In this document: positions 1 through 29,160 of the stretch, piece by piece | Position numbering within the stretch: position 1 is the first letter of the stretch | How the letters are laid out: each line of letters begins with the position of its first letter | Notes under the pieces: model-generated | The model's database searches: none | The model's input: only the letters and a program-made list of their open reading frames with translations | Told to the model about the DNA's origin: nothing | Position numbers and translations under genes: made by a program | Assembly: GCA_964531185.1 (NCBI GenBank) | Contig: CAZHCY010000001.1 | Span: forward strand, 1,757-30,916 | Source: an uncultured Desulfovibrionales bacterium | GTDB taxonomy: Bacteria; Desulfobacterota; Desulfovibrionia; Desulfovibrionales; Desulfonatronovibrionaceae | DNA: 29,160 nucleotides | Reading direction: 5' to 3'

Positions 1-45
1 CCAGTCCAGGGTTCTGAATTTATAATTGATCTGCCCGGTGTTTAA
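1..45 (+). CDS. 3' end of a sensor histidine kinase (HATPase_c C-terminus), partial
   Basis: Frame 1 reads PVQGSEFIIDLPGV*, matching the G-[ST]-x-F-x-I-x-LP terminal motif of HATPase_c domains; lies directly upstream of a response regulator. Confidence 0.6.
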   Translation, partial: PVQGSEFIIDLPGV

Positions 46-182
46 TTTTTCAACTGAGGCGGCATAAAAATGCATCAGGGCCGGGTTTTAAGACATGCAG
101 GTCAAAAAAAGTCCAGGCAGACGGGACCGCCTCTGGAGGCAATCATTGCCTTTCAAAAACCCGGAGCAAAGGAATTGAGCGC

Positions 183-1595
183 ATGAGCAGGCAGGACATT
201 TTGATTGTTGATGACGAGCAGGACATGCTTGAAGGCCTGAAGCGGATTCTGCCCCTTGAGCTGGAAGAGGTTTCCATTCAGGTGATTTCCAGTCCCCTGA
301 AGGCCCTGGACCTTATCGGGGACTCAGGCTTTGATCTGATTCTAATGGATGTCCGCATGCCGGAAATGGATGGCATTGAGCTTTTGGAAAAGGTCATGGA
401 AGCAGATTCCCAAAGCACGGTGATCATGATGACTGCTTACGGCACCATTGAGACTGCTGTGCAAGCCATTAAGATGGGGGCCTATGATTTTATCACCAAG
501 CCTTTTGAGATACCTGATCTGATCAGGCAGGTGAGAAAAGGGCTGGAGCGCAGCAAGCTGCTCAGAGAGAATGATATGCTCAGACGCCGCATGAGCGGGC
601 AGGGGCCTTTTGAAAATATCGTGGGCCAGAGTCCGGTCATGAAAAAACTCTTTGCCACCATTGAATCAGTAGCAGCCACTGACTATTCTGTGCTCATAAG
701 AGGGGAATCAGGCACTGGCAAGGAACTGGTGGCCAGGGCCGTGCATGCCTTGAGCAAGCGCAGGAACAAACCCCTCATCAGCGTCAACTGCCCGGCCATA
801 CCTGAGCACCTTCTGGAAAGCGAGCTTTTCGGACATAAAAAAGGGGCTTATACCGGGGCCCTTAAGGATCGCAAAGGCTTTTTTGTGGAGGCTCATGGCT
901 CCAGCCTGCTTCTGGACGAGATAGCTGACATACCGGTCAGTATTCAGACCAAGCTTTTGCGGGCCCTGCAGGAAAGGGAGATCAGGCCTCTGGGGGCCAA
1001 CAGCAATGTCCGGGTGGATGTCCGGATTCTGTCCACCACCAACCAGGATCTGGAGGGCAAGATCAGAGACAGATCTTTCAGGGAAGATCTTTTTTACAGG
1101 CTGAACGTTGTATCCGTGACTACCCCGAGCCTTAGAGAAATCAGGGATGACATCCCCCTGCTGGTGGAGCATTTCAACCAGCAGGTTGCAGATGAGCTGG
1201 ACATTGAACCCAGAAAAATCAGCAACCAGGTGGTGGAGAACCTGATGCACCGGGAGTGGCCGGGCAATACCAGGGAGCTGCAGAACTATGTACGCAGGAT
1301 GATTGTATTTTCCAGAGGTGAAGAAGTTACCCTTGAGGACCTGGGGGGAGTGGACGGTTCTGAAGCAACTCAAGACTTTGAACAAAGTTCAGGCTTTCAG
1401 GCACAGGAGTTTGAAGACTATTCCCAGGCCAAATCACGGGTGATCAACGATTTTACTGAAAGATACGTCAGGCGCATTCTTGAACGAACCGGAGGGAATA
1501 TTACCAGAGCGGCCAGGCTGGCTGGTCTGAGCAGAGTGGCTCTGCAGAAGATCCTGCGCAGGCTGAAGGTTGATCCTGAAACCTACAGGCAATAA
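183..1595 (+). CDS. Sigma54-dependent response regulator (NtrC/AtoC family; REC-AAA+-HTH)
   Basis: REC (ILIVDDE, LILMDVRMP, FITKPF); Walker A GESGTGKE; ELFGHKKGAYTGA; Walker B LLLDEI; RED LFYRLNV; WPGNTREL; Fis-type HTH (GGNITRAARLAGLSRVALQKIL). Confidence 0.95.
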   Translation: MSRQDILIVDDEQDMLEGLKRILPLELEEVSIQVISSPLKALDLIGDSGFDLILMDVRMPEMDGIELLEKVMEADSQSTVIMMTAYGTIETAVQAIKMGAYDFITKPFEIPDLIRQVRKGLERSKLLRENDMLRRRMSGQGPFENIVGQSPVMKKLFATIESVAATDYSVLIRGESGTGKELVARAVHALSKRRNKPLISVNCPAIPEHLLESELFGHKKGAYTGALKDRKGFFVEAHGSSLLLDEIADIPVSIQTKLLRALQEREIRPLGANSNVRVDVRILSTTNQDLEGKIRDRSFREDLFYRLNVVSVTTPSLREIRDDIPLLVEHFNQQVADELDIEPRKISNQVVENLMHREWPGNTRELQNYVRRMIVFSRGEEVTLEDLGGVDGSEATQDFEQSSGFQAQEFEDYSQAKSRVINDFTERYVRRILERTGGNITRAARLAGLSRVALQKILRRLKVDPETYRQ

Positions 1596-1632
1596 AAGCC
1601 GGACGTGGCAAAAAACGCTGCCCGGCTGATTA

Positions 1633-2013
1633 TCAGACAAACATGTCAATGACCATGCCGGCCAGATCCTGGTCCGTGCCTATGACGCTGGCGTTGGCGG
1701 CTATGGCCTGCTGGTCCCTGATCATGGTGGTGAACTCCTGGACCAGGTCGGTGTTGCTGCCTTCTACCAGGGCCGGCTGCTGCTCCATGTGCCCCTGCTG
1801 GTTTTCCACTGTTTCCTGCCTTTGAATCAAAGGACCTGGAGATGTGTCTTCTCTTACCGCGGCAGGCTGCACGCCCCGGCCTTCAGGGCCTGTTTCAAGG
1901 TCCAGGCGTTTGGCTTTGTACTCATCCGTGTTCATGTTGGCTATATTGTTGGCAGTGACACTTTGAGACAGAGAGTGTGCCCGAAGGGCTTCAACGCTGG
2001 GTGATGAAATCAT
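1633..2013 (-). CDS. Short flagellar basal-body rod family protein (FlgC/FlgG-like N- and C-terminal motifs)
   Basis: N-terminal ANNIANMNTDEYK rod motif and C-terminal EGSNTDLVQEFTTMI...AANASVI motif; SD GGAGG upstream of the ATG. Confidence 0.8.
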   Translation of the reverse strand: MISSPSVEALRAHSLSQSVTANNIANMNTDEYKAKRLDLETGPEGRGVQPAAVREDTSPGPLIQRQETVENQQGHMEQQPALVEGSNTDLVQEFTTMIRDQQAIAANASVIGTDQDLAGMVIDMFV

Positions 2014-2064
2014 GTTCAGGCCTCCTGGAAAATCAAGTCAGGGCATTTTCTCATATCCAGTTGT

Positions 2065-2910
2065 TTAAGCATTTTCCAGCTGGGAGGCAATATCCTGGGA
2101 CGGATTTATGCCGATAACAGTCATTTTGCAGCGGTTGGCGGTTCTGATGGCCTTTTCCTGGTCAAAAAAAAGGCTGGTCCGGGCTTCATAGGCCAGACAT
2201 GAAGCTCTGGCCCGGGCCATGGTCTCGATGGTGCCGGCTCCCAGGGCAGGCAGATCAATGCGCTGGTCCTGACCAGGCTTAAAGGTTTTGATGACACAGC
2301 ACCCAGGTCCCACAAGGCCCCCGGCCCGGAGAATGGCAGCATCAGTCCCTTCAATGGCTTCCACAGCCACCACAGCCTTTTCCCGGACCACCAGGCATTG
2401 CCCGATATCCATGGCCCCGATCTGTTTGATGAGAGGCCAGCCAAAGAGGATATCCTCTTTTTCCTGTCTGGAGGGTTTTCTCCTGGTCAAACAGCCTGGA
2501 ACAGAGATCAGCTCAGGCACATATTTGACGGCGGACACCACTTCCATGCCCTCATTGCTCAGTTCTCTGGCCACTGCTGACAAAAGGGAATTGTCATTGC
2601 GGCTTTTCAGGCCGATCAAAAGCCTGATGGCCCTGAAGTCAGGGCGGATGTCAAAGGCCCCGGGCTTGTTGATGGGGCCGGCAAAGACCACTTCACGGAC
2701 ATTCTGCTCTTTGAAGTACTTGATCATTTTGCCCAGCTGGCCGAGTTTGATCCAGATGAGATCCTGAGCAATGTCCTGCAGTTCAGGGCCGGTCTCCCGG
2801 TCAAAGGCCACTGCAGCCACCTTTAAGCCCTTTTCCCTGGCCCTTTGAGCCACCAGCACAGGAAACCGTCCTCCTCCGGCCACAAGCCCCAGAATCCTGC
2901 TTTTATCCAT
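2065..2910 (-). CDS. lpxI: UDP-2,3-diacylglucosamine diphosphatase LpxI
   Basis: ILGLVAGGGRFP start, DIGQCLVV, AVEAIEGTDAAILRAG, QDQRIDLP motifs; follows lpxA. Start moved to ATG 2910 (SD AGGAG, overlapping lpxA end). Confidence 0.9.
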   Translation of the reverse strand: MDKSRILGLVAGGGRFPVLVAQRAREKGLKVAAVAFDRETGPELQDIAQDLIWIKLGQLGKMIKYFKEQNVREVVFAGPINKPGAFDIRPDFRAIRLLIGLKSRNDNSLLSAVARELSNEGMEVVSAVKYVPELISVPGCLTRRKPSRQEKEDILFGWPLIKQIGAMDIGQCLVVREKAVVAVEAIEGTDAAILRAGGLVGPGCCVIKTFKPGQDQRIDLPALGAGTIETMARARASCLAYEARTSLFFDQEKAIRTANRCKMTVIGINPSQDIASQLENA

Positions 2911-3709
2911 CAGACTCCTGTTGTTTTTCCCTGGAGATGATCCCCCTTTTGCTTGATTCAATAAAAGATATCATTTTTTCCACAGTTTCAAAGCCTGCAA
3001 ACTGCTCTCTGGCTCTGGACACTGCTTCCTGTCTTGAAAGGCCGGAATCCCAGAGAATTTGAAAGGCCTTTTTGACGGCCTTGATTTGCTGGCGGTCAAA
3101 ACCTGCCCTGCGCATGCCGATGATATTGGGGCCGTAAGTTTTGACTCTTTCCCCTGCAGCCAGAAGGTAGGGGGGAACATCCTGGGCAACACCGCTCTTG
3201 CCGCCGATAAAGGAGAATTCTCCGATATGGACGAACTGATGGACAGCTGAAAGCCCGCCTATGACCACCTTTTGTCCCAGATGAACATGCCCTCCCAGGG
3301 TGGCACCATTGGCCATGATCACTCCATTTTCCAGCCTGCAGTCATGGGCTACATGGGTGTAGGCCATAAGAAAGCAATGGGACCCGATATAAGTAACTCC
3401 GTCTCCTTCTGGTGTGCCCCGGTTCAGGGTGGCGTATTCCCTGATCTTGTTGTTATCCCCGATTTTCAGCCAGGTTTCCTGGCCCTGATATTTTATATCC
3501 TGGGGGGCTTCACCCAGGCATGAATATGAATAAATGTGGTTGGTTTTTCCCAGAGAAGTAAAGTTTTTGATCTGGGCAAAGGGGTCCACTCTGGTGCCGT
3601 CCCCCAGAATGGTGTTGGATTCAATGATGACGTATGGACCAATGGTCACATCCTTACCCAGCTGACAACCGGAGTCAATGATGGCTGTGGGGTGTATGCT
3701 GCCGGCCAT
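2903..3709 (-). CDS. lpxA: Acyl-ACP--UDP-N-acetylglucosamine O-acyltransferase
   Basis: IHPTAII start, hexapeptide repeats, PQDIKY, IREYATLNRGT, LMAYTHVAHDC, GLSAVHQF; TAATG overlap with fabZ. Confidence 0.97.
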   Translation of the reverse strand: MAGSIHPTAIIDSGCQLGKDVTIGPYVIIESNTILGDGTRVDPFAQIKNFTSLGKTNHIYSYSCLGEAPQDIKYQGQETWLKIGDNNKIREYATLNRGTPEGDGVTYIGSHCFLMAYTHVAHDCRLENGVIMANGATLGGHVHLGQKVVIGGLSAVHQFVHIGEFSFIGGKSGVAQDVPPYLLAAGERVKTYGPNIIGMRRAGFDRQQIKAVKKAFQILWDSGLSRQEAVSRAREQFAGFETVEKMISFIESSKRGIISREKQQESDG

Positions 3710-4173
3710 TACTGGTCTTCCCTGTCCACTATTGCCGCGGAAAAAAGCCCCTGGGCTGCAGTGGCTCCGTCTACATATGATGTGGCGTGCATCTTCCAGA
3801 GATTATTCTTGTGCCTGCCGTAATCCACCTGAATGATAAGCTGATCTCCCGGAAAAACAGGTCTGCGGAACCGGACCTTGTCCAGTCCGGCAAACAGAAA
3901 TATCTTGCCGGCCATTTCATCCTTGATGCTTTTGATGACCATAATGCCGCCGGTCTGAGCCATTGCTTCCAGAATGAGGACGCCGGGCATAACCGGGTAC
4001 ATGGGGAAATGTCCCTGAAAATGCGGTTCATTCAGAGTAATGTTTTTCACGGCCTTGATGAATGTAAACGGCACGAACTCCAGCACTCTGTCCACCAGCA
4101 GAAAGGGATATCTGTGAGGCAAAAGATCGAGAATGTCTCTGCTGACGATTTCACCCTGAACCGGAGGTTTCAC
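3709..4173 (-). CDS. fabZ: 3-hydroxyacyl-ACP dehydratase
   Basis: [43 protein letters not shown]; GTG start overlapping lpxD stop. Confidence 0.97.
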
Positions 4174-5204
4174 CTGTTTTCTCCTTTTGTTGATTCCTGT
4201 TCCATACTGCTGATCTGTTTTTCCAGTTTTTTAACTTTTTTGAAAAGCTCGGGAAGTCTGGGGTACAGGACTGCGTTTTTCAGGAAAGCAGCATGGGACA
4301 CAGCAGGGATGCCGCCGTAATCCCGGCCTCCTTCCAGAGATCTGCTGATACCTGATTTGGCCGCAACTCTGGCTTTGCTGCCGATTTCAAGATGCCCGGC
4401 CACTCCCACCTGTCCTCCCAGAATTACATTGTCACCCAGCCTGCTGCTGCCTGAAATACCCACCTGGGACACGATGACGCAGTTCTTTCCTATGCGCACG
4501 TTGTGGGCAATCTGAACCAGGTTGTCGATTTTGGTGCCGGAACCAACAACTGTCTGACCAAGGGTGGCCCGGTCAATGGTGGTGCAGGAACCGATTTCCA
4601 CATCATCTTCTATTACCACCATGCCCAGTTGAGGAATTTTCTCCCGGCACTGACCGTGTTCAGCAAACCCGAAGCCGTCAGAGCCGATTACTGCACCGGG
4701 ATGAATGACAACCCTGCTGCCTATTAAACATCCGGCCATAATGCTTACCTGTGGATAGATAACGCAGTCTTGGCCAACCCGGCAATTTTCACCAATGTAT
4801 ACATGGGGAAAAATTCTGGTCCCGGCTCCGATGCAGGCACCGGCTCCCACAAAGGCCATGGGGTGGACTATGGCCTGGGGGTGGATGTCAGCCCCGGGCT
4901 GAATGTTGGCCTGTTCCGGGCAGGACTTGTCCAGCCCCTGGGGGGACTCGAAAAATTTCATTGTCCTGGCCAGGTCCAGGTAGGGAGCGCTGCTTATAAC
5001 GGCTCTGCTGACCCTGGCAGCCTGCTCGGCCTTCAGGATGACAGCCCCGGCCCTGGTGATTTCAAGCTGGGGCAGATACTTTGCATCAGCCAGAAAAGAA
5101 ATCTGGTCCGGCCGGGCGTCCTCCAGGGTGTTGACCCCGGTAATTTCCAGATCATCCCCGGTAAAAGAAAGCCCCAGCCGGGCAACAAGTTCTGAAAGGA
5201 GCAT
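4170..5204 (-). CDS. lpxD: UDP-3-O-(3-hydroxyacyl)glucosamine N-acyltransferase
   Basis: [54 protein letters not shown]. Confidence 0.97.
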
Positions 5205-5248
5205 AGGAACCCCGGTGCAGTTTTTGAATTGTCAGACAGCTTGGCAAG

Positions 5249-5791
5249 TTATTCCTCTTCCTGCTCAGCCTTTTCTTTGGCTTCCCAGGCCTTGTTCAGT
5301 TTACTGATGATTTCCTCTGTGATGTTCAGGGCATCATCGGCATAAATGATGCCGCTGGACTGGGCATCGAAAATCATGGTGAATTCATGTTTTTCTCCAT
5401 AATCATCAACTACTTCAAACAGGACATCAATGATGGGGGCGGACAGGGCCCGTTCCTCTTCCTGCATCTGCAGCTGATAATTCTGGGTTTTTTCCTGGAA
5501 TTCAGTAACTTTCCGGCGCAGTTCACTTTCCAGGTCCTTCTGGGCATCCTGGCTGAGCACAAGACTCTGTTTTTCCATTTCCTGGCGCATCTCTTCCAGT
5601 TTATCTCTTTCCTGCTCCAGTTCACCACGCATGCCTTCAAATCTGGCGGCTAAACTGTCCAGAGCCTTCTGGCCGGGCTCTGAAGACTCCAGAACCCGCT
5701 GGACCTCAACATAGGCCATCTTGGCCAGGGCCGGGGTTGATAAAAATAACAAGACAGCTAATGCCGTAATGATGGTTTTCAGATAATGCAT
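5249..5791 (-). CDS. skp: OmpH/Skp periplasmic chaperone
   Basis: Signal peptide MHYLK...PALA, KMAYVEVQRVL, long coiled coil, C-terminal IIYADDALNITEEII; located between bamA and lpxD; SD AAGGAG before ATG 5791. Confidence 0.9.
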   Translation of the reverse strand: MHYLKTIITALAVLLFLSTPALAKMAYVEVQRVLESSEPGQKALDSLAARFEGMRGELEQERDKLEEMRQEMEKQSLVLSQDAQKDLESELRRKVTEFQEKTQNYQLQMQEEERALSAPIIDVLFEVVDDYGEKHEFTMIFDAQSSGIIYADDALNITEEIISKLNKAWEAKEKAEQEEE

Positions 5792-5945
5792 GTTAATCTC
5801 CTTGAATAAGCTGTTTTTATGTTTGAAGTAAAAGATGAAACCTGCCAAGAACTGAAAAGGAAATGACTGAGCAAAAAAACTTTTTTTTTAGCCTTCAGCT
5901 TCACCAGCCTGATTTCTTTATCTTTACCTTTAACTTTTAATCCTC

Positions 5946-6018
5946 GTAACAGTTCAGCCGTTTGCATGAGGCACGGGGTGCCTGTCCCCTGCGCCCTTAA
6001 AAAGGGCTAACCTGTTAC
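5946..6018 (-). mobile_element. 73-bp MITE-like element with GTAAC...GTTAC termini (IS66-like ends)
   Basis: Ends GTAACAGTTCAGCC / GGCTAACCTGTTAC are imperfect inverted repeats; flanks TAATCCTC / TAACTCTC (6/8 identical, candidate 8-bp TSD); both ends homologous to 12536-12696. Confidence 0.65.
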
Positions 6019-6142
6019 TAACTCTCAAGTTTCTTAGATCAGCCAAAAAACCAGGGCCGGGGTGTCTGTCCCCATGCCGGTTTCCGCGCCCCCCTGAATG
6101 GTTGCGAGACAGGGCATGACCTGTAATCCCAGTGGCACAGGG

Positions 6143-8821
6143 TCAGAATATGTGCCCCAGACTGAATTCCAATTTGTTCTCCCTCTTGCCGTACAGTTTG
6201 TCCAGGCCATAGCCGTACTCCACCCGGATGGGCCCCAGAGGAGAGTACCACCTGATGCCGGCTCCAATGCTCTTGTACAGGTCAAAATCAATGGCTTCTC
6301 CTTTGTCCCAGACCTTGCCCGCATCAAAAAAGGTGACCCCCATGAGCCCCACCTCTTCATTCAGGGGAAAGATGATCTCCAGGTTGGTGAAGAAGTGCTT
6401 ATCTCCGCCCTTGACCTCATTGTCTTCATAGCGCGGTGCGATTTTTCTGGCTGAGTAGCCCCGGACGCTGTTGATGCCTCCCAGGGTAAACAGTTCAAAA
6501 TTGGGTATCTTTTGGCTGGTGTTTTCCATTACATACCCGGCCTGACCTCTCCAGTGAAATATGGTCTTGCCCACAAGGGGATGATAAAAGTCAGACTTGT
6601 AAATGTACTTGATGAAGTTGTCATCTCCGCCCAGGAGGCCTCCTCCGTACTCCGCAGACAGGGTGTTGACCGTGCCTCTGCTGGGATTGAGGCGTCTGTT
6701 GGTGGTGTCTCTGGTGGCAGCCACATATGCCGAGCTTGACCAGTTGTCCCCTTCTATGTCCCGGATATCCCGGTGGGCGTCTTTGTCAATATCTTTGATG
6801 GTGTACTGCTCCAGCCGGTAGTTCCAGTATAAAGTAGTATATTCGCCCAGGGGGTAAGAAAAGCGTATTCTTCCGCCTCTGGTTTTTTTGTCATAGGTGA
6901 AGTACTCGTCGTCAAGCCAGTACAGATCGCCTCCAAGCCCCAGTTTTGTATCCCTGAAGTAAGGATCCCAGAATCCCAGGTCAAAGCTGGTGGTCCTGCT
7001 GCCGAAGGATCCTCTGAAACTGAGATCATAGCCCTTGCCGAACAGGTTGCGCTGCTGGATGGTGCCGGTAAAAAACACCTTGTCATAGCTGGAATATCCA
7101 GCCCCGGCAGACAAAACTCCGGTGGGCTCCTCCCGGACCCTGACCACCAGATCGATTTCATCCTCTTCAGTGGTGGGCACGGGTTCAATTTCAACGGTTT
7201 CAAAAAAATCCAGCTTTTCCAGACGTTCATTGGAACGCCTGAGGGCAGTACCGCTGAACAGGTCTCCGTCAGACAGCCTCATTTCCCTGAGGATGACGTT
7301 GTCCCGGGTCCTGTAGTTGCCCTCGGTCTCAACGCGGTTAATGTATATCTTTTTGCCTTTGCTGAGGACATAAACCAGATTCACCACATGTTCTTCCCGG
7401 TCCACGTCCATTTCCACATCAGCCTCGGCAAAAGCATATCCAAAGTCGGTATAGAAGTTTTTCAGGTCCTGCAGGTCGTCACGCATGACTGACTGATTGA
7501 AGTATTCCTGTTCCTTTGCCAGCTCATCAATGCTGATGATCTCCAGCAGATCAGCCTCAGATTCCAGCAGAGATCCGGCAAAGGTAACTTCTCCTGCTTT
7601 GTACCTGGGTCCTTCCTCCACATAAAAGGTAAGAAAGATCCCTTCTTCTTCATACTCCACCTCCGGCTGCCCCACCCGGGCATCAATAAAACCCTGGTTG
7701 GCGTAATAGGCTTCCAGGGCGGCAGCGTCGCGGTCCAGCAGTTCTTCGCGCAGCACTCCCTTGCCTGTAAGCCAGGACAGAAAACCTCTTTTTTTGAGGA
7801 TCATTTCCTTGCGCAGTTCCCGCTGGCTGAAACTTTCAGCACCCTTGATCTCAATGCCCTGAATGTAGAGTTTATTGCCTTCATTGATGCGGATATTCAG
7901 ATTGGCTGTTCGCTGGTTAATGGGGGAGACAGTGTAGTCCACTGTTGCATTGTAGTAGCCCTTGCCCCGGTAAAGCTCCCGGATCTTGTCCAGATCTTCA
8001 CTGATAATTTCCTGATTGAGCACGGAACCGGTGGTGGTGGACAGGGACTGACGGATATCCTTTTCCTTGACCTTGTCCGCCCCCAGAATATTGATGTTCT
8101 GAATGCGTGGCTTTTCTTCTACAATTATGAGTACATGCCTGCCGTCAGGAGTTTCCCGGGCCTCAAGCTGAACATCCTCGAAATATCCCAGTTCATAGAT
8201 TCTGTTGAGCTCTTCATTGAGCATTTCTGGTTCAAACAGATCACCTTCCTGCATGTTCAGATGCAGCAGAATTACATCCGGATCCAGGGTTTCGGTGCCC
8301 TGAACCTCAATGGAGGCGATGCGGTCCTCCTGGCGCATCTGCTCATAAATTTTGTCAGCCAGTTCTTCCACTGCAGGCAGGATATTGATGAGCCCCTGTT
8401 TGGAAATATGGAAGGGCACGGTTTGTTTTTCCTGAAATCCATCCACCAGGCGAACATCAAGGCTGATATATTCCTCTACGCTGCTTAAGCTGCCGTAAAC
8501 TGCATACCTGCTTTCAGCAGCCAGGGTCAGGCGGCGGGCTTCTTCCAGATCCAGCACGCTGATGTCCCGGCTGTCAATGACTGACTGTATTTTATCCATG
8601 TCCAGCACATGGAGGCCTTTATCCCGGAGTTCATCAACCAGCAGGGCCGGAAGATCGGATTCAAGGTGGGACATTTCCTCTGGCGCATTGATTTCAAAGG
8701 GCAGCACAGCTATACTGTCCTGGGCGCAGGCGGGCCGGACTGCTGTGGTCTGAAGCAGAGCCAGAAGCAGGGCCAGAAAAAGTCCTGAAACAAACCTGTA
8801 ATCAACTTTTTGAAAGAGCAT
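6143..8821 (-). CDS. bamA: Outer membrane protein assembly factor BamA with an extra N-terminal domain
   Basis: Signal peptide, POTRA repeats, GNYRTRDNVILREMR, beta-barrel with VRGY loop-6 motif, WYSPLGPIR, C-terminal Phe. Confidence 0.96.
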   Translation of the reverse strand: MLFQKVDYRFVSGLFLALLLALLQTTAVRPACAQDSIAVLPFEINAPEEMSHLESDLPALLVDELRDKGLHVLDMDKIQSVIDSRDISVLDLEEARRLTLAAESRYAVYGSLSSVEEYISLDVRLVDGFQEKQTVPFHISKQGLINILPAVEELADKIYEQMRQEDRIASIEVQGTETLDPDVILLHLNMQEGDLFEPEMLNEELNRIYELGYFEDVQLEARETPDGRHVLIIVEEKPRIQNINILGADKVKEKDIRQSLSTTTGSVLNQEIISEDLDKIRELYRGKGYYNATVDYTVSPINQRTANLNIRINEGNKLYIQGIEIKGAESFSQRELRKEMILKKRGFLSWLTGKGVLREELLDRDAAALEAYYANQGFIDARVGQPEVEYEEEGIFLTFYVEEGPRYKAGEVTFAGSLLESEADLLEIISIDELAKEQEYFNQSVMRDDLQDLKNFYTDFGYAFAEADVEMDVDREEHVVNLVYVLSKGKKIYINRVETEGNYRTRDNVILREMRLSDGDLFSGTALRRSNERLEKLDFFETVEIEPVPTTEEDEIDLVVRVREEPTGVLSAGAGYSSYDKVFFTGTIQQRNLFGKGYDLSFRGSFGSRTTSFDLGFWDPYFRDTKLGLGGDLYWLDDEYFTYDKKTRGGRIRFSYPLGEYTTLYWNYRLEQYTIKDIDKDAHRDIRDIEGDNWSSSAYVAATRDTTNRRLNPSRGTVNTLSAEYGGGLLGGDDNFIKYIYKSDFYHPLVGKTIFHWRGQAGYVMENTSQKIPNFELFTLGGINSVRGYSARKIAPRYEDNEVKGGDKHFFTNLEIIFPLNEEVGLMGVTFFDAGKVWDKGEAIDFDLYKSIGAGIRWYSPLGPIRVEYGYGLDKLYGKRENKLEFSLGHIF

Positions 8822-9497
8822 AGAGTTTACCCGCCTTCAACTCATAGTTGAGATTCATGCACTGGGCCAGTTCAAGATTGTGGGTAACCACAATCAGAGT
8901 CATGTTCATCTGTCTGTTCAGCCTGAGGAGCAGTTCACCGATTTCCCGCCCTTTGGTGAGGTCCAGATTGCCGGTGGGTTCATCCGCCAGCAGTACACGT
9001 GGGCTGGACATGACCGCTCTGGCAATGGCCACCCTCTGACTTTCCCCGCCGGAGAGGGTGGTCACCCTCTGGTCAGCCCGGTCAGCCAGCCCCACCTGGT
9101 CCAGAGCGGCCAGGGCCCGGCGCCGGGCGGTTTTTCGGTCCACTCCCTGAATGATAGCCGGAACAGCTACATTTTCAATGGTGCTGAATTCCGGAAGAAG
9201 ATGATGGAACTGAAAAATAAAACCCATATGGTTTTGTCTTAGTTCAGCTTTTTTTTCAGGAGAAATCAGTCCCAGATCTGTTTCATTGAAAAATATCCGA
9301 CCAGATGAAGGATCATCCAGAGTACCCAGGATATGCAGAAGAGTGCTTTTCCCTGAGCCAGAGGCACCGGAAACAGCCAGAGACTGGCCTTCCTGGATCT
9401 CAAGATCAATGCTGTCCAGTACAGTCACTGATTCCGCTGCCCGGCTGAATACCCGGCTGATTTTTTCCAGCCTGTAGATTGCCGGGCTCAAGACCAT
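8802..9497 (-). CDS. lolD: Lipoprotein-releasing ABC transporter ATP-binding protein
   Basis: GASGSGKSTLL, GFIFQFHHLLPEFS, LSGGESQRVAIARA, LADEPTGNLD, VVTHN; the true start may be TTG 9491 given SD spacing. Confidence 0.92.
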   Translation of the reverse strand: MVLSPAIYRLEKISRVFSRAAESVTVLDSIDLEIQEGQSLAVSGASGSGKSTLLHILGTLDDPSSGRIFFNETDLGLISPEKKAELRQNHMGFIFQFHHLLPEFSTIENVAVPAIIQGVDRKTARRRALAALDQVGLADRADQRVTTLSGGESQRVAIARAVMSSPRVLLADEPTGNLDLTKGREIGELLLRLNRQMNMTLIVVTHNLELAQCMNLNYELKAGKLYALSKS

Positions 9498-9530
9498 ACT
9501 CCTGGCAAGAGGGGCAATGAAAATCCCTTG

Positions 9531-10760
9531 TTAATCATATCGCAGGGCCTCGGCCGGATTCAGGTTTGAAGCTTTGCGCGATGGATAGATGGTGGCCAGA
9601 AAACACAGCAGCAAAGCGGCTGCAGCTATGATAATCAGGTCAGGGGTCTGGTGCAGCACCGGGAGATGGTCCAGATAATAAACATCAGGCGGCAGCTGAA
9701 TGAACTGGTATTTCTTCAGAAGCCAGCTGAGAAAAAGGCCGGCAGCAAACCCCAGGGCTGTGCCCAGGCCCCCGATCATCATGCCCAGCAGGGTGAAAAT
9801 CCTCCGGATGGCCGCTCGGGTGGCTCCCAGAGACATGAGCACGGCAATGTCCCTGGTCTTTTCCATGACCAGCATGACCAGGGCTGTAACAATGCTGAAG
9901 GAACCCACCAGCACGATCATGACCAGGATTACTCCCATGGCCATCTTTTCCAGTTTGAGGGCTGCAAAAAGGTTCTGGTTCATTTCCATCCAGTTGCGGA
10001 CATAAAAAGGATAGCCTCCCAGGAATTGTTCAACATCTTGGGAAATCTCCCGGGCTGCTTCAATGTCTTTGATCTTTATCTCTATGCCGGTGACCATGTC
10101 TTGTTCAAAGCCCAGCATTTTCTGGGCAGCCTTGATGGTGGTGTAGCCAAAGGAACTGTCATATTCATACATTCCGGTTTTGAAGATTCCAGCCACCCGA
10201 AAGGCCCTTACCGAAGGAGTGAATCCAGCTGAAGTTTTTTTCCCGGACGGAGAAAGCAGGTTAACCCTGTCTCCAAGGCTGACGCCCACTCCGGATGCCA
10301 GCTCATGACCAATGATGATGCCCGGCAGGTGGGCATTTCTGGTCAAAGATTTCAGTTCTCCGGCAATGAGTTCCTGCTCCAGGCCAAGCACGTCTTTGGA
10401 CTTGACCGGATCAATGCCCCTTAAAACCACTCCCTTTACTCCATCGGACGAGCTCAGCATGACCTCTGAATAAATGAACGGAGCAGTGCCGCTTATTCCG
10501 GGCCGAGCGCCCAGTTCACCTGCAAGGGACTCATAATCCGGAATGCCTCCGGCATAGCTTCCCACCATGATATGGGCATTGATGCCCAGGATTTTGTCCC
10601 TGAGGTTATGGCTGAAGCCGTTCATCACTCCCAGGACAATAATGAGCGAAGCCACTCCCAGGGCTACTCCAAGAATAGAAATCAGGGAAATAACCGAGAT
10701 AAAGGCCTGTTTTCTGTTGGCCAGGAGGTAGCGAAGAGCGATAAAAGCTTCGAATTTCAT
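9531..10760 (-). CDS. lolE: Lipoprotein-releasing ABC transporter permease (LolC/E family)
   Basis: FIALRYL, SVISLISILGVALGVASLIIVLGVMNGF, GMYEYD, KTRDIAVLMSLGA, LATIYPSRKAS..PAEALRY. Confidence 0.9.
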   Translation of the reverse strand: MKFEAFIALRYLLANRKQAFISVISLISILGVALGVASLIIVLGVMNGFSHNLRDKILGINAHIMVGSYAGGIPDYESLAGELGARPGISGTAPFIYSEVMLSSSDGVKGVVLRGIDPVKSKDVLGLEQELIAGELKSLTRNAHLPGIIIGHELASGVGVSLGDRVNLLSPSGKKTSAGFTPSVRAFRVAGIFKTGMYEYDSSFGYTTIKAAQKMLGFEQDMVTGIEIKIKDIEAAREISQDVEQFLGGYPFYVRNWMEMNQNLFAALKLEKMAMGVILVMIVLVGSFSIVTALVMLVMEKTRDIAVLMSLGATRAAIRRIFTLLGMMIGGLGTALGFAAGLFLSWLLKKYQFIQLPPDVYYLDHLPVLHQTPDLIIIAAAALLLCFLATIYPSRKASNLNPAEALRYD

Positions 10761-10765
10761 CAGCC

Positions 10766-12277
10766 TCAGGTTACCTCCGGCCGCAGAAGCGGAAACAGAA
10801 TCACTTCCCTGATGGAGGCTGAATCCGTAAAAAGCATGACCAGACGGTCTATGCCGACTCCTTCGCCGCCGGCCGGAGGCATGGCATACTCCAGGGCCCT
10901 CAGGTAGTCTTCATCCATAAAATGGGCCTCTTCGTCGCCAGCCTCCTTTTCCTGGACCTGTTCCTGAAAGCGCTGTCTCTGGTCAATGGGATCATTGAGC
11001 TCGGAAAATGCGTTGGCCATTTCCCGCCCGGCAATGAAAAGCTCAAACCTGTCAGTGATGTGGGGGTTGTCTTCGTTTTTTCTGGAAAGCGGCGAAATTT
11101 CAGTTGGATAATGATATATGAAATAAGGCTGAATAAGCTTGGGCTCAACGAATATATCAAACAGTTTGGCCTGGATCTTGGCGAGTTTTTCGCCTTTTAC
11201 AACGCTTTCGCCTGATTTGCGCACCAGATCGGCTGCTGCTTCCCTGTTTTCAAAAACCTCCCTGTCCAGTCCGCCTATCTTTTCCAGGGAATCGTGAAAT
11301 GAAAGTTTGTTCCAGGGCGGGGTCAAGTCAATGGGCTGCTCCTGGTAAGTTATCCGGGTGGAATTGAATATGCTTCTGGCCAGAGAGGAGAACATTTCCT
11401 CGGTAAACTGCATCAGGTCTTTGAAATCCACATAGGCCCAGTAAAATTCCAGCATGGTGAATTCCGGGTTATGCTGGGTGGAAATGCCTTCATTGCGAAA
11501 ATTTCGGTTTATTTCGTAAACCCTTTCAAATCCCCCCACCAGGAGCCTTTTGAGGTACAATTCCGGAGCAATGCGCAGGTAAAGCTTCATATCCAAAGCA
11601 TTGTGATGGGTTTCAAAAGGCCTGGCAGTGGCACCTCCGGGGATGGTCTGCATCATGGGGGTTTCCACCTCCAAGAAACCTTTGCTGTCCAGAAACTGTC
11701 TTATTTCGCGGACAATACGGGTTCTGGCTGTGAAAATTTCCCTGGCCCGGGAATTGACCCAAAGGTCAACGTATCTTTGCCGGTACCTGGTTGCCACGTC
11801 CTTCAGGCCATGATATTTTTCCGGAAGAGGACGCATGGATTTAGACAGGAGCTGAACATAATCAGCCTTAACAGTCAGCTCTCCGGTCCGGGTTCTGAAC
11901 AGAGTGCCCTTGATCCCGACAATATCTCCAATGTCATACTTTTTGAATATCTGGTAGTTCTCACGGCCCAGGGTATCGCGCTGGACAAAGACCTGGATTT
12001 TGTCCGACTGGTCCTGAATATGAATAAAAGCCGCCTTGCCAAAGGAACGCAGGGCCATAATCCTGCCGGCTATGCTGCATTTAATTTCCTGATTTTCCAG
12101 ATCTTCAGCTGAAGTTTTTTTGTAAAGGCTGTTGATCTGGAAGATGTCCGTGTCCTTTCGAAAATCATTGGGAAAAAGTTTTACCTGGTTTTCAGTCAGG
12201 ATTTCGGCTTTTTGCCTGCGATGCTGAATTACCTGACTTTCTGAAGCCTGGTTTTTGTCTGGCTTGTTCAATTTCAA
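10766..12277 (-). CDS. lysS: Lysine--tRNA ligase, class II
   Basis: RYRQRYVDL, FLEVETPMM, GGATARPF, LRIAPELYLKRL, FRNEGI..HNPEFTMLEFY, GEGVGIDRLVML, VILFP; TTG start. Confidence 0.98.
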   Translation of the reverse strand: MKLNKPDKNQASESQVIQHRRQKAEILTENQVKLFPNDFRKDTDIFQINSLYKKTSAEDLENQEIKCSIAGRIMALRSFGKAAFIHIQDQSDKIQVFVQRDTLGRENYQIFKKYDIGDIVGIKGTLFRTRTGELTVKADYVQLLSKSMRPLPEKYHGLKDVATRYRQRYVDLWVNSRAREIFTARTRIVREIRQFLDSKGFLEVETPMMQTIPGGATARPFETHHNALDMKLYLRIAPELYLKRLLVGGFERVYEINRNFRNEGISTQHNPEFTMLEFYWAYVDFKDLMQFTEEMFSSLARSIFNSTRITYQEQPIDLTPPWNKLSFHDSLEKIGGLDREVFENREAAADLVRKSGESVVKGEKLAKIQAKLFDIFVEPKLIQPYFIYHYPTEISPLSRKNEDNPHITDRFELFIAGREMANAFSELNDPIDQRQRFQEQVQEKEAGDEEAHFMDEDYLRALEYAMPPAGGEGVGIDRLVMLFTDSASIREVILFPLLRPEVT

Positions 12278-12535
12278 TTCCTTGTTAGCCTGCTGTAAAT
12301 TAGACTTGCTCCCTGCCTGATGAAAACCATACAGGGAGTTTCTGGTTCTGGCCGGGACGGTTTTTCTGCCTGCATTACAGCCCCATTTCTGATGCCTTAC
12401 TATACCGGATTAGCGCCATCAGGATGAAAGCTATCCCGAATCTAAAAAAATGGCTCTTGCGGTTTAGGGGTATGTAGCCGGGAAAAGGCATAAAACCGTA
12501 TGAACCGCCCGTTTGGGCCAAAACATAAGACATTT

Positions 12536-12696
12536 GTAACAGTTCAGCCCATTTTAAGGGCGCAGGGCACCCCGGGGTTTGTTTTTTATTTATGTAAACC
12601 CAGACTAAGAAAAACAAGCGCAGGCAGAGCCAGTCCCCCTCCGGGCGCCGCCTCCGGGCAGGAAGCCGTGCCGCATGCAAATGGCTGAACTGGTAC
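12536..12696 (+). mobile_element. 161-bp MITE-like element, same family as 5946-6018
   Basis: TIRs GTAACAGTTCAGCC / GGCTGAACTGGTAC (13/14); first 32 nt match the other copy 29/32 and last 31 nt match 28/31; flanks AGACATTT / AGATTTTC (5/8). Confidence 0.65.
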
Positions 12697-13427
12697 AGAT
12701 TTTCTTGCTTTACGCGTAAGTACGCTTCAACCGTACGAACCAGAAAAACACTGCCTGCCGTTGTTGAGCTTGGAGTTAAATTCAAAAAAGGACCTGAGAA
12801 CAACCAACAGCTGCGGCAAACAGCTGCAGGGCATCCCCCTGCACTGTCTTTGCACCAGATCTGCGCCCGGGCAAGGTTAAACTTCCCCCGTATTGAAAAA
12901 GAGCTGAAAGGTCAAGAAAATGGGCAGGGTTCAGGGCTCTGGATTCTTGATTCAGGCTTGAACCCGCTGCATTGCCTGGTGATAAATGAATTAATCTGAT
13001 CCAGGCTGCTGACCTTCAGACCCGGCTCGGGTAATGCCTGTCAGGGCGCTTTCTGTCTCCTGGATATTTATACCGGAGATGCTTTGCGCTGGAAAGGCAG
13101 TCTGTGTCATAAAACCTGTCCTGTCTTCAAACTGCCGGTTCTCTCCAGTTTACCAGGAGCGTTTTCGGTTATCTGCCGCAGCAGCGCACACAAATGAACA
13201 AAGCCGGGATATCTGAAAACATATAATCCTGTATTTCTGGAATAATTCCGGTTGCTGCCTGCCTGAACATGATTTACTGCCAAACAACTGTGAGCAGTTT
13301 TTATTAATGAAGATTATAAAAATTAAGAGTTTTTTTGTTTATTTTTATATTTTTTTAATAAATGAGCAGCTCGAAAAGCCCATGAGCCATGGTCAGCCGG
13401 GAAAATGCGCGGTTCTGTTTTCCTTCC

Positions 13428-13455
13428 TTGACATTGAGCTGTTTTCTGTTAAGTT
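13428..13455 (+). promoter_or_regulatory. Sigma70-type promoter of the proVWX operon
   Basis: TTGACA (13428-33), 16-bp spacer, extended -10 TGtTAAGTT (13447-55); very AT-rich tract upstream at about 13300-13362. Confidence 0.6.
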
Positions 13456-13513
13456 ATCAGAATAATAAGAGGGTGATTGATGTCTTTACTCTAAAACAGC
13501 ACAGGTCTAACTA

Positions 13514-14707
13514 ATGGAAAAAATTGAACTTAGAAAAGTGAGCAAAATTTTTGGGGAGCATCCCAAAAAAGCTCTGGCCATGCTCCAGGAGGGCAGGAAA
13601 AAGGATGAGATCCAGGCCAAAACAGGCTGTGTAGTGGGAGTGGATCAGGCCTCCTTTGATGTCAAGGAGGGCGAAATAGTGGTGGTCATGGGTCTTTCGG
13701 GCAGTGGGAAATCAACTCTTGTCCGGTGCATCAACCGGCTGTTTGAACCCACCTCTGGAGAGATAATCGTTGACGGCCAGGATGTCAGAAGACTGGACAA
13801 GGACCAGCTGCGGGAGTTCCGGAGAGAGAAGTTTGGGATGGTTTTTCAGAATTTTGCTTTGTTTCCGCATCGAACAGTGCTCAACAATGTGGAGTTCGGC
13901 CTGGAAATTCAGCACGTGGATCCTGAAAAACGCAGGGAAAAGTCAGAAAAGGCACTGGAGCTGGTCGGCCTTAAGGGATGGGGCGAGAAGTTTCCTTCCG
14001 AGCTTTCAGGCGGAATGCAGCAGCGCGTGGGTCTGGCCAGGGCTCTGGCTCTGGATCCGGATATTCTGCTCATGGACGAGGCCTTCAGCGCCCTGGATCC
14101 GCTCATCAGAAGAGACATGCAGGATGAGCTGATAACCTTGCAGCAGACCATGCGCAAAACCATTGTTTTCATCAGTCATGATCTGGATGAAGCCCTGAAG
14201 CTGGGGGACAGGATTGTACTGATGAAAGACGGGGCTGTAGTCCAGATAGGTACCCCTGAGGACATTCTGACCAAGCCGTCCAATGAATATGTGGCCAAAT
14301 TTGTTGAAGAGGTGGATATTACCAAGGTTCTCACAGCGGAATCCGTTATGAAGAAATCCCAGGATGTGGCCTATCTCAGCAGTGACGGACCACGGACAGC
14401 CATGCGCAAAATGAAGAAAAACGCCATTGCTTCCCTGTTTGTCGTGGACAAGGAAAACAGGGTGGAAGGGCTGGTTTTTGCGGATGATGTGGCCCGTTTA
14501 ATTGAAAAAGGAGAGAAAGATTTAACCACAGTGCTTAAAAGGGATATTCAGAGAGTGACTCCGGAAACCCCTGCTTCTGAGTTGTTCCCCATAATGCAGG
14601 ATATTTCCTATCCTGTGGCAGTGGTTGATGAAAATAAAAAGCTCAAGGGGATAATCGTCAAGGGACTTCTGATGGCGGCTATTGCTGAGCGTGGAGGAGA
14701 ATTATGA
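13514..14707 (+). CDS. proV: Glycine betaine/proline ABC transporter ATP-binding subunit with tandem CBS domains
   Basis: VMGLSGSGKSTL, MVFQNFALFPHRTV, LSGGMQQRVGLARAL, MDEAFSALDPLIR..MQDEL, two C-terminal CBS repeats. Confidence 0.95.
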   Translation: MEKIELRKVSKIFGEHPKKALAMLQEGRKKDEIQAKTGCVVGVDQASFDVKEGEIVVVMGLSGSGKSTLVRCINRLFEPTSGEIIVDGQDVRRLDKDQLREFRREKFGMVFQNFALFPHRTVLNNVEFGLEIQHVDPEKRREKSEKALELVGLKGWGEKFPSELSGGMQQRVGLARALALDPDILLMDEAFSALDPLIRRDMQDELITLQQTMRKTIVFISHDLDEALKLGDRIVLMKDGAVVQIGTPEDILTKPSNEYVAKFVEEVDITKVLTAESVMKKSQDVAYLSSDGPRTAMRKMKKNAIASLFVVDKENRVEGLVFADDVARLIEKGEKDLTTVLKRDIQRVTPETPASELFPIMQDISYPVAVVDENKKLKGIIVKGLLMAAIAERGGEL

Positions 14708-15537
14708 GTTTTGAACTGCCAAGACTGCCCCTGGGAGATGGTATAGAAGCTGTCCTTGATTTTCTGGTCAGGAACCTGGCCTTTGCCACCAAGGCTTTTT
14801 CCACAGTGGCGGATCAGGGAATACGTCTCATGGAAGCAGCTCTGATGTTTTTGCATCCAGTGGTGCTGATTATTGTGTTCACTATGCTGGTGTTTTATCT
14901 GACCAGGCAGAAAGGGGTGACGGTGTTTACTTTTCTGGGGCTGGGTCTGATATGGAACCTGGGGCTGTGGTCGGCCACAGTGAGCACCATATCCCTGGTC
15001 CTGGTGGCCACCCTCATTGCCATTGCCATAGGCATTCCCATAGGCATATTCTGCGCATTGAACAGTTACGCCTATAAGATTGTCCGCCCTGTTCTTGATT
15101 TTATGCAGACCCTCCCTGCTTTTGTATATCTTATTCCAGCCATACCCTTTTTTGGGCTGGGAAGGGTGGCAGCGATTTTTGCCACAGTCATTTTTTCCAT
15201 GCCCCCGGCCATCAGGTTCACCACTTTGGGTATCAAGCAGGTGCCCAGAGAACTTGTGGAATGCGCAGACGCTTTTGGAGCAGACAAGTGGCAGAAACTG
15301 TTCAAGATCCAGCTTCCCTTGGCCAAAACCACCATAATGGGCGGAGTCAATCAGACCATCATGCTTGCTTTGTCCATGGTGGTTATTGCGGCCATGATCG
15401 GGGCCAGAGGCCTTGGAGGCGAAGTCTGGAGAGCTATCCAGAGGCTTCAGCCTGGAGCCGGTTTTGAAGCCGGCATAGGTATTGTTATTGTGGCTATTGT
15501 TCTGGACAGGGTTTTACAGAAGCTGGCCAGACAATAG
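14704..15537 (+). CDS. proW: Glycine betaine/proline ABC transporter permease
   Basis: PVLDFMQTLPAFVYLIP, IRFTTLGIKQV, QLPLAKTTIMGGVNQTIMLALSMVVIAAMIGARGLG; ATGA overlap with proV. Confidence 0.95.
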   Translation: MSFELPRLPLGDGIEAVLDFLVRNLAFATKAFSTVADQGIRLMEAALMFLHPVVLIIVFTMLVFYLTRQKGVTVFTFLGLGLIWNLGLWSATVSTISLVLVATLIAIAIGIPIGIFCALNSYAYKIVRPVLDFMQTLPAFVYLIPAIPFFGLGRVAAIFATVIFSMPPAIRFTTLGIKQVPRELVECADAFGADKWQKLFKIQLPLAKTTIMGGVNQTIMLALSMVVIAAMIGARGLGGEVWRAIQRLQPGAGFEAGIGIVIVAIVLDRVLQKLARQ

Positions 15538-15570
15538 AGTTGATAAAAACCAAACCGAAGGAGGCTTACT

Positions 15571-16416
15571 ATGAAGAAAGGAATGCTAGTATTGTTTATG
15601 CTGGCCATGCTGGTGGGTTTTGGTCCGGTCAAGTCCGATGCCAAGGAAACAGTGACCCTGACCTATGTGGAATGGGACTGTGCCGTGGCCAGCACCTATG
15701 TTGCCCAGGCCGTGCTTGAGGACAAACTTGGCTATAACGTGGATGTTCTTCCGGTAAGTGGTGCTGCAATGTGGCAGGCCCTGGCCACAGGCGATGCCGA
15801 TGCCATGGTCACTGCCTGGTTGCCGGTCACCCATGCCCAGTATCTTGAGCAGACCAAAGATGATGTTGAAGAAGTAAATGTGGTCGCCAAAGGAGCCAAA
15901 ATCGGGCTGGTAGTGCCTGATTATGTCTCCATTTCTTCCATTGAAGAACTGAATGCCAATGCAGACAAGTTTGACGGCAAGATTGTCGGTATTGATCCCG
16001 GCGCAGGCATCATGGGACTGACTGAAGAGGCTCTGGATGAATACGGGCTGAGCAATTTTGAGCTGGTGGAAGGAAGCGGAGCCACCATGGCCGCTGCACT
16101 CCAGGACGCCATCCGCAATGAAGAATGGGTTGTGGTCACAGGCTGGTCTCCTCACTGGAAGTTCGGCCGCTGGGGCCTCAAATACCTTGAAGACCCCAAA
16201 GGCGTTTATGGTGAAGAAGAATACATTGCCACCATTGTCCGTGATGATCTGAAAACTGACATGCCTGAAATATATGAATTCTTTGAAAAGTTTTCATGGA
16301 ACCAGGACTATATGTCTGAGGTCATGGTCTGGAATCAGGAAGGATCTGATCCGGCTGACAGCGCCAGGCGCTTTATCAAGGAAAACCCTGATCTGGTTCA
16401 GGAATGGCTGCCCTAA
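15571..16416 (+). CDS. proX: Glycine betaine ABC transporter substrate-binding protein (OpuAC-type)
   Basis: Signal peptide; YVEWD, AWLPVTH, IVGIDPGAGIM, VVTGWSPHWKF, LKYLEDPKG aromatic-box motifs. Confidence 0.93.
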   Translation: MKKGMLVLFMLAMLVGFGPVKSDAKETVTLTYVEWDCAVASTYVAQAVLEDKLGYNVDVLPVSGAAMWQALATGDADAMVTAWLPVTHAQYLEQTKDDVEEVNVVAKGAKIGLVVPDYVSISSIEELNANADKFDGKIVGIDPGAGIMGLTEEALDEYGLSNFELVEGSGATMAAALQDAIRNEEWVVVTGWSPHWKFGRWGLKYLEDPKGVYGEEEYIATIVRDDLKTDMPEIYEFFEKFSWNQDYMSEVMVWNQEGSDPADSARRFIKENPDLVQEWLP

Positions 16417-16464
16417 GCAGGCCGCAGTAACAGCCGGCTCTGCTTATGGCTGGCCGGTGTGATA

Positions 16465-16505
16465 ATAAAAAGCCTTCCGCAGTCTGACTGCGGAAGGCTT
16501 TTTAT
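16465..16505. terminator. Bidirectional intrinsic terminator between proX and the convergent hybrid kinase
   Basis: Perfect inverted repeat ATAAAAAGCCTTCCGCAGTC-T-GACTGCGGAAGGCTTTTTAT with A/T tails on both sides. Confidence 0.9.
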
Positions 16506-16534
16506 ATGAAACAGCAGTAAGCCCGCACTTATGG

Positions 16535-16635
16535 GTAAGCGTTCAGAGTGGTACTCCTCAGAGAGTAAACATTCAGGTGGTCGTCGGTGGTGATTACTGT
16601 CCCAGGCAGGTTTCGGAATGCCCCTGAATGGTTAC
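16535..16635. mobile_element. Degenerate MITE-like remnant with GTAA..TTCAG ends (two left ends, one right end)
   Basis: GTAAGCGTTCAG (16535), GTAAACATTCAGG (16565) and CCTGAATGGTTAC (16623-35; 12/13 inverted match to the second left end). Confidence 0.45.
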
Positions 16636-16679
16636 GTCCGGCGCAGGCATACAACCATGATAAAAAAATCACCTCAAGT

Positions 16680-19600
16680 TCAACCAAGTTTTTTTAATTG
16701 GCCAATATTTTGCTTCAGTTCGGACCAGACCGGCAAGTGTTCATGACATGAGGCCAGGACGAATTCTGCGGTGGCGTGAATTTTCAGCCAGCGGGGCCGA
16801 ACCGGCAGGGTGTCTTCACTGAGATATTTATCCAGGGTCTGGGTGCGCAGGTAGCCGTCCTTTTCCATATAGACATTCCATATCCTGGACTTTTTGGCCA
16901 GATCAGCCTTGGCATTTCCGGTGGTCTGCGCCCAGCACTCCACAGCCAGGTTCATGACACGCACTGCCAGGCGCCGTTTGTCAGAATTTTTTTCCTTTAT
17001 GGACAAGCCATCTGCAAAGCGCTCAATCAAGGCGCGAGCGGTTTTAAGATCTTCAGCAAGAGATTCTGGCGTATGGATCCGGTCGTGGTATCCGGCGGTC
17101 AGGGCGTCTTCCAGATCCTGAAATATCCTGCGGTGGGCGTTGAATTCCTCAAGCATATCAACAAGAGCCGCAAAGTCCGGGCCAATGTCTTGCTCATTTT
17201 TTTCATTATTCAGTGGACAAAAGATCATCACGAACAGGGTTTCCTCCTCCATTTCCAGGCAGGTGACCCGAACATGGCAGGTACAGTGTTGACCGGAAGC
17301 CTTTAGAAGGCTCTGATGCGCAAAGTTCCCTGTTTTCTTTCCGCTTGGTCCGGTATTGCTTAGAAATGACAATAAATCTCCGGATATTTTGCCTTGAGGA
17401 TTCTGTTGATCCGGTAAAAGCCCGGCCAGAGGGCGGCCAAGCAGGCTGTGGACTGTTTGTCCCGACAGAGCCTGGAAGGCCTTGTTGCAGAAAGTGATTT
17501 CGCGACTGAGGTTTACAGCCAGTATGGCTTCATCAAGGGAGTTAAGCATGCCCGAGAGCCGGTGCTGCATAAGCCATAAATCCTGCTCGGTTTCGCGGCG
17601 AAGGACCAGTTCCTGCTTCAGGCGCATGTTTTCGGTAAGCACTGCATAAGCCTGTTTGAGTTTGAGCAGGGTGCGGACCCTGGCCAGGAGTTCTTCCCGG
17701 GAAAAGGGTTTGGTCAGATAGTCGTTGGCTCCGGCTGAAAAACCGGCCACAATATCTTCGACCCGGTTTTTGACTGTAAGCATGATTATCGGCAGAGACT
17801 GTGCCGAGTGCTTTTGCCGCAGTATCCTGCAGACTTCATATCCGCTGGTGCCGGGCATCATGATGTCCAGGATGACCAGGTCCGGACAATCTCCGTCCTG
17901 GATCAGATCCAGGGCATGGCTTCCGTTTCGGGCTGTTTTGAAGCTGATTCCGGCCAGCCGCAGGCAGGAGCCGATCACATGCAGGTTCACAGGCTCGTCA
18001 TCCACAATCAATGCCTGGTATATCCTGCCCCGGGCGCAGCCCGGATCGGCCGAAACATGTTCAGGTTCAAGCGGCAGGACCATGTTGAATTTTTCAGGGA
18101 GAGGTCCTGCTTGTTTTGGTGGAACATCCCCCTGCACGGCTACGCTGCTTGCCGGCAGGGTGAAAGAGAAAACGCTCCCCCGGCCGGGCTGTGAATCCAC
18201 ATGGATGCTGCCGCCGTGCATCTCTACCAGACGTTTTGTGATGGCCAGGCCCAGGCCGGTGCCTCCTGTGGACCTGGTATGCGCTGAAGCAAGTTGTTCG
18301 TGGGAGTTGAAAATTCGTTTCCGGAACTCAGAGGGAATACCGATACCAGTGTCTGCAACGGATACCCGGGTGAAATCGCCTGAATTCCGGGCTGAAACCG
18401 TGATGGCTCCGGATTCTGTGTACTTGATGGCATTGCCCACCAGGTTGAACAGGATCTGTTCCAGCCTTTCCGGATCTGCTTCAACTGCAGGGAAATCGGG
18501 TTCAATGGCATTGATAAGTTTCAGGCCTTTATCCATTGCCATGGCCTGTGAGATGTCCAGGACACCCCGAGCCGTGTCGCAAAGGTTGACCCGGGATTTG
18601 TTTAAAATAATGTCCTGGTGGGTAAGCCGCGAGAAATCCAGGATTTCATCCACTAAGCAGGAAAGTCGTTTTCCGCTGTGCGCAAGCAGTTTCAGGTGGT
18701 TTCCGGCCTCTGCCGACAGCTTGCCTCCTGCCCCGGCTAAAAGCGTCTCTGCGATACTGACGATGCCGGCCAGTGGAGTTTTCAGTTCGTGGGCAGTGTT
18801 GGCCAGAAACTCATCCTTGAGCTTGTTCATGTCCATAAGTTTCAGATTGGCTTTTTCCAGATTGCCGGAGAGTTTTTCAACCCTGGAAAAGGCATCGGCA
18901 AAGGAAGCGGAGATATAAAAGGAGTAGGACAGGATAAAGATGAACACCCCGTAAGGCGCGAAAGATATGGTGCTGGTGATGTTCAGATCAAAAACCATTA
19001 CATCTATTTCAGAGAGAGCCAGGGCCATATATCCGGGAATGAGCATAAGTGCGTTTTTTTCCCGGCGTAGCAGGTCCAGGGCAAAGGCCGCGAAAAGATA
19101 GGCGTAAACGGCCCTGGTGACAAGGAAGTAGAGAAACGGTCCAGGTCCGTAGGCATTGGGCGGGGTGACCAGGATATAGATGATGTAAACCGCTCCAAGG
19201 AACACGACCAGTCGGTTCACGGTTCTGCTGTATTTTTTGGGAAACAGGACATGATAGAATATGACCATCAGGGGAATGGTCAGTCCAAAGGGCAGAAGTG
19301 AAAAATTGATGTACCATTTCCAGGACAGGTCCGGGGCAATGGTGGACATGAGAAAGCCGGAAGACGGGCTGAACAGAGTGACTACGCCCCAGAAAAAACA
19401 GAACAGGCCGAAATACAGGTTTGCGGTTGCGCACCGTCGCCTGGAAAAAAGCACCAGATGATACAGGGCCATGATAAGCAAGGCACCGGCCATAAAGGCC
19501 CCGGAGAAACGGCGGACATCCATCATGCCTTGAATTTGTTCTCCGGTTCCCAGAAAGATACTGGATTTTATCCCGCCCTGGACATTGTGGTGATTGGAAA

Positions 19601-20168
19601 CACTAAGGACGATTTCCAGAGAATCACCATCCACCCCGAAACGGGGCATCAGGATATGGTCTTCAGGCGATTCCTGGGATAGATCTGTACCTGGTTTTCC
19701 GCTGGATGCCACAAGTGTCCGGTTGACGCTTACCTGGCATACAGACAGTATCCCGCTGACCAGCAGGGACAAGGAGGGCTCAGCTAATGAGTCAGGAAGC
19801 CGGACCCGGAGCAGATAAGTCCCGTGGCCATGGGCTGAAAGGGACTCGCCAGCAAAAGTTTTGCCGCGCCATATCCCGGGAACATGGAAAAAATCCTGCT
19901 TTTCCCGGCTGGACAGGACCATGGCAGCAGGATCAAGCAATTCCCCCCAGATGAATTCCCACTCTCCGTCCAGCCTGAACGGTCCTTGGGAAAAATCCCA
20001 TTCTGTAAGATCAAGTACGCCGCCATGAGCCTGGGGCGAATCCATGGAAGGGGCGCAGCCCATGATCCCTGCTAAAATGATAAAAAGGGCAATGAATCGG
20101 GCGTGAACAGGTACGGGACTGTAATGAGCAAAAGTCAGATCCTGGCTTGCAGGCATTTTCTTTGGCAT
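16680..20168 (-). CDS. 7TM-DISM-type hybrid histidine kinase (extracellular beta domain-7TM-HisKA-HATPase-REC-PAS) with C-terminal ChiS-like DNA-binding domain
   Basis: Lipobox-like IMGC; GGVLDLTEWDF..LDGEWEFIW; about 7 TM helices; EFLANTAHELKTPL; NLVGNAIKYT; DTGIGI; GTGLGL; REC with LVILDIMMP and YLTKPF; PAS (LNSLDEAILAVN..FCNKAF); C-terminal IWNVYMEKDGYLRTQTLDKYL..LPVRPRW. Confidence 0.85.
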   Translation of the reverse strand: MPKKMPASQDLTFAHYSPVPVHARFIALFIILAGIMGCAPSMDSPQAHGGVLDLTEWDFSQGPFRLDGEWEFIWGELLDPAAMVLSSREKQDFFHVPGIWRGKTFAGESLSAHGHGTYLLRVRLPDSLAEPSLSLLVSGILSVCQVSVNRTLVASSGKPGTDLSQESPEDHILMPRFGVDGDSLEIVLSVSNHHNVQGGIKSSIFLGTGEQIQGMMDVRRFSGAFMAGALLIMALYHLVLFSRRRCATANLYFGLFCFFWGVVTLFSPSSGFLMSTIAPDLSWKWYINFSLLPFGLTIPLMVIFYHVLFPKKYSRTVNRLVVFLGAVYIIYILVTPPNAYGPGPFLYFLVTRAVYAYLFAAFALDLLRREKNALMLIPGYMALALSEIDVMVFDLNITSTISFAPYGVFIFILSYSFYISASFADAFSRVEKLSGNLEKANLKLMDMNKLKDEFLANTAHELKTPLAGIVSIAETLLAGAGGKLSAEAGNHLKLLAHSGKRLSCLVDEILDFSRLTHQDIILNKSRVNLCDTARGVLDISQAMAMDKGLKLINAIEPDFPAVEADPERLEQILFNLVGNAIKYTESGAITVSARNSGDFTRVSVADTGIGIPSEFRKRIFNSHEQLASAHTRSTGGTGLGLAITKRLVEMHGGSIHVDSQPGRGSVFSFTLPASSVAVQGDVPPKQAGPLPEKFNMVLPLEPEHVSADPGCARGRIYQALIVDDEPVNLHVIGSCLRLAGISFKTARNGSHALDLIQDGDCPDLVILDIMMPGTSGYEVCRILRQKHSAQSLPIIMLTVKNRVEDIVAGFSAGANDYLTKPFSREELLARVRTLLKLKQAYAVLTENMRLKQELVLRRETEQDLWLMQHRLSGMLNSLDEAILAVNLSREITFCNKAFQALSGQTVHSLLGRPLAGLLPDQQNPQGKISGDLLSFLSNTGPSGKKTGNFAHQSLLKASGQHCTCHVRVTCLEMEEETLFVMIFCPLNNEKNEQDIGPDFAALVDMLEEFNAHRRIFQDLEDALTAGYHDRIHTPESLAEDLKTARALIERFADGLSIKEKNSDKRRLAVRVMNLAVECWAQTTGNAKADLAKKSRIWNVYMEKDGYLRTQTLDKYLSEDTLPVRPRWLKIHATAEFVLASCHEHLPVWSELKQNIGQLKKLG

Positions 20169-20358
20169 GAGCGTGATCTTTCACTGAAATGTTTCCTCCT
20201 CATTTTCCAATAGAAACCAGCAGCTGATATGGACATCCTGAGGAAACGGATAATGATGGAAAGATCTTTATATGGTTTTGGCCAGAGAAGAACAAGCTTT
20301 CACTCATTAGAAACCAGACCATTTTTTTGCCCCGGAATGGTTCACGTCCATGGATATT

Positions 20359-22089
20359 TCAGTCCCTGAATTTCAATGTAACGGTACATTCTCCGTTTCT
20401 GGTCTCAACCCTCACATCATCGGCAAGATGATCAACCAGAAATCCTGCCATGGCTTGAGCCCCTTTGACTTCATTGAACACCTGATGAGGATCCGGCCGA
20501 GTCTCCGGAATTATCAGCGGGCGTCCCATGTAAACCACAACTATCCGGCAAAGATATTCATCAAAAACCGCTCTAAATTCCAGCTCTTTGCTGAACGAGT
20601 CCATTAATTTGTAAGCCTGAATGGCATCCAGAAGTTCATATGTAGCATGGTTGAGGCGACGGATAACCTCGACCCTGGCTCCCCATTGATGCCCGAGATG
20701 CCAGAGTATTTCATTTATTTTCTGAGGCCACTTGTTATCCATGTCAATTTTTCTGGTTACTGATTTGTGAATCTTCAGGCGAAAAAGCGTGTTCAGTCCT
20801 ATGGCTACCACCAGGGTGGCCGCCACAGTGGTAGATAGAGGCGAAAATATTATGTTTTCATCGCTGTCACGTGCTATGTACAGCAACTCATGACCCATGC
20901 CGGCTATGAGAGAAAGGCCTATTGTGATGCTTTTGCGTGAGTCAAGAAGACGTGAGGTGATTATCTTTATGCCGCCTACAATGATAAAAGAAGCTACAAA
21001 TATCAGTACAGCTCCGATTACAGGCATGGAAAGAGAAATCCAAAATGATGTAAAAGGTGGAAAAAACGCCAGGGCGATAAAAAGCCCTCCAAGAACATAT
21101 GCCACTATACGGCTGGTGACTCCACTGGCCTGTGCAAGGCCGATGGCGCCGCCGCTGGCGGTCTGGGCCACTCCATTGATCAGGGAACCCAGGGCATTGG
21201 TTATCCCTTCGGCCAGAAGGCCCCGTTTGATCCCTTCCATGTCAGGCCTTTTCCATGAGGAGTCATTGGCCCTTTGGGCAACGGTCAGAACGCCAAAGCA
21301 GTTGAATGAAAGAGCTAGTCCCAGAAGAACAAAATGCGGCAGCATTTCCCAATTAAAAGACCAACCGAACCGGGCTATCGGCGGCAATGCCAAGACTGGA
21401 ACCTGTGAGATTTCATTCATAAGCGATTCATTGACAACCCCTTGCCAGACCGCAAAGATCTGCCCCACAAGCAAACCGGCAAAAACCGCAAAAGTTCTGG
21501 CTTTTCCATGGCCCCACACATTTACCTCCACGATGACCGAAAGGGTTAGAAGCCCCGTCAGCAGAGTGCGGGGCTCTCCTTGAAGAGGGGTGTCAAGTGC
21601 CAGAAAAGCCCTCATGCCGATAAGGCCAAGGCCAAGTCCGAGGATTAAAACTATGAGCCCGGCAATTTCGACGGGGAAAAAGGGGCGCAGCCTTATGATA
21701 AGGCGCGAAGCTGCAATCTGAACAAAGGCGGCAATGGCCATCATGCCAAAGGCAAGGTCGAGACCTCCCATATTGACAGCGGCGATGGAGGCTGGAAATG
21801 CAATGGCGGACGTATGCATGGGGCTGAACAATCCGATGCCGATTCCGCCCCGGTTTAAGGCCTGCAGGATAACACCACAGCCGGCAGCCACCATTGTCAG
21901 GGCGACCAGGCCTGCTGCTCCGGCAGCGTCAAGTCCGGCCTGACGGGCAAGAAGCACCGGCAGGGTCATTATGGATGCAAGAAAAGCCAGCTGCTGTAAA
22001 GCAACCATAACGGTCATGCCCCAGGGGGGACGTTCATTAATCCAGTATGTAATTCCGTCAGGCCTGAGAGGCCTCTGGTTTTCACTCAT
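20359..22089 (-). CDS. NCS2 (xanthine/uracil permease) family protein with C-terminal RsbW/HATPase_c_2-like extension
   Basis: YWINERPPW, IGIGLFSP, FFPVEIAGLIV, GLLAEGITNALGSLING, GVTSRIV, PVIGAVL topology; about 135 extra C-terminal residues. Confidence 0.75.
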   Translation of the reverse strand: MSENQRPLRPDGITYWINERPPWGMTVMVALQQLAFLASIMTLPVLLARQAGLDAAGAAGLVALTMVAAGCGVILQALNRGGIGIGLFSPMHTSAIAFPASIAAVNMGGLDLAFGMMAIAAFVQIAASRLIIRLRPFFPVEIAGLIVLILGLGLGLIGMRAFLALDTPLQGEPRTLLTGLLTLSVIVEVNVWGHGKARTFAVFAGLLVGQIFAVWQGVVNESLMNEISQVPVLALPPIARFGWSFNWEMLPHFVLLGLALSFNCFGVLTVAQRANDSSWKRPDMEGIKRGLLAEGITNALGSLINGVAQTASGGAIGLAQASGVTSRIVAYVLGGLFIALAFFPPFTSFWISLSMPVIGAVLIFVASFIIVGGIKIITSRLLDSRKSITIGLSLIAGMGHELLYIARDSDENIIFSPLSTTVAATLVVAIGLNTLFRLKIHKSVTRKIDMDNKWPQKINEILWHLGHQWGARVEVIRRLNHATYELLDAIQAYKLMDSFSKELEFRAVFDEYLCRIVVVYMGRPLIIPETRPDPHQVFNEVKGAQAMAGFLVDHLADDVRVETRNGECTVTLKFRD

Positions 22090-22182
22090 GAGTTATCTTT
22101 CAGCTTTATGAATTGCCTGCATTAAAGGCGCTTGCCGCCAGACTTATTAAAAGCGGAAATAAAAAATTAAGTCCTTCCATCA

Positions 22183-22599
22183 CTATTGAGTAAGCACGGC
22201 CCGCACGAATACATCATGCATCTTGTTGCCACAGTGCGCCTCGCCGTTGCCGAAGTTCATCCCCCAGGCACAGGCCGGATAATCAGGTTCAGTGGTGGAC
22301 GACCAATACCAGTCGCTTTTCACGTGCATGGCCTGGAGACAGGGCGAGTGGTACAACCCCTCAAGTTCACCCCTGCTCGGCAGCCGAAAGCCGGAATGTC
22401 CGCTTAATGTTCGTCCCTGGACATGACGCATAGCGTCGTCCCAGTTCATGGGACCATCTGAATCCTTCTGCCATACCAGTCCCGTGGCGTTGTCCGTCAC
22501 TGTCCTGTCTCCATTGTCCACGCAGCGGCCGGCATGGACACTGTCTGACCACAGCAAGCAGAATACAGAAACCAGGGCAATCAGCAGTGTTTTTTTTAT
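22183..22599 (-). CDS. DUF1566 (Lcl C-terminal domain) secreted protein; probable ATA start
   Basis: DNGDRTVTDNATGLVWQK, NWDDA, FRLPSRGEL, WYWSSTT, AWGMNFGNG, VRAV; in-frame extension upstream of the ORF call gives (I/M)KKTLLIALVSVFCLLWSDSVHA. Confidence 0.8.
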   Translation of the reverse strand: MKKTLLIALVSVFCLLWSDSVHAGRCVDNGDRTVTDNATGLVWQKDSDGPMNWDDAMRHVQGRTLSGHSGFRLPSRGELEGLYHSPCLQAMHVKSDWYWSSTTEPDYPACAWGMNFGNGEAHCGNKMHDVFVRAVLTQ

Positions 22600-22636
22600 A
22601 AGACTTCCCTCCGCATGATTTTTACGGGATAAAAAA

Positions 22637-23737
22637 CTATTGGGCCGGAATGGTCAGCTGCAGGGCACTGGGAGCCTGGTCGTCCTCCAGCAGGGTAAAA
22701 GCCAGCATAATAAAGGAAAAGACCCTTTTGGTTTCCAGATCGCTGTCATCCACCCAGAACCAGTGGCCGCGATACCGGACCGAGGTAAAGGCTTGATCCG
22801 GCCGGGTTGATGAAGACTTGACCGCGACAGCGTCCAGACCTGCTTTCTCAGAATGCCGGGCAGCTCCTGGAATGGCCCGGCCCTGAGTCAAATCCTGTTC
22901 AGGAATTTGCACCCGGGCGGCCACGGCCGCCAGCATCTGCATCAGGGAAAATGTCTGCAATGCGATCATGTTGTGGCTGTCAGCCGTGGGAAAGCCGGAA
23001 GTCAGCATATACTCGTTCCGGGCAGGCTCCAGTCCAAGCAGGTCTTGCAGTTCTCTGACCAGAGCATTGGTTTCCCCTGAGGGATACCGTCCTCCCAGAG
23101 CCAGCATCAGGCTGGGAGATTCTCCGGGCTGGAGTACCCGGCTGGTCACATGCACCGCATCCAAGCCCTGGAGCCTGGAGAAAATTTGCACCACTTTTTG
23201 AAAATCAGACTGGACCGGAACATGGGCGCCGGGAATATGGGCTTCGTTGCGCAGGCCGTTGATGCTGCGCACACTAAGTGTGAACAGGAACCGGGCTGAG
23301 ATTCCTGAATTCAGGCCCAGCAGCACATTGCGCACCGGAACAGGCGAAATTATACCCTTGCGGAACGCGGCACCGGTCAAGGGCCTGTAGGTGATGGTGG
23401 GGCGATCAGTATATTTGCCAGAGATCCCGAGATCCAGCTTGCTGGAGTCACTGGAGCCGGACAAGTCGAACATGGACCGTGAAAATCCCATATTCCCCCC
23501 TGTTTCCAGGGAATAGGCCGCAACAATGTCTCCCACGTCCATGAAGAACAGCGGCTCCACATAGCGGATCTTGACGATATTGAGCAGGATCTGCTCTTTC
23601 CAGGACTGTGTGATGGAGGCATTGTACCCGGTTCGATCCGATGTCATTTTTGCCGGGCCGATGGATGCGCACCCGGAAAAAAGAACCAGCACGCATATCA
23701 ACAGAATCCGGCTTGCTCCCGAATATATCTGCGTCAC
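22637..23737 (-). CDS. Conserved hypothetical lipoprotein
   Basis: Lipobox LFSG-C; motifs SWKEQILLNIVKIRY, DRPTITYRPLTG, VRYRGHWFWVDDSDLETKRVF; ATGA overlap with the upstream hydrolase stop. Confidence 0.7.
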   Translation of the reverse strand: MTQIYSGASRILLICVLVLFSGCASIGPAKMTSDRTGYNASITQSWKEQILLNIVKIRYVEPLFFMDVGDIVAAYSLETGGNMGFSRSMFDLSGSSDSSKLDLGISGKYTDRPTITYRPLTGAAFRKGIISPVPVRNVLLGLNSGISARFLFTLSVRSINGLRNEAHIPGAHVPVQSDFQKVVQIFSRLQGLDAVHVTSRVLQPGESPSLMLALGGRYPSGETNALVRELQDLLGLEPARNEYMLTSGFPTADSHNMIALQTFSLMQMLAAVAARVQIPEQDLTQGRAIPGAARHSEKAGLDAVAVKSSSTRPDQAFTSVRYRGHWFWVDDSDLETKRVFSFIMLAFTLLEDDQAPSALQLTIPAQ

Positions 23738-25038
23738 GGCAATACCCTCCAGGAAAAGACCTCATCCAGCCAGTCAAACAGAACCTGTCCCACCAGACTG
23801 CGATTTTCCAGGATGCAGTGGTTGGCCGCGCCCTCATTGGCCGGAGTAACCACCATCATTTTCAAGGCGTTGGGGAAATTGTCCATGGCGATTTTCTGCT
23901 GGCGCTGCACCTCCAGGCTTTTGTATTCGCCCTGGCCCACGATGATCAGTGCCGGAGCATCTATCCGGGCCGGGTCAAAGGTGTTCCCCTTGTTCGCCTC
24001 AATCAGGGCGGAAGGCTTGTCCTGGGGTACCCCGTACCGCCAGCAGATGGACCTGACCACGTCGCGGTGAAAATCGGACCAGGCCTCCATCTCCTCCCGG
24101 GTGGCCAGGGCAGCGGGCATGGTGGCGAACAGCGGATGGGCGTCCACCACGGCGGAGGTCATTACAACTGCTTTGATGCGCGGGTCGTGCATGGCAGCCT
24201 GGGGCACGAACAGCCCGCCGCCGCTGAATCCATAGGCGGCCAGGCGCTTTTCATCCACTCCGTCCAGGGTCAAAATATGATCCACGACCTCCATTAAGGC
24301 AATGTTTGTGTCTGTGCGGAAAACCCGGCCCTCAAAGGGCAGCAGTCCCTGACCGGGCAGATCCACTGTGACGAAATTGTACCCCCTGGCATGGGCCTGC
24401 GGGGCGATGAAAAAGAACAGATCCTCGGCAAAGGTTTCACCGCCGCCGATCATGAGCAGGGTCGGGGCGTCGTTATTGTCTTTGGCCGCGGGCCGGAAAT
24501 ACCCCGGCAGGACCGTGCCCTCAAAAGGAACTTCAAAATACTCCAAAGGCGGGTCCAGCAGTTTGCCGGTCTCGCGCATCAGGCTGCGCACCTTCATGCT
24601 GGTGGGTTTGAACAAAGGATTGTCCGGAAGCATGGAGATGACGGAAAACCGGTAATAGTTCACCGCGCGCAGCAGCTGATTCCTGGCGCTGACCACATGC
24701 CCGTGGGCCAAAGATTCCCGTCCGCGGGCCTCCACGCGCTCGGCCAGGGCCAGCCATTCCCGCTGCCAGCTTGCCGCATCCCCGTCCTTGATTTGCGAAG
24801 CTGCGTAGAAGGCTTCCCCGATCTCCGCCCCTCCGGTGGACACCGAGTCCAGGATCAGGTTCCCGAAATGGAAGTCCATGTCTCCGTCGTCAAAAAAATA
24901 CGAAAACTCGGTGGCGTGCATGTCCGAGGTTTCCAGGGCCTCACCGGAAGCCTGGACGCTTGTGCTCCACGTCTGCAAAACAGCCACGGCCAGCAGACAG
25001 ACAAGACATCTGGCAGCAAAATATATCACACGTTTCAT
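23734..25038 (-). CDS. Secreted alpha/beta hydrolase (DHPON hydrolase/FrsA-like, S9-clan fold)
   Basis: Sec signal MKRVIYF...SVQA; EVPFEGTVLPGYF, GGGETFAED, DLPGQG, nucleophile GFSGG, ANHC His motif; SD AAGGAGG before ATG 25038. Confidence 0.85.
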   Translation of the reverse strand: MKRVIYFAARCLVCLLAVAVLQTWSTSVQASGEALETSDMHATEFSYFFDDGDMDFHFGNLILDSVSTGGAEIGEAFYAASQIKDGDAASWQREWLALAERVEARGRESLAHGHVVSARNQLLRAVNYYRFSVISMLPDNPLFKPTSMKVRSLMRETGKLLDPPLEYFEVPFEGTVLPGYFRPAAKDNNDAPTLLMIGGGETFAEDLFFFIAPQAHARGYNFVTVDLPGQGLLPFEGRVFRTDTNIALMEVVDHILTLDGVDEKRLAAYGFSGGGLFVPQAAMHDPRIKAVVMTSAVVDAHPLFATMPAALATREEMEAWSDFHRDVVRSICWRYGVPQDKPSALIEANKGNTFDPARIDAPALIIVGQGEYKSLEVQRQQKIAMDNFPNALKMMVVTPANEGAANHCILENRSLVGQVLFDWLDEVFSWRVLP

Positions 25039-25087
25039 GATCGATCCTCCTTGTTGGCTGGAAATCTTTTTTGCGGTAATCAAAAGA

Positions 25088-26821
25088 TTACGGCTTGGCC
25101 CGCTGGTCCAGCCAGTTCAGAATGCGCTCGCTGGAAACCACAGGCGCTCCGAGCTGGCAGTGGAACTGCCCGCCCTGGGAGGCGTCAAATTCCAGGTATG
25201 TCTTTTGGCTGTTCAGGGCATTGAACACCTTTTTGGCCTGGGCATTGGACCCGGCAACCTGGTCCTGGCTGGAATTGACCACCAGCGTTTCGGTCTGGAT
25301 ATCGCCGATGACGTCGGCCAGGGTGTATTCCTGCAGTTTCCGGAACAGCTCACAGGGGGTTGCGGCCTGGAATGTCCAGAGCATCTGGGTGATAAATTGA
25401 TGCACATCCGGGCGTTCATCCATTTCCCGGAGTACAAGGGCGTCAATATCAGCCGTGCAACCGCCGGACTCCACGGCCTGGCGCACCGCGTCCGGGAATT
25501 TGGTCATGGTTCCGTCGAACACGCTGTACACCCCGCCGTCCAATATTCCCCACTGGATTCGTTTTTCAAAGGCCAGGGCCCGGGGCACCAGGTATCCGCC
25601 CATGGAATATCCCAGCAGGGCAATGCGCTCCGGGTCCACGTCCGGGCGGGTCAGGGCGTAATCCACCACGGGCGTGACCACGTTTTCCCAGTCATGCCGG
25701 AACGCCAGCTTCTGGAGGCTGATCATCTCGCCCTGGCCCGGGCCTTCGAAAATGAGGCAGTTGTATCCGCGCTGCACGGCCTGGGCCGCCAGAATAAAGT
25801 AGAGGTCCTCGGCAGTAGCGTCCAGACCGGTCTGGATCAGAAGCAGCGGCCTTTTTTCGGAGCTGTTGTCCGGAGTGATAAAATAACCGGGCAGGGTGGT
25901 CTGTTCATAGGGAATGCGCACCGGTTCGATCAGGCCGCCGGAAAGGCCCGCGGCCTTGAGAAAGGTATCCCGGCCGTTTTGCCAGGCGATCAGGCCTCGC
26001 GGGTCCTTGTCGTACAAGTATATGGACGCGGCCCGGAAATAGTTGGTGGCCCGGAAATAGGCCTGCTTCGCGGCGATGTCATGACCTGCGGCTACAAATT
26101 CATCGGCTGTGCCCCGGACTTTCAGGGCCATGGAGTTCCAGGACCGGTACCAGCTTTCCTGGTCAAAATCCTCCACCTGGCCGGTTATGGTCAGCAATTC
26201 GCCCAGGTCCGCACCGCCCGAGGCGATCAGGCCGAAGCGCCACAGGCTCTGAAAGACAAAAGCGGGGTCATTGAACAGAAATCCGCTCATGTTCCGCTGA
26301 TGAATGTCGCGCGGCTCCTTGTCGGCCTGCCCGCGGTAGTTGTCCCAGTGTTCCACTTTTCCACTGATATAGACATGGCCCTGAAGGGGGAAATGGGTGT
26401 GGATAAAGACCCACTCCTTGTCCACGCCGGTCAGGTTTTCCAGAGAATCGGCAATGGCGGTCATCATTCCAGCCACGTCCTGTTCGCTAAAAAAACCAGG
26501 AACGTACAGGTCCACGAAAATGGGTTTGTCAGAGACCGGCTCGCCCATGCAGTGGATGGCGTCGAAGGTCTGCCAGTAGTAGGTCAGAAACCGCTCGTCG
26601 ATCCCGGTGGCCGCAGTGACGTCCCGGCTGAGCTGAGCCAAAACCTTCGGCACGTCCAGGTCTGAACGGGCATAGGTGATTCTGACCATGGGGTCGGCCG
26701 GGTCAATGCCGCCCGCTCCCCATGCCTTGTCCCGGCCTGTTAGAGGTGATAAAAGAAGACTTAAGATGAAAATTAAAACTCCAGGCAAAAGTATTAAAGA
26801 TAGCCCGGAAAAGGATTTCAT
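25088..26821 (-). CDS. Secreted alpha/beta hydrolase with N-terminal tautomerase/MIF-like domain
   Basis: Hydrophobic N-terminal signal; residues 44-159 show a beta-alpha-beta x2 pattern; RIPYEQTTLPGYF, TGLDATAED, FEGPGQG, GYSMG, SQDQV, FHCQ. Confidence 0.8.
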   Translation of the reverse strand: MKSFSGLSLILLPGVLIFILSLLLSPLTGRDKAWGAGGIDPADPMVRITYARSDLDVPKVLAQLSRDVTAATGIDERFLTYYWQTFDAIHCMGEPVSDKPIFVDLYVPGFFSEQDVAGMMTAIADSLENLTGVDKEWVFIHTHFPLQGHVYISGKVEHWDNYRGQADKEPRDIHQRNMSGFLFNDPAFVFQSLWRFGLIASGGADLGELLTITGQVEDFDQESWYRSWNSMALKVRGTADEFVAAGHDIAAKQAYFRATNYFRAASIYLYDKDPRGLIAWQNGRDTFLKAAGLSGGLIEPVRIPYEQTTLPGYFITPDNSSEKRPLLLIQTGLDATAEDLYFILAAQAVQRGYNCLIFEGPGQGEMISLQKLAFRHDWENVVTPVVDYALTRPDVDPERIALLGYSMGGYLVPRALAFEKRIQWGILDGGVYSVFDGTMTKFPDAVRQAVESGGCTADIDALVLREMDERPDVHQFITQMLWTFQAATPCELFRKLQEYTLADVIGDIQTETLVVNSSQDQVAGSNAQAKKVFNALNSQKTYLEFDASQGGQFHCQLGAPVVSSERILNWLDQRAKP

Positions 26822-26913
26822 TGTTACCTTCCTTGTTTATAATCTGAGTGTCTTTGCTTCTGTTTTTGCTTTTACCTCATCATACATTCCGAGCAGCATA
26901 CAGTTGTCAATCA

Positions 26914-26938
26914 GAATTCACGTGAATTCCCGTGAATT
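26914..26938. promoter_or_regulatory. Candidate operator: perfect 16-bp palindrome plus 10-bp-phased direct repeat
   Basis: GAATTCACGTGAATTC (26914-29); CGTGAATT at 26921 and 26931; lies 3 nt upstream of a minus-strand TTGACA (26910-05). Confidence 0.45.
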
Positions 26939-27089
26939 TTGACGTATATTCTTAAAATATTGTGATTTATGAATCATGTTACATGACAGGCCTGTAATCT
27001 CTCGGTCGGGTCGCAGCGGCTTTGGATGGAGAATCCTGTTGAAGGAGAAGCTGCTGGTGCAACAAAGAGAAGATGCTTGCAGAAAAGAC

Positions 27090-27122
27090 GAAAGCCCCGG
27101 GCAGTGCATGCCCAGGGCTTTC
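27090..27122. terminator. Intrinsic terminator-like hairpin
   Basis: GAAAGCCC-C-GGGCA gtgca TGCCC-A-GGGCTTTC inverted repeat downstream of the rhuM remnant. Confidence 0.6.
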
Positions 27123-27164
27123 CCGTAAATTAGAACCGCCTCGAAGTACGGTTTTGTTGTCTGG

Positions 27165-27410
27165 CTACCCGGTGTGAACAGTTTCGGCGTGGGCCTTGGC
27201 GATTTCCGCCGTAACCTTTCCCTTTCCTTGCAGGATTTGCCGATCGCTGAACTCTAAAAAAGCGTCGAGCCGCTTGGCCCAGTCCTCCATGGTCATCGGA
27301 ATCTTGCGGCGGGCGCGGTCCTCGGCCAGATCGAGATAGGCGTTGACGATTCGGCCAAGGGACTCCAGTTCGTCACGGGTTCGGATCAGTTTTTTGTCGC
27401 GATCAGTCAT
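27165..27410 (-). pseudogene. rhuM: RhuM-family (virulence RhuM / DNA-binding) gene remnant
   Basis: DELESLGRIVNAYLDLAEDRARRKIPMTMEDWAKRLDAFLEF..ILQGKGKVTAEIAKAHAE is the recognisable C-terminal part of RhuM proteins, but the ORF is only 81 aa and lacks the usual EFEKY tail. Confidence 0.75.
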
Positions 27411-27487
27411 AGCTATATTGCAATGTTTGTAAATTTAATCATCATGTTAGCGTAGGTCACCCCGCCGTTCCATACCTTGAAGGCGCC

Positions 27488-29065
27488 TCATCTCTTTCTT
27501 CTTACGGCCGGCTTGGCGCAGAGCGTGTCGAGAATCTCAAGAAGGCGTTTTTTGCGGAAATGTTCTTTTCGCAAGCCAGCAAGATACTGAGCCCATTCTG
27601 CTTCTCTCTTCTCCCGGATCATGACCTTGGCAGCTTTCCGCAGATAACCCGCCGCCTCGTGATATGCGCTCGGCTTGACCCGGGCTATCTCCTGTTCGGC
27701 CAGGTCCTTCCAGATCGCCACGGCTCGGTCCGGGGAGTAAGTCGTTATGGCCGTCGCGACCTTTTGGTCCAGTGAGCTGTGCCGAGATATGTGTTTTCTG
27801 GAGGCACTGTCATACCAGCGCAACACTTCCTCGGGCTGTTCCTCCTGGATGGCGATTTCGATCAGTGTGGAAAACTTGGGGTAGGTGTCACGCCGTTCGG
27901 GTTTCGGAGCATCCTTGCCAGGAGCCGGCAAGGGCCATTCGGGATGTTTCCAGGGAAGCTGGCCGCTGGCCAGGTGTTCAAGCAGGGCGTGGCGGATTTT
28001 CGGCCATGCACCGAGGCGGTCCGCTACATCCTTACAATTCTCGAACGTCCTCACTGAGGGGCTGCGAACAAACTCCTCTATCTGGAGGATGGCCACTGAG
28101 GACCAGTCTTGTTGACGGGTTCTGATGGTCAGCAGCGTCCCCCGAAGCTGGGAGGCGATCCCCGAATATTCCTTCTGTGTTGCTGCAATGCCCTTACGAA
28201 TCCAGCGTTCCGCATCTTCATAGTGTTCCAAGGCAATCAGGCGGTTGACGAGACGCACATAGCTGTCTGTTTTTTGGGCTTCGGTTTCGCAAAGGGGGAT
28301 GATCTCCTCGTTCCTGCCGGCCTGTTCCAGGGCGTGGATAGTCCAGTCGGCTATAAGGTCTCGCTTGTAGTCACGGCTGAAGTCGCCCTTACGAAAATCA
28401 TCTGTGCCCAGCCGCTTGAGAAGACTGTCAGCCACAGCATTCCAGGCGAACACGGGATGCTCTTGCTGCAGGTAGTCGACAAGGTCGTCGCAAAGGTCGA
28501 AGGGGTCGTCGAGTACCAGATCCAAGGCCCACATGATCCTTTCAACCTCTGACAGAGAAGAGGCCGCCAAAGCGCGCGGAAGCACCCCTATGCAACCGGA
28601 TACCTCCTCAGCCGTTTCGCCCTCATCGTGGCTCATTTCAATTTGGCTGATGCCCCTATCGATAAGCTCCTTGCCAAGGGAGAGCACTTCGTCAGCATGG
28701 CCAGCGACCAGCAAGGCTTCAAGCCTGTCGCGGATGCCGGAGTAGTCAGGGGTGTGACCTTCGTCGTCCCAGTGATTCCGCCAGGCAGGTTCGCTGCTGA
28801 CCTCGCAAATTTCCCTGCGCAGGCGGGCTCTGAGCGAGGCGACATCTCCGCAGTGTACTTGGACCATGTCCAGGAGTGCAGACGCGATCCCTGGATAAGT
28901 CTCCACAAACCCAAGGATCATTTTGACCAGCTCCGCTTTCGTCTTCTTGTTGAGCAGATTCTCCACCTGAACCAGAATCTTTCTGGAGAGATCCGGCCCG
29001 TATACTTCGTCGTCATCCCAGGAAAGGGAGTCGAAAAGTTGCGATTTGTTCAGTTTACTGGACAT
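27488..29065 (-). CDS. Helical hypothetical protein resembling the C-terminal portion of SWIM zinc-finger family proteins (no SWIM motif present)
   Basis: EPAWRNHWDDEGHTPDYSGIRDRLEALL..GHADEVL, SHDEGETAEEV, YVRLVNRLI, AYHEAAGYLRK, KKRLLEILD; no CxC-xn-CxH; probable start ATG 29065 (MSSKLNK). Confidence 0.6.
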   Translation of the reverse strand: MSSKLNKSQLFDSLSWDDDEVYGPDLSRKILVQVENLLNKKTKAELVKMILGFVETYPGIASALLDMVQVHCGDVASLRARLRREICEVSSEPAWRNHWDDEGHTPDYSGIRDRLEALLVAGHADEVLSLGKELIDRGISQIEMSHDEGETAEEVSGCIGVLPRALAASSLSEVERIMWALDLVLDDPFDLCDDLVDYLQQEHPVFAWNAVADSLLKRLGTDDFRKGDFSRDYKRDLIADWTIHALEQAGRNEEIIPLCETEAQKTDSYVRLVNRLIALEHYEDAERWIRKGIAATQKEYSGIASQLRGTLLTIRTRQQDWSSVAILQIEEFVRSPSVRTFENCKDVADRLGAWPKIRHALLEHLASGQLPWKHPEWPLPAPGKDAPKPERRDTYPKFSTLIEIAIQEEQPEEVLRWYDSASRKHISRHSSLDQKVATAITTYSPDRAVAIWKDLAEQEIARVKPSAYHEAAGYLRKAAKVMIREKREAEWAQYLAGLRKEHFRKKRLLEILDTLCAKPAVRRKR

Positions 29066-29160
29066 TTTGCTTAAGCCCTCTGTGCCAATGAGAGTGAGAC
29101 ACCAACCGTTTGAATAATTAAGCAAAGGCGGTTAAGGTGAATCACATGATGTATACAACA

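Follow-up and report, generated by a model that had tools for sequence, protein, structure and literature searches.

A gene cluster of an uncultured, sulfate-reducing Desulfovibrionales bacterium, contained in a 29,160-nt stretch of DNA (the window), is best read, with moderate confidence, as a horizontally mobile "sense and secrete" module in which the regulator F binds an operator and activates the genes A, B and C from the membrane. The first-pass annotation described six consecutive minus-strand genes (A to F, Table 1) at positions 16680-26821, and the ORF listing bears out this arrangement and the gaps given for it. Its domain calls, bidirectional terminator and promoter palindrome were all found as well. 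The conserved six-family system that it proposed was not borne out: A, B, C and F co-occur in gene neighborhoods across genera, whereas D was found in 1 of 90 related loci and E in none of the 90. Judged from these neighborhoods, the conserved core is A, B, C and F.

Table 1. Features of the cluster and its flanks (positions in the window)
Feature	Position	Strand	Remarks
Strong terminator	27090-27122	-	14-bp stem with 9 GC pairs, then T run
Predicted F operator plus promoter element	26905-26936	-	conserved repeats, palindrome, TTGACA
TTCACG repeats	26931-26936 and 26921-26926	-	10-bp period
Perfect palindrome in promoter region	26914-26929	-	16 bp
TTGACA element	26905-26910	-	
A, exported fusion	25088-26821	-	577 aa; tautomerase-superfamily-like (residues 44-158) plus Ser-Asp-His alpha/beta hydrolase (residues ~170-577)
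Tautomerase/MIF-like N-terminal domain of A	26348-26692	-	from hhalign, homologs and model
B, exported FrsA-like serine hydrolase	23734-25038	-	434 aa from likely ATG start at 25038 (ORF 23734-25083); signal peptide ending VQA
C	22637-23737	-	4-nt overlap with B
D	22183-22557, or 22183-22599 with ATA start	-	
E	20359-22089	-	93-nt gap to D
F	16680-20168	-	190-nt gap to E
ChiS-family DNA-binding domain of F	16683-16979	-	~residues 1064-1161, extreme C-terminus
Bidirectional intrinsic terminator, common to convergent opuA operon	16465-16505		perfect 20-nt inverted repeat

Two gene starts bear on the layout. The likely ATG of B yields the 49-nt gap between A and B, and the gene caller concurs with it. 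The 37-nt gap between C and D and a signal peptide on D are obtained only with the ATA start at 22599, which is preceded by a GGAGGG site and is identical in three other assemblies. The arms of the bidirectional terminator are separated by 1 nt, with an A run and a T run on its sides, and the strong terminator at the other end closes the upstream genes, insulating the A promoter and separating the cluster from them. No hairpins were found in the C-D, D-E and E-F gaps. The sequencing runs that contain this sequence are all DNA runs. Pfam identifies A and B as FrsA-like alpha/beta hydrolases, D as Lcl_C (formerly DUF1566) and E as Xan_ur_permease; there are signal peptides on A and B and a lipobox on C.

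F is composed of a lipobox, a periplasmic domain, 7TMR-DISM, HisKA-HATPase, REC, PAS and a C-terminal ChiS-family DNA-binding domain, in that order, of which Pfam recognizes 7TMR-DISM_7TM, HisKA, HATPase_c, REC and PAS. The earlier description of this kinase as ChiS-like is upheld by its C-terminus, which matches the solved ChiS DNA-binding domain (phmmer versus PDB 7KPO chain A, E 2.2e-14) in an alignment of 97 residues that covers residues 8-104 of 108 and ends one residue short of the stop. The domain has the same placement at the extreme C-terminus in 8 F orthologs, and it is the only ChiS-type DNA-binding domain in this genome. ChiS needs R1068, R1074, K1078, R1090 and R1092 for DNA binding, with K1078 and R1090 being well conserved. 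The alignment to 7KPO showed that F retains the equivalents of K1078 and R1090 and has K, Q and L at the positions of R1068, R1074 and R1092, respectively. The HELKTP H-box, the REC Asp and the lipobox Cys are conserved in F orthologs. The 7TMR-DISM_7TM match (PF07695) spans residues 224-419 (2.6e-14, over its cut-off); residues 1-223 gave no Pfam match to DISMED1 or DISMED2, and the resemblance of the periplasmic domain to galactose-binding-like and 7TMR-DISMED2 clusters is a language-model lead only. Kinase-less F variants with open frames also occur (552, 654 and 771 aa, plus a form of ~655 aa in 7 genomes), which suggests that the kinase core is dispensable because these natural variants lack it. 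From its sequence, F, which has the cytoplasmic layout of ChiS behind a different sensor, is a probable ChiS-family transcription factor embedded in the membrane.

The candidate binding site of F lies upstream of A, where 11 loci share gap-free conservation between diverging flanks, with TCAC, TT.AC and TTGAC invariant at fixed spacing. No second copy of the exact TTCACG repeat pair exists in the 2.59-Mb genome. A position weight matrix of the operator scores 43.5 bits here and 15.2 bits at the next independent site in the genome, and the sole score in between (21.3 bits) is the reverse reading of the same palindrome. In other loci the predicted operator was found only upstream of A or beside F orthologs, the latter also in loci without an A gene. 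A -10-like hexamer lies 19-21 nt past TTGAC, versus the usual 17, and therefore the assignment of TTGAC as a -35 element is tentative. The conserved site predicts that F would switch on the hydrolase genes directly.

Elsewhere, the operator beside F orthologs precedes genes for other exported proteins, which are adhesin-like (FG-GAP, autotransporter), and a TolC-HlyD-MacB-like efflux operon in one genome has a second F-type operator in front of it. This suggests that F and the operator form a conserved cassette whose targets vary. The other predicted exported targets argue that the F sensor is not tied to this hydrolytic pathway, and F may not need to sense the substrate of the A and B hydrolases.

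Vibrio cholerae ChiS is a hybrid sensor kinase whose C-terminus holds a cryptic DNA-binding domain (PDB 7KPO; bioRxiv 10.1101/2020.01.10.902320; mBio 2021, PMC8092284). Like ChiS, F is membrane-anchored, has HisKA-HATPase, REC, PAS and the C-terminal DNA-binding domain in the same order, and carries the phosphatase Thr in the H-box (HELKT) together with the K1078 and R1090 equivalents. In both systems two closely spaced sites (candidate sites in the case of F) lie just upstream of a -35-like element, next to an exported-protein operon, and the two ChiS sites are phased with the -35. However, the input of F consists of a lipobox, a periplasmic domain and 7TMR-DISM, whereas that of ChiS is a periplasmic domain and HAMP under a solute-binding protein (CBP), and the predicted targets of F are alpha/beta hydrolases and a lipoprotein instead of chitobiose utilization genes. 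F also differs in the replacement of R1068, R1074 and R1092 and in having natural variants that lack kinase and receiver altogether. No solute-binding protein or chb-like genes were found in the cluster or in related loci, and with a sensor domain of another type as well, F does not fit a ChiS ortholog (the chitin sensor proper). The parallel to ChiS logic drawn previously thus stands with respect to the ChiS-family domain, the linkage to exported hydrolases and the conserved candidate operator, but not with respect to a chitin-style membrane partner.

The combination of 7TMR-DISM with a ChiS-type DNA-binding domain was catalogued by Klancher et al. 2021 (Fig. 5A and Data Set S1, PMC8092284), deltaproteobacterial entries included, and F has the same architecture and C-terminal placement of the domain as those entries. 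No operator, target gene or neighborhood for this architecture was found in that protein catalogue or in the other ChiS papers found. The claim that no described pathway has this combination therefore remains good for the targets, but not for the regulator architecture, which has been catalogued since 2021 (PMC8092284).

Genomic linkage also connects F with A. Of the 201 genomes surveyed in the class, 22 have the DNA-binding domain and 18 the N-terminal domain of A; in all 10 that have both, the two lie within 13 kb of each other (hypergeometric 7e-7). F adjoins A-B-C in 9 related loci; it may be upstream or downstream of them but is on their strand throughout. It is in 0 of ~15 loci with only B and C (Fisher 8e-6, with kin not independent). 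Cultured carriers of an F ortholog include Desulfovibrio sp. 7SRBS1 and Desulfatitalea alkaliphila M08but. When 17 A-holding genomes were sampled (this genome excluded), 7 had A without any ChiS-type domain, and therefore F is not obligatory for A. The operator was absent from the five loci of such genomes that were examined. At 0.58-0.59, the GC content of A and B exceeds that of the genome (0.506), and 0.4% of 1.5-kb windows reach as much; F (0.527) is native-like, unlike A and B. Of 25 genomes in the family, 2 have the cluster, at whose border a RhuM gene fragment lies. The GC content of A and B, this patchy presence and the RhuM fragment suggest horizontal transfer.

Both hydrolases score over the cut-off of PF06500 (FrsA-like; B at 7e-10) and have an alpha/beta-hydrolase core, a helical N-terminal lid and a Ser-acid-His triad. 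In A, residues S406, D520 and H554 are invariant, and the model has a pLDDT of 86. The nearest relatives of its hydrolase domain are SMU_737, DHPON hydrolase and Ayg1/AntI; identity to the fungal FUS2/PyiE/CcsE group is 28-31% (TM 0.83-0.89), and the TM to 3FNB and 2JBW is 0.82-0.89. In B, the GFSGG Ser and a His-Cys pair do not vary across 24 B-type orthologs, and the acid residue is probably Glu386. A and B share the alpha/beta fold and N-terminal helical lid with DHPON hydrolase (2JBW), Ayg1p/WdYg1p, AntI (polyketide-shortening) and the fungal FUS2/PyiE/ORFZ/CcsE "hydrolyases", and A also has the Ser-Asp-His triad of this group. Unlike these enzymes, A and B are exported, bacterial, found in anaerobes and located outside any biosynthetic cluster; A adds the N-terminal tautomerase-fold domain, and the invariant His-Cys pair is a further difference.

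The tautomerase-like N-terminus that had been proposed for A is upheld by hhalign, which aligned the domain to bacterial MIF at a probability of 73% (E 3e-5) and placed the invariant Pro44 of A on MIF Pro1. Homologous cytoplasmic proteins of ~126 aa begin with Met-Pro at the position of this invariant Pro, and the model of the domain shows strand-helix-strand twice (residues 46-86 and 101-142, pLDDT 85-96). Pfam tautomerase models were below significance on this domain. Like the tautomerase superfamily (MIF, 4-OT, cis-CaaD), the domain has two beta-alpha-beta units in ~115 residues and a Pro aligned to Pro1. Unlike these proteins, it is fused to a hydrolase and exported, and its Pro would become N-terminal only through a second cleavage. 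As encoded, Pro44 is internal, following an invariant Asp ~8 residues past the predicted signal-peptidase site. Because signal peptidase cannot cleave before Pro, exposure of Pro1 would need a second cleavage step.

C matches no Pfam family and, by sequence, no PDB entry. Its lipobox Cys23 is invariant and Gly22 nearly so across 33 homologs from several phyla. Compared with 48,161 PDB chains, the model of C (pLDDT 79) reached a Z of at most 3.5. It includes a hairpin whose ~23-residue strands show an alternating hydrophobic pattern and whose variable tip has a pLDDT below 50. B is directly upstream of C in 27 of 28 loci; in Desulfobacterota C follows B throughout, and Syntrophus, Smithella and Syntrophorhabdus genomes have the B-C pair too.

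The mechanism proposed here is that F, still in the membrane, would bind the two direct TTCACG repeats in front of A, which have a spacing of 10 bp and lie 10 bp ahead of the TTGACA element, and would thereby turn on transcription of A, B and C. Transcription probably continues through D, E and F itself because there is no terminator between these genes. Phosphorylation of REC would damp DNA binding by F, in the manner of ChiS. A and B would act as exported serine alpha/beta hydrolases of the DHPON-hydrolase/Ayg1/FUS2 clade, whose characterized members act on 1,3-dicarbonyl (enolizable) substrates, and the tautomerase-fold domain of A may supply the hydrolase with the keto form or may serve only to oligomerize the enzyme. 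As a lipoprotein whose fold would be undescribed, C would be their obligate partner. D would be optional and E a lineage-specific passenger that took over from an Abhydrolase_3 esterase gene.

The first-pass annotation took all six genes as one dedicated pathway paralleling Vibrio chitin sensing, with E as membrane partner or co-sensor and D as a pathway component. Co-orientation, short gaps and the lack of internal hairpins agree with this, as does the makeup of E, which keeps the Xan_ur_permease match (5e-43) but scores 183 on TIGR03173, far under the cut-off of 414, and has lost nucleobase-binding residues while gaining a cytoplasmic C-terminal extension of ~145 aa. The earlier call of a degenerate NCS2 permease was correct, with UraA E241, H245 and E290 (TM8/TM10 substrate- and proton-binding) replaced by N, V and G. 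However, the near absence of D and E from related loci makes this reading very unlikely, as does the lack of a cbp-like solute-binding protein gene in the cluster, and a role of E akin to the ChiS chitin-binding protein is not supported. In the closest relative (locus L003), an Abhydrolase_3 esterase gene takes the place of E. The E subfamily is widespread in unrelated contexts: in Desulfonatronum it stands alone, and in a Chromatiaceae genome its neighbor is a beta-carbonic anhydrase. The GC content of E (0.511) is native-like, unlike that of A-D. E is therefore probably a lineage-specific insertion outside the conserved system. D (Lcl_C, 1e-21), with its only ortholog in L003, appears from sequence to be a small exported protein and an optional accessory gene.

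Two other readings concern what the sense-and-secrete module is for, and both seem unlikely. One is envelope defense, in which F senses an exogenous membrane-active enolizable compound (a tetramic acid, 3-oxo-acyl amide or polyketide), A and B destroy it in the periplasm and C, by means of a long amphipathic beta-hairpin, serves as a pore or carrier in the outer membrane. Every one of the closest characterized relatives of A acts in 1,3-dicarbonyl or pyrrolone chemistry (PMC7898483), which favors this reading together with the tautomerase-fold domain, the F-type operator before the efflux operon, the hairpin of C and the lack of linked uptake or catabolic genes. However, the other predicted F targets are adhesin-like, the hairpin tip is poorly modeled and sulfatases adjoin distant C homologs. 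A more specific version, which is less probable still, would be an undescribed kind of periplasmic detoxification module against toxins of the enolizable 1,3-dicarbonyl type (tetramic acids, for instance) in alkaline microbial mats. In it, A gains a catalytic Pro1 by cleavage at the invariant Asp-Pro, C is a lipoprotein of new fold that forms an outer-membrane pore, and both are switched on by the lipid-anchored, ChiS-type F, which can signal without its kinase. The other reading is a nutritional esterase set, in which A, B and accessory esterases (Abhydrolase_3, COesterase) break down external esters to supply a fatty-acid-oxidizing sulfate reducer with fatty acids or alcohols, and C binds lipid. 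It is hard to reconcile with A and B being closer to C-C hydrolases and hydrolyases than to lipases, with the lack of linked transporter or beta-oxidation genes, or with the tautomerase-fold domain, which has no role in ester hydrolysis. On the other hand, FrsA is annotated as an esterase, the occurrence of the B-C pair in the three genera named above fits this reading, and classical carboxylesterases accompany the pair (COesterase in 9 and Abhydrolase_3 in 4 of the 90 loci).

The six genes of the cluster, called A to F in transcription order (A, tautomerase-like/hydrolase fusion; B, hydrolase; C, lipoprotein; D, Lcl_C (DUF1566) protein; E, NCS2 protein; F, ChiS-type kinase), are consecutive minus-strand genes that the ORF listing places where the first-pass annotation had put them. 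That annotation treated all six as one candidate system of periplasmic hydrolysis and sensing, with E as a possible membrane partner. Related loci were collected from other genomes using C as bait and then a C-family alignment, and the resulting 90 loci, each with up to 10 kb on either side, were searched for every part of the six cluster proteins. In the Desulfobacterota clade (C identity of at least 43%; 28 loci), B was directly upstream of C in 27 loci, and A, including its tautomerase-like N-terminal domain (A N-domain), was present in 12. An F ortholog with the same sensor (43-75% identity) and a ChiS domain was found in nine loci of this clade, all nine of which had A, and in none of the approximately 15 loci with B and C only. 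In five loci F precedes A; in the others, as in the window, it follows C. Its strand is that of A-B-C in every case, and since its position varies, the linkage between A-B-C and F has outlasted rearrangement. A search for related loci with the F sensor alone recovered nothing but the nearest relative and some distantly related 7TMR-DISM proteins. D was detected in one of the 90 loci (L003, the closest relative, from the same family, where an Abhydrolase_3 esterase gene occupies the position of E) and E in none of them. Further accessory genes in related loci encode COesterase-type carboxylesterases. The expected co-occurrence of six families was thus found for A, B, C and F but not for D and E, and the cluster is a four-gene core with add-ons. 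In annotation, neither the NCS2 gene nor the Lcl_C gene should be assigned to the system.

Among 201 genomes of the class, sampled independently, 22 had the ChiS-type domain, 18 the A N-domain and 10 both. Each of these 10 had the two domains no more than 13 kb apart, and in eight they were within 7.5 kb and on the same strand. The hypergeometric probability of this co-occurrence was 7e-7, though related genomes are not independent. A was present without the ChiS-type domain in seven sampled genomes and the domain without A in twelve, so the link between A and F is not obligatory.

E has the NCS2 fold (Pfam 5e-43), and UraA residues E241, H245 and E290 are replaced by N, V and G. The description of E as a degenerate permease is correct to that extent, but judged by its sequence the gene has not decayed. 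Proteins of approximately 575 aa that share its C-terminal extension form a widespread subfamily, with members in Desulfonatronum (78% identity), Geobacter, Chromatiaceae and others. The subfamily is found in other contexts, and nothing ties E to the system. In a Chromatiaceae genome (L128:6307-8731), the gene for an E-type NCS2 protein begins exactly where a beta-carbonic anhydrase gene ends, which hints that the subfamily may move bicarbonate or another small anion and not nucleobases.

Pfam recognizes 7TMR-DISM_7TM, HisKA, HATPase_c, REC and PAS domains in F and no family in its last ~100 residues. This C-terminal region matches the DNA-binding domain (DBD) of Vibrio cholerae ChiS (PDB 7KPO, E 2.2e-14; the identity of the entry was confirmed in the paper), and F has the same cytoplasmic order as ChiS (HK-REC-PAS-DBD), which bears out the proposal that it is a ChiS-like kinase. 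The H-box, HELKT, is also shared, phosphatase Thr included. Of the five basic residues that ChiS needs to bind DNA, the two well-conserved ones are retained (K1078 and R1090) and the remaining three are K, Q and L in F. Unlike ChiS, F has an input part made up of a lipobox-like Cys, a periplasmic domain and seven helices. The Cys closes the N-terminal hydrophobic segment in 9/9 F orthologs; for the periplasmic domain, about 180 residues long, a likeness to galactose-binding-like or DISMED2 clusters is a lead only. To our knowledge, no other member of the DNA-binding family of ChiS has been studied, and experiments to date have all concerned chitin sensing in Vibrio. No targets of ChiS-family regulators outside Vibrio were described in the literature found. 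By its sequence, F is a variant of a known regulator type, as its architecture already appears in a catalogue of ChiS-family domains published in 2021, which has deltaproteobacterial proteins among its entries (PMC8092284).

A predicted operator emerged from a comparison of the 330 nt in front of A in 11 loci from at least two classes. All 11 share, without gaps, the pattern TTTCACG, four bases, TTCACGTG, nine bases and TTGAC(A), in which TCAC, TT.AC and TTGAC do not vary between loci while the flanks diverge. The genome (2.59 Mb) has one copy of the exact repeat pair and also a single ChiS-type domain. With a weight matrix the site upstream of A scored 43.5 bits and the next independent site 15.2; the sole score between these, 21.3, is the reverse reading of the same palindrome. 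Among the fetched loci, a set that preceded the F-ortholog regions of genomes without A, the exact pattern was only found upstream of A. In those F-ortholog regions the motif with TTGAC was present in 4/7. It precedes genes for large FG-GAP repeat proteins that are secreted (two genomes) or a gene for a phage-tail-collar protein with an autotransporter gene next in line. One genome with both A and F has a second site upstream of a TolC-HlyD-MacB-like efflux operon. The motif was absent from 5/5 loci with A only. The motif therefore accompanies F and not the hydrolases, which is the best available support that F would bind it.

ChiS binds two sites that are phased with the -35 element and contacts RNA polymerase, and the predicted F operator is similar in being paired and phased with a -35-like element. 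However, the best -10-like hexamers lie 19-21 nt past TTGAC, a spacing at which TTGAC may belong to the operator instead of being a -35, and a simple promoter scan did not call the A promoter. What appears to be new here is the candidate operator, a predicted regulon of a single operon in this genome, the putative kinase-less forms of F described below, and the apparent shift of targets of one regulator-operator pair across genomes. A predicted operator, one predicted target operon and cultured carriers make the mode of a ChiS-type regulator outside Vibrio directly testable. Separately, the 16-mer TGCACGAATTTTCACG is found on five small contigs of the same genome (C143, C205, C227, C288 and C324); it probably belongs to a repeat element that has no relation to the operator.

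Three F orthologs adjoining A-B-C are shorter (552, 654 and 771 aa), with open frames, and consist of the sensor and seven helices fused to the DBD without HK and REC, with PAS retained in one. Seven of the sampled genomes, most of them from one genus, have a form of approximately 655 aa, also in open frames. These forms fit with the finding that the kinase activity of ChiS is dispensable for activation and that REC phosphorylation is inhibitory. Such natural variants indicate that sensor and DBD can be coupled directly, which is relevant to how signals pass through these proteins.

Coordinates of features in the window and in related loci from other genomes (L-numbers)
Feature	Position	Strand	Remark
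A	25088-26821	minus	ORF listing
B	23734-25083	minus	ORF listing; likely start ATG 25038, giving 434 aa
C	22637-23737	minus	4-nt overlap with B
D	22183-22557 or 22183-22599	minus	depends on start codon
E	20359-22089	minus	ORF listing
F	16680-20168	minus	ORF listing
His-Cys pair of A (His554-Cys555)	25157-25162		
His-Cys pair of B (His422-Cys423)	23818-23823		
TTCACG repeats	26931-26936 and 26921-26926		predicted operator
TTGACA	26905-26910		assigned from conservation only
TTCACG-N4-TTCACGTG-N9-TTGAC beside F orthologs	L134:1138-9359, L139:9068-11837, L137:2229-8180, L141:5514-11041		varied targets
Kinase-less F orthologs	L002:4925-6583, L032:4667-6631, L049:4267-6582		open frames; without kinase and receiver domains
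Bidirectional terminator	16465-16505		perfect 20-nt inverted repeat between A and T runs; common to convergent opuA operon
Upstream terminator	27090-27122		14-bp stem; downstream of truncated RhuM-family gene fragment

A and B match FrsA-like and general alpha/beta-hydrolase models. Ser406 (in GYSMGG), Asp520 and His554 are invariant in 31 A homologs; the Ser and the His-Cys pair of B are invariant in 24 B-type orthologs, and its acid residue is probably Glu386. In 47/47 A- and B-type sequences aligned there, a Cys comes directly after the catalytic His, and no counterpart was recognised in known relatives. The N-termini of the A family are typical signal peptides that end in Ala-x-Ala and are followed by GG(I/L)(D/N)PADPM, and the signal peptide of B ends in VQA. 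In a structure model of the whole A protein (pLDDT 86), the hydrolase part is nearest to SMU_737 and DHPON hydrolase (TM 0.82-0.89), which are also nearest by sequence, whereas WdYg1p/Ayg1p, AntI and FrsA gave lower TM values of 0.68-0.79. Among reviewed proteins, the fungal FUS2, psoB, PyiE, ORFZ and CcsE have 28-31% identity to A (TM 0.83-0.89, rmsd 2.1-2.5 Å). PyiE and ORFZ are required in pyrrolone ring formation, where control of the tautomer is important (PMC7898483), so the characterised relatives do 1,3-dicarbonyl chemistry and not plain ester hydrolysis. This is a likeness only, from which no substrate follows. A reading of A and B as AHL lactonases was rejected, as the NCBIfam model UilS gave 33 bits, far under its 400-bit cut-off. 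The two proteins represent an uncharacterised family of predicted exported hydrolases in the DHPON/FUS2 clade.

Pfam gave nothing significant for the A N-domain, and a profile of 24 homologs had MIF as its sole PDB match (E 0.1). Profile-profile comparison with nine bacterial MIF-family proteins from related genomes gave 73% probability and E 3e-5 over 94 columns, with the invariant Pro of the DPM motif aligned to Pro1 of MIF. A search of 1.8 billion representative proteins returned 131 relatives, including stand-alone secreted forms and many proteins of approximately 126 aa with Pro as residue 2 after Met. Pro directly after Met is the hallmark start of tautomerase-superfamily enzymes. Because the MIF match and these Met-Pro relatives agree with the A model, in which the N-domain has two strand-helix-strand units at high confidence, the original call of a tautomerase fold was accepted. 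In exported forms, Asp always precedes the Pro, which lies about eight residues beyond the predicted signal-peptidase site; the Pro of these forms would be either non-catalytic or uncovered by a second cleavage. The A N-domain is an uncharacterised secreted tautomerase-fold domain with its key proline internal.

C has more than 1000 homologs, all unnamed and without Pfam domains, and its lipobox Cys is invariant across phyla. No family was found for it in Pfam or NCBIfam, and profile searches of the PDB and Pfam were empty. A model of the whole protein (pLDDT 79, pTM 0.72) had no PDB match by Foldseek (best E 0.3; rows for FliF and SpoIIIAG, with E >1, were discounted). An exhaustive VIA search of 48,161 representative chains reached a best Z of 3.5 (usual background 7-8), and the AlphaFold DB clusters and ESM Atlas returned uncharacterised relatives only. 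Residues 66-119 of the model form a long hairpin whose hydrophobicity alternates and whose tip is variable and of low confidence, which suggests that it may insert into a membrane. Distant homologs in Verrucomicrobiota, Acidobacteriota and Gammaproteobacteria adjoin sulfatases, PGAP1-like hydrolases and DUF481 barrels, so the C family seems to be a companion of exported hydrolases in general. It is a widespread uncharacterised lipoprotein family without a structural relative in the PDB.

A and B have a GC content of 0.58-0.59 (third-position GC 0.73) compared with a genome mean of 0.506, and 0.58 is reached by only 0.4% of 1.5-kb windows; E and F are near the genome value. The A domain was found in 2/25 genomes of the family and in 0/16 sampled genomes that belong to the order but to other families. 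Desulfatitalea alkaliphila, which judged by its name belongs to another class, has the best matches. This DNA originates from metagenomes of microbial mats and hypersaline lakes; sequencing runs with the sequence were all of DNA, and no RNA run contained it. Cultured organisms carry orthologous clusters, among them Desulfovibrio sp. 7SRBS1 and Desulfatitalea alkaliphila M08but, the second with the 552-aa kinase-less form of F.

The likely start of B gives the 49-nt gap between A and B described in the first-pass annotation and agrees with an independent gene call on identical contigs. The 37-nt gap described before D, and a classical signal peptide, require a start at ATA 22599, eight bases past a GGAGG site (region 22557-22612) and unchanged in three other assemblies; the first canonical start, TTG 22557, falls within the signal peptide. 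The bidirectional terminator and the palindrome claimed for the promoter region are both present, the latter as a perfect 16-bp palindrome upstream of A, and no hairpins were found in the internal gaps C-D, D-E and E-F. The RhuM fragment, an 81-aa ORF (window 27165-27410) covering only profile positions 173-239 of 252, lies where the high-GC A-B-C segment ends on its upstream side, and a strong terminator comes next. Upstream of the cluster, window 27488-29125 encodes a 545-aa protein with no Pfam or NCBIfam family, at a GC content of 0.557, which is above the genome mean.

Follow-up and report, generated by a model that had tools for sequence, protein, structure and literature searches.

A ChiS-family DNA-binding tail on a 7TMR-DISM hybrid sensor kinase, and a candidate operator at an adjacent secreted-hydrolase operon, in an uncultured Desulfovibrionales bacterium

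Does a hybrid sensor kinase with a ChiS-like C-terminal tail pass its signal on to a partner, or does it act on DNA itself, and if so, where? The question is raised by P0001, a 1,162-aa protein encoded at 16680 to 20168 (minus strand) of a 29,160-nucleotide window (i.e., the whole stretch of DNA analyzed here) and identified from the ORF list, its translation, and Pfam. The most likely answer is that P0001 switches on the adjacent secreted-hydrolase operon directly from the membrane. The host is a sulfite-reducing bacterium represented by a dsr-carrying Thermodesulfobacteriota MAG; dsrA was detected in the same genome (574 bits; cutoff, 393), in agreement with the initial annotation, which had spoken of a sulfate reducer.

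Domain order and input module of P0001

P0001 consists of a lipoprotein signal, a jelly-roll sensor, a 7TMR-DISM unit, HisKA, HATPase, REC, PAS, and the tail, in this order. Pfam matched every domain of the HisKA-HATPase-REC-PAS series that had been read from the translation. On the basis of Pfam and motif positions, the kinase core (residues 451 to 673; 18150 to 18818, minus strand) comprises HisKA (residues 451 to 517) and HATPase_c (residues 565 to 673), with H460, T464 (H+4), an N box (578 to 584), a G1 box (606 to 611), and a G2 box (636 to 641). The receiver domain (residues 720 to 832; 17673 to 18011, minus strand; PF00072 Response_reg, E = 7.8e-30) carries D723/D724, D768, T798, and K820. 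The features that define a hybrid histidine kinase (i.e., the His, the ATP-binding boxes, the receiver Asp, the acidic pocket, and the Thr and Lys) are all intact. The PAS domain (residues 870 to 928; 17385 to 17561, minus strand; PF00989, E = 9.7e-8) is joined to the tail by a long helical linker, with a helix at residues 1039 to 1083 in the AF2 model.

The N terminus, originally described as lipobox-like, is a lipoprotein-type signal peptide (20055 to 20168, minus strand) with the lipobox Cys38 at its end. Its hydrophobic stretch and the G/A-C pair are kept in most homologs, and on the basis of this conservation, the likely start is M1 and not the M36 of the gene caller. The extracytoplasmic jelly-roll sensor that follows (about residues 39 to 220; 19509 to 20054, minus strand) was modeled by AF2 with a pLDDT of 87.5. 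Foldseek matched the model to the N-terminal sugar-binding jelly roll of GH2 enzymes (E = 7e-7; prob, 1.0), and the predicted fold thus resembles the carbohydrate-binding-like beta-sandwich that had been proposed for this region. The sensor domain had no Pfam match at an E value of ≤5, with the DISMED2 HMM included, and its hhalign probability against the Pfam-recognized DISMED2 of another protein, P0115, was 5%; therefore, we do not name it DISMED2.

The membrane module (residues 224 to 419; 18912 to 19499, minus strand) is a seven-helix 7TMR-DISM unit, which scored 54.1 bits (cutoff, 29) against PF07695 (7TMR-DISM_7TM). Hydropathy gave a signal segment and about seven transmembrane spans within residues 221 to 427, matching the seven helices counted from the sequence. 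As the initial annotation had also stated, the lipoprotein signal, jelly roll, and 7TMR-DISM unit stand in place of the periplasmic domain of ChiS. Its suggestion that such an input is new for a ChiS-type tail did not hold, as 7TMR-DISM already appears among the architectures that carry the ChiS DNA-binding domain (DBD) in Klancher 2021 (mBio; PMC8092284, Fig. 5A), and is listed in the figure legend among the most abundant ones. The layout of P0001 was thus catalogued in 2021, and P0001 is a further member of that class.

The C-terminal tail as a ChiS-family DBD

The tail sequence quoted in the initial annotation is an exact translation of 16683 to 16982 (minus strand), running from DKRRLAVRVMNL through RTQTLDKYL, RPRW, and AEFVLASC to the KKLG end. 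Its length, given as about 100 aa, is 100 aa (D1063 to G1162), with the stop codon at 16680 to 16682. Searched alone or within P0001, the tail had no match among the Pfam and NCBIfam models. A phmmer search matched it to PDB 7KPO (E = 1.3e-14; 57.7 bits), with query residues 1064 to 1161 aligned to chain residues 8 to 104 of 108, and the identity between the DBD of P0001 and that of Vibrio cholerae ChiS is 33%. Klancher 2021 counted as members of the ChiS-DBD family those sequences with significant similarity to this domain across 90 or more residues, and the tail of P0001 has such similarity.

Structure prediction is consistent with this assignment. The AF2 model of the tail (pLDDT, 89; hairpin at model residues 63 to 71) is predicted to adopt a helix-sheet-helix fold, i.e., a trihelical bundle with a beta-hairpin between H2 and H3. 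The Foldseek comparison with the ChiS DBD that had been proposed as a check matched 7KPO with an E value of 6.7e-9, a TM score of 0.77/0.90 (0.90 on the target), and an rmsd of 1.7 Å; 7KPO was the sole PDB match of the model below an E value of 0.6. The family membership proposed in the initial annotation was therefore borne out by both the phmmer match and the predicted fold, and we refer to residues 1064 to 1161 (16686 to 16979, minus strand) as a ChiS-family DBD, which is a rare type of domain. It lies at the extreme C terminus, ending 1 residue before the stop codon, and a C-terminal placement was found in nearly all of the best 150 of 899 related clusters.

Of the five residues that ChiS requires for DNA binding, three have a basic counterpart in P0001, where K1103, K1114, and R1126 align with ChiS R1068, K1078, and R1090, respectively. 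ChiS R1074 and R1092 are replaced by Q1110 and L1128, with a basic residue 2 and 1 positions off. In the published family comparison, K1078 and R1090 are very well conserved and R1074 and R1092 only "somewhat conserved" (PMC8092284). Sequence-specific DNA binding by the tail is suggested by comparative evidence, namely the conserved tandem TTCACG element near its gene and the similarity of this element to the validated ChiS site (see below).

A candidate operator and the adjacent operon

Two regions had been suggested for binding assays in the initial annotation. One of them (26850 to 27000) contains a strongly conserved operator-like element. The other (20169 to 20358) has no convincing site; it contains only a degenerate TTCAGT...ATCACG pair by the start codon and no match in a genome-wide search for the operator plus TTGAC. 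The candidate operator-promoter (26905 to 26936, minus strand) is composed of TTCACG (26936 to 26931), N4, TTCACGTG (26926 to 26919), N8, and TTGACA (26910 to 26905). It is conserved across loci and unique in its own genome (2.6 Mb), where exactly one site was found at up to 2 mismatches. The pattern TTCACG-N4-TTCACGTG-N8-TTGAC was detected beside DBD genes in 21 loci from several genera at ≤3 mismatches (15 exact) and is kept while the flanks have diverged; these are orthologous promoters and hence not independent samples. Position weight matrix (PWM) scores were 32 to 54 for the 19 scored sites with ≤2 mismatches plus L014, and 22 for the weakest three-mismatch site (L023), compared with a best score of 10.4 in shuffled loci. 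At L007 (the closest genome relative) and L001, contig ends fall where the operator would be, and six fairly close relatives (L011, L012, L016, L017, L018, and L026) had no site within the locus DNA examined.

Across the family, the density of TTNACN-N4-TTNACN within 500 nt of DBD gene ends is about 28-fold higher than elsewhere. At L072, a ChiS-like recognition segment is accompanied by TTGACG twice. According to the primer table of PMC8092284, the Pchb EMSA probe of ChiS has two TTTTGACGT sites, and GACGT is changed to GAtacT at both in the binding-dead probe. The candidate core TTCACG is thus one base apart from the validated ChiS core TTGACG. A palindromic reading of the element (GAATTCACGTGAATTC in the window) was rejected, as only its CACGTG core recurs and the more distant classes keep the direct repeat with no palindrome. 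We also looked for a DBD residue code for base 3 of the hexamer. Only Y1106 of the TTCAC class, which is W in the TTAAC class, distinguishes the two, and two exceptions make this no more than a lead.

A −10-like TATGAT (26879 to 26884, minus strand), read from the sequence, lies 20 nt past TTGACA. The same spacing occurs at L002, and spacings of 19 to 21 nt occur at several other loci. Such spacings are too long for standard sigma-70, and TTGACA may therefore not be a −35 box; a standard sigma-70 scan (16- to 18-nt spacer) did not call the operator-linked promoter. Farther upstream, a strong terminator-like hairpin of 14 pairs (27090 to 27122, minus strand) ends the upstream unit and delimits the promoter region.

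The operon behind the candidate operator is conserved in its first three genes, for each of which orthologs were found behind the operator at other loci. Gene 1 (25088 to 26821, minus strand) encodes a 577-aa exported alpha/beta hydrolase of the FrsA-like type with a GYSMGG elbow (Pfam; PDB 3fnb, E = 3.7e-23). Gene 2 (23734 to 25083, minus strand) encodes a secreted FrsA-like hydrolase with a GFSGGG elbow (Pfam; PDB 3fnb, E = 2.4e-41), the likely length of which is about 435 to 449 aa, with the start at ATG 25038. Gene 3 (22637 to 23737, minus strand) encodes a 366-aa lipoprotein with a lipobox in its translation and no relative in Pfam or PDB. The remainder of the cluster (20359 to 22557, minus strand) is variable and is composed here of an Lcl_C/DUF1566 ORF (22183 to 22557) and a gene for a 576-aa Xan_ur_permease-family protein (20359 to 22089), both recognized by Pfam. 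An Lcl_C ORF likewise follows the triad at L010 (39% identity over 48% of the query), and a permease ortholog was seen behind the operator at no other locus; the position is occupied by an Abhydrolase_3 gene in L002 and by nothing in L001. In 12 of the 21 operator loci, one or more of the three operon genes have orthologs among the targets, and the targets at the remaining loci are an autotransporter, a YadA-like adhesin, an FG-GAP protein, or Collar-domain proteins. The neighbors of the regulator gene are hydrolases, a permease, and OpuA. A gap of 190 nt lies between the permease gene and the regulator gene, and the latter may be transcribed from a promoter of its own.

Proposed mechanism and alternative explanations

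We consider it probable that P0001 is a ChiS-family, membrane-anchored, one-component-like transcription factor that binds the tandem TTCACG and activates the adjacent operon, with the HK-REC unit as a modulator. In this scheme, the lipid-anchored jelly-roll domain and the 7TMR-DISM bundle would sense an envelope or extracellular cue, and the signal would be relayed via the cytoplasmic HisKA-HATPase-REC-PAS series and the long helix to the helix-sheet-helix DBD. The DBD would occupy the two in-phase TTCACG hexamers (26919 to 26936), 10 bp apart and at a fixed distance upstream of the TTGACA box. Once bound, it would activate the operon from 26821 to 20359, with possible read-through into the gene for P0001 itself, and thereby the production of two exported FrsA-like serine hydrolases, the lipoprotein, the DUF1566 protein, and the permease-like protein. 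By analogy with ChiS, autophosphorylation of H460 and transfer to D768 probably restrain DNA binding, and the signal would lift this restraint.

The intact kinase and receiver residues would also suit a conventional hybrid kinase that passes phosphate via an Hpt domain to a separate response regulator, with the tail as a dimerization or partner-binding module, and a sigma-54 (NtrC-type) response regulator gene is present inside the window (183 to 1595). However, that gene is 15 kb distant, beside flagellar and lipid A genes, and no Hpt domain was found in P0001 or adjoining it. Natural variants also argue against phosphotransfer as the output. Relatives of 533 to 552 aa consist of the sensor, the 7TM unit, and the DBD, and relatives of 650 to 790 aa add PAS; neither form has HK-REC, yet both keep the tail and this operator, mostly together with some or all of this operon. 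A conventional relay is thus highly improbable. In ChiS, His/Asp mutants remain active and phosphorylation reduces DNA binding (2020 ChiS paper). HK-REC would accordingly modulate P0001 and not serve as its output path, with the sign of the phosphorylation effect taken from a single protein, ChiS.

The tail might instead bind DNA elsewhere, the tandem TTCACG being the site of another factor or a promoter element borne on a cassette. The site and the protein are linked by co-occurrence only, the CACGTG core in the second hexamer can be read by other regulator families, and the hydrolase genes (65 to 89% identical across families) may travel with their promoter by horizontal transfer. Nevertheless, the element accompanies the DBD gene even where the downstream genes are unrelated (the autotransporters, YadA-like adhesin, FG-GAP, and Collar-domain genes above), and it stays constant while the regulator architecture changes. 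For more distant DBDs, the geometry is unchanged but the hexamer varies (TTTAAC or TTGACG), the latter variant being the core of the validated ChiS site, and no other regulator gene is common to these loci. We regard this explanation as quite unlikely. A related possibility is that P0001 binds the operator without contacting RNA polymerase, as a repressor or by tethering the promoter to the membrane for another activator. ChiS provides a precedent at PtfoR, where its main action is to bring the promoter to the membrane for TfoS (PMC11856585), and the 19- to 21-nt gap between TTGACA and the −10-like element makes the promoter layout uncertain. Yet in all class A loci, the site precedes the −35-like box by an invariant distance, an arrangement typical of activators that parallels the phase dependence at Pchb, and these loci have no second gene for a membrane regulator in common. 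Repression or tethering is therefore unlikely, and direct activation by P0001 is the reading adopted below.

Relation to known systems

To our knowledge, V. cholerae ChiS is the only member of the ChiS DBD family that has been studied at the bench. ChiS (VC0622; PDB 7KPO) and P0001 share the cytoplasmic HisKA-HATPase-REC-PAS-DBD order with the DBD at the extreme C terminus, the H+4 Thr phosphatase residue (T464 in P0001), a site in fixed phase with a −35-like box (a candidate site in the case of P0001), and an apparently small, local regulon. They differ in the sensor, which in ChiS is periplasmic, is linked to HAMP, and binds CBP, a chitin-binding protein; in the target, which is chb in ChiS and the candidate secreted-hydrolase operon in P0001; and in the recognition segment, which is QTR in ChiS and RTQ in P0001, where ChiS R1092 is not kept.

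RetS and LadS of Pseudomonas aeruginosa, which control surface or secreted functions, share with P0001 a signal peptide, an extracytoplasmic beta-sandwich, 7TMR-DISM, and HK-REC. Unlike P0001, they lack a DBD and signal through the GacS network, and they are 7TMR-DISMED2/7TMR-DISM kinases, whereas the sensor of P0001 is not recognized by the DISMED2 HMM. The Bacteroides HK-REC-AraC proteins, ToxR, CadC, and TfoS likewise combine a sensor and a DNA-binding output in one membrane protein and often control polymer-degradation loci, but their DBD folds (AraC and OmpR-type winged helix) are unrelated to the ChiS type.

The 7TMR-DISM/ChiS-DBD group of Klancher 2021 is of the same architecture class as P0001. 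It was catalogued without a proposed operator, target genes, or function, to which the present analysis adds a candidate operator and operon. Data Set S1 of that study (PMC8092284) contains about 80 "Desulf" rows among the matches listed, with Desulfovibrionaceae and Desulfobacteraceae homologs among its taxa, and the occurrence of the ChiS DBD in deltaproteobacteria was already stated in the 2020 paper.

A broader reading, to which we give even chances, is that a single scheme holds family-wide: an in-phase tandem TTNACG at a fixed 10 nt upstream of TTGAC, with specificity set by base 3, which is C here but A or G in other clades. In that case, the 7TMR-DISM members would form a natural deletion series (sensor-7TM-DBD, plus PAS, plus HK-REC-PAS). 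All of them would drive secreted-hydrolase or adhesin operons from the membrane, and HK-REC would be a brake that some members have and others lack. If this is true, the family would be a ready comparative system for how membrane-tethered regulators reach and activate promoters. The locus and its relatives offer a predicted operator, a defined local hydrolase operon (adhesins in sister loci), and variants with and without the kinase-receiver unit.

These proteins are presently labeled "response regulator," "ATP-binding protein," or, misleadingly, "ChiS" (the closest homologs of P0001 are named "sensor histidine kinase ChiS" by JGI), and membrane transcription factors would be a better name. 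P0001 was rejected as a ChiS ortholog (i.e., a chitin sensor), having no HAMP, no CBP-binding periplasmic domain, and no adjoining chb/SBP_bac_5 operon. A true ChiS-type locus, with both HAMP and the SBP_bac_5 context, is represented by L075.

Domain organization of the regulator

The regulator (P0001, 1162 aa) is encoded by an ORF at 16680-20168 (-). Translation places exactly its last 100 residues (D1063 to G1162; the tail) plus the stop codon at 16680-16982 (-), with the motifs quoted in the initial annotation. No Pfam or NCBIfam model matched the tail, which had initially been assigned to the DNA-binding domain (DBD) family of ChiS, the Vibrio cholerae chitin-sensing hybrid kinase. Sequence and structure searches bore out this assignment. 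Among all PDB sequences, the sole significant phmmer match of residues 980 to 1162 was the ChiS DBD structure 7KPO (E = 1.3e-14), with regulator residues 1064 to 1161 aligned to chain residues 8 to 104 of 108. An AF2 model of the tail built on 28 homologous tails (pLDDT 89) also matched 7KPO in Foldseek (E = 6.7e-9; TM, 0.77/0.90; rmsd, 1.7 Å; 33% identity), the second-best PDB match having an E value of 0.65. On the basis of sequence and modeled fold, the tail is a ChiS-family DBD.

Five ChiS residues (R1068, R1074, K1078, R1090, and R1092) are essential for DNA binding, of which K1078 and R1090 were rated very well conserved (Klancher 2021, PMC8092284). Both of these are kept in the regulator (K1114 and R1126). 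R1068 corresponds to K1103, R1074 to Q1110 (with R1108 two positions before), and R1092 to L1128 (with K1129 adjacent). An exhaustive phmmer search detected tail relatives in 899 clusters (50% identity) at E ≤ 1e-3 and 504 at E ≤ 1e-10; in nearly all of the best 150 of the 899, the ChiS-type domain lay at or near the C terminus.

Regarding the remainder of the protein, Pfam assigned 7TMR-DISM_7TM (residues 224 to 419), HisKA (451 to 517), HATPase_c (565 to 673), Response_reg (720 to 832), and PAS (870 to 928), in line with the HK-REC-PAS-tail order and 7TM-DISM input described initially. All catalytic residues are present by motif position (H460, T464 at H+4, the N, G1, and G2 boxes, D723/D724, D768, T798, and K820). 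Residues 1 to 240 were predicted to form a beta-sandwich (AF2 pLDDT 87.5) whose best PDB matches were the N-terminal sugar-binding jelly rolls of GH2 glycosidases (E about 1e-6; probability 1.0), as expected from the carbohydrate-binding-like domain suggested earlier. At the sequence level, this sensor domain was not recognized as DISMED2, either by the DISMED2 HMM or by profile comparison with a recognized DISMED2 domain. The lipobox-like N terminus likewise held: a hydrophobic stretch ending in G/A-C is conserved in an alignment of 23 homologues, which argues for a start at M1 with a lipoprotein-type signal, or at M5, the next in-frame Met. This signal region spans 20055-20168 (-) and would be lost in the public gene call (P0002, 1127 aa), which starts at M36.

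The ChiS DBD was previously seen in gamma- and deltaproteobacteria (10.1101/2020.01.10.902320), and 7TMR-DISM is listed among the most abundant ChiS-DBD architectures (Klancher 2021, mBio, Fig 5A legend, PMC8092284); Data Set S1 of that study includes about 80 "Desulf" entries. Within the literature searched, only that paper named 7TMR-DISM and ChiS together, and later ChiS papers all concerned Vibrio. The nearest homologues of the regulator carry the JGI name "sensor histidine kinase ChiS." Thus, the identification was right, but the input is not new: the regulator belongs to an already catalogued architecture class. The present analysis adds a candidate operator that can be tested, a probable target operon, and a natural series of domain arrangements.

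A candidate operator and its distribution

The candidate operator, TTCACG-GGAA-TTCACGTG-AATTCTGA-TTGACA, precedes the first hydrolase gene and occupies 26936-26905 (-). It sits downstream of a strong terminator hairpin (14 pairs; 27090-27122) that follows an 81-aa ORF (27165-27410 [-]). This ORF matches only positions 173 to 239 of 252 of the Virulence_RhuM profile (E = 4e-21) and, judged by this match, is a C-terminal remnant. The operator pattern occurs exactly once in the host genome (a 2.59-Mb MAG; 417 contigs; 92% complete; dsrA present). In the candidate promoter at 26879-26910 (-), 20 nt separate TTGACA from the best -10-like hexamer. This gap, which is 19 to 21 nt in many relatives with the TTCACG tandem (class A), exceeds the spacing of a standard sigma-70 promoter.

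The same element adjoins the regulator gene in L002, L004 (Solidesulfovibrio), and L005 (D. aminophilus). We scanned 64 genome loci encoding related tails for TTCACG-N4-TTCACGTG-N8-TTGAC with up to 3 mismatches. The pattern was present in 21 loci (15 exact), with diverged flanking bases. PWM scores were 32 to 54 for the 19 scored sites with up to 2 mismatches plus L014, and 22 for the weakest three-mismatch site (L023), versus a maximum of 10.4 in shuffled loci. The site lies immediately 3' of the regulator stop codon, facing the next gene, in 14 loci; it heads an upstream operon ending with the regulator gene in the window, L002, L015, and, weakly, L023. It is on the strand opposite the regulator in three others: L027 and L028 have it in divergent orientation, and in L025 it lies about 5 kb downstream, facing back.

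Orthologues (52 to 89% identity) of at least one of three conserved genes (two hydrolases and a lipoprotein) were found in 12 of the 21 predicted target operons, and all three in 7 of these 12. The remaining target operons encode autotransporters, a YadA-like adhesin, an FG-GAP protein, and Collar-domain proteins. Since the targets differ between loci, only the DBD gene accompanies the site throughout. Surface proteins, not hydrolases, lie behind the candidate operator in L005, L027, L028, L029, L014, L025, and L072, the autotransporters carrying PATR or Ig repeats, the adhesin being trimeric, and a PA14 giant protein also occurring.

Operator variants and proposed mechanism

More distant DBD genes are accompanied by TTTAAC-type tandems with the geometry of the TTCACG tandem. 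The density of TTNACN-N4-TTNACN was 0.389 per kb within 500 nt of DBD gene ends versus 0.014 per kb elsewhere. L072 encodes the recognition segment most similar to that of ChiS and has two TTGACG hexamers in front of the PA14 protein gene. A genuine ChiS-type locus (L075; HAMP-HK-REC-DBD beside GH3 and an SBP_bac_5 ABC operon) contains TTAACG and TTAACA, followed after 10 nt by TTGAGT. The 60-bp EMSA probe of the V. cholerae promoter Pchb contains two TTTTGACGT sites, and its binding-dead mutant changes GACGT to GAtacT at both (Klancher 2021 primer table, PMC8092284). The experimentally validated ChiS core, TTGACG, thus differs by one base from the independently derived TTCACG, which is the strongest argument that the tail would bind the tandem at 26919-26936. 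At residue 1106 (16851-16853), in a beta-hairpin, 18 of 20 TTCAC-class DBDs have Y, 11 of 12 TTAAC-class DBDs have W, and the TTGACG-class protein has F. This position may determine specificity.

Soluble proteins of ~380 aa in L062 and L064 (and, by similarity, L065 and L067) carry both a GerE/LuxR helix-turn-helix and a C-terminal ChiS-type DBD and therefore have two DNA-binding domains. TTTAAC tandems adjoin their genes: in L067 the tandem lies downstream, and in L062, L064, and L065 it is upstream and on the other strand.

ChiS binds Pchb directly while membrane bound, and its C-terminal 106 aa are both required and sufficient for DNA binding; binding is lowered by receiver phosphorylation, ChiS stays active in His and Asp mutants, and both of its sites need helical phase with the -35 box (10.1101/2020.01.10.902320). 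The candidate operator is common to three protein forms, namely, 533 to 552 aa (sensor, 7TM, and DBD), 650 to 790 aa (PAS added), and 1100 to 1200 aa (HK-REC-PAS added), and most of these proteins share at least part of the operon. Relatives without HK-REC (L010, L013, and L019 of the shortest form; L006, L020 to L022, and L025 with PAS) keep the TTCACG operator, and most retain that hydrolase operon in whole or in part. These relatives amount to a natural deletion series. The sharing of the operator among the forms, together with ChiS genetics, suggests that the signal would pass from the membrane module to the DBD and that HK-REC is a modulator of this path, not its carrier. The arrangement of two direct repeats, separated by one helical turn and set at a constant distance from a -35-like box, is consistent with an activator contacting RNA polymerase, as proposed for ChiS.

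The neighboring operon

Upstream of the regulator on the same strand (-) are genes for an exported alpha/beta hydrolase (577 aa), a second hydrolase (about 435 to 449 aa), a 366-aa lipoprotein, an Lcl_C/DUF1566 ORF (22183-22557), and a Xan_ur_permease-family protein. The regulator probably controls these genes. Each hydrolase is FrsA-like and has a GxSxG elbow, with SMU_737 (3fnb) as the closest PDB relative. The Lcl_C/DUF1566 ORF has a TTG start and no signal peptide, unlike its exported neighbors, and may be a truncated ORF or have a wrongly called start. An OpuA/ProVWX-type glycine-betaine ABC transporter (ATPase with CBS domains, permease, and OpuAC binding protein; 13514-16416 [+]) converges on the kinase gene and is not conserved beside regulator homologues.

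Metagenomic relatives show synteny of the regulator with the two hydrolase genes and the lipoprotein gene; in Solidesulfovibrio, the regulator is instead followed by FrsA-like and COesterase genes. Across families (Desulfonatronum, Desulfatitalea, and Desulfovibrio), the hydrolase genes are 65 to 89% identical versus 47 to 72% for the regulator (22637-26821 compared with L008 to L023). This higher conservation of the hydrolases hints that the cassette spread horizontally.

Follow-up and report, generated by a model that had tools for sequence, protein, structure and literature searches.

What does a permease carry once the residues with which its relatives hold a nucleobase have been replaced, and is the sensor kinase encoded beside it its partner? 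The question is raised by a gene located in the window, the whole stretch of 29,160 nucleotides of DNA from an uncultured Desulfovibrionales bacterium that was analysed here, which encodes an NCS2-fold protein followed by an additional C-terminal domain. The original prediction, made from the sequence alone, was that this protein either carries a non-nucleobase solute or serves as a non-transporting sensor, possibly for the kinase. The explanation that we favor, to which we would assign a probability of roughly 0.47, is that of an NCS2-fold carrier that no longer handles nucleobases, most likely moves bicarbonate or another small oxyanion, and bears a regulatory pseudokinase tail, the neighboring kinase not being its partner.

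The open reading frame is translated without a single internal stop, and the AF2 model of the whole protein has a pLDDT of 85. Full-length homologs span 31-81% identity, and include a protein from Desulfonatronum parangueonense (78% identity) as well as alphaproteobacterial and Burkholderiales members (P0057-P0118). The only Pfam match that places the core in a transporter family is Xan_ur_permease (PF00860; residues 26-399, E 5e-43, 148 bits vs a cut-off of 27), while the NCS2_1 model NF037981 is matched with 45 bits vs a cut-off of 40. In Foldseek searches the top match of the core is UraA (8omz; E 1e-14, TM-score of 0.80 on the target), followed by UapA, SVCT1, and SLC26 proteins, with UraA, UapA, and SVCT1 all at E 1e-12 to 1e-14. 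The fold is established, and the protein is a member of the NCS2/NAT superfamily. The coordinates of the features discussed below are collected in Table 1.

Table 1. Features of the permease gene and of its downstream neighborhood (positions within the window).
Feature	Coordinates	Strand	Basis
Whole gene (P0001): 576-aa NCS2-fold permease with C-terminal RsbW-like domain	20359..22089	-	ORF list and translation; full-length homologs; AF2
Permease core, residues 1-437, 14-TM UraA/UapA/SVCT fold	20779..22089	-	Pfam PF00860 and Foldseek
TM1 Q32-Q33, replacing Q/T-H of nucleobase carriers (XanQ H31 / UraA H24)	21991..21996	-	Alignments, coordinates verified
TM3 half-helix motif LFSPMHTS	21808..21831	-	Alignments, coordinates verified
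TM8 motif SFNCFGV	21289..21309	-	Alignments, coordinates verified
TM10 motif QTASGGAIGLA, glycine-rich cap in place of NAT signature	21133..21165	-	Alignments, coordinates verified
C-terminal cytoplasmic domain, residues 438-576, RsbW/SpoIIAB-type GHKL fold	20362..20778	-	Profile, AF2, Foldseek, VIA-align
Spacer, permease stop to kinase start, 190 nt	20169..20358	-	blastn
7TMR-DISM hybrid histidine kinase (HisKA, HATPase_c, REC, PAS), 1162 aa	16680..20168	-	Pfam; context only

The binding site was examined through MAFFT alignments with the E. coli carriers XanQ, XanP, UacT, UraA, and RutG (sequences from NC_000913.3), and the alignment produced by HMMER to the UraA structure 8omz yields the same replacements. 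XanQ residues H31, F94, E272, D276, Q324, and N325 correspond to Q33, A95, N263, V267, G314, and A315 in the window permease. In TM8, LEAVGD has become FNCFGV, so that the glutamate of XanQ (E272; E241 in UraA) is an asparagine and D276 (H245 in UraA) a valine; in TM10, FAQNNG has become SGGAIG; and in TM3 the aromatic residue that stacks on the base (XanQ F94, UraA F73) is an alanine placed directly after the half-helix motif. The NAT signature [Q/E/P]-N-x-G-x-x-x-x-T-[R/K/G] is absent, its place being taken by G314-A315-I-G-L-A-Q-A-S-G. All residues with a demonstrated essential role in XanQ and UraA are replaced here, the stacking phenylalanine included. The TM8 and TM10 substitutions that had been proposed from a manual alignment were therefore recovered by both methods, and comparison with the five E. 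coli carriers did not bring back the canonical E and Q-N residues at their canonical positions. For TM1, the Q-Q pair of the window stood, while the stated starting point did not: XanQ reads T-H, and Q-H is the form found in UraA and XanP.

These replacements are a property of a clade. All 12 clade members that were sampled have the same residues, even at 31% identity, and since they recur across the clade they are the product of neither chance nor decay. Eleven orthologs at 50-76% identity carry the four motifs (QQ, LFSPMHTS, SFNCFGV, and QTASGGAxGLA) in near-identical form. The first two positions of the NAT signature are G or P followed by A or G in all 12 members; the position of XanQ E272 is occupied by N, H, M, or T, that of H31 by Q or L, and H92 of the TM3 motif is kept throughout the core clade. 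The clade has a support of 100/100, is sister to other long NCS2 clades, and spans several phyla, its hosts including purple sulfur bacteria, anammox bacteria, nitrifiers, Geobacter, and sulfate reducers. Across these relatives, the 14-TM core is as conserved as it is in working carriers.

The view that the protein is an ordinary permease for xanthine or uracil whose binding site happens to be unusual, or else a decaying relic, could be drawn from public annotations, which name its homologs xanthine or uracil permeases, and from the fact that its best NCBIfam model is pbuX (TIGR03173). That match reaches 183 bits, far under the curated cut-off of 414, and the shortfall is repeated for ncs2 (TIGR00801; 148 bits vs 292) and for the uracil permease model NF007995 (38 bits vs 477). 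In addition, contig C164 of the same genome encodes a canonical purine permease of the AzgA type, distinct from the window protein. The loss of every essential residue argues in the same direction, and decay is ruled out by the intact reading frame together with replacement motifs that are retained in homologs between 31% and 81% identity. An ordinary or decaying nucleobase permease is thus very improbable, and the proposal of a non-nucleobase solute gains support both from the conserved motifs that have taken the place of all base-contacting residues and from the gene neighborhoods of the orthologs.

The neighborhoods of ortholog loci, which were collected with an alignment of closer relatives (A4) and counted as separate lineages below about 80% identity, provide the main indication of what the carrier might handle. 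In five of eight ortholog lineages, a beta-carbonic anhydrase gene abuts the start of the permease gene, upstream and on the same strand. The linked enzyme matches Pfam Pro_CA (E about 1e-43), possesses the CxDxR and HxxC zinc ligands, and has no signal peptide, being called cytoplasmic. Linked loci are found in Geobacter and Trichlorobacter (L039, L040), in a Chromatiaceae group (L041-L043, L049, L064, L075), in Scalindua (L044/L078), and in a metagenome (L076). In L039, L040, and L044/L078, the last base of the carbonic anhydrase gene and the first base of the permease gene have the same coordinate, while in L076 the two genes overlap by 7 nt; this layout indicates that the orthologs are translationally coupled to the beta-carbonic anhydrase. 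At about 35 loci whose permeases carry other binding-site motifs, no carbonic anhydrase was present within three genes. The orthologs also differ from nucleobase carriers in being linked to carbonic anhydrase rather than to genes of purine or pyrimidine metabolism.

The coupling is a feature of the clade, and is seen neither at the window's own locus nor in its genome: no carbonic anhydrase adjoins the window permease, and a search of the assembly, which is 92% complete, revealed no enzyme of the beta or alpha class. The adjacency is missing from the window and L038, the two closest forms (76% identity), and from Nitrosomonas L045. All four window motifs recur unchanged in the carbonic anhydrase-linked Geobacter ortholog, and since they are the motifs of carbonic anhydrase-coupled orthologs, the same substrate is to be expected.

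The lack of a carbonic anhydrase in this genome lends some weight to a different proposal, namely that the protein carries another non-nucleobase solute, here for instance a product of the neighboring secreted alpha/beta hydrolases (an organic acid, an amino acid, or a small peptide), the carbonic anhydrase link being incidental or a matter of pH balance. The window gene and the genes of two FrsA/S9-like alpha/beta hydrolases form a cluster with a common orientation; permeases of a sister clade (L019, L020, L022) directly adjoin S9 or Abhydrolase_1 genes; and in the relative G013, an esterase occupies the slot of the permease. Those hydrolase-linked relatives, however, bear different motifs (LK..GD / SSSNIG), the window's motifs are those of the carbonic anhydrase-coupled orthologs, and within the window's own clade none of the ortholog loci has an adjacent hydrolase. 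Such a carrier is a less likely explanation, with perhaps one chance in five or slightly better. It is also of note that carbonic anhydrase adjacency leaves the substrate unfixed, since it is compatible with cyanate, with another oxyanion, or with anion/bicarbonate exchange as well.

The last 140 residues were initially expected to form a STAS-like tail as in SulP proteins, a candidate that was rejected by the fold search. A profile of the tail (A3) matches RsbW (6m36) in the PDB at E 1.3e-5, and its AF2 model (pLDDT 90) finds anti-sigma-type folds in Foldseek at E about 1e-6. VIA-align yields Z-scores of 14.7 for UsfX, 13.7 for Rv1364c, 13.5 for RsbW, and 13.4 for SpoIIAB, compared to 8.5 or less for the CA domains of histidine kinases, and the modeled tail thus has the small, anti-sigma-type Bergerat (GHKL) alpha/beta fold. 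The Pfam HATPase_c_2 family is matched by 9 of 17 homologous tails (best E 6.5e-6) but not by the window's own tail, for which the Pfam scan gave nothing above chance level. Tails of this kind occur in roughly 1,250 representative clusters. When the tail profile is aligned to RsbW, A489 stands in place of the N-box asparagine and Y520, invariant in the clade, in place of the G1 aspartate, and G522 and G549 are all that remains of the ATP-motif residues. As judged from this alignment, the tail lacks the N-box Asn and G1 Asp for Mg-ATP binding and would hence be a pseudokinase. It would most likely act as a cytoplasmic regulatory or dimerizing module comparable to the STAS domain of SulP/SLC26 carriers, and in some relatives it may work by binding a STAS protein.

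A tail of this kind, together with the kinase, brings up the idea of a transceptor or pure sensor, in which ligand binding by the core would be relayed via the RsbW-like domain either to the hybrid kinase or, in a partner switch anchored to the membrane, to a protein of STAS or sigma type. The fold is indeed that of anti-sigma factors, which bind STAS proteins and sigma factors. STAS genes occur near several relatives of the permease: in L073, 19 nt downstream of it; in L076, upstream of the pair of carbonic anhydrase and permease genes, at a distance of about 0.6 kb; and in L074 and L066, no more than 3-4 kb away, with SpoIIE and RsbW genes also present in L066. Moreover, L062 encodes a GAF-permease-tail fusion, and five small STAS proteins are encoded elsewhere in the window's genome. 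Near the window permease itself no STAS, PP2C, or sigma gene was found. The signalling parts gathered by the wider family (GAF, STAS, and partner-switching modules) would nevertheless leave room for sensing, and the tail may have a signalling role.

As to the kinase, its gene does lie where it had been described, directly downstream of the permease and co-oriented with it, at a distance of 190 nt. This adjacency is seen in the window's genome only, the kinase being absent from 15 of 15 ortholog loci. In the relative G013, whose hydrolase-kinase cluster is about 75% identical at the DNA level, an Abhydrolase_3 esterase gene takes the place of the permease, and the G013 genome yielded no long NCS2 protein. 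The kinase-proximal 129 nt of the spacer are conserved in G013; in a blastn comparison (L079 vs the window), homology to G013 resumes at position 20297, 62 nt past the permease stop, which indicates that the kinase retains its own conserved upstream region. A scan of the spacers revealed no clear promoter or terminator, base composition gave no clear island, and no remnant of the G013 esterase gene was found in the window or in the window's genome. The adjacency would therefore appear to reflect a local cassette replacement rather than a conserved sensor-kinase pairing, and the suggestion that the permease is a sensor for this kinase was not borne out by the comparison of loci. Tight coupling to an enzyme that produces or consumes a small solute also fits flux better than sensing, the 14-TM core conserved in its entirety likewise speaks against a sensor, and a transceptor or sensor of either form is unlikely, somewhat more so than a carrier of another solute.

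Carriage of bicarbonate, or of a small oxyanion exchanged with it, is most likely because orthologs in several phyla are coupled to carbonic anhydrase; both the substrate and the direction of transport are what we infer from the clade. In SLC26 and SLC4 carriers of the same fold, the anion is held between two half-helix N-termini. Among the window permease and its clade, small, polar, or uncharged residues have taken the place of the acidic and aromatic ones that bind the base in TM1, TM3, TM8, and TM10, and the TM10 half-helix begins with a glycine-rich cap (S-G-G-A-x-G). On the cytoplasmic face, CO2 and bicarbonate would be converted into each other by the carbonic anhydrase. A bolder extension, which we consider improbable, is that NCS2-fold bicarbonate (DIC) transporters double as membrane-anchored partner switches, in which the loading of the carrier would determine whether the degenerate RsbW-like tail binds a STAS or sigma-type factor or lets it go, thereby reporting inorganic-carbon status to gene expression.

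Recognized bacterial inorganic-carbon carriers comprise SbtA, SulP/BicA, Cmp ABC (CmpABCD), Chr-family, and DAB/DAC systems, and a carrier of NCS2 type, or derived from nucleobase-ascorbate transporters, is absent from the 2024 review of DIC transporters (PMC10880623). The window permease, with PF00860 alone, falls outside all of these families. The literature searched returned nothing relevant on NCS2 with HATPase_c_2, on NCS2 with carbonic anhydrase or bicarbonate transport, on uracil permeases and DIC, or on RsbW-permease fusions, and held no description of the pairing of an RsbW-like tail with a permease. The protein is probably a previously unrecognized kind of bicarbonate (small-anion) carrier. 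If the clade does move bicarbonate, it would represent a sixth, independent origin of DIC transport, would correct a widespread 'xanthine/uracil permease' annotation, and would be a clear example of a UraA-fold carrier whose substrate changed through the removal of acidic and aromatic pocket residues.

The window permease can be compared with several known systems. With NAT/NCS2 carriers (COG2233: XanQ, UraA, A. nidulans UapA, mammalian SVCT1) it shares the 14-TM, 7+7 inverted-repeat fold at 20-24% identity (Foldseek TM-score of about 0.8 on UraA), and it keeps the TM9 acid (XanQ D304, here E294), the TM10 glycines and serine, and a basic residue (XanQ R385, here K375). Unlike them, it lacks the TM1 His, the TM3 Phe, the TM8 Glu/Asp, and the Q/E/P-N start of the signature, carries an extra RsbW-like domain of 140 residues, and scores below every curated nucleobase-permease cut-off. 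That domain has the fold of the anti-sigma-factor serine kinases RsbW, SpoIIAB, and UsfX, and STAS genes stand beside some family members; it differs from these kinases in being fused to a membrane carrier, in having A489 and Y520, and in having no adjacent sigma or STAS gene. In bacterial trigger transporters (DctA/DcuB with DcuS, UhpC with UhpB, LysP with CadC), the pairing is conserved; here too a permease-like gene lies beside that of a membrane sensor kinase, but the pairing occurs in one genome, and a relative has the kinase cluster without the permease. A parallel in design is provided by SulP/SLC26 carriers, of the same overall fold class (Foldseek matches to SLC26A11, SLC26Dg, and BicA at E 1e-6 to 1e-8). 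Both these carriers, such as cyanobacterial BicA, and the window's clade possess a regulatory domain of partner-switching origin at the cytoplasmic C-terminus and a genetic link to beta-carbonic anhydrase, SulP-carbonic anhydrase fusions being credited to Felce and Saier (2004) in a passage of PMC1635747. The window permease differs in belonging to PF00860 rather than PF00916, and in that bicarbonate is its presumed substrate. Its tail, an RsbW-like GHKL domain, is of the class that binds STAS proteins, whereas that of SulP is a STAS domain itself; a partner switch would thus mirror the SulP-STAS design with the opposite member of the RsbW-RsbV pair. The RsbW-like pseudokinase tail invites comparison with the SLC26 STAS domain, and could tie transport to partner-switching regulation.

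The permease P0001, for which the coordinates of its gene and of related features are collected in the table, is matched by the Pfam Xan_ur_permease model across residues 26-399 (E 5e-43), yet by a wide margin it falls below every cut-off of the curated NCBI nucleobase-carrier models: pbuX (183 bits vs 414), ncs2 (148 vs 292) and uracil permease (38 vs 477). The AlphaFold model of the full-length protein is confident (pLDDT 85), and its top structural match is UraA (E 1e-14, TM-score 0.80 on target), followed by UapA and SVCT1, then by SLC26 carriers and BicA. The ESM Atlas record begins at residue 28; the longer start, at 22089, is favoured because residues 8-27 (RPDGIxYW..ERPP) are conserved in all homologs.

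Reference carriers taken from the E. coli K-12 genome annotation (XanQ, XanP, UacT, UraA, RutG, GhxQ, AdeQ) were aligned with P0001 and its relatives, and an HMMER alignment to the UraA structure gave the same replacements. In P0001, Q33 replaces XanQ H31/UraA H24 in TM1, A95 replaces F94/F73 in TM3, N263 and V267 replace E272/E241 and D276/H245 in TM8, and G314 and A315 replace Q324/E290 and N325/N291 in TM10; residues retained (XanQ numbering first) are D304 as E294, G327 as G317, G333 as G323, S336 as S326 and R385 as K375. The original prediction had named the same TM8 and TM10 substitutions, and the alignment with E. coli carriers, set as its test, places no E or Q-N residues at the canonical positions. 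Its TM1 replacement also stands, but the motif it ascribed to XanQ, Q-H, is the UraA/XanP form, and XanQ reads T-H. With six pocket positions replaced and the model cut-offs missed, an ordinary nucleobase carrier is highly improbable.

A search of 5.8 billion proteins retrieved a coherent set of homologs of ~575 aa (31-81% identity) from Desulfonatronum, Geobacter, Chromatiaceae, Alphaproteobacteria and Burkholderiales. In 11 orthologs (50-76% identity) four pocket motifs are nearly invariant: ALQQ[LVI] in TM1 (ALQHL in L040 being the single exception), LF[SA]P[ML]H[TS]S in TM3, SFN[CS]xGV in TM8 and QT[ASG]SGG[AS]xGL[AS] in TM10. This conserved alternative set rules out decay of the binding site. 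A multiple alignment and phylogeny had also been proposed; in the resulting maximum-likelihood tree (LG+C20), P0001 lies in its own clade (100/100), sister to two other "long" clades (98/100), and all long clades fall within the NAT half of the family, apart from the AzgA-like half. The genome to which the window belongs (92% complete; 2.59 Mb in 417 contigs) encodes three long NCS2 permeases including P0001, all with different pocket motifs; its contig C164 also carries an ordinary purine permease of the AzgA type. Some 10 motif flavours occur on one common scaffold across ~50 loci, which looks like the pattern expected of substrate-specificity diversification.

Ortholog neighbourhoods, cut out after pattern scans and whole-genome searches, suggest what that substrate may be. 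In loci of the P0001 clade, a ~234-aa gene lies directly upstream of the permease on the same strand; its last base coordinate is the first of the permease in L039, L040 and L044/L078, and the two overlap by 7 nt in the metagenome locus L076. It encodes a beta-carbonic anhydrase (Pro_CA E ~1e-43; CxDxR and HxxC zinc ligands) in which no signal peptide was found. With loci grouped by identity, the enzyme adjoins the permease in five of eight assessable lineages (Geobacter, Trichlorobacter, six Chromatiaceae loci, Scalindua and L076), and is missing there from the window, a Desulfovibrionaceae MAG (L038, 76% identity) and Nitrosomonas (L045). Two Chromatiaceae loci bear a second such gene just upstream, the first of the tandem having a predicted twin-arginine signal (periplasmic) and the second none (cytoplasmic). 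Around ~35 loci of other motif flavours, no carbonic anhydrase lies within three genes. Since beta-carbonic anhydrase genes number one to four in the genomes with the pair, chance adjacency across several phyla is negligible. Many of the hosts live autotrophically, among them purple sulfur bacteria, anammox bacteria and nitrifiers.

That the permease is coupled to a cytoplasmic carbonic anhydrase suggests bicarbonate as its substrate, and together with the conserved pocket motifs this supports the earlier proposal of a non-nucleobase solute. Transport of bicarbonate or a small oxyanion by P0001 is given a probability of roughly 0.47; its weakest point is that no beta- or alpha-class carbonic anhydrase was found in the 92%-complete genome. 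Another non-nucleobase solute is possible but unlikely. Sister-clade permeases (SSSNIG/SSTNVG type) directly adjoin an S9 prolyl-oligopeptidase-like or Abhydrolase_1 gene, echoing the window's hydrolase cluster.

Positions of features in the window and in compared loci
Feature	Location	Strand	Remark
Permease P0001	20359-22089	-	single intact ORF, 576 aa
Met28 of P0001	22006-22008	-	ESM Atlas start
Hybrid histidine kinase	16680-20168	-	downstream of permease
Glycine-betaine-type ABC importer	13514-16416	+	convergent with kinase gene
Compared segment with replaced cassette, within syntenic cluster	22639-20297; L079:8252-9743		window vs G013
Paralog, contig C290	L003:249-1973		long NCS2 + RsbW-like; LKLTGD / SSSNIG
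Paralog, contig C85	L030:2240-3970		long NCS2 + RsbW-like; MEGTGN / FCDNLP
Tandem beta-carbonic anhydrases	L042:8446-9993; L075:3438-4990		Chromatiaceae; Tat signal on the first
Permease-hydrolase adjacency	L019:2398-4545; L020:10849-11829; L022:10769-11623		sister clade
GAF + NCS2 core (xGISGGSVGLA) + RsbW-like tail	L062:9081-11600 (G166); L063:9027-11558 (G253)		839-843 aa; three-part sensor-like fusion
STAS genes near long NCS2 permeases	L066:4907-8968; L073:10782-11120; L074:14821-15159; L076:3265-3669		in L066, whole STAS-to-RsbW module
Tail-less members	L069:9213-10541; L070:3370-4707; L071:1022-2362		442-446 aa, SSSNIG-like branch

P0001 residues 438-576 alone match no Pfam family. A profile built on C-terminal regions from 17 members of the family matches B. 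subtilis RsbW (6m36) across almost its full length (E 1.3e-5), and 9 of the 17 match HATPase_c_2. Folded alone (pLDDT 90), the tail retrieves RsbW, SpoIIAB and UsfX at the top of a Foldseek search (E ~1e-6); against structure representatives, Z is 14.7 for UsfX, 13.7 for the RsbW domain of Rv1364c, 13.5 for RsbW and 13.4 for SpoIIAB, vs at most 8.5 for histidine-kinase CA domains. Because the profile alignment places A489 at the N-box Asn and Y520, invariant in the clade, at the G1 Asp, the tail is predicted to be an RsbW-like pseudokinase. Among 1.84 billion representatives scanned, 1,257 clusters contain it (266 at E 1e-10 or better); among the best 149, it lies at or a few residues from the C-terminus in nearly all, 53 are full-length members (at least 540 aa), and permease helices still precede it in 56 shorter ones. 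The existence of tail-less members indicates that it is not obligatory for the scaffold.

That P0001 acts as a sensor is improbable, although a GAF domain precedes the permease in two Burkholderiales members, and STAS genes lie 19 nt downstream of it in L073 and no more than 3-4 kb away in L066 and L074; a further one, in L076, is divergent from the pair of carbonic anhydrase and permease genes and ~0.6 kb upstream. In L066, a module convergent with the permease encodes STAS, an NMT1-like binding protein, a Cache-HAMP-SpoIIE phosphatase and a true RsbW kinase. Five small STAS proteins are encoded elsewhere in the window's genome, but no STAS or partner-switching partner lies near the P0001 gene. 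Given the GAF fusions and the STAS, SpoIIE and RsbW neighbours, the tail may have a regulatory or partner-switching role.

The suggestion of a dedicated transceptor-kinase couple meets counter-evidence. The 1162-aa hybrid kinase (Pfam domains 7TMR-DISM, HisKA, HATPase_c, REC, PAS) occurs in no ortholog locus of the permease, and among 40 relatives a close homolog (~70-75% protein identity, BLASTP) was found only in G013, as two pieces at contig ends. There, two hydrolase genes are followed by those for an unknown 366-aa protein, an Lcl_C protein, a 354-aa Abhydrolase_3 esterase and the kinase. This cluster is syntenic with the window at ~75% DNA identity on both sides, identity stopping exactly over the Lcl_C and permease segment and restarting 62 nt past the permease stop, so that Lcl_C plus permease in the window corresponds to an Lcl_C-like gene plus the esterase in G013. 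Because G013 keeps the cluster and upstream DNA with no long NCS2 gene anywhere, the kinase and its upstream region predate, or manage without, the permease, and the pairing is a local cassette replacement; recent functional recruitment is conceivable. Convergent with the kinase gene are all the genes of a glycine-betaine-type ABC importer: those for its ATPase with CBS domains, its permease and its OpuAC binding protein.

The novelty lies in the domain architecture and inferred substrate of an NCS2-fold carrier; a literature search found no paper on the pairing of NCS2 with an RsbW-like domain or on an NCS2-carbonic anhydrase link. The NAT/NCS2 classification paper describes some COG2233 clusters without any member of known function, and the 2024 DIC-toolkit review (PMC10880623) covers SbtA, SulP/BicA, CmpABCD, Chr and DAC without any NCS2-type carrier. 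Removal of two carboxylates and a stacking Phe from the pocket, together with the capping of the TM10 half-helix N-terminus by glycine-rich sequence, would fit a switch to a small anion, by analogy with what is established for SLC26, SLC4 and BicA carriers.
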